Shown one piece after another: positions 1 through 64,000 of a DNA stretch of 64,000 bases. The translations under genes and the position numbers were made by a program. The first letter of the stretch is position 1. Each line of letters begins with the position of its first letter. This DNA is from Mytilus trossulus (Eukaryota): NCBI RefSeq assembly GCF_036588685.1, contig NC_086375.1, positions 22,506,001-22,570,000 on the forward strand. Direction: 5' to 3'. The notes under the pieces were generated by a model that was not told where the DNA came from, did no database searches, and saw nothing but the letters and a program-made list of their open reading frames with translations.

Positions 1-660
1 TTCTGATTCCTGCCATAAAGGCCAATTATTTTTTTGCTAAGGTAGCAGTAAACATTCCTGACGAAGAGTATTGTTTATTTCATGAAATTTTTGAACTGGG
101 TGTTCTATTGTGCACTTTACGCCCAATAGTGTTCCAAAAAATGCTCAATATGGTTCAAATTCGGGCTACGATCGTGCAAAAGAAGATAAACTAAATTCCA
201 TTTGAATATTAAATCTTCTTCCACGGTGATTATTTCCAACTTTGGCGAGCTTTGTATTATATTGGATACGGGCAACTGTGTGTTTGTTCATAGGCAAAGG
301 TTCCCCAAATGCTCTTATCACACGATAACCAGTAGCGATGGGCCTATATCGAACAGTTCTTGTCTAAATGCTCCTGTATGATAATCACTCTCTTTTTAAG
401 ATTGTATTGTTTGCGATGGGTTTCCTTCTGACAGACCTTCATTATGCTTAATTTTCCCTAGCAGATGTTATAGGGAGTCTTTGTGATCTCGGAAGGTCAA
501 TATCGTTTGTTGCTGGATTTTTTATTCTCAAAACGACTTATAGTGGAATGGTGATGACCAACAAAACGTCCAATTGTCACAGCGACATACCTGCGTCTCT
601 CATGCTGAGTATCTGCCATCTTGCTGCAAGTATGAGTTTTGGATGAACAATTAAAAAATG
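1..660 (-). mobile_element. Degenerate Tc1/mariner transposase remnant
   Basis: Minus-strand translation across stops and frameshifts gives RWQILSMRDAGMS..HHSTISR..DLPRSQRLPITSARE..TRTVRYR (Tc1 N-terminal HTH region) and SPNLN.IEHFWNTIGR..LRQE (Tc1 SPDLNPIEHLW motif). It runs off the window start. Confidence 0.8.
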
Positions 661-1100
661 TCAATCACATAACTTTATAAACTTGGTTATTTGAAGTGTT
701 GAAACCAATGTGGACAAAAATATCTGTCTATTGTTACAGTATGTTCAAATAAGAACTTATCGAGTCGATATTTATTGATTAAACTATCATAAATAGTGCT
801 TAACTAGCTCTATTTCAATAAATTATATCACAAAAAAGTAAAGAGTGTTTTTTTAATTTGAATTTCAATTTGGTTTTGCAATACTTTTTTCCATGTGTAC
901 AGTTTATTCAAAATTCTGACCAAATTAATTTTTTTTTATCGAACTAAACTGTTCAACTGGTCAGAAATTTAAAGGAACTGCCATAGAAAAACACCGACAA
1001 GTCGTGAAAGTGGAAGGTGGTAAAATAAACTTACGACAACAATCATGATTGTAAAATATATTGATTTTCATATAATTTTCAAAAACATTTATTTCGATAT

Positions 1101-1146
1101 GAGCGTCACTAATGAGTCTTATGTATACGAAACACGCGTCTGGCGT
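1101..1146 (+). ncRNA. Degenerate type I hammerhead ribozyme (family A)
   Basis: GCGTCA-CTAATGA-GTC-TTATGTA-TAC-GAAA-CACGCG-TC-TGGCGT. The core CUGAUGA is mutated to CUAAUGA and stems II and III carry mismatches. Confidence 0.75.
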
Positions 1147-1941
1147 ACTAAATTATAATCATGGTACCTTTGATAACTATAAGTCGTATGTTATTCGTTA
1201 ACTTTAACAACGTAACTAAAGGAATTTATGGACACTGGGCATACTACTGTTTGTTGTTCCTTACAATTAAGAGCATTTGTCGATCTGTTAACAATCAAAC
1301 AATTAAAAACTTAAAAAATAGTTAGAGTATCCCGATGCCAACAGCTATACATATAAAGAATGATTAAAAACGACAATAATGGAGAAGTCAACTGTTTTAT
1401 TTAAATAGGCTGGACAGTTTGACAGCATACAATTCATTCATTCTCTTTTAAATGTTTACAAGTGTCCAATAATTTGGTACAGCTATATTTTTTTTTAAAC
1501 TGAAAGAGCTTTTAGAGGCATGTATGAAAACAATATTTTTTAAGAAAGAAAAAAAGATAATAACACTGTATTTCCATCAATTCATTTAGAATAATTCCTC
1601 AAAAGTCCAACTCATTAATAGAATATATTGACATTAGACCGCAAAACTATTTATTTTAGATCACTGGAAATAATCCCAAATAGGAGTAAAAACTACTTTG
1701 GTTTTAATACTGCACATATACCGTTAGAGCTTTCTAGGCAGAATCAGTAAAGGCACTTGGTTAAACTGTTATGATTATTATAGTTATATGTGTATGTAAG
1801 TGCTCACAACAACATAATGTACCTGTACGCAAAATTTTGATGCAGTATTAATTCAATATCGGATAATATATAAAATTTAGATTATACAATTCAAGAATAA
1901 CTAAAAGCGGTGAAAGATTAGTTAGGTTTAAACTTGATTCT

Positions 1942-4900
1942 TTAGATTTCTGTGCATGTTGACTGTTTGTCGGTAGTCGATTCTTTGATATCGTGTGTTT
2001 TACTTGATGAATCCATTCCGTCATGTTTCCTACGAACAATAATGATAAATACTATGCCATTGAGTACACCTCCTAAATTTGAGAACGTTGTCACGAAATG
2101 AAACAAAATTTGTGGAACATCCGTTTCCCACTGCCAAATACCATACGTTGCCATGGCCCACCACTGTACTAGGAAAGCGGTAACGAATAGAGACATGGTT
2201 TTCGCAGCTCTGTGCGATGCTTCCAAACTTTTATGTGGGTTTTTGATGGCCTTTACTTCTTTATAGATACGAAACCAGCTAATGACGTAAAGAATTATAT
2301 TGGTCATTGTTATGACGGAAAGAAAAATGGTTGTAAATATAAAGTTGGCTACATGTCCATTGACACCATCGAAGAAACAACTGAAAAGAAAAAAGTGAAT
2401 ATTATTTAAAGGTTGAAATAATTGAGAAAACATATTATATACATTGTAAGGAGTCCGCGATGATCTATTCCTTGCAGTAGGGAAAACATTTTGAATTCGG
2501 CTGTTGACTGCTCTATAATCGGGTTGTTGTCGCTTTGACACATTCCCCATTTCCTTTCTCAATGTAATGAAAGAATATTTTTATTTTCTGAATGATTTAA
2601 TTATACCTTGAATGGTGTTGCAAAATCCCCCAGTGCCTTTTTAATCCATAAGGGAGTCTGCAGAAGGAATGTGTTAATTGTAAATTTTGATTCTATATTT
2701 TATTTAGCTAAACTAGACGTGGTGCCCCAATATTCTCTGTCATAGTTTAGTTATTAAATGCACTTGTCATTGCATGTTTGTTTTAATTATTTGAAATATC
2801 AAATATGGGTGTTTTTAATTCTTTTGATCTCGAACATAATTAATAGTGTTACATTAAAAGCCTCTATGCACTTTTTCTATTTCAAACAATTTCGTATTTA
2901 AAAGAGGGGCGAAAGATATCTGACAACGCCATGGCTAACAAAGAAAAATACAAACAAACAGATAATGGTACCATCGTACGTCTTTTTGAGTTTTTTTGTT
3001 CATGTTGTTACATTTGTTTGTTTTTAAAGTGATTAAGATGACAACACAATGCTGACTGCTGTAGCCCTATTTTTGACATTTTACCTATTCTGTCTAGTTG
3101 TTTAGTTCACGCATCGTTGTCAATATAAAGGAATTTGATGCGACTGTCATACAAGTGAGAGGTTTAGCTAGCTACATAACAAAATGCTAGATAATATATG
3201 GCTTCGTTTCGTATCTTTAGTCTTGACGCCATCTAAGTAACTATTGAGTTAACCTCCGAAGAGCTCCGATGGTCATATAAGCAATATAAACATACATAGA
3301 GATATAAATAGAAACCCAACTCGTGTAATTGAATTTTCAAGGTCTGTTTAATTCCATATTATAGATTACAAATAAATATTTATCATCGTTTTCACCTGTA
3401 CAAAAATTATTTTTGTGGATTGAATTAGTCTATCAAATGATTTACCTTTGTTTCAATTTCAATGTTTACATTCTTTATCTTTAAATGCACACTTCATGGG
3501 CTATCCATCTCTAGTTAAGAGGTGTAATAGAAGTTCACATAAATACGGACTCAATGCGACCGAATTATTCACTTTCTTCATCATAAATGTTTTTTCGATT
3601 AATTTGACAAAATTGAACCATACTGGCTGCTTAAGGCAAATTATTATTGAACAAAAAAAATCATACTTTTTATACATTTCGTAGCTAGTGCCCCTTTAAA
3701 ATGTTGATGATATTTTGAAACATCACAAATCTCAAAATTTTAGCAGACAAACTCTCTAACAATATATTGTTTGCATGTATAAATCATTATTTGAAATTTC
3801 TTACAAAGGAAATCGGATTTCATAGCAAAATCCAACATACATCCTAATATCAGTCACAAAATATGAGATTTTAGAAAATGAAAAAACCCTTCCTCATATC
3901 TTTTTGTTTAAACACCATAAATGACGATGAACTTCTTCCTTCTTTATGTCGGTTACCAGAATTTCATAACAAGAAAAATAAAACATTCAGAAGAACGACA
4001 TATATAAGAATTGTCGGAAAAAAAGGCTTAACAATTTTTTTTCAATTCTGATGATCACCTTTTCTTCTGTAATAGATATCCGCGATAAATATTGTGATGA
4101 GGTATACTCAACCAAGAGACTTGAATCTTAAAATACCTAAATAGTTATTTGATCTGGGAATTGGATGATTGTGTTATATTCACTAACGGTAAATTTGGAC
4201 TGTATTTGCATACAATTTTTTGGTGCATGCATTGACAAGGCAGATGCTTTCCTTTTCAACCCATCCGATCTTGTTCGCTCAATATTTTGTATATATTGAA
4301 ATAGAACACCGAGATTTAAAAATTGGTAAACATGGCATATAAATCACGTTTTAAAAGCAAAATGTTAGCAGTCTGAATGGTCAAAAGCTTTGTTAAGATC
4401 GAATCAGTCAAATTAGACAAAAAATAAATTAAAGCGACAGTAGTTTAACGATTTTTGTTTTTATCTCGGTTATCGATTAAGAAAGACATAGCAAAGTACA
4501 AATAAAAAATAACGGAATCGCATGACCACGAAAAGACAGGAACACAGTGCGTCGACGATAAGTTATTCTTCTTTATGTTTTTACTTACAAGCTTCCATTA
4601 GGACCTAGCTGTCCTAATCCAGCTGCTACTGTTAGTCCTAATGCAGGAGCCCCAAAAATGAATACAAGAAGACGATAATCCCTGCATCCAAAGTCAAGTT
4701 TCTTCCGAAAATAGACTAAAACAAAAACATTAATTGCAACGATGCTGACTAATAAATTCTGAGCTGTGACAAATTCTGCCAGCAAAAATCCATAGAATGC
4801 ACAAAGATATTTTGGTGTTGGTAGTTCCTTTGTAAGAACTATATGCAAATGGTCAGAAAAATGTGAAATATTAAAAAGACCATCACATATTGCCATATAA

Positions 4901-5136
4901 ACAGCAAATCTTTCGCATATTGTCCAATGAAAGAATGTTGATATGTGCTGATGATAAAATGAATAGCTTATAACGGATATAACGCATATCAAGCTTAAGC
5001 ATATACAAATCAGTGCTGGTACATGGATGCTGTAAAAAGTACCATTATCTAGTCCATATACAGGTAAATCATAACCATCCTTTAGCTCTTTTGTTTCTGT
5101 GGTTACAGCAATGGTGGCACTAAATGAAACATTCAT
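1942..5136 (-). CDS. Orphan 7-TM GPCR, cAMP-receptor-like family, paralog 1; exons 5136-4589 and 2380-1942 (328 aa)
   Basis: GT donor at 4588 and AG acceptor at 2382-2381 join GPNGS-F-CFFDG in frame. Seven hydrophobic helices, TM3 and ECL2 cysteines, TM7 GGVLNGIVF, and no DRY or NPxxY. Confidence 0.88.
3185..3699. mobile_element. Partial copy of the TTAA-flanked non-autonomous DNA element (same family as 38759-39399), in the paralog 1 intron
   Basis: Colinear similarity to 38890-39399; ends GTAGCTAGTGCCCCT-TTAA. Confidence 0.7.
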
Positions 5137-6287
5137 TATAGTTGTTTTCTAACTTCTACCTAAATATATTTAAAAAACTTCATCTACTAACGAACTTTTG
5201 AAATTACTTTGTTTAACTTACCGATATATTCATATTGTTCCTGCTTTTTTTTATTAATGCTATGTAAATGTTTTTGTTAGATTTTTACTATTGTCATGGT
5301 TTTCCTCAAGGATTTGTGTTTTTATTATAAATGCTTTTGATTTAAATCTTTTGTTTGTGTTATTTAAAACATCATAACTTATGTAATAAGCGGGAAATTA
5401 TTTGTAAACGAGAAGACATTACGAAATGTGATCCAAAGCATTGCATGTGATCTTTTAATACATCTTAAAGACAATCAATTTTCAAATAAGGAAATTTTAC
5501 TTAAGGATGAAAATAGGTGAAATTGAAAATTGATACGACAAGTCAGAAGAGAAAAAGTTCAGGAACAAAAAAGCTAAACAAATTAATTGGTGATGGATTT
5601 TTTTTCAAAAGGTTTTGCATAAAACAAATGGTGGAAAAAGGCTTATTCGGACTCTTATATTTGCGATGGTATACTTTGGATTCCAAATCGACAGAAAATT
5701 TATCCAGAATCAGTTTCAATTTTGATAAATCACCTTTTATGAGCTATTCAACTGTTATATGAAAAAGAAAAATTGATGTTATTCGGTAAAATATTTACCC
5801 TGTTTTGTTAGGGAAAAACCAAGGAGTCCGAACATTTAAAAATGCCTCAAATAAAGAAACCGTAGCATACCGTAGTTTTTTTATGCAATTTATTGTTTTT
5901 GTTGGTTTTTTTCTACTTCTTATAGTTGATGTGTTTCCCTCGGTCTTAGTTTGTAACCCGGATGTGATTTCTCTATATTGTCTATAACTATTGATCATCG
6001 GTATACTACTGCTGCCTTTAGTTAGTAATATCCATTAATACATCCCCTTATTGCGTTATTGTGCAATGCTATATGTTTGTGTCCTTGCCATTTTTTTTTT
6101 ATTTTGCTGATGTGCTTCGTCTATATGACTTTTTTTTTTTCGTTGTTGATATATGAATTTGGTTTTATGGTAATTTCGTTTATAACACATTCCTATTTTT
6201 GACATTTCTACCTATAATGTCTGTTAATTTGTTTTAGTCACACATTGTTGTATTTATACAAACTTCAAAGGTGTTTGTATCCTGCTA

Positions 6288-6440
6288 TCTCATATTGTAT
6301 TTTCTTGTGGTCTCATATTGTATTTTCTTGTAGTGTTCTATTGTATTTTCTTGTAGACTCTTATTATATATTTCTTGTGGTCTCATATGGAAATATTATT
6401 TCTTGTAGTCTCATATGGAAATATTATTTCTGTAGTTTCA
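6288..6440. repeat. Minisatellite, ~23-28-bp unit (TCTCATATTGTATTTTCTTGTGG), about 6 degenerate copies
   Basis: Direct tandem repetition visible in the sequence. Confidence 0.8.
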
Positions 6441-6723
6441 GTAGGAGGTTGTGTAATCTTTTGTTTGTGTAATCTTTGTTTGTGCAACTGTTGAGGGATC
6501 CTGATATAGCAAATCTCAATAAAGTCAGCATGGCAATATGATAAGTAGCCCACATAAATGAGCAAAAAAGACCAAATAACTGCTCCAAAACAAACTACAA
6601 CCAAGGCAAATATGAGGGGTTTCTATGTGTAAACCAAAACATAGTCTCAGCAAATCATACTTGCTTAAAGCAGAAAGACAGTTAGAATAATAATAATATT
6701 TATTAAAAAGTCATTTAATTTTT

Positions 6724-6956
6724 GGCCCTTGAGAAACACTCAGCATACAAACGCAATTTTGAGTTCCTGCCTGAGCAAGTCAGCTTGCAACCTTCAGTGT
6801 AAGGAAGAACCTGCCTGCCCGACAATGCGCCAGCCGGGGAATGTGAAGCGAGCGTTCTCCACTTAGGTGATGAGACTAGGCGTCTCATCGGCAGCCAGGT
6901 AGTGCAAGGGTCTGACTTGGGGATAGCCCATGTACTCGTGAAGTAGCTGGGGTCTA
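6724..6956 (+). ncRNA. Unidentified highly structured RNA-like element
   Basis: GC-rich island with nested helices 6776-83/6912-19, 6784-89/6903-08, 6809-19/6890-6900, 6836-43/6853-60, 6869-76/6882-89 and 6724-29/6949-54. G-U wobbles favour the + strand. Confidence 0.5.
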
Positions 6957-7886
6957 TCAAACTGGCACTGGAATAAATTTGATAAAATTTGTCCCCGAAA
7001 TGCTTTGGGATGAATGAAATTTTAGAAATGACCAGTGTTAAAATTATATTAAGGAAAACTGAAATAAAGAAAAAATATATCACTAGTTTAAGCTGAGTTG
7101 TTTCTCTAGTCATGAAACATTATTGAAGGTGTTATAGGAAGGGGGAGGTGGGATGTAAATTGAATAATAGCACTGTAAAACTCCATCAACTAGTCAGACT
7201 GCTATGAACCAAGAAACTGATTATACAAAGACCATGCAATTGGCTTCACACACAGATTGGGTACATCTAACATCCAGGGGAGGAGACTGACCTACTGACC
7301 CTCAAATAATATACTATTATTGTGTAATCAGTATTGAAGAGATCTGGTATCATATTCTGCTTCCTCTCCACAGTGATTGTTTGTGACATGTATCTGATTA
7401 AGACAAGATTAGTGTGCCTCCTAGTGAGATTCCAGTTGTAACTTCAAAGTGTCAAATGTTAGACAAATTAACCTCAAGATATAACAAGTGGTCTGTGTAT
7501 GTTAATTAATTGCATCCATGATGTCAGCATCTTTATCATGAAATTAATTACTTGAAAACTGAAATGACTTTTCTGTTTGTATAAACAATACTTAAATTAC
7601 ATATAAGTAAATAAATATTCTGGAATTTTATACGACTGCCATAAAATTGTAAGGTTTAGCTGGCTATAAAACCAGGCTTAGATCAGTATTTTCTACTTTT
7701 GGGTAATGCTTCGGTAAAATATTGAATTTATAAATTGGTTTACTAATCAAAATAAAGTCCTGTAATTGTTTCCTCTCTGTAATTTAAACATGTTAATTGC
7801 ATGCTATTAATTTTAATCGTGCTAAAAAATAATATCAGGTTCAAGAAATCTGTTAATTTCTATCACTAAAATGAAATTTAATCTGA

Positions 7887-7894
7887 TATAAAAA
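7887..7894 (+). promoter_or_regulatory. Candidate TATA box of the C-type lectin gene
   Basis: TATAAAAA about 60 nt upstream of the signal-peptide exon; weak evidence in AT-rich DNA. Confidence 0.4.
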
Positions 7895-8043
7895 CACCAA
7901 CATTTATGTTAATATTGACTACCATTTTGGAAATATCCACACTGTTAGCACGAAATTTGCCTTGTACTGTTTGTTTGTACTATTTGGACTTGTTTTGGTT
8001 TATTGTCATGCTGGTATGGTAACATTTTGTTGGTTTTTTTTTT

Positions 8044-8230
8044 AATAATGCAGACTATTAAATTCATGAATATTGCGATGTGTATCTATCTTCTCCGATG
8101 ATTATCGCCAATTAACAAATATATATATATATATATATTTTATTTTTAAATAATGCACACTATTTATTCAGAAATATTGCGATTTGTATTTATCTTCTCC
8201 GATGATAATGGCACAATTAACAAATATATA
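8044..8230. repeat. Local tandem duplication (~105-bp period) in lectin intron 1
   Basis: AATAATGCA..ATATTGCGAT..TATCTTCTCCGATGAT..CAATTAACAAATATATA occurs twice. Confidence 0.75.
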
Positions 8231-9469
8231 TTTAGTTACCAATACATTTGATAAAGGATAATCACTGCCCAGTTATCTGTAACTATTGTTTATTTCAGAA
8301 CTATATGAGGTGTAAAGTCGGTATGACGTCATTGTTTCGTGTTTTTACATAACAGATGTCGTTAAGAATTTTTAATAAAATGAATGAGAAAAACTTGGTG
8401 TAATTGGACAAGTGGAAAAATATAATAGAAATAATTGGAGTCGCCAAGTATTTTACGAGTGATTTTATTTATAACTGATTTGTAAAATACATAAGACATA
8501 TGTTGGAAAATAATGGCGAACAAATGAAATATATGGGGGAAAACTCTCTAATATGAATAAAATGGGAGTGAATCATATAACAAATAGTTTGCCAAAAAAT
8601 AGTAATCAGTATTATAAATAGATTCTTCTTGTCTCATGGCAAAATATAGACTATAGCTATATATATTGATGTAGCATGTATCAACCCATATCGTTTTTTT
8701 TCACCTCCGGCTTGTACGTGTATCCTTTCAACAATCAATATTTAAACTTCTGCATCCAGAGTATATCTAGGTAAAACGTTTTTATTTTTTTATTTTTACA
8801 GATGATTGCAGTTATCCATACCGACGAGTTGGTAAAGGATGTTATCTTATACAAAAAGATAAAATATCCGGTGATGCTGCGTTTGTAAGTTATTTATAGA
8901 AATCGTCATATGTATATACTCATCAAATCAATGCATAGGGTCGACATAGTCACATCGAAAAGTTGATGAAAATTATTTGCTTATCAACGAGGTGGAGCAT
9001 ATTATAACTATCTTTTAAGTGGTCGTTGATCACATGTGCTCATTAAATTTACTGGTTTTTATTCAGTAACCGTGGTAACAGTGTGTATTTACCTTATAAG
9101 AACTCTTTCGAAAAAATCAAAATGGGGTGATTCTAATATCAACTCCTGAGTGATCGGGTATGACTAAACAATGAACCAATAGCTATAAAAAATGTGAAAA
9201 CATCATTAGAAACAATTAGATAGATAGTCAAAGAACGTCCACATAAAAATTATGTTACGCTAACACTTTGTTTGTCCATATCAAGTCACAAGTTATGCTG
9301 TCTTGACCAATTGTTTCGTTTGTCGATACTTTTGATTGTATGTTTTTGTATAAGAGCAGACGGAGTTTGGTGTTTGATGAGGTATAGTGGTCGATTCTTG
9401 TTTTCCCATTTTTATGTATTATTTTAATACAACTGTCAATCTAATTACAAGAATGTTCACGACTATGGA

Positions 9470-9625
9470 AAGATTAAAAAACAAATAAAATACTTCTTTG
9501 GAGTGTACAATTTTGAGTTTAGTATGGCGTTCATTATCACTGAACTAGTATATACTTGTTTAGGGGCCAGCTGATGGACGCCTCCGGGTGCGGGAATTTC
9601 TCGTTGCATTGAAGACCTGTTGTTA
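9470..9625 (+). repeat. SINE-like interspersed repeat (TTTAGGGGCCAGCTG...CGGGTGCGGGAAT family)
   Basis: The same sequence occurs at 33150-33292, and its 3' part at ~2490-2565. Confidence 0.65.
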
Positions 9626-10614
9626 ATTCCACTAACCCAATTCGCCAAAAAGTGACAAACAGGTGAAATATTCATTTGATGATATTTCTTTTATAGGAAT
9701 AGTTAGATAAAAAAAAATGAAAACAACTTAATTGTACACATGTTATATAGTGTCTTCAAGATTACATATAACTTTCGCATTATTGTTTTATAATTAAAAG
9801 AATTTATATATATTGTATTTCCTCTTTTGGACGTTTGTTATGCTTCAGACAAAATGCCTCCGACGAGGTGCATACCTGGAAAATTTCGAAACTCTAAATG
9901 AAGCTATGTTGATGAAGTACGAACTTCTAAAAATGAACACAGGTATTTTCTTTATAATTTAGACGAAACACTATAACAACACTTGTTTTAGTCGTGAACT
10001 CCATATTTTTCTACGTTAACTTGGAAATGTACAAGAACAATAGTAGGTATAAGTAAAGAACCATAGATTCAGTTCAGTTTGAAAGAGCACACAAGAAAGT
10101 AGAACATATTTTTAACAAACTCGTTTATTCGCCGTGCTTACAAACTTTGAAATACGCTATAACACTTGCAAGAAAAGTCATTCAGCAATTACCAATTAAC
10201 AATAGTTAAGGTTTTTAAACACTAGTTGATGTCAAATGGAACCGTTTTCACACAATGACGCTTTTGACATTAAATTTTAGGTCTAAATGCATATCACATG
10301 AATGTTCTTTTTGTACAATTTTGTTTATTTTTATTTCTAAGGTGTGCATTATTATGTCGGTGGACGTAACATCAATAGATACAAGACCGGTGGTGATTGG
10401 AGATGGATAAAAAAGAACGGGAAAATGGTCAAGATGACGTACTTGGCATTTGATGATGGAGAACCAAATGGCACATTTCAAAGTGCACAAGATTGTATTT
10501 TCTTTTATGCTGCTAGAGGCTATAGGTTCCATTCTGTCTATTGCGCAATGCATGAGAAATAAATTATGATTGAAGTTTTACAATCGTTCTTTTCATTTAA
10601 ATGCAGATATTACA

Positions 10615-11015
10615 TATAAGAAAGAAGATGTGGTATAATTGCCAATGAGAGAAGTCTCCCCAAGAGACCAAAATGACACAGAATTCAACAACTATAGGTC
10701 AGCGTACGGCCTCCAAAATCAATAAATATAAAAAAGAAGATGTGGTATTATTACTCATAAGACAACTGTCCACAAGAGACCAAAAGGACACAGACATTAA
10801 CAACGAACAGCAATACTACATAGTCAGCTATAAATCGCCCAAAAAAAAAGACAATGTAAAATAATTCAAACAAGAAAACTCAAAGCCAAATCTATGTGCA
10901 AAAAATAAACGAAAAACAAATACGTAACACATAAACTAACGTCAACCACTGAATTGCAGACTTCTGACTTCGGACAGACACATACATACAGAATGTGGTG
11001 TGGTTAAACAGTTCA
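10615..11015 (-). repeat. SINE/retroelement-tail repeat ending GTTGTCTCATTGGCAATCATACCACATCTTC
   Basis: The same tail occurs at ~22005-22190 (-), 30945-30995 (+), 33585-33690 (+), 52910-52975 (-) and 54935-55315 (+). Confidence 0.65.
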
Positions 11016-13986
11016 GCAGGGTGAAATAATTATTTAGCGAAAAGTTGTATTGTCCGAGTGATAACCTTGGTTCTGTTCTGAAATTGAGCTGATTTTATTA
11101 CTTTGAACGACAAAATTATTGTACTCGCGTAATGGTATTAACAGTATGTGGATTCTTAAAATTCGAAAGAACTTCTGGACAATTTTTAATCTCAGTCTCA
11201 GTGAAAAAAAACACATCCATGGGGATTTTAACAACCAGAGTGAGAACTTTAAACCGGAAACAATATTTTAATTTAAGAGTAATTATAAACTGAGAGATAT
11301 GTTACTTTCCTCAAAGAAATCATAATATTCATATTTTCTGATGATGTTTAATATGATGACTGTAAAAATTAAAAAAAAAGATTGTTTCAGTGAATTTATA
11401 AATCTCTATTCAGAACAGTTTTCTTTCATTATTGACCTGGATTTTATTTCATTTGAACGTTTTATGGCGCAACAAACTACAATGTTTTGATTATATACAT
11501 ATTATAAAACTATGAACAAAGAAAACATTTACTACGATGAATAGAGCTTACGTTACCATAGTTCCCATTCTCAAATTTTAAAGTTAAAAAAGAACTAAAT
11601 GCTTCTTCACCCCTTTTTATTTGTATGTAAAATCGTTGACCAAAAACAAACATCATGTAAAGCGTGAAACCCTTTATATAAAAATGTGTGTATGTTATCA
11701 ATGCTTTCACAACAGTTTCAACAATGAAATTACAACTTTTATAAACCTTTTGTTTTTTCCTATGCAATGTTCTGAAGCTGTTATGAGAAGCACGAATAGT
11801 CTTTATATACAAAAGCGTACTGTCCATGATGATAAAAAAAATAGTATTCAAGATATTTCGAATTCATCCTAGTATTTGCGTTTTGCAATATCAGTGGTCG
11901 CATAAATTTCACCAGGACGAAACAAATCATATCCATATAAAATTCTAATAATGTATCATTTATGTGAACATAATATTTGTGTGTTTTAATCTTATTTGCC
12001 TTTGTGGAAGTATTACATTTTTTTGTGTTCTGTGTATGCTTTTTAAGGGCACTGATGGGTTGTCTTTCCAAAATGCACCGGTTTTATATTATGATGCTTT
12101 TGAGTTATAGATTCTAGGCGCTGAAGTTTTGTAGTTTTTGATTTACTTAACTGTTTTCCCTTCACTTGTCCTTTTATTGTGTTTCTTTTGTTTTTCTGGG
12201 GCTCAGCATTTATGCATCCCGCTATCGAATATTTTGACTTTGAAAAGGCCTCGTCATGCTGATACTGATATGCGAATTTTAATCTGGAGTTTTTGTTTTA
12301 CAGTGTTGTGTTCATTTTTTGTACATTGTATTTTTATCTTAACTTATGCGTATAAATCGAGAAAGTGTATATAACATACGGTATACAATTATTTTTTTGC
12401 ATATTTATCAAACTTTCTATTAGCTACAGCAACATTTTTGTTTGCGTTTTTGTAAGGAATATTTATTTGTTTTTTATGTTTAAGTCAGTTGTGTTGTTTA
12501 TCTGTGCAGAATTTGTTGTTGGGTACATTTCTTGTCACATTAACCTGTTTGCTCACATAATTTTGTCGATATAACAAAACTATAAACCACTGTCATATAA
12601 TTGGGAGATGTATAAAATCAGGTTTAATACATTATTTTGATTTTGATAGGTTTGATGGACTTGCAGTTAATTATTGTTGTTCTTTTTTGCTTCTGCATAT
12701 CCTCACAAACTTTTCAAACGGGGAATTATACAGTCAGAGAGGACGGCGTTTCTCACAATATCAAAGCAAATTAAAATGCTTGTATGACTGTGTCAAAAGT
12801 GTGTTATCCTTCGTTGACTATATACATTTATTATATTTGAGTAAACAGTAAATTCACTGACTGAATCATTGTCACATGTTTGAAATACAATGCACTGGCT
12901 ATGGTCTTGTTAAATGTATTGCTTTTTTAATTCTGTTCTTCGTTTTCTTCTTGTTTTTGTAAACATGTTTCCCATGATAACGCTAACAATGACGAATAAT
13001 ATTTTTTATCCAAATCTACATGTATTTAAACAACGTAAATACATGTATATATGAACACAGCCATGTACACATCATACCAACGCAATATCATCCTAATGGT
13101 TAATAAACGTCGTATCAATATTCAAACCAGTTCTTGTAGCCTGTCAGTTACCCAAAGAACAAAAGTTTTTCTTTAAATATCTGGTTTATGTCTGTATTCG
13201 GTCACTTTGGACTTATTTTCTATTGTGAATTATTATTACAAATAAAAAAATCTTGAATATCTTTATTTATTGCTGGGTTCATTCTCGTTTTCATGATTCA
13301 TGATTAATGTTTAAAATGTACCACGCCTTTCTTTTTTTGATAGATGTTCAAATGTTAGAAAACAATGTAATTATGAATTTTAGCCAATATTCTCAGTCCG
13401 GAATGCGGTTCGATAAAATTGCTCCCCTTGTTTATTTCGCTCTCCTGTCAAATCATGTAATTTCGCAAACTCCAATGTAGACGCTACGACGATGGGTGTC
13501 GTCAAGAAAGTTACGATTAAATGACTTTGCTAGGAATTAGACGATCACCATTGGTATAGGTGAGTTGTTTAATAGTTGTTGCTTTGGGATAACTGCATGT
13601 TTTGAATTAATTCATAATCAGGAATAGCTAGAAGGGAAAGAAACGTGTTGCTACGTGAACCCGGAAAGCGATGGAAGATTTTTTCAAAAAATCTAGAGAC
13701 GATCGTTCTGAGTGTGCCACCTACACATTCAAACGTGTACACAAGCACAGTGTTCCCTATCTATGTAATGTGTTTCCATAATTATGTGATGTAGGGCAAA
13801 AAAAGGTAGCAGTTTTTTGTGTCTTGTTGTTAAGCATTTCCAGGGGAGATAATGTTATTTTACACGGTGTGTTTGATAGGTTTGTTACATTGTAACATTA
13901 TATAATACACACTCATAAAGTGGATTGAAATAGCCTCTCACACTCAATTAACTGAATTTCAATTATTTTATTTACCGTAGTGCTAT

Positions 13987-14340
13987 TATATAAGACTTCG
14001 GAGGTTCATATCACTTATACAGTTATATTCAACGTTTTATATCGGATTTTTTTTCTATTGATATTGAACGGTTCATAGTAAAAAAAAATCCGATAAAACC
14101 GTTGAATGTAAATAATACGAACCTTAGAAGTCTTATATATCGTCCTTTAATATAAGACTGGAGGTTCATATCATTTACATTCAACATTTTTTATCGGATT
14201 TTTGTTTGCTATCATTGTTGAACGGTTCAACATTGGTAGTTGAAAAAAATCCGATAAAAATTAATGGTTCAACATTGATAGTAAAAAAAAATCCGATAAA
14301 CATGTTGAATGTAAATTATATAAAACTCTGAAGTCTTACA
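13987..14340. repeat. Two tandem foldback (palindromic) units, MITE-like
   Basis: TATAAGACT..ATTCAAC..ATCGGATTTTT / AAAAATCCGAT..GTTGAATG..AAGTCTTA at 13987-14139 and again at 14151-14340. Confidence 0.75.
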
Positions 14341-16979
14341 TTATAGGACTATCGTTTATCAGTTCTTTATCCTAACTAAATGTGTTTTTTTTGTGGTGTA
14401 TATTACACTAAAAGGGGGGTGCTTTTAAAAAAAATACCTTAACAATCCTACAATATCTGTTTACAAAATGAGAGAGATATTTCGTATTCTAAAACTTATT
14501 TTTCTCACATGTGTGTTAGATATGTTGAAAAGACAGACAAATGTGTAGTACGTATATCCATCCCCTCTTTTTCAATTCATTAGTTACAGCTCTGAAGAAT
14601 ATGCAATAACCTAACATTGATAATTTAGCTAACAATAAATTCAGTACATTTTTCTAACATGTTTATATTTTGTGATGAATCTAATGTATAAATCCAGAGG
14701 CAGAACCGGGAAAGAGCTCGGATCGGGGATCTGTTTGTACGGGGGGAATGAGGTTTCAACCCGGCCCCTCTTTAATTGCCTGTTCGATTTTTTGTTTGCA
14801 GTCTCGAAAAAGGGATATAGACAGTTTTATCAAGAAGTTATGTGAAAGTTCTGCTATACATCTGACAGTCAGGAATTATTCTGAAGTACACATGTCGACC
14901 AGAGGCATGGACAGAGAGGAGAGGTTTAAAAGTTCCAGATGCTAATCTGAGATTCCAATTTGAACTAAAGAAAGCAATATATAAAAATATGTAGGAGAAA
15001 TAATCTAAATGATTAAAGTTATGATACAAAAGGAACTTGTTTTTTTTTGTATACAGAATTTGTCAAAGGTATCCATAACAGAAGAGATGTGAATGCATCC
15101 TTCATAGCCTTGTAATACTGATGGTAATAATTTATATAATTTCCGAGATGACATAGCATTGCCATTGGTTTCCCCTACTCCTTGTTCAAAGAACTTGATC
15201 ATCTGAACTCATTTTTTTTAAATGGAGCCCTGATCAAGAACAGTTAAAAGAGCACATGCTTATTTTTCGTTATCTTTTAGAATCATGTTTTTTTAAAACA
15301 GGTTGTACATTCTACATACAATATGTAGGCGGGAAAATATGTTTGATTAGATATATAGAAACACTCAAGCATGAATGGAGCGGGTTCCCCATAGCTCAGT
15401 CAGCGCCCCCCCCCCCCTAATGTAAAGTTCTGGATCAGCCACTGAATATTGGCTTTCAAGAACAGTGCGAAGGAAGTCTTCAAATGTATAAAAAAAAACA
15501 TAATGAAAGTCTTTGTGCTGGTTATTAACATACGGGAACGAAAATTTTACTTCAAATTGTGAAAAAGAGTAAGGGGTAAGATTCATTCCAAAAAAATATC
15601 GTCTGATCCAAAATTCGTTCGAAAAAATATTGTTGTCCGGCAAAATTTAAGACCCCAAAATATATTATGAGTTCTGTTCTTCTTAAACCTTATAGTGTTA
15701 AGTCTTGGAAGAAAAAAATATTTGATTGATGGAGGCGGACAATAAATGTGCTCAGACAAAAACATTCCCCCTTTGAAGTTAAATAATTAACTTACTTCCT
15801 TGTTGATGGATTGTTTCCTGGCTTGAAAAAAAAGTATCACATTATGTCGACGGACAATTGTAAATTGCTATACGATAGAATAAAAATGTATCGAAAATAT
15901 AACACAAAAGAAATCATGAAATAACTCGGATTCGGTGCAATCCCAATTTAACTTGCAAACACATAAAAAAAATCACACCATGTCGCCACATGACACACAA
16001 CAAAAACCAACTGCAATCAACAAATAAGACGCAAAGAGTCACAAGAAATTAAAAAAAATGCATTCGCGGGCAACTAACGACTTGTTATACTGTCATGATC
16101 GAATACAAACATAGCCAAAATATGACACTCAAGAAATAATACGCAAACTAAATTACAAGATCAATAAATGATGTATAAACAAATAATTCAGAAAGTACAA
16201 TTGGTTAACACAAACAAAAGGAACACAACGATATTAATCTATGCTACCCCAAAAACTCAACTTCAAAATGGTCAACCAATCCGGGTTACTGTATAACTAA
16301 GGTGTAACAAAATGTATAACAAAACTTTTTAAAATAATACAGAAATTATGACTGTCGGTGTAATTATAATTGTTTAAGAAAAAACAGGTCAAACATGCAA
16401 ATATTATTAATAAAAATTTAGTTTAAATCACTTAAAAGTCATGTGATGTTACATATATAGGACGGGTGAGTTCGATGCGTAAATTAATTAACAAAACCCC
16501 TTCATATAACATCCAACTTTGAAATTGCGTACGAATGTCAAATTTGGGTGTGCCACTTTGGGAATGTTCTTAAACGATTGACAATTCATTTCTCAATTTT
16601 GGTAATTTTTCCCAGATTTTTTATATGTCGGGCAAAAAAAAGTAGCAGTTTATAAGGAGCCCCCCTAAATGACGTAACAACTTGACTTATGGTCGTTTTA
16701 AAAACGATTTTTTGCAAGTTGCATTGTTAACAATTGTGCAATATGAAAATTAAACAACGTGAATGCAAATGTTTATAATGATTTTACGGAAAGTAACTTT
16801 TGTGACATCTTGACAACCGTATACAAAGTTCATTTCACTTTTCTACCTTCTAAACACAAGAGGTCGAATTCTTTTGTTCTATTTAAACCGCATATCGGAC
16901 TGTTCTATTCAGAAATGAACATCATATAAAGTTTGCTATTATTTTAAATGTAAAATTCAAGTCCGGTTTGAAGATGGTT

Positions 16980-17322
16980 TTAGTCAGCACGTATATGCTG
17001 ACATGAGTTATCATTGATATTATAGTCATATTTATAAATGAACTGTTTACAAAACGTTTGAATTTTTTGAAATACTGAGGCTTTTCTTCCTCAGAAATAT
17101 ATTACCTTAACCGTATTTGGCATATTCCTTTGGAACCTAGTTACTTTTTTGGCTTTATAACTATTTTGATATGAGCGTCACTGATGAGTCATATGTTGAC
17201 GAAACGCGTTTCTGACGTATTAAATTATAAACCTGTCATCTTTGATAACTATTTACACCACTAGGTCACTGCTGCTGCTGGTAGACATTTTGTCCCCGAG
17301 AGCATCACCAACCTTTGATAAC
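16980..17322 (+). mobile_element. Retrozyme-like unit (family A) with hammerhead at 17175-17218
   Basis: GCGTCA-CTGATGA-GTCA-TATGT-TGAC-GAAA-CGCGTT-TC-TGACGT: core intact, stem III mutated. Flanks match other family A copies. Confidence 0.75.
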
Positions 17323-18059
17323 TAATTATTCCTTTTCAAAGCATGTTTTACCTTTTTCTTCACTATTACGAAAATATGACGTTTGGTATCACAAAGTAAT
17401 AAATTTATAACGTATTCAACCATTTTATTTGGAAAACATTGTGAATTATTTTTTGCAGACGATTTTTCAATTTCACATGGAGTTCTTTCGATTTTTTTGT
17501 TAGAATCCACTATGTAAACAGTTAACCACGATTTATTCATGGTTTAGCAAACGGTTTTTGTTGTATTAAATGAAGGAACAAAACCTATTACTCCGACCGC
17601 CACTCTCTAGGTTTTCCCCAAACATAAACAAACACAAATTATTAAAAACATAAAGTGTCCTGTGTGTATGTGTATAAATTAAATATGTGTTCATGTAAAG
17701 TCTAAATTTTAATTGCGTAAATTTTAAAATGATTAACGAAGTGACGATTTCTGAAAGAAATTTGTCAAGGTTAAATGTGTAAAACATGAACATGGTCATT
17801 TGTTGTTGTGAAAAAAAAACCCGAGCAGTCCTTCAGAAACAGTATTGCTGGAACGACATTGTTTGTAAATGTCAGTTGTAAAAGGAGTTTTTGTCTAAGG
17901 ATGGATATCAACCGATCCCTTGTCAGGATAGTTTCAATAATTGCGTCTTGAAAAGACTATCAAAAACTATATATAAGCTTTTTCCATGTATTTATTATTA
18001 CATGTTAATGTAGGAATATAATTATAAACGTTTTACCACAAACATTGATTTACATAGAG

Positions 18060-18752
18060 ATTAATACATGGCCTTTTCCATATCAGCCTGGGTATCATCC
18101 CGAGACCCCCATATCAGCCCGAGACGGAGTCGAGGCGCTGATATGGGTCGAGGGATGATACCCACGCTGATATGGAAAAGGCCATGTATTAATCGCTTTA
18201 TCATATACTTCCGACAATAGTTTTATGTAAGGCAAATAAACAAATGCAACAACTTCAACAGTCAAAAACTTTATAAAAAAGTTACGTTAGTAATCAAATA
18301 TACTATTTATAATTGTCCACCAACAGCATCACTACCTCCATATACATATGTATGGTAACATTTCCTTTAGAGGCATTTTGAAACATTGAAAATTTGGAAG
18401 AGTTTTATGATCATTATTACTCCAGGTTTGTTGTACTATGAAATGATTCATAATTGCAAATTGCATTTGTTAGCAAGTACTTAGCTATCCCAACAAAAGT
18501 TCACGTAAATTTTGACGTCGTCATAAAAAGTATCTGACGTCACAATGGAAAAGTAAACAACCGATACCGGAAACACCGGAAGTAACCTGCACGAGAAGCA
18601 CTGTTATGGGTTTTTGCACGAGATGCCCCTGATATGGGTTATCAGACCGGGCTGATATGGGTTATCAGCCTGGGTGGGAAATTATGGCTTGTGAACTTCC
18701 GTTCGTTACACATATGCAAAAGCTATCATATTAATGCTAAGTATATGATAAA
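18060..18752. mobile_element. Non-autonomous DNA element with a ~134-bp terminal hairpin plus inverted repeats
   Basis: Near-perfect palindrome at 18060-18193. Inverted repeat TTTATCATATACTT (18197-18210) / AAGTATATGATAAA (18739-18752). Internal GCTGATATGGG subrepeats. Confidence 0.75.
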
Positions 18753-18760
18753 ATACAATA

Positions 18761-20704
18761 ATGAATACAAGTAGTCTTGCAGAAAAAAAAACTACTTATG
18801 AAAACATAATACAGATAAAGGATGGTTATGATTTACCTGTATATGGAATCACCGAAGGTACTTTCTATACACTTCACGTGCCAGCAATGGCATGTATTTG
18901 TATCAGCTTTATATGCGCAATGTCAGTTATTTTATATTCATTCTATCGACAAAATTACTCTAAATTTTTCGATTGGTCAAAAAGTGAAAGATTTGTGGTA
19001 TATATGTCTCTTTGTGACGCTCTATTTAATGTGTCACATTTTAGTGACCATCTTCATATTGTTGTAACAAAGTCGTTTCCAACACCAAAAGGACTATGTG
19101 CTTTTTATGGATTTATGCTTGCTGAATTCATAACAGCTCAAAATTTGATGGTCAATATCGTTGCTATCAATGTGTTTGTCTTAATCTATTTTCGAAAACA
19201 GATGTTTTTTGGCAGATGGGATTATCGGCTGTTGGTTTATATTTTTGGTGTTCCTGCAATAGGTTGCATAACTGCTGGAGCTTTGGACCAGTTTGGTCCA
19301 AATGGAGCATTGTAAGTAAATAACATTATACATTGATTAGATAACTTGATTTTAAGTCGAATTATTGACAAAGTTATTGATAACTAAGTAACTAATCATT
19401 TCAATCCGGTTGACTTTTTCCTGAAATTTACAATCAAATTGAGAATGCGCGTCAATAAAACACCTGTAGCAAAGCAAATCAATACCAATGATTTAATTTC
19501 AAGTTTTTAATGGAGTGTTTAATTGATTGAATATTTTCTTATTTTTCCTACCTTTTTAGTCGGCGAATTCAAATATTGACTCTTTTAAAGGCAAATTATG
19601 ATTTTTGAAAAATACAAACTTAATTTTTGACATTAAAGGATGTACATGTACATCTCTGAGGAGCTGCAATTTTCTAGAATCAAACTTTGTTATACATTAA
19701 CCTGATGTTTGGTTTATATGACTGTTAAAAAAACAATGGGCGAAAAAAATATCGATGTTACACTTTTGTTTTGCTACGGCCCTCCGATATCTTCCGCCAC
19801 ATTTTTCTAACATTACTTAATTTTTTTTACATACTGTACGTTTGCCAATGCCAAATACTCGTTTTGGCTGCTGTAGCAGTTTTGTGTTAAAGTCGACTTT
19901 TTTTGCTAACACACACAGTGGATGAATATTTTCGTTAATAAAATAGTCAGATTTAATATTTCCATATATCCCTTTTCCGGTTATACATCAAAGGCAGTTT
20001 AAAGTATTTTTATGAAATAAAATAAATAAATCCAATGATTTGCACAACGTCAGCAATGAACACCATCATCCGTCCATAAGCTAGTCCTTACTGTAAAATG
20101 TTGGTTTAGATAAAAATAAGTTTCATGAATTACTAATTATACATAACATACATGTACATGTTATCCTTATTATACTGTAAAATTGAAATAAAATTACTTA
20201 TGTTTCTTTTTCAGCTGCACTTTTGATGCTATAAAAGGGAAAACTACATACATATTCTTCACAACGGTACCGCTTCTGTTAATCTTAGCTATAAATATCG
20301 GTTTGTACACTTTAAGCTGGGGACGAATTTATCGAGAGACGCGTGAAATTAAAGATTCTCTCGGTAAATCATCACGAGCATTACAAGCATCGCACAAGGC
20401 TGCAAAGACTATGTCTCTTTTTGTAACAGCTTTTTTTATACAATGGTGGGCTTTGGCTGTATTTGGGGTATGCCAGTTGAGCGGAAATGTTCCGCCACTG
20501 TTACTTAATTTGGTGACAACTTTCTCAAATATTGGAGGTCTGCTGAATGGAATTGTTTTCATATTTATTGTAAAAAGAAAAAGAGAGAAGGCCAGTGATA
20601 ATGGTTCGCACAAGTCAGGATCTGTAGGAACTGGTAGTACACCGATCCAATCAATAAGTCATTCAACACGTGCATCACCTGCGATACAAAATAGTGAAGT
20701 CTGA
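18761..20704 (+). CDS. Orphan 7-TM GPCR paralog 2; exons 18761-19311 and 20215-20704 (346 aa)
   Basis: GT at 19312 and AG at 20213-14 join GPNGA-F-CTFDA in frame; same seven-helix pattern as the other paralogs. Confidence 0.88.
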
Positions 20705-20769
20705 GAAAAAATGAAAAGATGAAAGTTTTAATCCAAATACTTCTGATTAAATTCATGTTCTTTAATTAT

Positions 20770-21150
20770 GTTATGCTAAATAAACTCATCATAGACACCA
20801 GGATTTAATTTTGTATTTACGCAAGACAAGCGTTTCGTCTATAATAGTTATCAAAGGTACCAGGATTATAATTTGATACGCCAGACGCGCGTTTCGTCTA
20901 CGTAAGACTCATCAGTGACGCTCAGATCAAAACAGTTAAAAAGCCAAACAAATACAAAGTTGAAGAGCATTGAGGAACCAAAAATTCCAAAAAGTTGTGC
21001 CAAATACGGCTAAGGTAATCTACTCCTGGGCGTAAGAAAATCCTTAGTTTTTCGAAAAATTCAAAGTTATAAACGACTCATCAATGACGCTCGAATCCAC
21101 TTTAGGTAAAAAGGCAAAATAATGTACGAAGTTGAAGAGCATTGAGTACC
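20770..21150 (-). mobile_element. Retrozyme-like array (family A): one complete hammerhead plus two partial ones
   Basis: Partial motifs at 20818-20842 and 21075-21095 flank the intact copy; flanks are shared with 16980-17322 and 40905-41100. Confidence 0.75.
20878..20923 (-). ncRNA. Intact type I minimal hammerhead ribozyme (family A), predicted cleavage between 20884 and 20883
   Basis: Minus strand reads GCGUCA-CUGAUGA-GUC-UUACGUA-GAC-GAAA-CGCGCG-UC^UGGCGU: 6-bp stem I, canonical core, G10.1-C11.1 pair, palindromic stem III (ACGCGCGU), GUC triplet. Confidence 0.9.
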
Positions 21151-22468
21151 AAAGAAATATGATGATAATCATTTCAACACCGATACACTCGGGGAAGCTT
21201 TTTATCAGGGTTTTGAGTCCAGAAATTTGTCCCACATTAACCGACACTGTTGTGGGTTCTAGTTATATGTCCACATAAGACGATTAAGCGAATGCCATTC
21301 GTAGTCATAATCAAGCTAATTTTTTGTTCATTTTAGAATTTCCGAAGCATTGAGCTTGTGATTTTTATATGTTGTTTGGTATTTTTGTCATCATTGTTGG
21401 GTTCGTTTGGCTAGCGGGTGGTTTTGATTTGCTGTGTATTCAATTTAGATTCCATGAGGTATTTAGGTAATTAAAATTTCAAAAAATGTTCTCTACGCCG
21501 CCCCTATATTATGATTAACTAGGGCTGAATGTCCTGTTACTATTAATCCATGCATACATATCATCTTGATAAAATGATAATAACCCATACTATGTACTCG
21601 ATTGACAAGATAATTTCGATTTTGAACATGCCAGTTCAAAACCGTAAAGTATAATTATAGAAAAATTGTACATTAAATTTTGTTCTTCTCAGTCATGTTT
21701 AAGAGTTATAAGTGAATCACAAACTATTATTTTCTTCCTTTAGAAATCACAGTCACTTTATTGTTGCTTAAAGTCTTTATTCTTACGTTATCTGTCCGGT
21801 GTTTTGTATACTGTTGTTTCCCTCTTGATGTTATTTTCCTTTTTGTTAATGTGTTGTTTAATAAATTTCTTCGGCTTGAGGTTTTTTATTGTTCAGCTGT
21901 ATTTTTATACCTTTTCATAGAAGTGTTTAGAAGGGACACATGTTCAAAATCGTTTGTACAGCAGATAATGACCAGACATACCTTTAATTAAAAGTTATTG
22001 GTATATAGATATAGGGAGATGTGGTATGGGTGCCAATGAGACAGCTCTCTATCAAAGTAAAAAAAAAAGTAAATTATTAAAGGTCAAAATACGGCCTCAA
22101 TACGGAGCCTTTGCTCACACAGAAAAACAAGCTTCAAAGGGTCCCAAATATTACCAGTGTAAAAACATTCGAACAGGAAAACGAATGGTTAATAAATGAA
22201 TTGGTTTAACTCTATCACAAGACACATCGACAAAAACAAGTTAACAAACACTTAACGAATAAATTGCATCTTTAACACAATGTAAATACTTATTAAAGGT
22301 GATCTATGTATAAAAAAAGTAAGATGAGACATACACAAGATAAGTAAACATAAGTAAGATAAGTTGGCTTTAGATGAATTTGGCTATTTATTTTAGGTAT
22401 TTTTTATATATAGCTCTTCAACGGTTTCGGTACTTATACATCTTTGGATTTCAAATGTTTGGCTTTGA

Positions 22469-22510
22469 GCGTTCCTGATGAAGGTAAATCCAGAAAAGCG
22501 CTTCGGACGC
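22469..22510 (+). ncRNA. Type I hammerhead variant (family B), copy 1; predicted cleavage after 22504
   Basis: GCGUUC-CUGAUGA-AGGUAAAUCCA-GAAA-AGCGCU-UC^GGACGC: 6-bp stem I, palindromic stem III (AAGCGCUU), atypical stem II. Confidence 0.75.
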
Positions 22511-22822
22511 AAGAAATTAATAACGTGTTGTTTTCAATATTTTACATCACTGGGTCGATACCTCTGCTGGTGGACTATCAGTCCCCGAGGGTATCATCAG
22601 CTCAGTAGTCAGTATTTCGGTACTGACATGATTTAACATAATTTACTAAAAAAATTGTCCGTTTATAAATTTAGAAATTATTAAGAAACTAAGGTTTCAA
22701 CTCCCTCAGGCAAAGTTGGCTTTAGGTGAATTTGGCTATTTATTTTAGGTATTTTTTTTATATATAGCTCTTCAACGGTTTCGGTACTTATACATCTTTG
22801 GATTTCAAATGTTTGGCTTTGA

Positions 22823-22864
22823 GCGTTCCTGATGAAGGTAAATCCAGAAAAGCGCTTCGGACGC
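22823..22864 (+). ncRNA. Type I hammerhead variant (family B), copy 2; predicted cleavage after 22858
   Basis: Identical to 22469-22510. Confidence 0.75.
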
Positions 22865-23350
22865 AAGAAATTAATAACGTGTTGTTTTCAATATTTTGAA
22901 TAACAAAAATGCATTTAAAATACATAAATTTAATTTCCAAAAGAGAAGTTTATTCCAAATATCACAATTTGTAACACTTGTATAATGAGTAATGCTTGTG
23001 AAACAATGATATTTATGAAGTTAGTATGACTCGCAATGAGACAATTGTCAAATAATATCTGGGACTTAGATGCAAACGGTTACTGGACGGTATGAATCAA
23101 ATAGCTATATTGACGCGTGCATACATAAAAGGCGTCCTTTGTCGATTAACATGATCTCATGTGACTTAAAATTTATGAGATTTCGATTTCTTTCACAACA
23201 TATAATACACTTTTTTGGGTTTTTTTTTTATATAAAAATTATATAATAAATTGGTTCCCTGAATAAATGGCTGTTATGAAATGTATGATACAACTGATAA
23301 AGCCATAATGATAATTCTAGCATGAATTTGTTATTTAAAGATATGACTGG

Positions 23351-24987
23351 TTACACTTGATTACTTAATTGTTGCATTATGACTGCTTGCTGTTTTGCCA
23401 ATTCTTTGATGTCCGGCTTCTTTTTAATAGAGTCAAGATCAACTCGTTTCCTTCTCACAATGATAATGAACACTATTCCATTAAGTATGCCACCAATATT
23501 TGAAAAAGTTGTAACGAAATTGAACAAAAGTTGAGGGACATCCGTAACCCACTGCCAAATACCATACATCGCCATTGCCCACCACTGTACAAGGAATGCA
23601 GTAACGAACAGCGACATGGTTTTGGCAGCTCTATGCGATGCTTCCAAAGATTTGTACGATTTGCCAAGAGTTTTTTTAATTGCTTGTGTTTCTTTATAGA
23701 TACGTACCAAGCTCATGACGTAAAGAATTATATTACTTATCAAAATAAAACAAAGTAATATTGTTGTAAAGATGAAGTTGGCTATCTGTCCAGTTACACC
23801 ATCAAAGTAGCAGCTGAAATTTGAATAGTACGTTAACATTATTAAAAAAAAATATGCCGCAGTAGTTATTTTGTTTTAATCTGTCAAACAATCGTGATGC
23901 CACCGTTAAATATATGTAATGTCGATTTAAGTTCTTCCATTTCGTAACTGTATTTGAATTAAACTCTTTGTAGAAAAATACCACTTCGTGAAATAAAGTC
24001 TGTGTAACGTGAACATGTTCGAGAGTAACATATTCACTGAGATATGTAAACACCATACGATGGAGCAGAAAGTATCATATTGCTGAGAAATGATTAATTG
24101 ACTTTAACATATTGATGGGAGTTGCATCCGACTGCCTGTGCGATTTAAAAATGTGCATCTTTGTCCGTTTCGATTTATGAGTTCATTATGCAATATCTAA
24201 TTAAGAGGTCAGTAACTGCAATGTTTCTGCCCATATCAAACATTTTGTTTCTAGTGAAAAATTACATTATTTATTTCGGTAGGGTAGCTATTGATTTTTT
24301 CATTTTTATATTTTCTCCTTCTGAATATGTTTGAAACATTTTGCGCTTGAAAGATAAGCAAACAACAAATATTAAACAAATTAAGCTTTTAGAATAATCA
24401 ATTGCGTTTACCCTGATAGTTTGTATGTATACTTACAAGCTTCCATTTGGACCAAGCTGTCCTAAAGCAGCAACCACTGTCAGTCCCAATGCAGGAAGTA
24501 AGAAAATCACACAAAGAAGTCGGTAATCTCTTAACCCAAAGTTAATTTTTTTCCGAAAAAAAATCAATACAAAAACATTAATTGCAACGTTACTGACCAA
24601 TAAGTTTTGAGCTGTTATAAACTCCGCCAACAAAAATCCATAGAAAGCACACAACACTTTTGGTGTTGGTAGACTCTTTGTAAGAACGATATGCAAATGG
24701 TCAGCAAAATGAGAAATATTAAAAAGACCATCGCATATTGCCATATAAACAGCAAATCTTTCACATCTTGTCCACTGAAAAAAGGTAGATATGTGTTGAT
24801 TGTAAAATGAGTAGCTAATGACCGATACAGCGCTGATCAAACTTAAAAATATGCAAACTAGTGCTGGCACGTGAATGTTATAAAACGAACCATTATCTAG
24901 TCCATATACAGGTAAATCATAACCATCATTCAATTCCTTTGAAGTTGAAATTACACAATTCACCACGCTACAAGAAATGTTCGTCAT
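23351..24987 (-). CDS. Orphan 7-TM GPCR paralog 3; exons 24987-24437 and 23813-23351 (337 aa)
   Basis: GT at 24436 and AG at 23815-14 join GPNGS-F-CYFDG; closest to paralog 1. Confidence 0.88.
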
Positions 24988-26169
24988 ATTTGTTCCTTTT
25001 CAAATTTCAAACATTGATTTCGTTATCAGGAACAATCTTTATCAGTTCATACTCAAATATAGATATATATTTGTGTCTAATTTATGGCACTGTCAATATG
25101 ATTCAGGTAGGATGAAGTACTTCCTTGTTTGTATATTTGTTATCTATTATGGGATTGTTCTTTCGTTCGGTATCACGCTATATAATATTGTCATTTTGAC
25201 GTCAATCTCACCGTTGTAAGTTCCGTTCTTGTCAAAGAAAGATATTCAAAAGCCGTATGTAGTTATATGGTCGGAATGACCTTTCAGAATCGTCATCTCG
25301 TTAATCTAATATGGTTTAAATTTTTCATTCAAAAGCCGAAGGTATTTGTCGTTGGACTAATCAAAAAGCTAAATATGTCTGTTATGACATATCCACAAAG
25401 CATTTTTCCATCTGTCTTAATGATAATCGCTCTTTTAGATCTGGCTATACCCTCTAAATTCAAATGTGTTTTTTACTTGATGATACAGGCGCGTATATGT
25501 ACCTTGTTTTCTTCTTTTTAGAATTCATAATTTAGTTTATTCACATTGAATATGGTGCAACCTCTCGTTTGATTAATACAGTGTCTGTAAGGAAATGTCA
25601 TCTAAAAGACCACTTATTGTACATCTTCTAAAATTGATACTTCTTTTCCTGAAAAAAAATATTACTCTGCTTTAGTTATATTTACCTAACGTTTGAAAAA
25701 AGGACTTTTCAACACGTGTTATGATTTTTTTTTACAGTATAATTAATTTCGAAGCATAATATTTTTTCTCCACATTCTATTATATCCAGGCAGTAAATCA
25801 TTATTAAATCACGATAAAAGTTATTTAATTTTGGTATCATATTGAAAAATATTGCGCCTAAGGACAAAATAGACCAGGTCAGAACTGAAATATCGTAGAC
25901 ATAATTCAGAATGATTATATATATGGTTTTCTTAAAGCTGTCATTTCAACATTATTTTTATATAAAACTCTAAACCTGTCAATATAAAACCAAATAAGAT
26001 AATAGCTATAATTAGGCATTTGTAATAAAATCAGTAGTTTATAATAAGCTTTAAGATAATGTATCCGTACGGAGCTCTTGAAAAATTGCAATTCATTGTT
26101 GTGTAATTCCGTTCTAACTAAAGCCTGTATTCCTCATACAGTTTCGGCTATTGTATATTGTCTTGGTCA

Positions 26170-26381
26170 TACTGTGGATTCATTTATTTTCGTGGGTACC
26201 AATTTTCGTGGATCGCGGAAAACTTGCATATTCGTGGATATTTAAATTCGTTGTTTGAGAAAAGTTTGCATACATTCCTATTGAAATTTTGTATTTCGTT
26301 GAACATTTATTTTCGTGGTTCCCCTGTTTCCACGAAATCCACGAAAATTGGTATCCAACGAATATTAATGAATCCACAGTA
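26170..26381. mobile_element. MITE with long TIRs and TA flanks
   Basis: TA-CTGTGGATTCATT..TTCGTGGGTACCAATTTTCGTGGA / TCCACGAAAATTGGTATCCAACGAA..AATGAATCCACAG-TA. Confidence 0.8.
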
Positions 26382-28814
26382 TCCTTTTTCATGTTTTCAA
26401 CTCTTGTTACATACATATTTGTATTGCAAGCTTATTGCAAAAAGTAATATCACAAAAATACTTGACTTGAAGGAAAATTCAAAACAGACAGTCCCCAATC
26501 AAGTGGCAAAATCAAATGATAAACTGGTTAGTGAAAAAATTGTGTATAAAAGAAATACATTCAATTTGCTCTCACCGTGTCAATGAAATAATTGAAACAA
26601 AAATAAACATTATTAATCCAATGAATTATACATTAAAATTGATTAATTTGTTACTTAAACCATCTGATTATTTATACGGCAGATTCCTAATCTCGTCTTT
26701 GATGGATATTCGTCTCTGAATCAATGATACTCTTTATTTTATACTCATTGTAATTACGTAGGAGTTAGGTATTTGCTACATAATAATTTCCTTTTTTGAT
26801 ATTAGTTTTTTTCTTCAGAAAACATAGAAACATATATGGTTTGTTTCCGCCATGAAGCAACCTTAACCCGATAGCTCATCTGTTCTGTTTTAATGATTTT
26901 GAGTGAATGAATGATGAAAATAAAAAAAGATACTAGAAGCAAATAATAAAAAAGGTGAAGAAAACCAGATAATACCATGTACCAAATGAAAATTTCAACA
27001 TCGTATTTTTAAATGGAAAATAGAAAATATGATATAAAAAAGAAGCTTTATACAATTAATTAATGTTGGTCTATAGTTCAGCATCCTTAAATAGAATGTT
27101 CACCCCTAAATAGATTTTTCTCATTGTTATTCGTGTGCGATGTTTGTTGTCACATCGATAAATCGTTCACATCTTTGTAAAGTAAATGAAAATAGAAAAC
27201 CTATCACATAAGATAAATTTCGTGTCAAATAGCGTAGTTTTAAGCAACCATAAGCCAACATACGGTCTGAATAGCGTTTTCGCTACATTTTTATGTATGG
27301 TTCAAATACCATATGTACATGATTTGCTCATTGTGTGTATTATTTATTAATTCTTTGCGAGGACAGTTTATTGATATTTATTAATCATTCAAATTTTCAA
27401 AGAAGATAAAACAAAAATTCCATCGTACCGTGCTTTTCAGTCTATAGGCGAACAGATTGCAGGAAAATATTTATTTTTTCCACTAAACATTTTTTTCTCT
27501 ATCATTTTCAGTGCCAAATTCAAAATTGATTCTTCGTCAAGGTCAGCACATGTTTATTACATCATTTATTAAAGTTATGTCGAATATTCAATGTATCTCC
27601 TAAATTAATATCAAACATAAATACCAATTGACAGAAACAAAAAAATCAGACACTCAAAAGAAAGAAATCATTATGCTAAAGTTAAAATTATCTAATATAC
27701 AAGTGCGTAGTTAATCCTCATACCTCGTATGGAAAGAAATAGCTAATGTTATTATGAATTGAATATTGAAAATACAAATAAATTTGATAGATTTGGCGGC
27801 ATGAGGCACTAATCTGGGTTACCCTTAATAAAAAAAATAATAATAAAATGTTTTAAAAAAAAAAGGAAACTGTTTTACTACTGAAAATTCTCTTAAAAGA
27901 GAAATATCCAAACCAGTTTCAATTATCAAAATTGGTCTCTCTTTTGATATTAGTATATCTTATATAAAGTTCCTACCTTAGAGCTGATACTTTCCAAAAC
28001 AATTGGAGGAGATTCATAACGCTGTTTTATTTGCACAAAAAGTATTAATCCAAACAAATAAATGAATGTGTACATTTAAATAATATTTTAATAAGGCCTA
28101 TCTAATATTGACTTATATTGCGTGCAGATCTCAAATTAGTTCGTCAGTTGTTATGCATTGGTGGTAACATCATCATTAGGTGTTTCTGAACCATTGATTA
28201 TGATTGGTCTCGCTTTGAAATTTGATTAAAAGAACATTTACTTCAGTTTGTCTCACTTTTGATTTAGAAAGGAAGAGTGGTTAGGCAGGTGTATTTTGGG
28301 AATTTAGTTGCATATTAAGTATAAGTTTTTAGCATTACCAAGGGGGTGACAATCTATTTACCAGACTTCATTGTATTTAAGTGTAGGTTAGTTATGAGTT
28401 AATATATGCCAGCATGAACCATTTATTATATATGGTTCATTGACATATGCTTTCCATGATATTAACACATACAAAACGTAGGACATATACATGCCTCACG
28501 AGTAATATTATAGTTTAATCTTATTTCTGTTTCAATAAAAAAAATGTCTATGTTTTAAAAGGTACATCGTGGAGACATACATGTAAAAAATAAATTTACA
28601 GCAGTTTTTAGGCAACAGTTATGAATTATGCGCGACAGTCATATATGTGATAGGTTTAGCTAGCCATAAAACTAGAATTAATCCAACATTTTCGACATAA
28701 TAAAATGCCTGTACTAAGCCAGGAATATGACAGTTGTAGACCTTGAAAAGTACTCAAATATTTGATGCTGATATCAATGTTAGTTTGGTAAAGGTATTTT
28801 TTATAAATGAATAA

Positions 28815-28885
28815 GTATAATGAATCTTATGTAGACAAAATGGGCTTCTGGCGTAAATACAAAATTAAATCCTGGTATCTATCAT
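28815..28885 (+). repeat. Highly degenerate family A hammerhead-unit fragment
   Basis: ATGAATCTTATGTAGACAAAA..TCTGGCGTAAATACAAAATT..CCTGGTATCTAT. Confidence 0.6.
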
Positions 28886-29599
28886 TGTATGGTGTGCCAG
28901 CGTTCTAGATATCATAAAGTTCAATTTAGCAGATTGTGTATAGTAGTTTTTTTGTTGGAAACTCTAGTCATACGTAATCGATTAATGATACTATAAAAAG
29001 CTATTTGATGTAATATATTTTCGTCATATTAGCAAATGCAAATTATTTATTAAACGATTTTCTGACGCATTGTAAAATGCAATGATAAACATTGTAACAT
29101 CAACTAAATTAATTAATTTTGGGGCTGTTTTAACATGTATTCGATGAATAATTGGGACAAAATGAAGAATGTTTAACATATCCTTTCGAGCCATTTGATT
29201 ACTCGTTTTATGCATTGCAATGCTGTTTCTTTGAATAAATAATTCTACAAGAATCGAAAATCATAATCATAAAATTCGTTGTAAAGCCTATCAATAATTC
29301 ATGTTACTTATATATATCATGTCCTTATCTGACTGTGGCATTTCAAAGTTCCTGCTCTTCATACTGGTCGGCCAATTTCTCACCGAATTCCTATTTGTAT
29401 TCTTGTTAATAAGGATGTAATAATAGCCATGGGCGTTTATCAAACACCAATAATTCTTTTGCTTGTTTATATAGTTAGGTTTTGCTTTTTTCAAAAATAC
29501 TTTAATATAAAATTTAACATAGATACCAGGACTATAATTCTATAATCTTTTAATCACTAATCAATAAGCAAATAAGGAAGGAAGCATGCAAATAATTTC

Positions 29600-30312
29600 C
29601 GTTTCACGTCTATGGATATTACAAAAAAAGACGAATCGGTAACAGTTATAGTTTAAAGAGACAAATAAAAGAATACGATAACACGTTTATTAAGATGATA
29701 AAAACACGTCAGTACCTTGAATCTATACTTCAAACCATCGTGTTTTATTTGTAAAATTGATACGGATTATTTTTCAACAATGTCTAAATAATGAACTTTT
29801 CAAGAAAAAAGACGAGACGTTCTTTGAAATACCCCTGGTTCATTACCTTTCTGATCAGACATTAGTGACTTTTTACAAAGTCTGAATAACAGACGCAAGC
29901 TCCTGAATACAGGATTACTTGGTAAATATATATCCCATACGCAGGTACAATTGTCACACTGGTGCGGAAAATTGATAATTTCTAAAAAAAAAGAATAGTC
30001 TCAGTTATCATAGATTCTAATACTGACATGACAAATTCGTGGTATCAGTCTTATATTAAGACAGAGGAAACAGACTCTGTTTTTCTTCAATGTCAAGTTC
30101 TGGAGATATATTTAAAGAACCCACTCAGAAAAGTTTGGATGGATAATGTTACTAAATACGGAATTAAATGATATGGCTTCCTTGATTGTCTTGCATTTGA
30201 CAAGTGTCTAAAGAAACTTATCCTTATCTGAAAATAAGTAGAGGTTGACAAGGAGCGGAGCACAGTTCGTTACCATAGGAATACCGACACTTTGTTGAAA
30301 AGTCTACCTCTC
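29600..30312 (-). mobile_element. Degenerate Penelope-like RT fragment (second subfamily)
   Basis: Minus strand, across stops and frameshifts: QQSVGIPMVTNCAPLLVNLYLF (RT motif B) and PAYGIYIYQVILYSGACVCYSDF..RKVMNQGY (thumb region). Confidence 0.75.
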
Positions 30313-30319
30313 ACTCAAG

Positions 30320-30600
30320 AAGTTATGCCAACACAGAAGTACTAACTATTGGGCTAATGATACCCTGAAAAGGAAACCTCCACCAACAGTTTCATCGAAC
30401 CATTAGTTGTAGATCGACTCATTATAAATACCAGGATCAAACTGGTATACGCGGGGCATACAGGTTTTATCTCAACATGACTCAAGTGACGCTCGAATCA
30501 AAAAGCAAAAATGTCCAAATGAGGTTAGAAGTTATTGAACAATGAAAACAAAAGTTTTTGAAAATGTTTTCTTTTAACTACTAAGGTAATTTTTATCGGA
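30320..30600 (-). repeat. Degenerate family A retrozyme-like unit
   Basis: Remnants GACTCAAGTGACGCTCGAATC and ATACCAGGATC, plus the CCACCAACAG..TCGAACC module. Confidence 0.6.
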
Positions 30601-31452
30601 AAGAAAACATAAAAAAATGAAAAGAAAAATAGTTTGAAGATAAAAATGGAAGTAGGAATGTCTTCAGTATGAAAAAAAGCGATAACTCTTCTTATTATAT
30701 AGTTCCAGCCACTTCTCAGTACTTACTTGATTATCCGTAAACTCAACATGTTACGAGCTCAGATCATTCAACAAACTGGTTTATGAGACACCATACAGTA
30801 AGTATGCGTGGATGGATACATGTCTTTTGCTGGCAAAATGTCCGTATTCGTAGTTAAGTGCATTAGCAGCCATCTGCTGTACTACAGTTTCAAAAACTAA
30901 TCTACCAGTAACACATTGTCGTGGTGAGCAGTTTTTGTGGTTTCTTGTGGATAATTGTTTCATTGGCAATCATACCACATCTTCTTATTTATATTTAAAA
31001 GTTTTATTCATGTTAACAACCAAGAAATGTGATTTGCATCTTACTTGAAACAATTTGCTTCTTGATAACTTGTTCACTTCGGAAGGTTTATGATTAGTTT
31101 GTCTTTAAGGACATATTTTTCTCGTTTATACTAACAAAACTGCGTATGTACATTGCTTAGTTTGTGTTAGAACTATTGTACAACAGACATCGTCTGTGCT
31201 TGTTTATGTTTTGATCATTTTGTGCGCATGTTTTGGTTGCCGTTAACAAAACAAACTTATTTCGTTACGAAGACTAGAGGTTGCAACATTCTTTCGTTTT
31301 GGGAACTCATTGTGATGCATATAAAATAAATTCTTTTCAGCAACTTTTCACGTACTTAGTAGACGTAAAATTAAATAGGCGAACTGTTGTAATTTAACAA
31401 TGCATGACCTCTCAACTTCCATACTAGTCCTAATTCTTTAGATAATCCAATC

Positions 31453-31760
31453 TTTTCATGCCCCTCCTATGATAGAAGTGGGGCATTATGTTTTGTGGTT
31501 TGTGCGTTCGTTCGTTCGTTCGTTCTTTCGTTTGTTCTTTCGTTCGTTCGTCCCGCTTCAGGTTTGATAATTTTGTCAAGGAAGTTTTTGATGAAGTTGA
31601 ATTCAAATCAACTTAAAACTTATTTCGCATGTTTCCAATGATATGATCTTTCGAATTTAAATGACAAAATAGATTTTTACCCTAATTTCGCGGTCCATTG
31701 ATCGTAGAAAATGATAGTGCGAATGGGGCATCCGTGTACTTTAGACACATTGTTGTTTTC
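31453..31760 (+). mobile_element. Helentron-associated interspersed element (HINE/pearl-like)
   Basis: 5' inverted repeat ATGCCCC..GGGGCAT, (GTTC)n microsatellite, 3' subTIR GGGGCAT and short hairpin GTGT..ACAC, T-rich ends. Confidence 0.7.
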
Positions 31761-32272
31761 TAATCATTTCTCCCTCTTTTCTATTAAGCGTCCTTCTACC
31801 ACAAGTCTTTAGGCAAATATCTTATTATCGATTTTAATGACATTGGGTCGACCACTCTTGAAATGTAGGCCAAACCTATCTTCCCTTCAGCTTTAAGTAC
31901 TATTTAAACCTTAAAAAAGCTGAATTATTGATGACAAGAATTTCAGTTTGAAGCCGTTTATCAATGTCATCCCGGTCCACAGATTACCACAACAGCTAGT
32001 TTGATAATTCCAATTTTCAAATGCTAAATCTATATATGCGAGTTATTTGTAAAGTTACATTTATTTAAAATAGTTTTAATAAGTCTCAATTTTTAGCTGG
32101 TTCCATGGCAACGACGACAATTTTAGAAATTTCAAAGTCAAATGCTATATCTACATATGCCAGATATTATATTTGTTAAGTTTCATTAAGTTCAAAGCGT
32201 TTTAGAAATTTCTTATTTTTGTCGTTTTGATTGCAATTAGTTATAAAAAATACCAAGATTATAATTTAGAAG

Positions 32273-32313
32273 ACCAGACGCGCGTTTCATCTACATACGA
32301 CTCATCAGTGACG
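32273..32313 (-). ncRNA. Near-intact type I hammerhead (family A)
   Basis: Minus strand CGUCA-CUGAUGA-GUC-GUAUGUA-GAU-GAAA-CGCGCG-UC^UGGU, with C11.1 changed to U and a shortened stem I. It lies within unit fragment ~32235-32375. Confidence 0.78.
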
Positions 32314-33149
32314 TGCAGATCAAAATAGTTATAAAGCCAAACAAGTACAAAGTTGAAGAGCATTTATGACCAAAGTCAGGAATATGACAGTTGTTCGTTT
32401 ATAACGTTTGAATTTTTTTCCCTCAGATCAAGTGCAGTCATATTGATAATTACAAAGTTAAATGCCGCATCTTTGTATGCAAATACATAGTACTGTAAAG
32501 ATTCATTTAGTTTAGAGCTATACTAGTAACTAAGGAATAATAATATAATATTAATAGTAAAGGAACGGAGTAGAATCAGTATCCCCTGATATTCGTTCTG
32601 GTTGTCATGATAAAGCAAACGTCGATTACGTTGATTTGATTTATAGTTCATCAAACCGATCTGCAATTTATCAATTTTACACAATATCCATATTGAAGTC
32701 ATAATTTTCATGACCCTTCGATGTAAAGTGTGCTAAAGTTTTTAAGCTCTCTCCATATAAATCAAAATATCAATGCATGATGATATACCTAAAAGCTTAC
32801 TTTTCCACTTTTTTTGTCACAGTTTGATAACACTGTCCTAATTACATATTAATAATTAAACAAGACAAATAAATGAATGTGTACATTATGAATCTCATAT
32901 TGACAAATATTTCATACAAGCCTTAAATAAACTAATTAATTGTTTGTCATTGGTAACAAAACAATAATAAGTTGTAATTTTATGATTGGAGATGAATCAA
33001 CTTTCTTTGAAGTTATGAAAAAGATTTCAATAATGTATGTCGCCTAAAGCCAAGGTTATGTAAATGTAGTGTTCAATATCTGATAGAGAACTCAAATGAG
33101 CTCATACAGAACAATACTGTTTAGAATATTTAAAGTAAAAAGATGCATA

Positions 33150-33292
33150 TTTTAGGGGCAAGCTGAAGGACACCTACGGGTGCGGGAATTCTCGCTACAT
33201 TGAAGACCCATTGGTGGCCGTCGCCTGTTGTCTGCTTTATTGTAGGGTTGTTGTTGCTTTGACACATTCCCCATTTCCTTTCTCAATTTTAT
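33150..33292 (+). repeat. SINE-like repeat (GGGGCCAGCTG family)
   Basis: Matches 9560-9625 and 2490-2565. Confidence 0.65.
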
Positions 33293-34547
33293 TAATGATT
33301 AATAAGTTGCATTTTGTAAGTTGAGTGTATTCAAAGATTAAATTTCTTGATTAAATAAAGGCTATAGTAGTATACTGATATTCAAAAGCAAGAAAAACAA
33401 GTTTTACCCTACCGTGTGCTATATTTATGAGAGAAAAAAAACCTGAAATTACAATATTTATCACTAATAATATTGTTAAAGTATTTCTATTTCAAATAGC
33501 AGAGATGTTAATGTGTATTAAATATGGTGATTGGTGGGTAAAGTTAATCGAGATGGTACCTCTACAGCAACATAAGTCTTAAAATATCCGTGTTGAAGAC
33601 CCTACATTAACCTATAATTGTTTACTTTTATAAATTGTGACTAGGATGGAGAGTTGTCTCATTGGCAGTCATACCACAATTCCGTATATCTGTATATAGA
33701 ACATGTTTGTTCGGTCAATTACACAACATTCCGACAACTGGAAATAACAACGAACTCAGAATTATACGTGCGTTTCGATTCTTTGTTTGTAGTTACCTAC
33801 AACCAGTTGTAGGTTAATATAATAAAGCAGCAATAGCTTAATGGTGTTCAAATCTCAAATTCGTGATGATTACTGTGTAATTTATACAGTATCGGATGAA
33901 ATTGTTCTTCTTTATAAATCTGTTGAAGCACATTGGGTGAAAAGAGCATAACCCGACTAGTGAAATTCGTATAGTGTGAACATGCAAAAGCGTAAAATAT
34001 AAATTGGGACTCGTAATCATCATATGATATAGGGTATATTACTGCTGAGAAATGGTTAGTTAACAATTGGAAAGTTGAGCTCGTTACATTTGTCTTTTTA
34101 ACATAGGTGTACTACTGTTTATATCTAAGTATAAAGTCACTATGATATACTATATGAAATTAACTGCTGAAATTTAGGGGTTGTAGTCACAGGACATTCT
34201 CATTAATCTGAAAGCGAAAATTAAACCTTTTTTTTCTAACTCTTGTCCTTGGTGGATGTTTGTATAATTTTTTCGCTATACGATTTGAAAAACAATAAAG
34301 TCATTTAAAGTGCACAATTATTACCATACATTAAAATCGAAATTTTGAAATGTGTTAGTCCAAATGTTAAAGACTGTCTACTAAATCTAGCCTTATAAGA
34401 AAGAGAGTTTATGACATATATTAAAAGAGTATTTTCGGTTTTATTAAATCTTATATTTAAACGAAGAATATAAACAAGATAACATAGGAAATAAAGTAAA
34501 ATATTAAACAATTTAAAACGTAATAACATATATCAGAATTCAACAAT

Positions 34548-35970
34548 TCAAACAGCACTTTGTGTATTTGTCGAGTGAACCTTAGAATTGATATGTGAAC
34601 TAGTCGTACCGCCGGATCCTGCTTTATCGCTTGATCCTTTCTCTTCTGATTTCTCTCTTTTCCTTCGTATTATAGTTATAAACACAATTCCATTTAGAAG
34701 ACCTCCAATGTTTGAAAATGTTGTGGTAAGATTTACCATAATTGCTGGTACGCTTCCTATCAGTTGCAATAAGCCATAAACAGCAAGAGCCCACCATTGG
34801 ACAAAGAATGCAGTCACAAACAACGACATTGTTTTTGCAGCTTTATGTGATGCTCGTATAGCTCTTGATGATTTTCCAAGCGAGCTTTTGATTTCACGTG
34901 TTTCTGTATATATTCGAAACCAACTGACTATATACATGACTGTATTACTCACTAATATGAGTAGTAAAGGTACTGTCGTGAAGAAAATATATGTCATTTG
35001 TCCTTTAACTGCGTCGATGTAACAACTAGAACAAAAATAAACCTTGTTAATGATATTTAATTAAAAAATCAAACAAAACAGCTTAATGAACTAATGTCAC
35101 TAGTGTTAAAAATTTGATCGATTTTCCTATAATGGAACATAGCAACCTCATTGCAATTATTTTCTTATTTTATATCCTAAACATAGTCAGTTCATACTAA
35201 ATATACCAGATATAAAGCCATACCTGAATATAAGTAAACCCGATTCAATAAACTGAATGTTTGAGTTACTTTTAAATACTTTATTTTAATAAGAGCTCAC
35301 GATCTTAGATTCATAAAGGAATATTTACAATTTCATTTAACGAATGTTAAATTGTGTGGTTATCATTTGATATACTAGTTTGAAGTTTTTGAAAAAAAAA
35401 TAACACTTACAATGCTCCACTCGGACAAAATTTTCCTAGCGTAGCTGCAATCGTTGCTCCTACTGCAGGAACACCGAAAACATATACCAAAAGTCGATAA
35501 TCCCATCGACCGAAGTCTATCTGTTTTCGAAAATATATTAATACAAACACATTTATTGCAACAATATTGACCATTAAGTTTTGAGCTGTTACAAATTCTG
35601 CTAATATGAATCCGTAGAATGCACATAGAGATTTCGGCATTGGGAAAGATTTTGTAACAACAATGTGTGTGTGATCACAAAAATGTGAAATGTTAAACAA
35701 AGCATCACATAGAGCCATGTACACAACAAATCTTTCACTTTTAGTCCATTGGAAGAACGTAGAACAGTTTTGGTGATAAAAAGAATACCCAATCACTGCT
35801 ACTGCACATATGAAACTGATACATATACATGCTATAGCTGGGATATGAACTATGTAAAAAGTATCGTCACTTATTCCATAAACAGGTAAATCGTAACCGT
35901 CAACAAGGCGAACCTCTTGTCTGTATAGTATTGTAATATTACTATTGTAAGTTGTACTGACATATGACAT
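34548..35970 (-). CDS. Orphan 7-TM GPCR paralog 4; exons 35970-35411 and 35025-34548 (345 aa)
   Basis: GT at 35410 and AG at 35027-26 join CPSGA-F-CYIDA; closest to paralog 2. Confidence 0.88.
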
Positions 35971-38758
35971 ATTTGATACATATGTTTTTCTAAAACTTTA
36001 CAGTAAGTTATCCTATATATACTGCAAACACGCACACACCATCATGGAAATTTTAGAACGTAGTTGATAAAAACCACCCTGACCGATTTTACAATGACAT
36101 TGACATTTATAGTACGTGCTTAAATACTGGACATTAACTATTCTAATAAACTTGGTACATGGAATACTTCCTAACAAACATAATTTCATAAGTATATAGG
36201 CTTAGGTTTGTTTCCCTCGTAGTCATATACAATAGTAAATAACTGCGTGATTTAAGTACATACTCGTATGCAATTTTGCTATGACAGTACAATTTCCCGA
36301 ATACCGTATATGGTAACGACAACATGTGTTGGGTTTTTTTTTTTTTTTTTTAATTGTTGTGGTACCGTGAAAGGTATAACCATACTTATTTCTGGAAACC
36401 AGGTTGCTTTTTTATGTACCTTACTCAAGTCAATATAGTAAATCACTATGAATGGATGAAAAAAAAAATGGAATTTGTTTTTGATTTACATTTATTCATG
36501 TGTGTCACAGGTCGTTGAGCTCTGATGGTCTTCTAATTACATATATTCCTGAATATTATAGAATATTTTTCAGTGTATGTTGACTAACTGTGCTTGTTTG
36601 ATAACTGTTAAAATGATACATTATGCCTATCGCCCAGAAATAATACCGTTCCTTATGTCATCAGTGCTAGACTTAAGTATCAAGTGTTGAACAAAAGTCA
36701 TTGCATTACTGTTATAAGTCCAACAAATTAATCATCTAACTTGAAAGGAATACCAAAATGTGAAAAAAAAAATCAACAACGGCTTTGAAGGTGAAAATTT
36801 GATAAACAAAAACTTGAATACCATGAATATCAAAAAAGTTTAAAAAATTAAAAAAAGATTCTCTTTTAGGAATGTACAAAACCAGTTCTGAAAAAATATT
36901 GACGAATTTGCTTTTTCAAATTATGTACATTATTAATATGTTTTTTTCCTTCAACGTAAAGTAACGTTTATTTCCTTAAAAAATATTTTTGGCAGAAAAT
37001 GTAACTTGTAGATCAACAAAAAAATCTTCAAGATAGTGAATTTTCTACAAATGAATGACAACCGTATCCTTCCTTTCTGTCATAGCCAAGGTCATCACGT
37101 TGTTAATACTTTTCTTTTTAAAGACCGATTTCTTAAATTTTTAAATAATAAAAAGCTCAGATTGCATGAATACACGTTTGTTCGATTGAAAATCAAATAC
37201 AGATAATATAAAACAAACAAAAACGAGTATCGCCAGCTTACTAGGTTTTGTCGAAATTCTTCTTATAGACTGAAGATAATTATATTCAAAAATGTTTAAC
37301 AAAAAACTACCACACTACTTTTATTTAAAAAGGTGAAGTAGATAAAAACAAACAAAATTAAGTTTTATAATACGTGCGAACGAGTGAAAAACATTAATTT
37401 TCCAAGGTATGATTTTGATTGCTGACACGTGTCCATCGTTAACGTTTTGATGGTTAACAATGTCTGTGCGCTTGCGTCTTTAACCTTAATGTTTAATTTC
37501 ATCAAACATTGTCAGAATTTGCTACTTTGTTTACCCTTTCTGATTTTATTGCACTTACTAACAAGAAAAGCAACTATATGTAATGAATTAAGCAATTGTT
37601 TACATGTCAATATTCAATTTGAACATCATTCAGATTTCACATCTGGTTTTAGTGGAGTTCGTGTTGTTTCTTATTTATTATTTATAACTGTTGATGTAAA
37701 GGTCCTTTGGTTTTTTTAGTCTTTGTTTACTCCTTGGTTTGGATTGTTATTGTCTTGATAAAAAGTATAGAGGCCTGTTACTGTGTATTACATATATAGA
37801 GATGAAACTAAGTATGTCTATACAAATCTAATTCCATTCAGAAAAAAATACAAAGATCTATAATTTTCAGAACCTTATACTTTTACGGATTTAAAAAAAT
37901 ATATAATCAAAGTAGGGAATCCCTCCTGTTCTCTAATCTCTTGTTTATTCACCTTCAACTGATCCTGCTGCCAATTTAAGATATTATTCTCGTTTATGTC
38001 CTACGGTAGTTTACCACCTTCTTAATAAATATTGGTAAATAGAAAAAAAACAATATTTATTTACCAAAAAAACAGGATTTTTAAGGTTTTTTTATCTATA
38101 TTTTTTTATATTCAGTTCCAATATTATGAACTTATTACAAAAACACGCGTTGTACATATCATTTTTTTTGGTAAAAAGATTTAAAACGGATTATCAAAAA
38201 TGAAGGAAAAGTAGTTTTAGTGGATCAAAACGTTAAAATGGGGTTAACGGTTGTAAACTGAAATAAATTAAAAGTTTATGACTTTCTCTTTTAGTAAAGA
38301 ATTCCTTATCTATTCGGCAATAATGAAAGATTCACTGTTTATACTTTTTATGAAATCTGTATATTCATTCATATTGTAATTTTTAAAGTTGAAGGTTCTT
38401 TGTGGAGATAATATTCTCCTAATTTAACCTTATCAAAAACTAAGTCTTTATTAATATCTATATTAATCATAATTATGTCAACAAGGGGTTATACAGTCAA
38501 TATAAATGTCCAACTTGATGGAATGTATCCAGATTTAAAGGACAAGAAAAATCCTTAAATAACTCAAAAGATGAAAGTTTGAATCAAAAGTGTATGATTT
38601 TAAGATATCTACTAAACGGTGTCATTAGAGGTATACCTACCTGCAGATGTACATACATTTTTTTTTTTACATTTATGAATAAAATTGTTTATAGGGCTTA
38701 TTACAATGATTCCCCTTTTTCTTTATCTCTATATGATTTACAGCAATAGTTTTATATA

Positions 38759-39399
38759 TTAAAGGGCACTAGCTGTCAAATTCATGGTCATCGATTTGAC
38801 TCAAATTCTCATATTTGATTTATAACAATGTAAAACATTTATCCAAACTATAAAAAGTCTAAAATAAACAGTTTACAGAGCATGGGGTAGATAATATATA
38901 GGTTCGTTTCGTGTGTATTTTAGTCCAGACGCCATCTAACTAACTATCGATTTGACCTCAGATGACCACATAAGCGATGTAAACATAAATGAAGATATGA
39001 ATAGATTAAACCAACACGTGCAATTGGATTTTTATAGGTCTGTTTGTTTTTATTTTATAGATTAAAAATAGATGTTTCTCATTGCTCTTAATTGTATAAG
39101 AATGATTCTATGTGCATCGAATTAGTAATCAAATGATTTAACGTAGTTTCACTTTCATTGTTGACATTCGTTTTCTTTAAATAACCAGTACACGTACAAT
39201 GCATGCGCTGTCAATCTCTAGCTAGGGATTAAATTGACTTGCAAGTAAATAACTAATTATAAAGGTTTCTTAGCGTAATTTGACAAAATTGCACCTTTTT
39301 GGCTGCAAAAAGCGAATTGTTATTTCCCTATTTCACTTTCATTATTGATTGAACAAAACAAAAGATTTTTTATATATCTCGTAGCTAGTACCCCTTTAA
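38759..39399. mobile_element. Non-autonomous DNA transposon with TTAA TSD (Kolobok-like termini)
   Basis: TTAA-AGGGCACTAGCT ... AGCTAGTACCCCT-TTAA. The superfamily assignment is an inference. Confidence 0.75.
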
Positions 39400-41013
39400 G
39401 AATAATTTTAATAAACCGTGAATGTGGAAACTATCTCTATGTTTGGTCAGAAAAGCGATAAAAATCATTTAAAAATACAGCTATCTTTTCGGAAAATAAA
39501 AGTATTTTATTCAACAATAAGAGAATAATAGATCTTATTTTTTGCACCTCTAAATATCATCCTTTAAATGTCATGAATGGTTATACAAAATTATAACAAA
39601 CATTTCAAGCTCCAAAAAAAGAAAAAGTCAATAAAATCTGACAAATTCAAATATTAGACTTTATCTACAAGAGGAACATAAAAGAACATTTGCCGGAAAA
39701 TGTCTCTGTAAATTTAGCTCAATGAAATAATCTACTACCAAAAGATTTTCAGTTGAACTTATGATTGACAGTATATTCGCAGTGGACGTGTAAACACTAA
39801 TAATTTTCATTTCAAAAGGAGATCAGTTTTCATCTCTGTGCTACATGAATGAATGAATGAATGAATGAATATTCTATTTGTAAAAAATACTGTCTTTTTT
39901 AAATAGTAATTACCATAACATCAAATCACAATAGCGGCATGTAAAATTACGAACAACGCCAACAGGATATTGGCAAAAAAGGACTTAACAGAAAAGAAAA
40001 ATATAAAGACATTCTAAGTACCGGTATAATAACCTGAATTAATAATGCTGTATGATAAGGCTTAAATGCTGGGGAAAATGTAAGGCTCTGTCGAGATTTT
40101 CTAATATCAAAACCAAGACAAATACTTTCTATGTTTAAAAGGTTTATCTAGCTATACAACAAAGTTAAATTCGACATTTTCTTCATAAGGAAAAATTCAT
40201 ACCAAGTCAGGAATGTGTCAGTTGTTTTCCATTCGTTTGAATTGTTTGAGTTTTTGTTTTTTGCCATTTGAAAAAAGTAGAATAACAAAAATACTGAGCT
40301 CCGTGCAAAATTCAAAAAGGAAAGTCTCTAATCAAATTGAAAAGTTTTGTTTTGAATTACCAGGAGGTGGTTGTTTTTTTTATCTGTGTTATATAAGTTT
40401 TTTCTTACTATACACTATACTCCAATTATAATGCAATCGGAAACAATTTTGATGTCCACTTAACATATAATATATGGAAGGGTTGTTCATGTCATTTTGT
40501 CGATACAACGGAACAACTTGTACAAACAATTGTCATACAAGAGGGAAATTTAGCTAGCGATGAAACCAGGTTTAACCAATCATCTTCATTGGGAAATACA
40601 TGATTCAAGTCAGGATTATGACAGTTGTTTTCCATTAGTTCCGTTGATTGATAAAGTCTAATTCTTGATTATGTCTGTCTTTGTATACTTCCAAAAGATA
40701 ACGCAAACGATACTAAAGGGACATTCGAACACATAAATAGAAAATAAATTGAAAACGCTATGGCAAAGTTTACAGTTTTCATAACACAACATATTAAATT
40801 TGCCTTGCTACTTTTTATACTTATTTACATTAATAAAGTGTTATCAGGGTTTTTACTTCTTCAAAACTCCCTTTTACGGTTTACTTCTTACTTGCTGGCG
40901 TAAACTCGAAATATATACCTTAGCTGTATTTGGCATAACTTTTAGGAATTTTTGGTCCTCAATGCTCTTCAACTTCGTACTTTATTTGGCATATTAAACA
41001 TTTTTTTATTCGA

Positions 41014-41057
41014 GCGTCACTGATGAGTCTTTTGTAGACGTAACGCGCGTCTGGCGT
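41014..41057 (+). ncRNA. Family A hammerhead with GAAA changed to GTAA (probably inactive); unit fragment ~40905-41100
   Basis: GCGTCA-CTGATGA-GTC-TTTTGTA-GAC-GTAA-CGCGCG-TC-TGGCGT. Confidence 0.8.
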
Positions 41058-41109
41058 AAATATAAAATTTTGGTCCTGGTATCTATGATGAGTTTATTTG
41101 TTTAATCAG

Positions 41110-41722
41110 TAAAAGAGGGACGAAAGACACCAAAAAACAGTCAAACTCGTAAATCTAAAACAAACTGACAACGCCATGGCTAAAAATGAAAAAGACAAAC
41201 AGAAAAACAATAGTACACATGACACAACATAGAAAACTAAAGAATAAACAACACGAACCCCACCAAAAACTAGGGGTGATTTCAGGTGCTCCGGAAGGGT
41301 AAGCAGATCCTGCTCCACATGCGGCACCCGTCGTGTTGCTTATGTGATTACAAATCCGGTAAATATTCTAATTCGGTAGGTCAAATTCATGAAAGGGAAG
41401 GGGATTGTAGTTACGACGTAAGGAACATATCCGATATCATTTGTGAAACGGTTATTCCATAACGGTCAACCAACTCGTGATGGCGTCCGTAAAATTTACG
41501 AAGGGATGATTTCAACTTCACCATTTGGAACTCTTGGTTTAATAGCTTCCTTGTGAGCAGTAACCCTCTATCAAGAAAATCATGATAGGAAATGCAAGCA
41601 CGGGAATATCGTATCAATTGGGAGATATATACTCCGTATGCAGGTGCTGCTGGAATGTTGCTACTTAGAAATGGAAAGTTCACAATTGGAAAGCTGAAAT
41701 CATCTCTTTTGTCGTAAAGTGA
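41110..41722 (-). mobile_element. 5'-truncated Penelope-like retroelement (RT thumb plus 3' UTR)
   Basis: LYDKRDDFSFPIVNFPFLSSNIPAAPAYGVYISQLIRYSRAC..KFYGRH*. The ORF ends after the thumb with no C-terminal GIY-YIG, as in permuted-domain PLE clades. Confidence 0.85.
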
Positions 41723-42266
41723 GTTATTGTGCCTTATTACAGAATAAGACATAAATGTATTAGATTGTTATACGATTTTATCAACAAATAAAAACCATAA
41801 TACAATCTTTTTAATATTTTTTGAAGTGAAACTAGTTTATATTCGTGACCAACTCGCGGAAGTGTGAACTGTATACCAATGTCATCGGTTATTGTGGTTT
41901 ATAGCTTTATAAGTCAGTGACTGTATTAAACATAATTTTATAACGCATTTGATATCCTTGATAGAGGATAAGTGCTTATATATATGATATACAATCACCA
42001 TTTTTTTTTTATGAAAACCCTCGTGACGAATCTGACCTTGAAGGGAAACCTGTATTTAACTTGATGAGTTTGTTTTTCGTTGTCTTTAGATTTAGTCATT
42101 TGCGGTTTGTTTTTATTCTTTTTTATGATTTTCCATGGATTTATTAATCCTTCTTTGAATTTATACTTTTGAAAGCTCTTGTAAACTGAGTTTTGAATTC
42201 GATATAAGCTGACATTTACATAAGGGCAACTCGACGGGGGTACATGCTTGAAAGGATATAAACACT

Positions 42267-42456
42267 GTGTATCATAACCATCGTATAAAGATACCCTTGG
42301 CTTGGATCTCTGTTCATTGTCTAAGAAAAAACACCATTACTGTACAAATACCAGCGTATAGCTACCTGGGAACCCACATGTTGGTATTTGAATAGTAAAG
42401 TAGTTTTTCTTAGACAATGAACAGAGAACCAGGCCGAGAGTAGGTGATGATACACA
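42267..42456. repeat. Long imperfect inverted repeat downstream of paralog 5
   Basis: CTCTGTTCATTGTCTAAGAAAAA..CAAATACCA / TGGTATTTG..TTTTTCTTAGACAATGAACAGAG, with outer arms TGTGTATCAT / ATGATACACA. Confidence 0.8.
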
Positions 42457-42735
42457 ATTGATCATTCTCAATTCGTGCATTTGAAATGTTCCAATACTAA
42501 TTTCTCCAATTTTCTTGCGTATATGTATACGCCTTTGTATAAGATATCGTTACATGTTCAAAATGTAATATGTCTTTCATATCAGACAAAGGTAAATGTG
42601 CACACCTTAAATCAAAGTTAAAATAACAATGTTAGAATTATAAGCACTCATAATTTTACATGACAAAAACAAATTCCAGTATATTGGAATGATAGTATCA
42701 AACAAAAGTAAAATATATTCCGTGTCGTTAATTCT

Positions 42736-44250
42736 TTAAACAACATTTGCAAAATGACTGTTGGAATGTACGGTTGAGTGGATAGGTGTAGATGCGGTAT
42801 GTCCAGATCCCACCTTGTCGTCGGAGGCTTTAGTACTTGATTCTACCTTCTCGCGTTTTCTGCGCATTATGATGATAAACACTATTCCATTCAAAATACC
42901 ACCTACGTTGGAAAATGTTGTCACAAAATTGAATAAAAGAAATGGAACATCAGCAACCAACTGCCAAATACCATATAACGCCATTGCCCACCATTGAACG
43001 AAGAATGCTGCGACAAATAATGACATTGTTTTTGCAGCTTTATGTGAAGCTCTTAAAACTCTAGAGGACTTTCCGAGTGAATCTTTAATTTCTTTGGCTT
43101 CTTTATAGATCCTTAACCAACTTAAAATGTAAAGAATCGTGTTTATGACAACAACCATCAAAAGAGGTACTGTTGTGAAGAAAACACCCGTCCATTTTCC
43201 TTTAATTCCATCAAAATAACAGCTAAAAAGAAAAAAACAACTTCAGAAATTTTCAATATATATTTTAACAAACGAACTCATTGAATTGTGTAGGCCAATC
43301 TACGGAATGCGAACAGAAACATTCCTGATTAGTGTTTGCGAACAGATTAATTAATAAATTGGTATCAGTATTGTAACATTACAAACAGAACACTTTTTAT
43401 CTGATCGCAAAGTACGCGAATCAACCATTTTATTGTTTTGCGTACAACAATTAACCAGTTTTGGTATCACATTTTCTGTTCATCGAATGAAAACGTATAC
43501 ATGTATTTCATTGATATTAATCATGTTCTTAAAAGAATGAAATTGTGTTATAATTTCAATTTTTAACGTTATTCATATTAAAACAGAAATCAAATATTTT
43601 TCTATGGTTTTTTTTCTTCATAAAAGCGATTGAAACACAACAAAAGCATAAGCGTGACTGATATGGTAATATGAAGAAAATACATACAATGATCCATTAG
43701 GTCCAAGTTGTCCAAGGGAACCTGCAATGAGTCCACCTAAAGCTGGAGCACCGAAGATGTAGACCAACAGTCGGTAGTCGCATTTTCCGAAATTTAAGTG
43801 CTTACGGTAGAATACTAAAATGAATACATTAATGGCGACAATATTCACCATCAAATTTTGTGCTGTTATGAACTCAGCCAGCATAAATCCATAAAATGCA
43901 CAAAGCGATTTTGGTCTTGGTAATGTTTTTGTAACAGCAATGTGCATATGGTCGGTAAAATGCGCAGCGTTAAAAAGGGCGTCACATAGTGCCATGTATA
44001 CTACAAATCTCTCGCTTTTTGTCCACTGGAAAAAAGTTGAAAAATGTTGATGATAGAAAGAATATCCTATTATTGTTAATGCGCATATAAAACTTAAGCA
44101 AATACATATCAGCGCTGGCACGTGAATGTTATAAAATGTTCCCTCTTTAATTCCATACACGGGTATATCATAACCATCAACTAATGTTTTAACCCCTCCA
44201 AAAGAAGTTGTTGTAGAATTCGCAGCTAAAAGGGTCGTCATGTTGGACAT
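42736..44250 (-). CDS. Orphan 7-TM GPCR paralog 5; exons 44250-43688 and 43222-42736 (349 aa)
   Basis: GT at 43687 and AG at 43224-23 join GPNGS-F-CYFDG. Confidence 0.88.
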
Positions 44251-45009
44251 TTTTTAACTTAACTGTTCCTTTCACACTTCAAATGAATATTAAAGTCGCA
44301 AAAAAACAAATATCCGGCAAAAGGAAGCTTAAACTCTCATCCTTTGATTAGTTTACATCCTTGTAAATATCGATACTATCTGTGATTGAATTGTCACAAC
44401 AACTTCAAGTAGGTCTAACATTGATAGGACAAATATATACGTTTTATTTTGTTTTTAATAATTTTATTTCCTGAAAAAAAATAAATGAATAAAAAAATCG
44501 ATACGACCCAATCGTGAAAATCCTATTTTGAATAACAACCGGTTGTACATTGAACATCTGTTTTTTATATGTTTTATGTTCAAAATTCTTAAATCTATTT
44601 CGAATCGCCTGAAAATTGTGCACAACTTACTTTAAAAAATACTTCAAATGCATTGTACAAAAACTGTATAACCCGTTAACAACCTTTGATTAGTTATTCT
44701 TTTTATTACATTGGGAAATGGCTTTTTTTTTAAATTAATGTAAAACATGTAAAGAACTATATTTTTCATACGCATTCACAATTTTTTTTTTGATCCGCCG
44801 TTATGGACGTCCTGACAACGCCTATTGTTGTATGACGTCAGAGAGTGAAATAACGACGTTTATTTCAAATGTGAAATTATTGGTCTTTATTTAACTGTGA
44901 AATCAATGTTATTCATTGCAACCAATGTAATAAACACAAATATAAGATTTTCATCATCAGGTATACTAATAAAACAAATCTTAAAGTGACTATAGCACGA
45001 TTAAAAAAG

Positions 45010-45562
45010 CTATGACGTTAATCTGCATATATTGGACATTGCAATATAACATTTTTTTTTTCATTTTCAATGGCATGACTATTAACACAACCATTTGTCT
45101 AAACATATATTCTCCTATCTTCCCGTTTCTGTTCTAATAAGTGCAACACCACACCGAAATTTAGACATAGCACTACTGTATTTACCAGGCATATTTTTAA
45201 TCAAATAATTCCCAACACCATATACATATTTGAATTCTCTGTAAGTTCTTAATTTACTTGTATCATTAGACATTAATTTTATTAACCACTCTTGCTTAAA
45301 ATGTTCAAATAATACATTTACGATAACTGTTATAGTATTCTTACTTAGAATATAATTAGTATTACATAAATTATTCATACCAAGACTAAGAAATTTGGCA
45401 TATACTCTAAATTGCCATTTTTTTATTCTACCCTTTCGGAAAGAATTACTCACTCCATAAAAAAAAACTTTTGTATTCAACCTCTCATCGCACATTTTTG
45501 TTAATCGTGACCAGTTTCTAAATACACAAGACCATTGCTTTATACTACAAGGCATCAAGCCC
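45010..45562 (-). mobile_element. Non-LTR retrotransposon ORF2 C-terminal remnant (RTE-X/L2-group-like)
   Basis: SKLRTYREFKY..YL..SKFRCGVALIRTETGR followed by a decayed Cys/His knuckle (RIC..IENE..LQCP). The clade is not certain. Confidence 0.7.
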
Positions 45563-45886
45563 ATATTGGATATGTTCCTTTCGGCGTAACTACAATTCCC
45601 TTCCCTTTCATGAATGTGACCTACCGAATTTACCGGATTTTTTTTATCACATAAGCAACCCGACGGGTGCAACATGTGGAGCAGGATCTGCTTACCATTC
45701 CGGAGCACCTGAGATCACCCCTAGTTTTTAGTGGGGTTCATGTTGATTATTCTTTAGTTTTCTATGTTGAGTCATGTGTACAATTGTTTGTCTGTTTGTC
45801 TTTTTAATTTTTAGTCATAGCGTTGTCAGTTTATTTTCGCTTTATGAGTTGGACTGTCCCTGTAGTATCTTTCGTCCCTCTTTTTT
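45563..45886 (+). mobile_element. Penelope-like element 3' UTR fragment abutting the LINE remnant
   Basis: Matches the reverse complement of 41110-41435. Confidence 0.8.
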
Positions 45887-46419
45887 AACACAAACTAATA
45901 TTTTCACTGAAAATAATTCATCAATAGGTGATCATGAAATCATTGGAATTGTTTCCCTTTCAACATTATAGCTCTCTTGTATAAATTCAATATGATGTCA
46001 ATCGTTTATAATTTTCTGAACTGTCAATCATATGTTCCAGATCGATCATGATTAAAAATATGCAAATTAAATATAGTTGTTATATCCCATCAAATCTACT
46101 TCAGAATTCAAAATAACAAAAATGCAGAACTCCAGGGAAAATTGCTAGCTCTCCTAAACAATATACTTACTTATAATTACGAGTAAATATTCGTATCATA
46201 TTTGCTTCAATAGAAAAAAATCTACACAATACTTTCCATTGCATTGCAGATTTTTCAGGTTTTGATTTAACTTGTTTTATTTTTAAAAATAAAAGTCAAT
46301 GAAAACGCTGGAAGATAACTCACGTTACAAAGGTTTAAAAAATCAAATGCAACGAATGCCACAAATTGCATTAGGCTTTGGGTACAGTTATAAAATAGAT
46401 CTTTTAGCGTTTATCTCAT

Positions 46420-46933
46420 TGGGACTCATACGATTTTACTGTGCTTGCATTTTCTATCATGATTTCCTTGATGGAGGGTTGCTGCTCACAAGGAAGCTAT
46501 TTAACTAACAGTTCCAAATGGTGAAGTTGGAATCATCACTTCGTAAATTTTACGGACGCCATCACGAGTTGGTTGACCGTTATGGAATAACCGTTGCACA
46601 AATGATATCGGATATGCTCCTTACGTCGTAACTACAAACTCCTTCCCTTTCATGAATGTGACCTACCGAATTAGACCACTTACCGGATTTTTTATCACAT
46701 AAGCAACACGACGGGTGCCACATGTGGAGCAGGATCTGCTTACCCTTCCGGAGCACCTGAGATCACCCTTAGTTTTAAGTGGGGTTTGTGTTGTTTATTG
46801 TTTAGTTTTCTATGTTATGTCATGTGTATTATTGTTTGTCTGTTTGTCTTTTTTATTTTTAGCCATGGCGTTGTCAGTTTATTTTCGATTTATGAGTTTG
46901 ACTGCCCCTCTGGTATCTTTCGTCCCTCTTTTC
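46420..46933 (+). mobile_element. 5'-truncated Penelope-like element (same family as 41110-41722)
   Basis: LIRFYCACIFYHDFLDGGLLLTRKL followed by a closely matching 3' UTR. Short tail fragments also occur at ~2900-2960 and 61376-61449. Confidence 0.85.
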
Positions 46934-49900
46934 TAACATCTTTTACCGATTTATAAATTGAACAATACGACAAGGATAATAGGAATTATTGGAAATGTTG
47001 GACATAACAACAGTCCATGCCAACCATTAATTCCCAAGTTTTCGTTTATGTTGGAATAAATTTATGTTTAGCTTTACACTCTTGATTCTATCCTATTTTT
47101 TTTATTTTGATATTAATTTCATTAACCGTACTTCATATCAAAGCCTCTAGTTGGCTTCATTCTTATCATTGTGTAAGTAAGAATAGACTTCTGGTCTATG
47201 CATATGTTAAGTCTCCCTAGATTTTTCGTGGTAAATATTTGTTTTTACATATTGTTCAGAATTAGTTCAATCAATTTATCTTAAAACAAAAAAGTTTGCA
47301 GACAAATAATTTTCTCAAAATGTTTTCCCTATCAAAAATACTTAGTATTAAAAAGGTTAAATACTGTCCATCGTAAGAACAGTAATCCATACATATAACT
47401 CTCAATTTTCGGTATTGTATACACTATTCTTTAAATTTTCTAAATGTTATAAACGAACAACATATCAATTCAGCTGTGCACTGATTTATCCTTTCTTACA
47501 CACTAACTTCTATTTCTGTGATCTGATGGTATAGTGTAACAATATCGAGAACGAACGGTTGTGGGTTCGACCTCTAACCAGGTCAAAACTAAGATTTGAA
47601 AATGTGTTTTGCCTTAATATCATCAAGCACACGTCATTGATGGTAGATGTGTAAAACCACCAAATCATGGTACGTCTCATCCGGCTGTATACGAAAATAA
47701 GTCGTAAAAATATTCCCTTGAATTTTACAGTTGTATATAATTAATCCTACATTTTATTGCAGTAAAACATTTATGTGTCATAAACACATGTCATGGGTAT
47801 TTCAAAGCGCCGTTATTTTTTTTATTTGGGGTTTCTATAGAATGTTTTGGAAACTTGAGGTTACATGGTTACAAAAGCTTTTACACAGGCTAAATAAGTA
47901 TGGAAATTTGTTTGGTTAACTTCCATTGATGGTTATTTTCTTATGTGCAATGAAATGTTTTGTGAAATTTTTTCTATAGTAATTGACAGGATAAAACTTT
48001 ACTCATGCCAAGTATTTCTTTACTTGAAACAAAGATAAATTCTGCACAATTTTTTGAAAAGTGCAAATTGAACAAATACTAAGAGGTGAAACTCAATGGT
48101 TGAATTACACCTTAAGAGCAATCAATGGTAGGACCGGAATCGTGATAGCATGTATTCATGCGAATTTTCATTATAATTCACCAGCATTCAGCGGTCTTTC
48201 ATTTAATTGACCCTCTAAACTATTCTTTCCTTTCTTAAAATGATTTTAGATCTAACACACATTTCTTGTCATTTTATACCCGTCCTAAATATGCATGAAA
48301 TGTTTGCCACTGATCGTTGGGCTAACAACAATGAAAAGATATGTTGTGTTTCTTAAATTTAGTAAAGGAATATGATCATATTTTTCATAGAAGACTGGAA
48401 TCATTAATCATATCAAAATTCATTGTCATTACCGGTAGAGTGTTTCTAATTTGTGCTACAATCGATCATTTTACTAAAAAATATTACCTGATAAAGAATA
48501 ACGACACGTTCCTGTTTCTGATCTCAAACAAATTAATTTTAGACTTTATCGTGCTTATTTGGGGTATTGGATTTTCTGTTTTTGTTTTATTAATATCACT
48601 TCAATTCTAAAATCACTTCCGATAAGAAGTAAAATAAAGTCTTAAATGTTTGTTTTTACTTTTTTCGACCGATTGATTTATTCACTTTATAGATATTGTA
48701 AATACATCAATCGTTTCAAAATAAAAACTATATTTAGTTAATTGACTTTCCCACGTTCTTGAAAATTTAAAATAGCCTATATTTCAACACGAATTAGATG
48801 GCGCAAAGCACATGCGGATATTGCGTGTTATTGAAATTGAATATTTTAAATCAAAACTGAATTTAGAATGTAATAAACCAGGCCTTAAGTTTGTTAGCTT
48901 CCTTTGGCATTTACAAATTATTAGATTACTTAAAAGAACGTTAGTCCTACTTTTAATGTAAGCTAAAATATTAATCAAATCGACAAAGCTTCTATGTCAC
49001 TGTTGCATATAATACTTCAAATGCATATCTTAAATTTGATTTAGAGTTTCAAAAATATTAATTATAAAAAATAACTATACATTGTGGTGGGTTGTTTTTC
49101 AGTCTATCTTTAAATAGTTTAAAAAAAACATTTTCATATATAATGTTAGAATTTTGGATAAATATACGATAAAAACGAATGTGTGGTAAACCCCACTAGA
49201 CAGCTTCTCTATGAGATGAAGCATCAGCAATAATACCGCCATATTCTATGTGAGTCATTTGGTCTCTGCATGGTACAGTTCAGTAAAGACAATCATGCAA
49301 CATCTTCTTATTTTTATATTTTTACAAACATTAAGATATATCATATGTCAACATCTGACTAGCTGTCTGAAAGGCACATTACAATATAGAAGAATGAATT
49401 AACTTTAAGATCTTGAATAATATTTCCAAATTGTTAATATAGAGTTTTGTAAAAAAAGTATGTCAATTAATTTAATCAGCTGATTATTCCCTGGGTAGTC
49501 AGTGGATTGTAACAGGGTACGTCAAGAGAAGCTTGGAATCTTGATAGTTTATGTAACAAGCAATATTTGATGAATAAAATTATGATGTAGTTAAAAAAAA
49601 ACAAAAAAAACTTTAAGATCTTTTATTTGTTCATATCATGCGCCAGACGATGTCACCGGTTGAACAAGAAATCTTCCAAGAGCACTTTAGATCACTACTG
49701 GCATACACTCTAAACAAGTACAGGAATAACACTAACACTATAATAATAATTAACTGCTAAACGGTAACAAAAACACAATAATAATTTTTAAATCATACAG
49801 TTTTAAAGAATGCTCGCAAGAGCCAAAAGCAAGCTAACATTGAACATTACTTAATCTGCTAAGAAATCGCGATATTTCAAATTATTCTTAGTTTTGCCAT

Positions 49901-50909
49901 CACGTGTATTCCACTTTGGATTAAACAGGCATGTATATTGCAAATTTTGATATAAAAAAGACATTAAGAAGACAGACTACAACAATCAGTGTATGAATAA
50001 AACAATACATATTTATTTTTCGTAAATTATGACTTTCCTAAGAATTATTTTAAGCGTATGCTTTCATTTGAGTTGTTGAATTTGATATGATTTTGATCAT
50101 TTTAAACGTGTCAGCAATATCAAGATAAGTCAAAATACCACCATAAGGAGGAACAACATACACTTGCTTTAACATAGACAAGTTAGTTACGTTTATGAGA
50201 AACGTTAAGTCAATGACGTCATATTGATTTAATAATCAAATATGCAACAAAGCATTCATACTTTTCATTATCTTACACATTGTCAATATTATTTTATAAA
50301 TTTGATTGATTGTTTGATTGATTGGTATAATACACTACTATCAGCACTATTCTGCTAATCCGTCGCGGTCAATTTTATATTTTAATTTATCAAAAATGCA
50401 AAATCAAAAATGAAGGAAGTATACAGGTATAATTGCTCAACAGAGAGCTCACCATATATTGTTCATTCATTTAAGTAGAAACCAATGCATGGGTACACAA
50501 TAATTGACAGAACAGTTTACGTCACTCAAAATAAACCTTAAGGTATCACAATACAAACATTTTATAACTCCATTACCCAAGTTTTAAACTGCTGTAACTT
50601 TCTTAATTATGCTTGAAAATTTTCAAAAGTGGTAGTTTTGGATAACTAACAAATTACTCTTTCCAATTAATACAATGTTAGTATTATGCAACAATTATTT
50701 AACCAATTATAATGTTAACTATGTCTAAAATATGTTTCACCAAATTTCCACTTTCAAATGAAATTAGCTTCGGCACAGGTATCCTTAGAGGGTTGATTTT
50801 ATTACATGTTGTTCCTATGGCCATTTTCTACAAAAGGGTGTCTCAGATTTCAGATAGATTGTATAGATCTAATTTGACACCTTATTAAACATTATCTTCT
50901 ATTATGTGG

Positions 50910-50985
50910 TAAATAAACTCATCATAGATACCAGGACTAAATTTAGTATATACTCCAGACGTGCGTTTCGTCTACAAAAGACTTC
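50910..50985 (-). repeat. Truncated family A hammerhead unit (3' half only)
   Basis: Minus strand GUC-UUUUGUA-GAC-GAAA-CGCACG-UC-UGGAGU; CUGAUGA is absent. Confidence 0.7.
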
Positions 50986-51311
50986 CATTCCCCTTGACTA
51001 TGTATTTCGCTTCCAAATTTTTGAATCAAGAGCATTTCAGATGATAAGGTTAAGAATCTCGCATAGTGCTGCTTATCAATATTAGAACTAATATTTAGAC
51101 TCCTGAACATGTGAACCAGTTTCAAGATTACTTCAATATACTTTTAACGGGAAAACAATTTGCTTTAGCTACTGCTTCCGTTGGCATGAAGGTTTACATT
51201 GATTGGCAAATATTTGTATGTATATATGTCGGCATGGAAACCTAGATAATGTCCTACATATTGTTCCTTATACTGTTGCACAGTTATATTTCTTCTTTAT
51301 TAAGATACACA

Positions 51312-53606
51312 ATGGGTAAAGATGGATACAGTTTGGATTTGGCCGGTTTGGACAATGGCCAGTTCTATGTTATACATGTCCCAGCATTAACATGTATATT
51401 TTTGAGTTTTATATCAGCTATTTGTGTAATAGTAGTATCATTCAAGAAAAAGAGCTACAAAACATTTTTCTCATGGTCAAGAAGCGAAAGATTCGTAGTA
51501 TATATGGCGATTTGCGACTGTCTGTTTAACGTTGCCCATACAATGGATCATATGCATATTGCTATTACAAAGGATCACCCGCATCCAAAAGGGATCTGTA
51601 TTTTTTACGGGTTTATGCTTGCCGTGTTTATAACAGCACAAACTTTAATGGTCAATATCGTAGCCATCAACGCCTTTATGTTGATCTTTTTTCGCAAGCA
51701 GATTAATTTTGGAAAAAATGACTGGAGACTATTGACATACATATTTGTAGCCCCTGCAATTGGAGGAATTATCGGGATAGCTCTTGATCAGATGGGACCA
51801 AATGGCTCTTTGTAAGTTCAACTTCAGATAGTATTTAAAATATAGTCTGACATACATAATATGAACATGCTAATACAGTAGTTTAACCCAAAACAAATAT
51901 AACGTATAAGCCAAGTTTATCTTTAAATTTTAATCAGAAAAGCAATTTAAAAAAAAAAGATTTGAGAATAAAGTTTTACCAATTTTGCCAACTTTCAAAT
52001 TATAAATGAACGTTTTTGTATCTTTAGTAAGAAAAAGGAAACATAATCTATTCCGGGTAGACTTTACACGTTTTTGCACTATTTTCGTTTCCATATTTAT
52101 TCAAATGTTGCGAGTTAATGGTTGTACCCATTCATACTGAAAACTAATTTAGAAATGAATTCGGTAAAGGTAAGTTACAAAACTTTAAAATGATTATACT
52201 ACTTGTAGTATCTTTTCATATTTAAAAATGTAACTAACTAAAATCGGAAGTTGTTTATAAAATAAAGATACACAATTGTTTGGTTGTTTGACAAAATATG
52301 AGGTGTGTCTTCGCATCCGTCATTTAAAATTTATGTTTTGGCGACGAAAGAAAAAAATCGTCATTTCACTGTTTTGAAGACGTAAAATGATTTCCTTAAC
52401 ATTAGCATGAGCCATGTTCAAATTTTTATGGTTTTTAATTCGTTTTTTTTTATTGTAAGCAAGATGTATTTTACAAGTACAGTGAATGAAGGATAAAAAA
52501 AATAATACATCTCAGTTTGGAACAAAAGTTTTCAAATGATAACACGTTACATGACAATGGTGGTCTCGAGGTAAATAGCATGACTCCTTGTATTGAAAAT
52601 GATTCATTTAAAGAGGCTAAATACCAAGTGTATAACACAACACACATACTTAATAAAATATCTTATCTACCTGAAGTTTGGTCTTACTATTGAATATTTA
52701 TGAATTACATCAGTTATGGTTTGTCCTTTATTTTAAGTTATATATTTTAGACAAGACATGCTTAAAAATGAATCTAACTACTAAAAGTCAGATGTATCTT
52801 GGTTCGCTTAATTGTTGCTGTTTATGATTGTAGCTAAATCACAAATTTAATACCATTGAAATTGATGTAGAATTGTCATATTGAATAGAAATAGGTTTAA
52901 TGTTAAATATAAAAAAGAAGATGTGGAATGATTGCCAATGACACAACTCTCCGCAGGATACCAAATGACACAGAAAGAATGTATATTGATCTGAAAACTG
53001 TCTCGTGTTCTTGCTGTATCACTACATCGTATAATTTAATCTCATGTATGCTCTCTAATTGATACACGTGTGACCTTATAGACGATACCAAAAGATCTTG
53101 AATATACATAAAAGGGTCATGCTATAATTTGAAAGATAAAACATTTTTGTTAACTTTATGTTTTGTTTTTTATTTTTATTTCATCTAGCTGCTATTTTGA
53201 TGGTGTAAATGGAAAGCAAATGGGTGTGTTCTTTACAACTGTTCCATTGCTGGCAGTACTGTTCCTTAACAGTGTGTTCTACGGGCTGACTTATTTTCGT
53301 ATTCACCAAGAAGGTAAACGTCTTAAAGATACAGTTGGCGAAAATGCAGCGTCTGTAAAAGGGGCTCATAAAGCGGCCAAAACCATGTCGCTGTTCGTAA
53401 CAGCTTTCTTCATTCAATGGTGGGCAATGGCAATATATGGAGCATGGCAATTGGTCGAGGATGTTCCACAGTTGCTATTCCAGGCAGTCACAACCTTTTC
53501 TAATCTTGGTGGTGTTCTAAATGGAATTGTCTTCATTATCATTAAGAAGAGACAGAACACAACAGAACAAGAATCCAAATCGGTGACGCAAACAACGAAA
53601 GCCTGA
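51312..53606 (+). CDS. Orphan 7-TM GPCR paralog 6 (most divergent); exons 51312-51811 and 53189-53606 (305 aa, start uncertain)
   Basis: GT at 51812 and AG at 53187-88 join GPNGS-F-CYFDG. Homology begins at MGKDGY; an upstream in-frame ATG at 51249 or an extra 5' exon is possible. Confidence 0.85.
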
Positions 53607-54617
53607 GTGGCTCCTTATTGGAAACTCGAATTTCCTGCTTTAATCAAGATTTTTCTCATAAACCTAGCTAACAGTCAATGTTAAAAAAGATTTTATAGAT
53701 TGAACAGTTTAGTCTATAAGCCTTTGGTTGTTGTATGCCGAGACATGATCATAACTTCATACCTCTTTGTGAGATGAAATAGCATATATTCAAACGATTT
53801 TTAAGATGGCAAAATTTGTTTAAATAAAAAAGCGCTACATTGATAAATAAAATCCATTGAATAGTAATGTATTTCAAAGAAAGTGAAATATATTAAAAAG
53901 AATGATCAATGATTTTGACCGGAATGAGATAATAGGTAAATTTGGAAAACATTATTTGTAATCAAACGTTCACTTGACAGTTAATGGATTCAGAATCTAA
54001 ATACTTAAAAGTGTTAACCACATTTAGCACGAAGCACGGACGTGCCATTTACTACAAAAAAAAATCTTTTATTTACTGTGTATTGCGAGAAGAGGCTTTC
54101 GAGTTAAATGAATTTTCTGAATTCTCAATCGTTTCTTGTTCATTTTTTCATTATTTTTTCAACATCTCATTTTTTTCTCAGGTTTATAAATTACTATTCT
54201 TTGAGGTTTGTGTATATATTTGGCGACCTTCTTTTTTTGTCTTTTCATTGGTAGTTTGTTCATGATGTTGTTCCTCCATCTAGACTTATGATTTTTGATT
54301 TGCCCCTTTGCATCTTTTTAGTTTGTATAGTGTCTTAATATTTTTAAATAGCTTTTTAAAATTCTGTTACATGTTTTAAATCAGTTGAACGTGTAAATGT
54401 TCCGTTCACTCAAACGAACAGCTGTATTTATAATCGTCATTTGAAATATAAATCTTTATGTACACTTTTCGAAGATTATTTATTTTACAGATTTTTCATT
54501 GTACTTTATATGTAACAGTTTAGTTCATAAAATAAAAATAAATAAATTGTGTTGCTTTTATTTTGTTCAACGCCGTCTATGTTGTCATCTATCAGAGGTA
54601 TACATAAGTAAAAAAGA

Positions 54618-54790
54618 AAGTAAAATCACAAAAATATTGAACTCCGAGAAAAATTCAATCGTAAAGTCCCTTATCAAATGGAAAAATCAAATGACAAAAC
54701 ACATCATACGAATTGACAACAACTGTCATATTCCTGACTTGGTACAGGCATTTTCAAATGTAGAAAATGGTGGATTGAACCTGGTTCGAA
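54618..54790. repeat. SINE-like repeat (AAGTAAAATCACAAAAATA..AACTGTCATATTCCTGACTTGG family)
   Basis: Further copies at ~26440-26520, 40275-40340, 55620-55740, 56910-57080 and 59840-60070; opposite orientation at ~28640-28740 and 40500-40640. Confidence 0.7.
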
Positions 54791-56466
54791 AATGAGTATT
54801 CAATTTATATTGAACATACAAAAGTTGCTGCATTGAAAAAAAAAATGCTTTTCATACCAACTTTGCTGCTAAATTAATTTACGAATCTGAGTTGAAAATA
54901 CCGATTTTGCTGTATTGAAGATGAACACACAGATGTTTTTTATGTTGTGATGTTATACTATTGTTTCAGTAAAAGGGAGAAGGTTTGGTACCAATAAAAC
55001 GTTTAATCCCTCTGCAAATGTTTGCACCTGTCCTAATTCAGGAATCTGATGTACAGTAGTTGTCGTTTGTTTTTGTAGTTTATACATTTTTCTCGTTTCT
55101 TGGGTTTTTTTTTAAAATTATATATATTAGAGATTGGCTTTCCCGCTTGAATGGTTATTCACTTGTTATTTTGGGGCCCTTTATAGCATGTTGTTCGGTG
55201 TGAGCCAAAGCTCCGTGTTGAAGGCCGTACCTTGACATGTAATAGTTTACTTTTATAAATTGTTATTTGGATTGAGAGTTGTCTCATTGGAACTTATACC
55301 ACATCTTCCTATACCTTTTTGCTGATTTGATGAATGAATCGAAATTTAAATTTTCAACTTTGATGGATTTAACAAATTATCAATGTTTATTTTCCAACTT
55401 TCTTGCGGAAATCAATGAATTGTAGTTGAACATATAAACTTTACTGCATTGTTCAAATAATTTAAGTTTAACATACCAACTTTGCTGCATTTATCAATAA
55501 ATTTAGTTTTTTACATACCACCGTTGATGCATTGCATTGATCAATAAGTTAAAAAAAAGTTAATCATACCATCTTCGCTGCATAAATCAATGACACACAA
55601 ATGAGTAAAAATTTGATAAAGACTGAAATCTGAGGAAAATTCAAAAAGGTAAGGCCTTTAACAAATTGAAAAATCAAAGCTGAAACACATCAAACGAATG
55701 GATAACAACTGTCATATTCCTGACTTAGTTCAGTCAATTTTCTTGTGAACAAACCAACTAAGCTGCCTTCATCATTAAATCTATTTTTAGCATATTAACT
55801 TTGGTGCAATCGTTATTGTATTGAAGTAAAACATAATTTTATGCCAACTTTGCTACATTAATCCTGGAGTCAGATATGAATTGTCGTCTTTGGTTAATCG
55901 TGAACGATTGTCTTGACTGTCTCTTTTAAAATTCTTTGACCGGTGATTCATGAATATTTTCATATTCTTACATTGTACAAGCACATGGTTTCTCTATGTT
56001 TGGATTTGTGATGCCGAGTTCGTATTCAATAAACTCATAGCTAAAATAATTACAATCTCGAGTTTTCTATTCTGTTTTATTTTTCAGTCTGAACTTTTGA
56101 TGTTTCAACGGAATATCTTGACATGAAATACTATGTCTTGTAGGTCAAAAGATCAAACAAAAAATTGAAAAATGGACCAAATGCGTTATCCATCTTTAAG
56201 GTTGAGTAAATCATCATTCCCTTAAAAGCTAGTTTTAAAGCAACCCAAAATAAAGTTTCAAATAGAGAAACATAAACATAGAGCATAATAATTGGATAAA
56301 GTGTTTCTGAGTAAATCAATATTTGTACTAAACACATGAAATGATTTAGCAACACTACCTTAAGTTTAACTATGTCATGAAGTTGAACTATGTCAAAAAG
56401 TTCATTTAGCCACAAGGATATACAAACAAACTTATATGCATTGGTGTTTGAATTTCATTTAAGAAA

Positions 56467-56822
56467 TGAATGCTTCTTTTTGTAACTTTATTGGGTTGTA
56501 AAAGCGTTGACCGAAGTACATTTTGTAATAAGCGCGGAAGCGCTTCATTCTAAAATGTACACCCGGTCAACGCTTTTACAACCATATGAAGTTACAAACA
56601 GAAGCATTCAATACTTATAATTACATTTTTAGCTATGATCATGGAAACACGAATTTTAGAATTTTTTTATTTAGTTCACCTGTGCACTATTTTGTGGAAC
56701 CACGTGTTATCATGAATGATAAGTTTCATTGAGTGATGCAACTGCTTAAGGAATAACACGTGACGTGCAGTTAGCCAATCAGAATGACGTATTATAATGA
56801 AACATACATCTAATGTAATTAT
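56467..56822. mobile_element. Non-autonomous DNA element with a ~144-bp terminal hairpin plus inverted repeats
   Basis: Palindrome at 56467-56610 with apex AAGCGC-GGAA-GCGCTT; inverted repeat ATAATTACATT (56617-27) / AATGTAATTAT (56812-22). Confidence 0.75.
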
Positions 56823-58469
56823 TAAGAAACAACAATGCTATTTACTGCTTGTTAGGAAATTTTATTGTTATCAAATCTTATTTTTTTTTATTATTTCAGT
56901 GGAGGAGTAAAAGTAAAATAACAAAAATATCAAACTTCGAGGATAATTCTAAACGGAAAGTCCATAATCAACTGGCAAAATCAAAATCTCAAACAAAGCA
57001 AACGCAAGGATAATAATTGTCATATTCCTGACTTGGTATAGGTATTTTCCTATTCAGAAAATGGTTGATTAAACCTGTGTTATATCAAAAAAATTGATAA
57101 AAAAAATGTCAAATAAGCAGACACTCCTGTTCCAGATATAAGGAATCGCAGACAAGATGTGTGCGTTGAGAGTGATTGAATGGTCAGTAATACTTATATC
57201 ATGTAAACGTCTTTAAAATGTAGGAAGTATGTACTTATTAATACTATATCTAATGTTAATCTATGAAGGCCGATAATGGTACTGAACAGGATTCAAGAAT
57301 GATATTAGTAGTAGCATATGTTATGGTTTGAATTTGTCACCATGTGCAATAGGTTTAATGTGCATAAGTAAAATTGCATCATGTATTTTTTTAAGGGATG
57401 GTTTATTTAAAACGATTTAGCCCTCATATTCTAATATACATATGCTTAATATGCATTTTCTGCACTAATATTGAATATCTACTCGGATTAACTTTTTAAT
57501 GTTAAGTGTAATGTGCATTTTCTTCTTTTGAATTTGGTGCAAATATATTATTTGATGATAAATGAAGAAATCTTATTGTTTCATGACCGTCGAATATTTT
57601 ATTTAATTCTAAGCGTTTCCTTACAATCATATATTTTTATGACCAACCTACTCTATAATTTTTTTTAATATAACTACGTTTACCTTCCTAATATTTTAGT
57701 TGGATTGTTATATAAGATGAATAAATAAGGATTTATCTAATATAGACAAAATTGATTCATATCACACTTTATTTGTAATAGTTTTCAACTTTTTATAAAT
57801 GACTTTCCAATTAATTGACATACTCATTCATTATAAGTTATAAATTTATAAATGAGCTTGATGACATTGTTTTTAGAAAAACAAGACTTTAGCAGGGTTT
57901 TTTTCTCAGTCTATTTCAATTATCCTTAAAATGGACATACACATTTAGTGTCATGACATGTACACTCGAATTAAATGGTTTCAATTCTTCTGCAAATATG
58001 GTATACTAAGGGATTGTAAACAAAAAAGCAAAGTTAGCAGTCACATGAAGCTCAGCCTTTAAATAATATTATCTCTTACATTTGGGTGCACCAAAAATTA
58101 AATTAAGCACATGCGTCATTTTAATATGAAATAAGAAAAAAGTGTATTATTCCCAAGGAGACATATATCTATTAGAGTCCGAATAAAGCTGATGATTCAA
58201 GCTCTTTCCAACTAACTAATTTAACCGGTTTATTTACTTAGGGTTTTAACAACAGTTACATAAATGGGTCAGTGTAGTGGTGGCGGTCTTGATTGTGTTT
58301 AGCTTTGCAACATTCTTTTTGCATGTTGTGAAATGACACTTGATTTCTAAAGATCGTGGCTGGTTGCCATGTGTGATATTTGATTGTCGTTCATTATTGT
58401 TGGATCAACCAGGACGGTAGTTTTCTCTTTTGAATTGGCATTGTATATGTTATGTGTTTTGCTTATTGT

Positions 58470-58530
58470 CTGCCGGACGCACTTTTTGTATTTATAAGAC
58501 TCATCAGTGGCATTCAATTAAAAACAGTCG
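58470..58530 (-). repeat. Degenerate family A hammerhead-unit remnant
   Basis: Contains GACTCATCAGTGGC (CUGAUGA on the minus strand); the GAAA half has decayed. Confidence 0.55.
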
Positions 58531-61483
58531 AAAAAACAAAACTTATATCGATGATGAATATAAAATCAATCGCTGCAAAAGGTTATGCAATGTCTGACAT
58601 ATGCCATATATGCCAAGGGTAGAAAAAAGTATGCTATGTTATTAATCATGTCAGTACTTAAGCATTTATAGTAGTGATTAAAATTAATGTATATATTTCA
58701 AAGAAAAGAATGATGAATGAAATACCACTGAATCGCTTGCCTTGACACCATTGCTGCTACATCAGCATTCACACTAGCTTATAACAGCCAGAAGTCTTGT
58801 TGACATCAATCAAAACAGTCGGTATAATCTGAAGCCATTAATTATACTTTCAAAGTCATTATCACTTTGCACGTAGACGCATATCAGTAGGTGGAATTAA
58901 TATAAATGGCAGATTTATTTCTGATTAAATGTAGTAAATTCAACAAATTGCATTAAACCTGAATTATACTTACTATTATATATTTATTATTTATATGTTT
59001 ACTCAATATTTGACGACTTATATAATGTGCAATTTTTGATAACGGAAATGCTTTAAAAAAATTATGCTAGGGATGAACTGATATGGGTTTTTTCTAAGAT
59101 TGTCCTTATATTTTCAGATTTTCATATTCAACAACGCGAATCCCTTCGAGCTAGATATGACATTGTCCTTTAGTTGAGAACCCCGACAATATCGCTTTGA
59201 TAAAGGAAGCTGATGATGACAATTTACAAAAACTCCCAATAAACCATGCCACTAACTATAACTTTGTCAGTTTGTGTTCCATCTATTAGATTGAACATCA
59301 CTTTTTGTATCTTTTTCTCTCTCTTGTATATCAGTTATATGTTCTTTTGAAATGTTTTGAAAAAAAAAATTGACTCGTCCTTCATTTATGTGGATGATCA
59401 AATCGAAGGTGTTACGTGCTATATTATACCACTGTTGCCTTTATTAAACAATATAAAACAGATGTCACATTTCCCGAAAAACTCCAATCCGTATTACGAA
59501 AATTTATTTTGAGCCTTATTTGAAACCGGTGGTGTGAATGAGTCGTTGGCTCCAAAACTATTTAAAGATCGAATATGGTATAATTCATGTCCTTACCCTC
59601 ATTCGATAGTATTTGATAACAAAGATTGTCAAAATTTTACATTTTAAATAATTTTGTTCAATGCTATCAAATATTCGTGTGGGGTTGCACTGTTTAACTC
59701 ATTGCCAAATATGACATCGTCATAGATGTCGCTCTTGGATGGAAATTGAATTTTGGAATTTCTGTGTCTGGCACTTGATAGTTTGTTGTCGACCACGAAG
59801 CAGGTGATGCAGGAAATAGTTAGTATTAAAACAATACAAGGAAAATTCATAACGAAAACTCCCTTATCAAATGCAAAATCAGAAGCTCGAACAAATTAAA
59901 AACAACTGTGATATTCCTGACTATATACAGGCAGAAAATGGCTAATTAAACCCGGGTTTATAGCTAGCTAAATCTTCCACACATATGACAGACGTATAGA
60001 ATTCCATTATACTGTCAACAATGTGTTAGCAAAACAAATAGAAATAAACTGTCAAAAATTGAGGTACAGTAATAAAATTTCAAGTCAAATAAAAGAACAA
60101 TATATTACGTAATAAATATTATTAATAACGACAGTACCTACAATCTATGAAGATGTGGTGTGAGTGCCATATACATGTTTTATATGTGAATTTTGTATGT
60201 TAGTTATTTCCGATGAACTTGTTAAAAAAAAGGACGAGACTTTATTTGCTTAGCTTGCTTTTCAATTTTGTCGGTTTGGTATTATAACATACTTTGTCAG
60301 GTTCTTGGTACTAACATCCGCTACTGGATGTTACTTCGAAATTATTTCGCAGGTTTACAGTACAGGAAATGCTTACATGTACCTTGTCGATGTACCTTGT
60401 ATCTCTTCATTTGGAGTGGCAATATCCGATTGATTGGTATGTTTTTTTCTGCATTATGCCTGCATTTGTAATACATAAATTGGGAAAAGGAAAATACCTC
60501 TCATTTACTCTTATATAACTACGATTGCAACTTATTGGTTAGAAGATGCTGATTATGTGCGAGTGGTAACAATCGGCTCCCTATGTGATTATGAAAATGA
60601 AGTCTCAGTTTTTTTCTATTCGCTTCTCTTTGCGCAGTCTTTCCTTTATGTTTTTTGTATGTTTACCCTTATGCCTTGACATTTTTTTTCTTCTGTTTTC
60701 AATTTTTTCATTTGAATTAGAAGTTAAAACATTCACAAAAAGCAAAAATCTTTGCATGCAAATAAAAATGGATTCAAAAGGTGAATTATTTAACTAATTA
60801 CGTTATGTTTATCCGGAAAGGTAGGAAGATACTGCGCCACTACTCATAAGTAGTGAAGAATCTTGATAATCTCATTACAATTCATTAACAAGAACCAAAA
60901 AAAAAAATGGATTTCAAGGTATTAATTTCATATTGTATCAATATTGTAAGTATGAACTTCAATGTTACTTTTGCCATATTGCAAATGTTTTTTGTGTATG
61001 ATTTCAGTTGCGGAATTTAAGAATATTTAGTATTTTATTACTGATATTCCAGACTATCGTATACTATCGGTTTACATTTTTATGTATTTTACTACAAGTA
61101 TAGTTTTGATATAGTATTCAGAGTTTGTTAATAAGGAACGAGGTATATCACAGATGTTGATTTTGAATGATACTGATATATATGAAGGTTGAGGAAACCA
61201 AAAGTTTAACTTGACCATATTGAACGCTTAAGGGTTGCAGAAAAAATTTCGAGAGCAGTTATAAATGATTTTTCAAGTCCGTCTTATGTTAAAATTGACA
61301 ATGGAACACGGATATCTAAACGTGCAAGGCATTTTTTTTAAACAATAAAATACATCACCTCTTAATATAGCCATGTAAGCCATGGCGTTGTCAGTTTGTT
61401 TTAGATTTATGAGTTTGACTGTCCCTTTGGTATCTTTCGTCCCTCTTTTAATATAACTTGAATATGATTGTTAGAATATAAAC

Positions 61484-62048
61484 CTAAGAAGGCTTGCGGG
61501 TATAAGATTTTCAGAAAAAAAAATTAACATTTATTTTTCATTACAAATTTTCTTTATTACTTTAAGTAGTTGTCACTTTATAATATGGTACAAAAAAATA
61601 TTCCAAAAATATATTCGTGTTGGCCTCAGATGACTTTTAAAATGTAGATATCATTGAAAAATCACCAAATCATCTCCCTTTGGTGCAAAAATGCATTTTT
61701 TGGCATTACAATTGAAATATCTTTTTTAATTCATCGGTGACCTATATTTTTGTTGTTGTTTTTGAATAAGCTGTACATCAACTAAATTATTGTAAAATTT
61801 AAGCGATTTCTGTAATTTAGTTCTTTTTTTATTTCGATATTACCGATATTTCTCCTATTTGTTCAACAGAAAAAAACGACATTTACAAAAATATATGCAG
61901 GCAGAATGTGAGCGTAAATGAATGGTGACCCCATTTTTTTATTGCATTTGTCTATATATTCAGTATAAGATAAAGTTCATTTATAGAAGAATATAGAGAA
62001 ATCCTATATAAAATAAATCAATTGATTTAGACCCGCAAGCCTCCTTAA
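61484..62048. mobile_element. Non-autonomous DNA transposon with TIRs and TTAA-like flanks
   Basis: CTAA-GAAGGCTTGCGGGT ... ACCCGCAAGCCTCC-TTAA. Confidence 0.7.
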
Positions 62049-63561
62049 CAACAAAAACGAGAAGTAATTGCAAGGTCCTGAATGGTTTTAGATTTCTATT
62101 CTCCTTTTTGAGATAATTTCTATAATTCAATGCATTTCAGCATTTGCAAACAGTGAAATGCTAATATCTATTATTATGCGATGCATTGCTTAACAATCAA
62201 TATAAGGTGTTCACAGTTGTTTTTGAAAATACTTCTATAACAAAACTACATTTCTAATTTCTTGATTAGATCTTTGTGATGAAAAAGTTTATAAAAGATC
62301 AAAAACAATCTTGTTAACTTTGAGGTATTGTGTATGTTCCTTTTTGAGTGCCTTATATAATTGCATTATATGAATGACACATTGACCTTTTATTGCTATT
62401 TTTTATTCAATTTTTTTTAAATCTTGACAGAATATAAAATCTATATCGAGCTCATTAAGAATGACCGTTTTTGTATGGTTTATTGTTACCTGTCTGTCTG
62501 ATTATTAGTGCCATTCTTTCATATACTTATTTCTTTGTTTGATGAGTTTTTTTTATATTTTTGTTGCATAATTTGATCTCTTTGCAATCTAAGGCATAAT
62601 ATTAAACCAATTAAGTACAGCTCTTTATAAGAACCAGGCAGTGTGCCATATACATGTGATACATGGGGGGGTTTCAGATTTTTTCTATAATTGGCCTAGT
62701 AGAAGCAATAAATGAAAAACGCTCAAAAAATAATTTTGAGTGGGAAACTATGAGTGGTTGCCATGGTAACAGACACACAATATTTTGGTTGTTAAGCGTT
62801 GTAAAATCTTTCAAAAATCAGCTAAATCACCACATTTCAGATCCTGATTATGAATAGAATAATGCATTTTTCATTAATTTTCATATGTGACATTGATAGA
62901 ACTTGGTTTAAGCTTCATTGTAGTGAAGATTACATGTCAACCAAATTTGTAATTTTTTTGTAAAATTTTGTGAAAAAATGCATATTTTCAACTTTTCTGA
63001 AAGTGGGATTTTTGCTGATTTACCACATTTTCTCTGGTGTTTTTCAGAAAAATGCAAATGTGTACAGAATAGTTAGCACTGTAGTTATGAAGTGTGGATA
63101 CTACTCTACCAAATTTAATAGAAAAATGTGTGGGATTTTTTTTAGTTTTATCACCATAGCAACCGATTTTTTCCTTGGAAACGGAGTTTTCATTTGCAGA
63201 ATATTGCAGTTTAAGAGCTTAAATGTCCTGAATTTTTCATAACCGACAAGAAAAATACATAAAAGTTAGCGCAAACTTTAAACTACAATCGTTAAGTGTT
63301 GTTGACTTCAATTGTTACCACGGAAAGACATATTATCCATAGCAACCTCCACTGAAAACTGCATAAATAGAAATTTATGTAAAAAAAATATATATAAATA
63401 AAGGGTTCAAATTGGAATAGGACTTCATTCTTAGCTTCACTCACAGTCTTGCCTGGGATTTTTCTTCAGATTGTTCAATAAATGTAATATGTCATGAAAC
63501 ATTAGGGTTGCGGGGGGGGGGGGGGGGGGGGCTTGGAAAAAGGGGGGAGGGGTTAAGTTGA

Positions 63562-64000
63562 TTTTTATACGACCGCAAAATTTGAAAAAAATTTCGTCGT
63601 ATATTGCTATCACGTTGGCGTCGTCGTCGGCGTCCGAATACTTTTAGTTTTCGCACTCTAACTTAAGTAAAAGAGAAAAGAAATCTATGAAATTTTAACA
63701 CTAGGTTTATGACCACAAAAGGAAGGTTGGTATTGATTTTGGGATTTTTGGACCAAACATTTTAGGAATTAGGGGCCAAAAAGGGCCCAAATAAGCATTT
63801 TCTTGGTTTTCGCACAATAACTTTAGTTTTAGTATATAGAAATCAATGAAATTTAAACACAATGTTTATGACCACAAAAGGAAGGTTGGTATTGATTTTG
63901 GGAGTTGAGGTTCTAACAGTTTAGGAATTAGGGGCCAAAAAGGGACCCAAATAAGCATTTTTCTTGGTTTTCGCACCATAACGTTAGTATAAGTAAATAG
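63562..64000 (+). mobile_element. Helentron-associated element with an internal ~160-bp satellite array (runs off the window)
   Basis: TTTTTATACGAC..GTCGTATA inverted repeat, (GTC/GGC)n microsatellite, then tandem units with TTTTCGCAC anchors (CGCAC at 63652, 63811, 63972). Confidence 0.8.

Follow-up and report, generated by a model that had tools for sequence, protein, structure and literature searches.

A GC-rich island in mussel DNA appears to be part of a conserved pairing domain in the B repeat of a Ngaro-type retrotransposon

What is the GC-rich island found at positions 6724-6956 of the 64,000-nucleotide stretch of Mytilus trossulus DNA that we analysed (the window)? A first-pass annotation had described it as an isolated island folding into a long nested rod, and had proposed either a novel non-coding RNA or a functional RNA carried by a transposon. 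The island itself is real, as its 500-nt bin has the highest GC content of the window (0.418), and every helix listed in that description was found in the sequence at the position given. It is not isolated: at least 41 matches at 90-100% identity, a lower bound, were found in the 1.3 Gb of genome searched for copies, and a 19-nt word from the island has 46 exact genome matches versus none for a reversed control. Comparison of the copies indicates that the island, read on the minus strand, is part of a B repeat belonging to a retrotransposon of the Ngaro (tyrosine-recombinase) type. The transposon-borne half of the proposal is supported; the novel non-coding RNA is not.

Homology to other copies spans exactly 6251-7613 (Table 1). 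Longer copies have the layout A1-body-B1-A2-spacer-B2 on the minus strand, and A-spacer-B alone, ending at the recombinase junction, was found in the window and in seven more of the 34 loci mapped. The flanks of the window unit, when joined, match two other places in the window across the join. They thus make up a repeat of which the window has two more copies, so the unit's insertion site is clean. This copy is most likely inert. Split direct repeats of the form A1-ORFs-B1-A2-B2, with internal repeats downstream of the tyrosine recombinase, were present in L037 and L034, both of the window's family, and in ten other elements. Pairs of 1.34-kb repeats, for which Penelope pLTR, TRIM and Helitron readings were considered, proved to be B1-A2-spacer-B2; a retrozyme or Penelope pLTR reading was likewise rejected, as there was no hammerhead and the pairs of 1.6 units are B1-A2-spacer-B2 of a longer element.

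Table 1. Features of the Ngaro-type unit in the window
Feature	Position	Strand	Basis
Solo A-spacer-B unit of a non-coding Ngaro subfamily, inside an older dispersed repeat	6251..7613	-	Copy homology, joined flanks
A repeat (5' split direct repeat)	7156..7613	-	Comparison with longer copies
Spacer (S) between A2 and B2	7055..7155	-	Comparison with longer copies
C-rich tract opening the spacer (G-runs in the cDNA), marker of A's 3' limit	7137..7155	-	12/12 elements
a2, spacer strand complementary to a'	7092..7106	-	Pairing tests, fold
B repeat (3' split direct repeat)	6251..7054	-	Copy comparison
P1', C-run pairing with the module UUGGGG behind the recombinase gene in full-length copies	7004..7012	-	
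Family-specific GC-rich hairpin insert, most of the earlier island	6746..6960	-	
8-bp hairpin kept in all aligned copies	6869..6889		
a', 3' strand of the long-range helix	6731..6744	-	
b' (GGGCCAAAA), with the conserved GCCA motif; site of breakpoints in rearranged copies	6720..6728	-	
Possible poly(A) signal AATAAA, lying 16 nt beyond b'	6699..6704	-	Sequence
Half site at the B end, GTATAAA on the element strand, likely recombinase site	6253..6259		
Inverted half site some 30 nt into A, likely a site for the recombinase	7579..7585		

Other arrangements of these parts were also observed. L044 and L050 are A1-body-B1 copies that have no spacer and no second repeats, the counterpart of the solo unit, and in the older copies L045 and L046 homology stops 37-40 nt upstream of B1, where the pairing strand a described below has its 5' edge. 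Tandem A-spacer-B runs lie behind full elements of other Ngaro families (L080, L087) and at G000:C8:38954798-38958771, with four copies 1318 bp apart in one case. Tandem 3.6-kb units, each with a broken recombinase gene, occur in L062, G000:C9:17324902-17333087 and C12:32249515-32257529.

A sister subfamily, 92% identical to the window in the island and 84% in A, is coding, with frames in the order gag-like, reverse transcriptase (RT)/RNase H and tyrosine recombinase; the RT of this subfamily shares 98% identity with a protein named Mytilus edulis. A coding copy matches RVT_1 (E 3e-7) and Phage_integrase (E 1.3e-4, below the curated cut-off) and has no integrase, and the conserved recombinase motifs are present in the recombinase alignment. 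No methylase family matches the coding copy. In the intact L052 and L082, ORF2 (535-540 aa) ends about 30 aa past the RNase H motif, which leaves no room for a methyltransferase; according to the accessible part of PMC4157794, absence of this domain sets Ngaro apart from PAT-like elements. By layout and domains, rather than by an RT tree, the element can be classed as Ngaro on the features given in the available text of PMC4157794 and PMC9210276. The window's own subfamily is non-coding and 5.6 kb long. Its 3-kb body cannot be aligned with the coding body, and all that the two subfamilies have in common is the repeats and the module that follows the recombinase gene.

The proposed rod did not withstand comparison between copies. 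The span 6724-6956 folds no better than shuffled sequences (z -1.16 on the plus and -1.72 on the minus strand; -0.48 and -1.70 for the majority copy). The outer rod helix, CAAGUCAG/CUGACUUG, is private, being perfect only in the window's own copy among the ten aligned; the letters that form it (6915, 6918) differ in all four public runs compared, as do 6853 and 6948, and all four letters tidy the plus-strand fold. In the three coding-subfamily copies aligned, both the ACCUG/CAGGU helix and the end of the CUUGCA/UGCAAG helix are broken. Only the 8-bp hairpin GAUGAGAC/GUCUCAUC (6869-6889) among the listed helices holds in all ten copies, seven of them perfectly, and a hairpin that resembles it in other letters was seen by eye in two related families. 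The G-U pairs taken to mark the plus strand do exist in two helices, but they do not fix the strand, because the minus strand shows a G-U register of its own in those helices. What had been read as an Sm site is the reverse complement of a conserved GGCCAAAA motif on the element strand.

An Rfam covariance-model scan of the whole window gave no real match (nothing in 5000-9000, two chance matches elsewhere), and none of snRNA, snoRNA, SRP, RNase P/MRP, 7SK or the small ribozymes was matched in 11 related loci. No hammerhead was matched by covariance model in the window or the related loci, and likenesses to U3 boxes, RNase P/MRP, telomerase RNA and hammerheads were dropped because no model matched. 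ARAGORN found no tRNA genes in eight loci, where only the word GCCA resembles a tRNA end; for want of a tRNA cloverleaf in these loci, a tRNA-derived SINE or tRNA-like primer was rejected.

Which part of the island is then conserved? We searched the mussel genome for the recombinase, took 40 of 119 matches and used 16 representatives with a clear module (including L039). Behind the recombinase stop these have, in a common order, UUGGGG and strand a, a small hairpin, UUGG(C/A)C (b) and the C-run P1', followed by a family-specific GC-rich insert, then a' with GCCA(A) (b') after it, and an AT-rich stretch in which AAUAAA is frequent. In the window, P1' carries one private change, at 7006. On this evidence the earlier island corresponds to the hairpin insert, a' and b' of a conserved domain on the element strand. 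Strand, limits and fold had all been misjudged: the conserved pairings are on the minus strand, form no nested rod and cover 6720-7106, beyond 6724-6956.

Strand a pairs preferentially with the B repeat of its own element. Across the 16 representatives the cognate energy is -24.4 kcal/mol compared with -20.7 for non-cognate pairs (permutation p ~1e-5, a value too small because the families are related), and in 12 of the 16 the best partner that a finds in 650 nt of its element's B is better than those in shuffled B (at most 3 of 100 shuffles). GCCA lies at the end of the duplex in nine of the 16, where 0.9 would be expected, and the cognate a ranks first in only five. For two families with long modules (L074, L082) the a window was misplaced; both were kept in these counts. 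The second B repeat is not preceded by the module, and there the unrelated spacer supplies its own complement of a', the strand a2. In 11 of 12 elements the best partner of the spacer in B is a', with letters that differ from family to family, and the control sequence behind A1 pairs more weakly than the spacer in 11 of 12. On the window's minus strand, a2:a' is present in both the minimum-energy and the centroid folds. Thus a' has two separate partners, a strand just behind the recombinase gene and an unrelated spacer strand, and a' and its partners appear to change sequence together across families and hosts.

The paired molecule is probably RNA of the minus strand, an assignment favoured by an excess of G-U over A-C columns on the element strand (39 and 9 by a neutral aligner, against 29.5:18.5 expected). 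The p value of 0.003 is too small, owing to relatedness and to the selection of the 25 elements (14 own-genome, 11 outside) for a clear duplex. The inserts are hairpin clusters, often of tandem units, that share no sequence; our guess is that they could bind a protein (Gag or RT) or serve as a packaging signal. Over 11 families the island z-scores give no strand preference (sense better in six, antisense in four, about level in one).

The same domain was found in other hosts. An alignment scan yielded 80 metagenome loci and five from a genome collection, of which we examined the 55 that hold the end of the recombinase gene together with some DNA downstream. UUGGGG lies within 300 nt of the recombinase stop in 30 of the 54 loci that were long enough; the gene itself contains it in one of 54, and shuffling gives 3.3. 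From 32 loci with UUGGGG and enough sequence, we removed three of own-genome families and six near-duplicates. Among the remaining 23, 13 have a best duplex that ends next to GCCA (2.1 expected, the motif having been set beforehand), and the mean energy for a is -24.1 for cognate versus -21.1 for non-cognate pairs; the cognate ranks first in three, and the test did not find the 3' module in ten. A single-protein scan of metagenome contigs and an alignment scan of viral contigs gave no matches. In L160 and L226 the P1 helix reads GGUG/CACC for GGGG/CCCC, a compensatory change seen by eye. Ngaro-like recombinase genes also lie on contigs of genomes titled as prokaryote MAGs (L223, L224, L226 and L227, with direct repeats in L226); they are likely DNA of animal hosts in MAG bins.

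The limits of the repeats coincide with conserved signals. The C-rich tract opens the spacer in all 12 elements (C 0.55-0.70, versus 0.05-0.20 behind A1), and at the junction of B and A we saw, by eye, ATAAA in 12 of 12 and GTATAAA in nine of 12, facing an inverted copy in A; these inverted half sites are likely the recombinase site. B1 starts within -10 to +6 nt of the UGG that pairs best with b' in eight of 13 elements, and by eye at or just past (U)GG in five of six metagenome or genome loci with repeats, one of the six (L145) belonging to an own-genome family. B begins 4 nt past the U of UGG in the window's family and on UGG itself in others; the UGG of B2 is lost in some families and kept in others. 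The family-specific gain of b:b' is small (cognate -10.3 versus -9.4, p 0.017), and this helix has a short, nearly invariant core rather than a covarying one, with a mismatch in several families.

Rearranged copies break near the same place. In the window's family, five of 13 breakpoints inside B fall by eye at B319-337, that is, in a'/b' (two in L048, one each in L049, L100 and L101); the binomial value of 8e-6 applies to an interval picked after the fact and to loci chosen for holding the island. In a second family, with 30 loci that overlap in part, no breakpoint falls in a'/b', and one lies 27 nt past it. L049 and L101 run from A-spacer-B up to a'/b' and then directly into internal sequence-module-B1, an arrangement that resembles a circle opened close to the recombinase site, and L100 is a fold-back. 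L048 has a LINE-like RT fragment at 622-1762, in a tail-to-tail junction with a Ngaro piece whose end is at b'.

What might the domain do? We tentatively propose that the GCCA end of the element RNA primes reverse transcription on that same RNA. The full-length RNA would be A1-ORFs-module-B1-A2-S-B2, and its last copy would fold a2:a', leaving GCCA free. The RNA would then be cut or trimmed to end in GCCA-OH, like a tRNA end; a cut has to be assumed, because AATAAA lies downstream of GCCA and the primary transcript should run past it. GCCA-OH would anneal to UGG(C/A)C at the border of module and B1, where the element's RT could extend it. If RNase H removes the template upstream of UGG, a second pass over B1 would run off and jump to B2, and this removal would explain why B begins at UGG. 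The C-tract, as G-runs on the cDNA, might halt second-strand synthesis and thereby fix where A ends on its 3' side. Our wider proposal, in which animal Ngaro elements self-prime and a GCCA end mimicking a tRNA, the UGG site and the G-run stop of the spacer together define both repeats, we hold to be less likely still. Complementarity of a:a' and a2:a', the start of B at UGG and the breakpoints at a'/b' count for self-priming; the small cognate advantage of b:b' and the loss of the B2 UGG in some families count against it, as does the equal fit of the breakpoints to the opposite polarity. An internal G-rich primer for the C-tract found no consistent site, the best duplexes (-14 to -22 of about -45) being scattered. 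No primer is known for DIRS-1 from the available text of PMC7192593, and self-priming of Tf1 after cleavage is a precedent for cutting and annealing (PMC4600332, in the part consulted).

The domain might alternatively be a splint like DIRS-1's internal complementary region (ICR), its pairings holding the B1 border by B2 for a template switch or circle closure, with priming by other means. We consider this unlikely, with some points in its favour: the B boundary at UGG and the breaks at a'/b' are compatible with a template switch at a helix, L049 and L101 join b' directly to internal sequence, and the ICR is needed after first-strand synthesis (PMC7192593, accessible part). However, the ICR pairs with both termini, whereas a, a2 and b pair with an internal part of B, and the G-U excess indicates the RNA strand, not cDNA. 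Less likely again is a role in 3' end formation, stability or packaging, in which the poly(A) signal would be hidden or shown (read-through in B1, stop in B2), the hairpins would bind Gag and no priming would occur. AATAAA follows GCCA in seven of the 13 outside loci that have GCCA, and the hairpin-cluster inserts reach z < -3 on at least one strand in seven of 11 families, as such a role would have it; yet the helix can form in the B1 and B2 contexts alike and so could not discriminate between them, and the start of B at UGG is left unexplained.

Priming with the opposite polarity, in which RNA cut just 3' of UGG at the B1 border primes on b' and cDNA starts at b', seems improbable to us. L049 and L101 do look like circles whose cDNA began at a'/b', and B of the window's family starts 4 nt past the U of UGG; in other families, however, B starts on UGG itself, and with the template cut in two, one more jump would be required, over 4-5 nt of homology. 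An independent non-coding RNA or ribozyme of the plus strand, to which plus-strand G-U pairs in two helices and the folding of a 414-nt region on both strands (z -3.22 plus, -3.36 minus, values inflated by mixed composition and not taken as proof) would lend themselves, is very improbable and already largely refuted: the island is always embedded in the B repeat, the rod is not conserved, Rfam gives no match in the window or the 11 related loci, and RNA-library contigs (assembled contigs, giving no strand, end or level) cover A, spacer, B and body alike rather than the island alone.

The element class and its solo repeats are already known, and the island is ordinary as a transposon remnant; it is also part of a conserved cis signal. 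No description of the domain was found in the accessible parts of the literature searched, which did not extend to the founding Ngaro papers and supplements. How reverse transcription starts in tyrosine-recombinase retrotransposons is an open question, as stated for DIRS-1 in the available text of PMC7192593, and the limits of split direct repeats have no explanation in the accessible parts of the papers cited here. Here every limit is linked with a conserved signal (UGG where B starts, the C-tract where A ends, inverted half sites where B meets A), and the signals predict exact nucleotides for RNA and cDNA ends. If self-priming by GCCA is true, it would give a full replication scheme for elements with split direct repeats. 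The motif also allows annotation of non-coding Ngaro derivatives and solo repeats, which otherwise resemble orphan structured RNAs.

Elsewhere the window holds six paralogs, each a two-exon gene encoding a membrane receptor-like protein, whose orientation varies (1942-5148, 18752-20704, 23351-24999, 34548-35997, 42736-44253 and 51246-53606); one piece tested gave a weak Git3-type GPCR match (E 3e-4, below the cut-off). The frames at 41411-41767 and 45115-45714 presumably resemble retroelement fragments.

The mussel element shares with Ngaro elements (order DIRS), including those of Cafeteria burkhardae, the A1-ORFs-B1-A2-B2 layout with gag, RT/RNase H and tyrosine recombinase, as well as scattered solo AB repeats; the part of the C. 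burkhardae paper available to us describes no RNA structure, spacer partner, C-tract or boundary motif (PMC8547959). The mussel Ngaro differs in having an additional 5.6-kb non-coding subfamily that shares only the repeats and module. Like the ICR of DIRS-1, its domain has complementary strands in non-coding sequence of a tyrosine-recombinase retrotransposon, behind the last gene and ahead of the 3' repeat, tied in DIRS-1 to rebuilding of the ends. Identity with the ICR was rejected, as the repeats are direct and the partners lie 300-600 nt inside B; the ICR, in the available text, is an exact complement of both termini of an inverted-repeat element and acts on cDNA, whereas the mussel helices pair inside B, have G-U pairs on the RNA strand and form twice with unrelated partners (PMC7192593). 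As in Tf1/Tj1, the element's own RNA would anneal to the primer site and need a cut; Tf1, an LTR/integrase element, uses the 5' end of its RNA, while priming here would involve the 3' region of a tyrosine-recombinase element (PMC4600332, accessible part). SIRE, the dispersed repeat of Trypanosoma cruzi VIPER, is likewise an A2, a short unique region and a B2, in another superfamily and host, and with no structure described in the excerpted text (PMC6681497).
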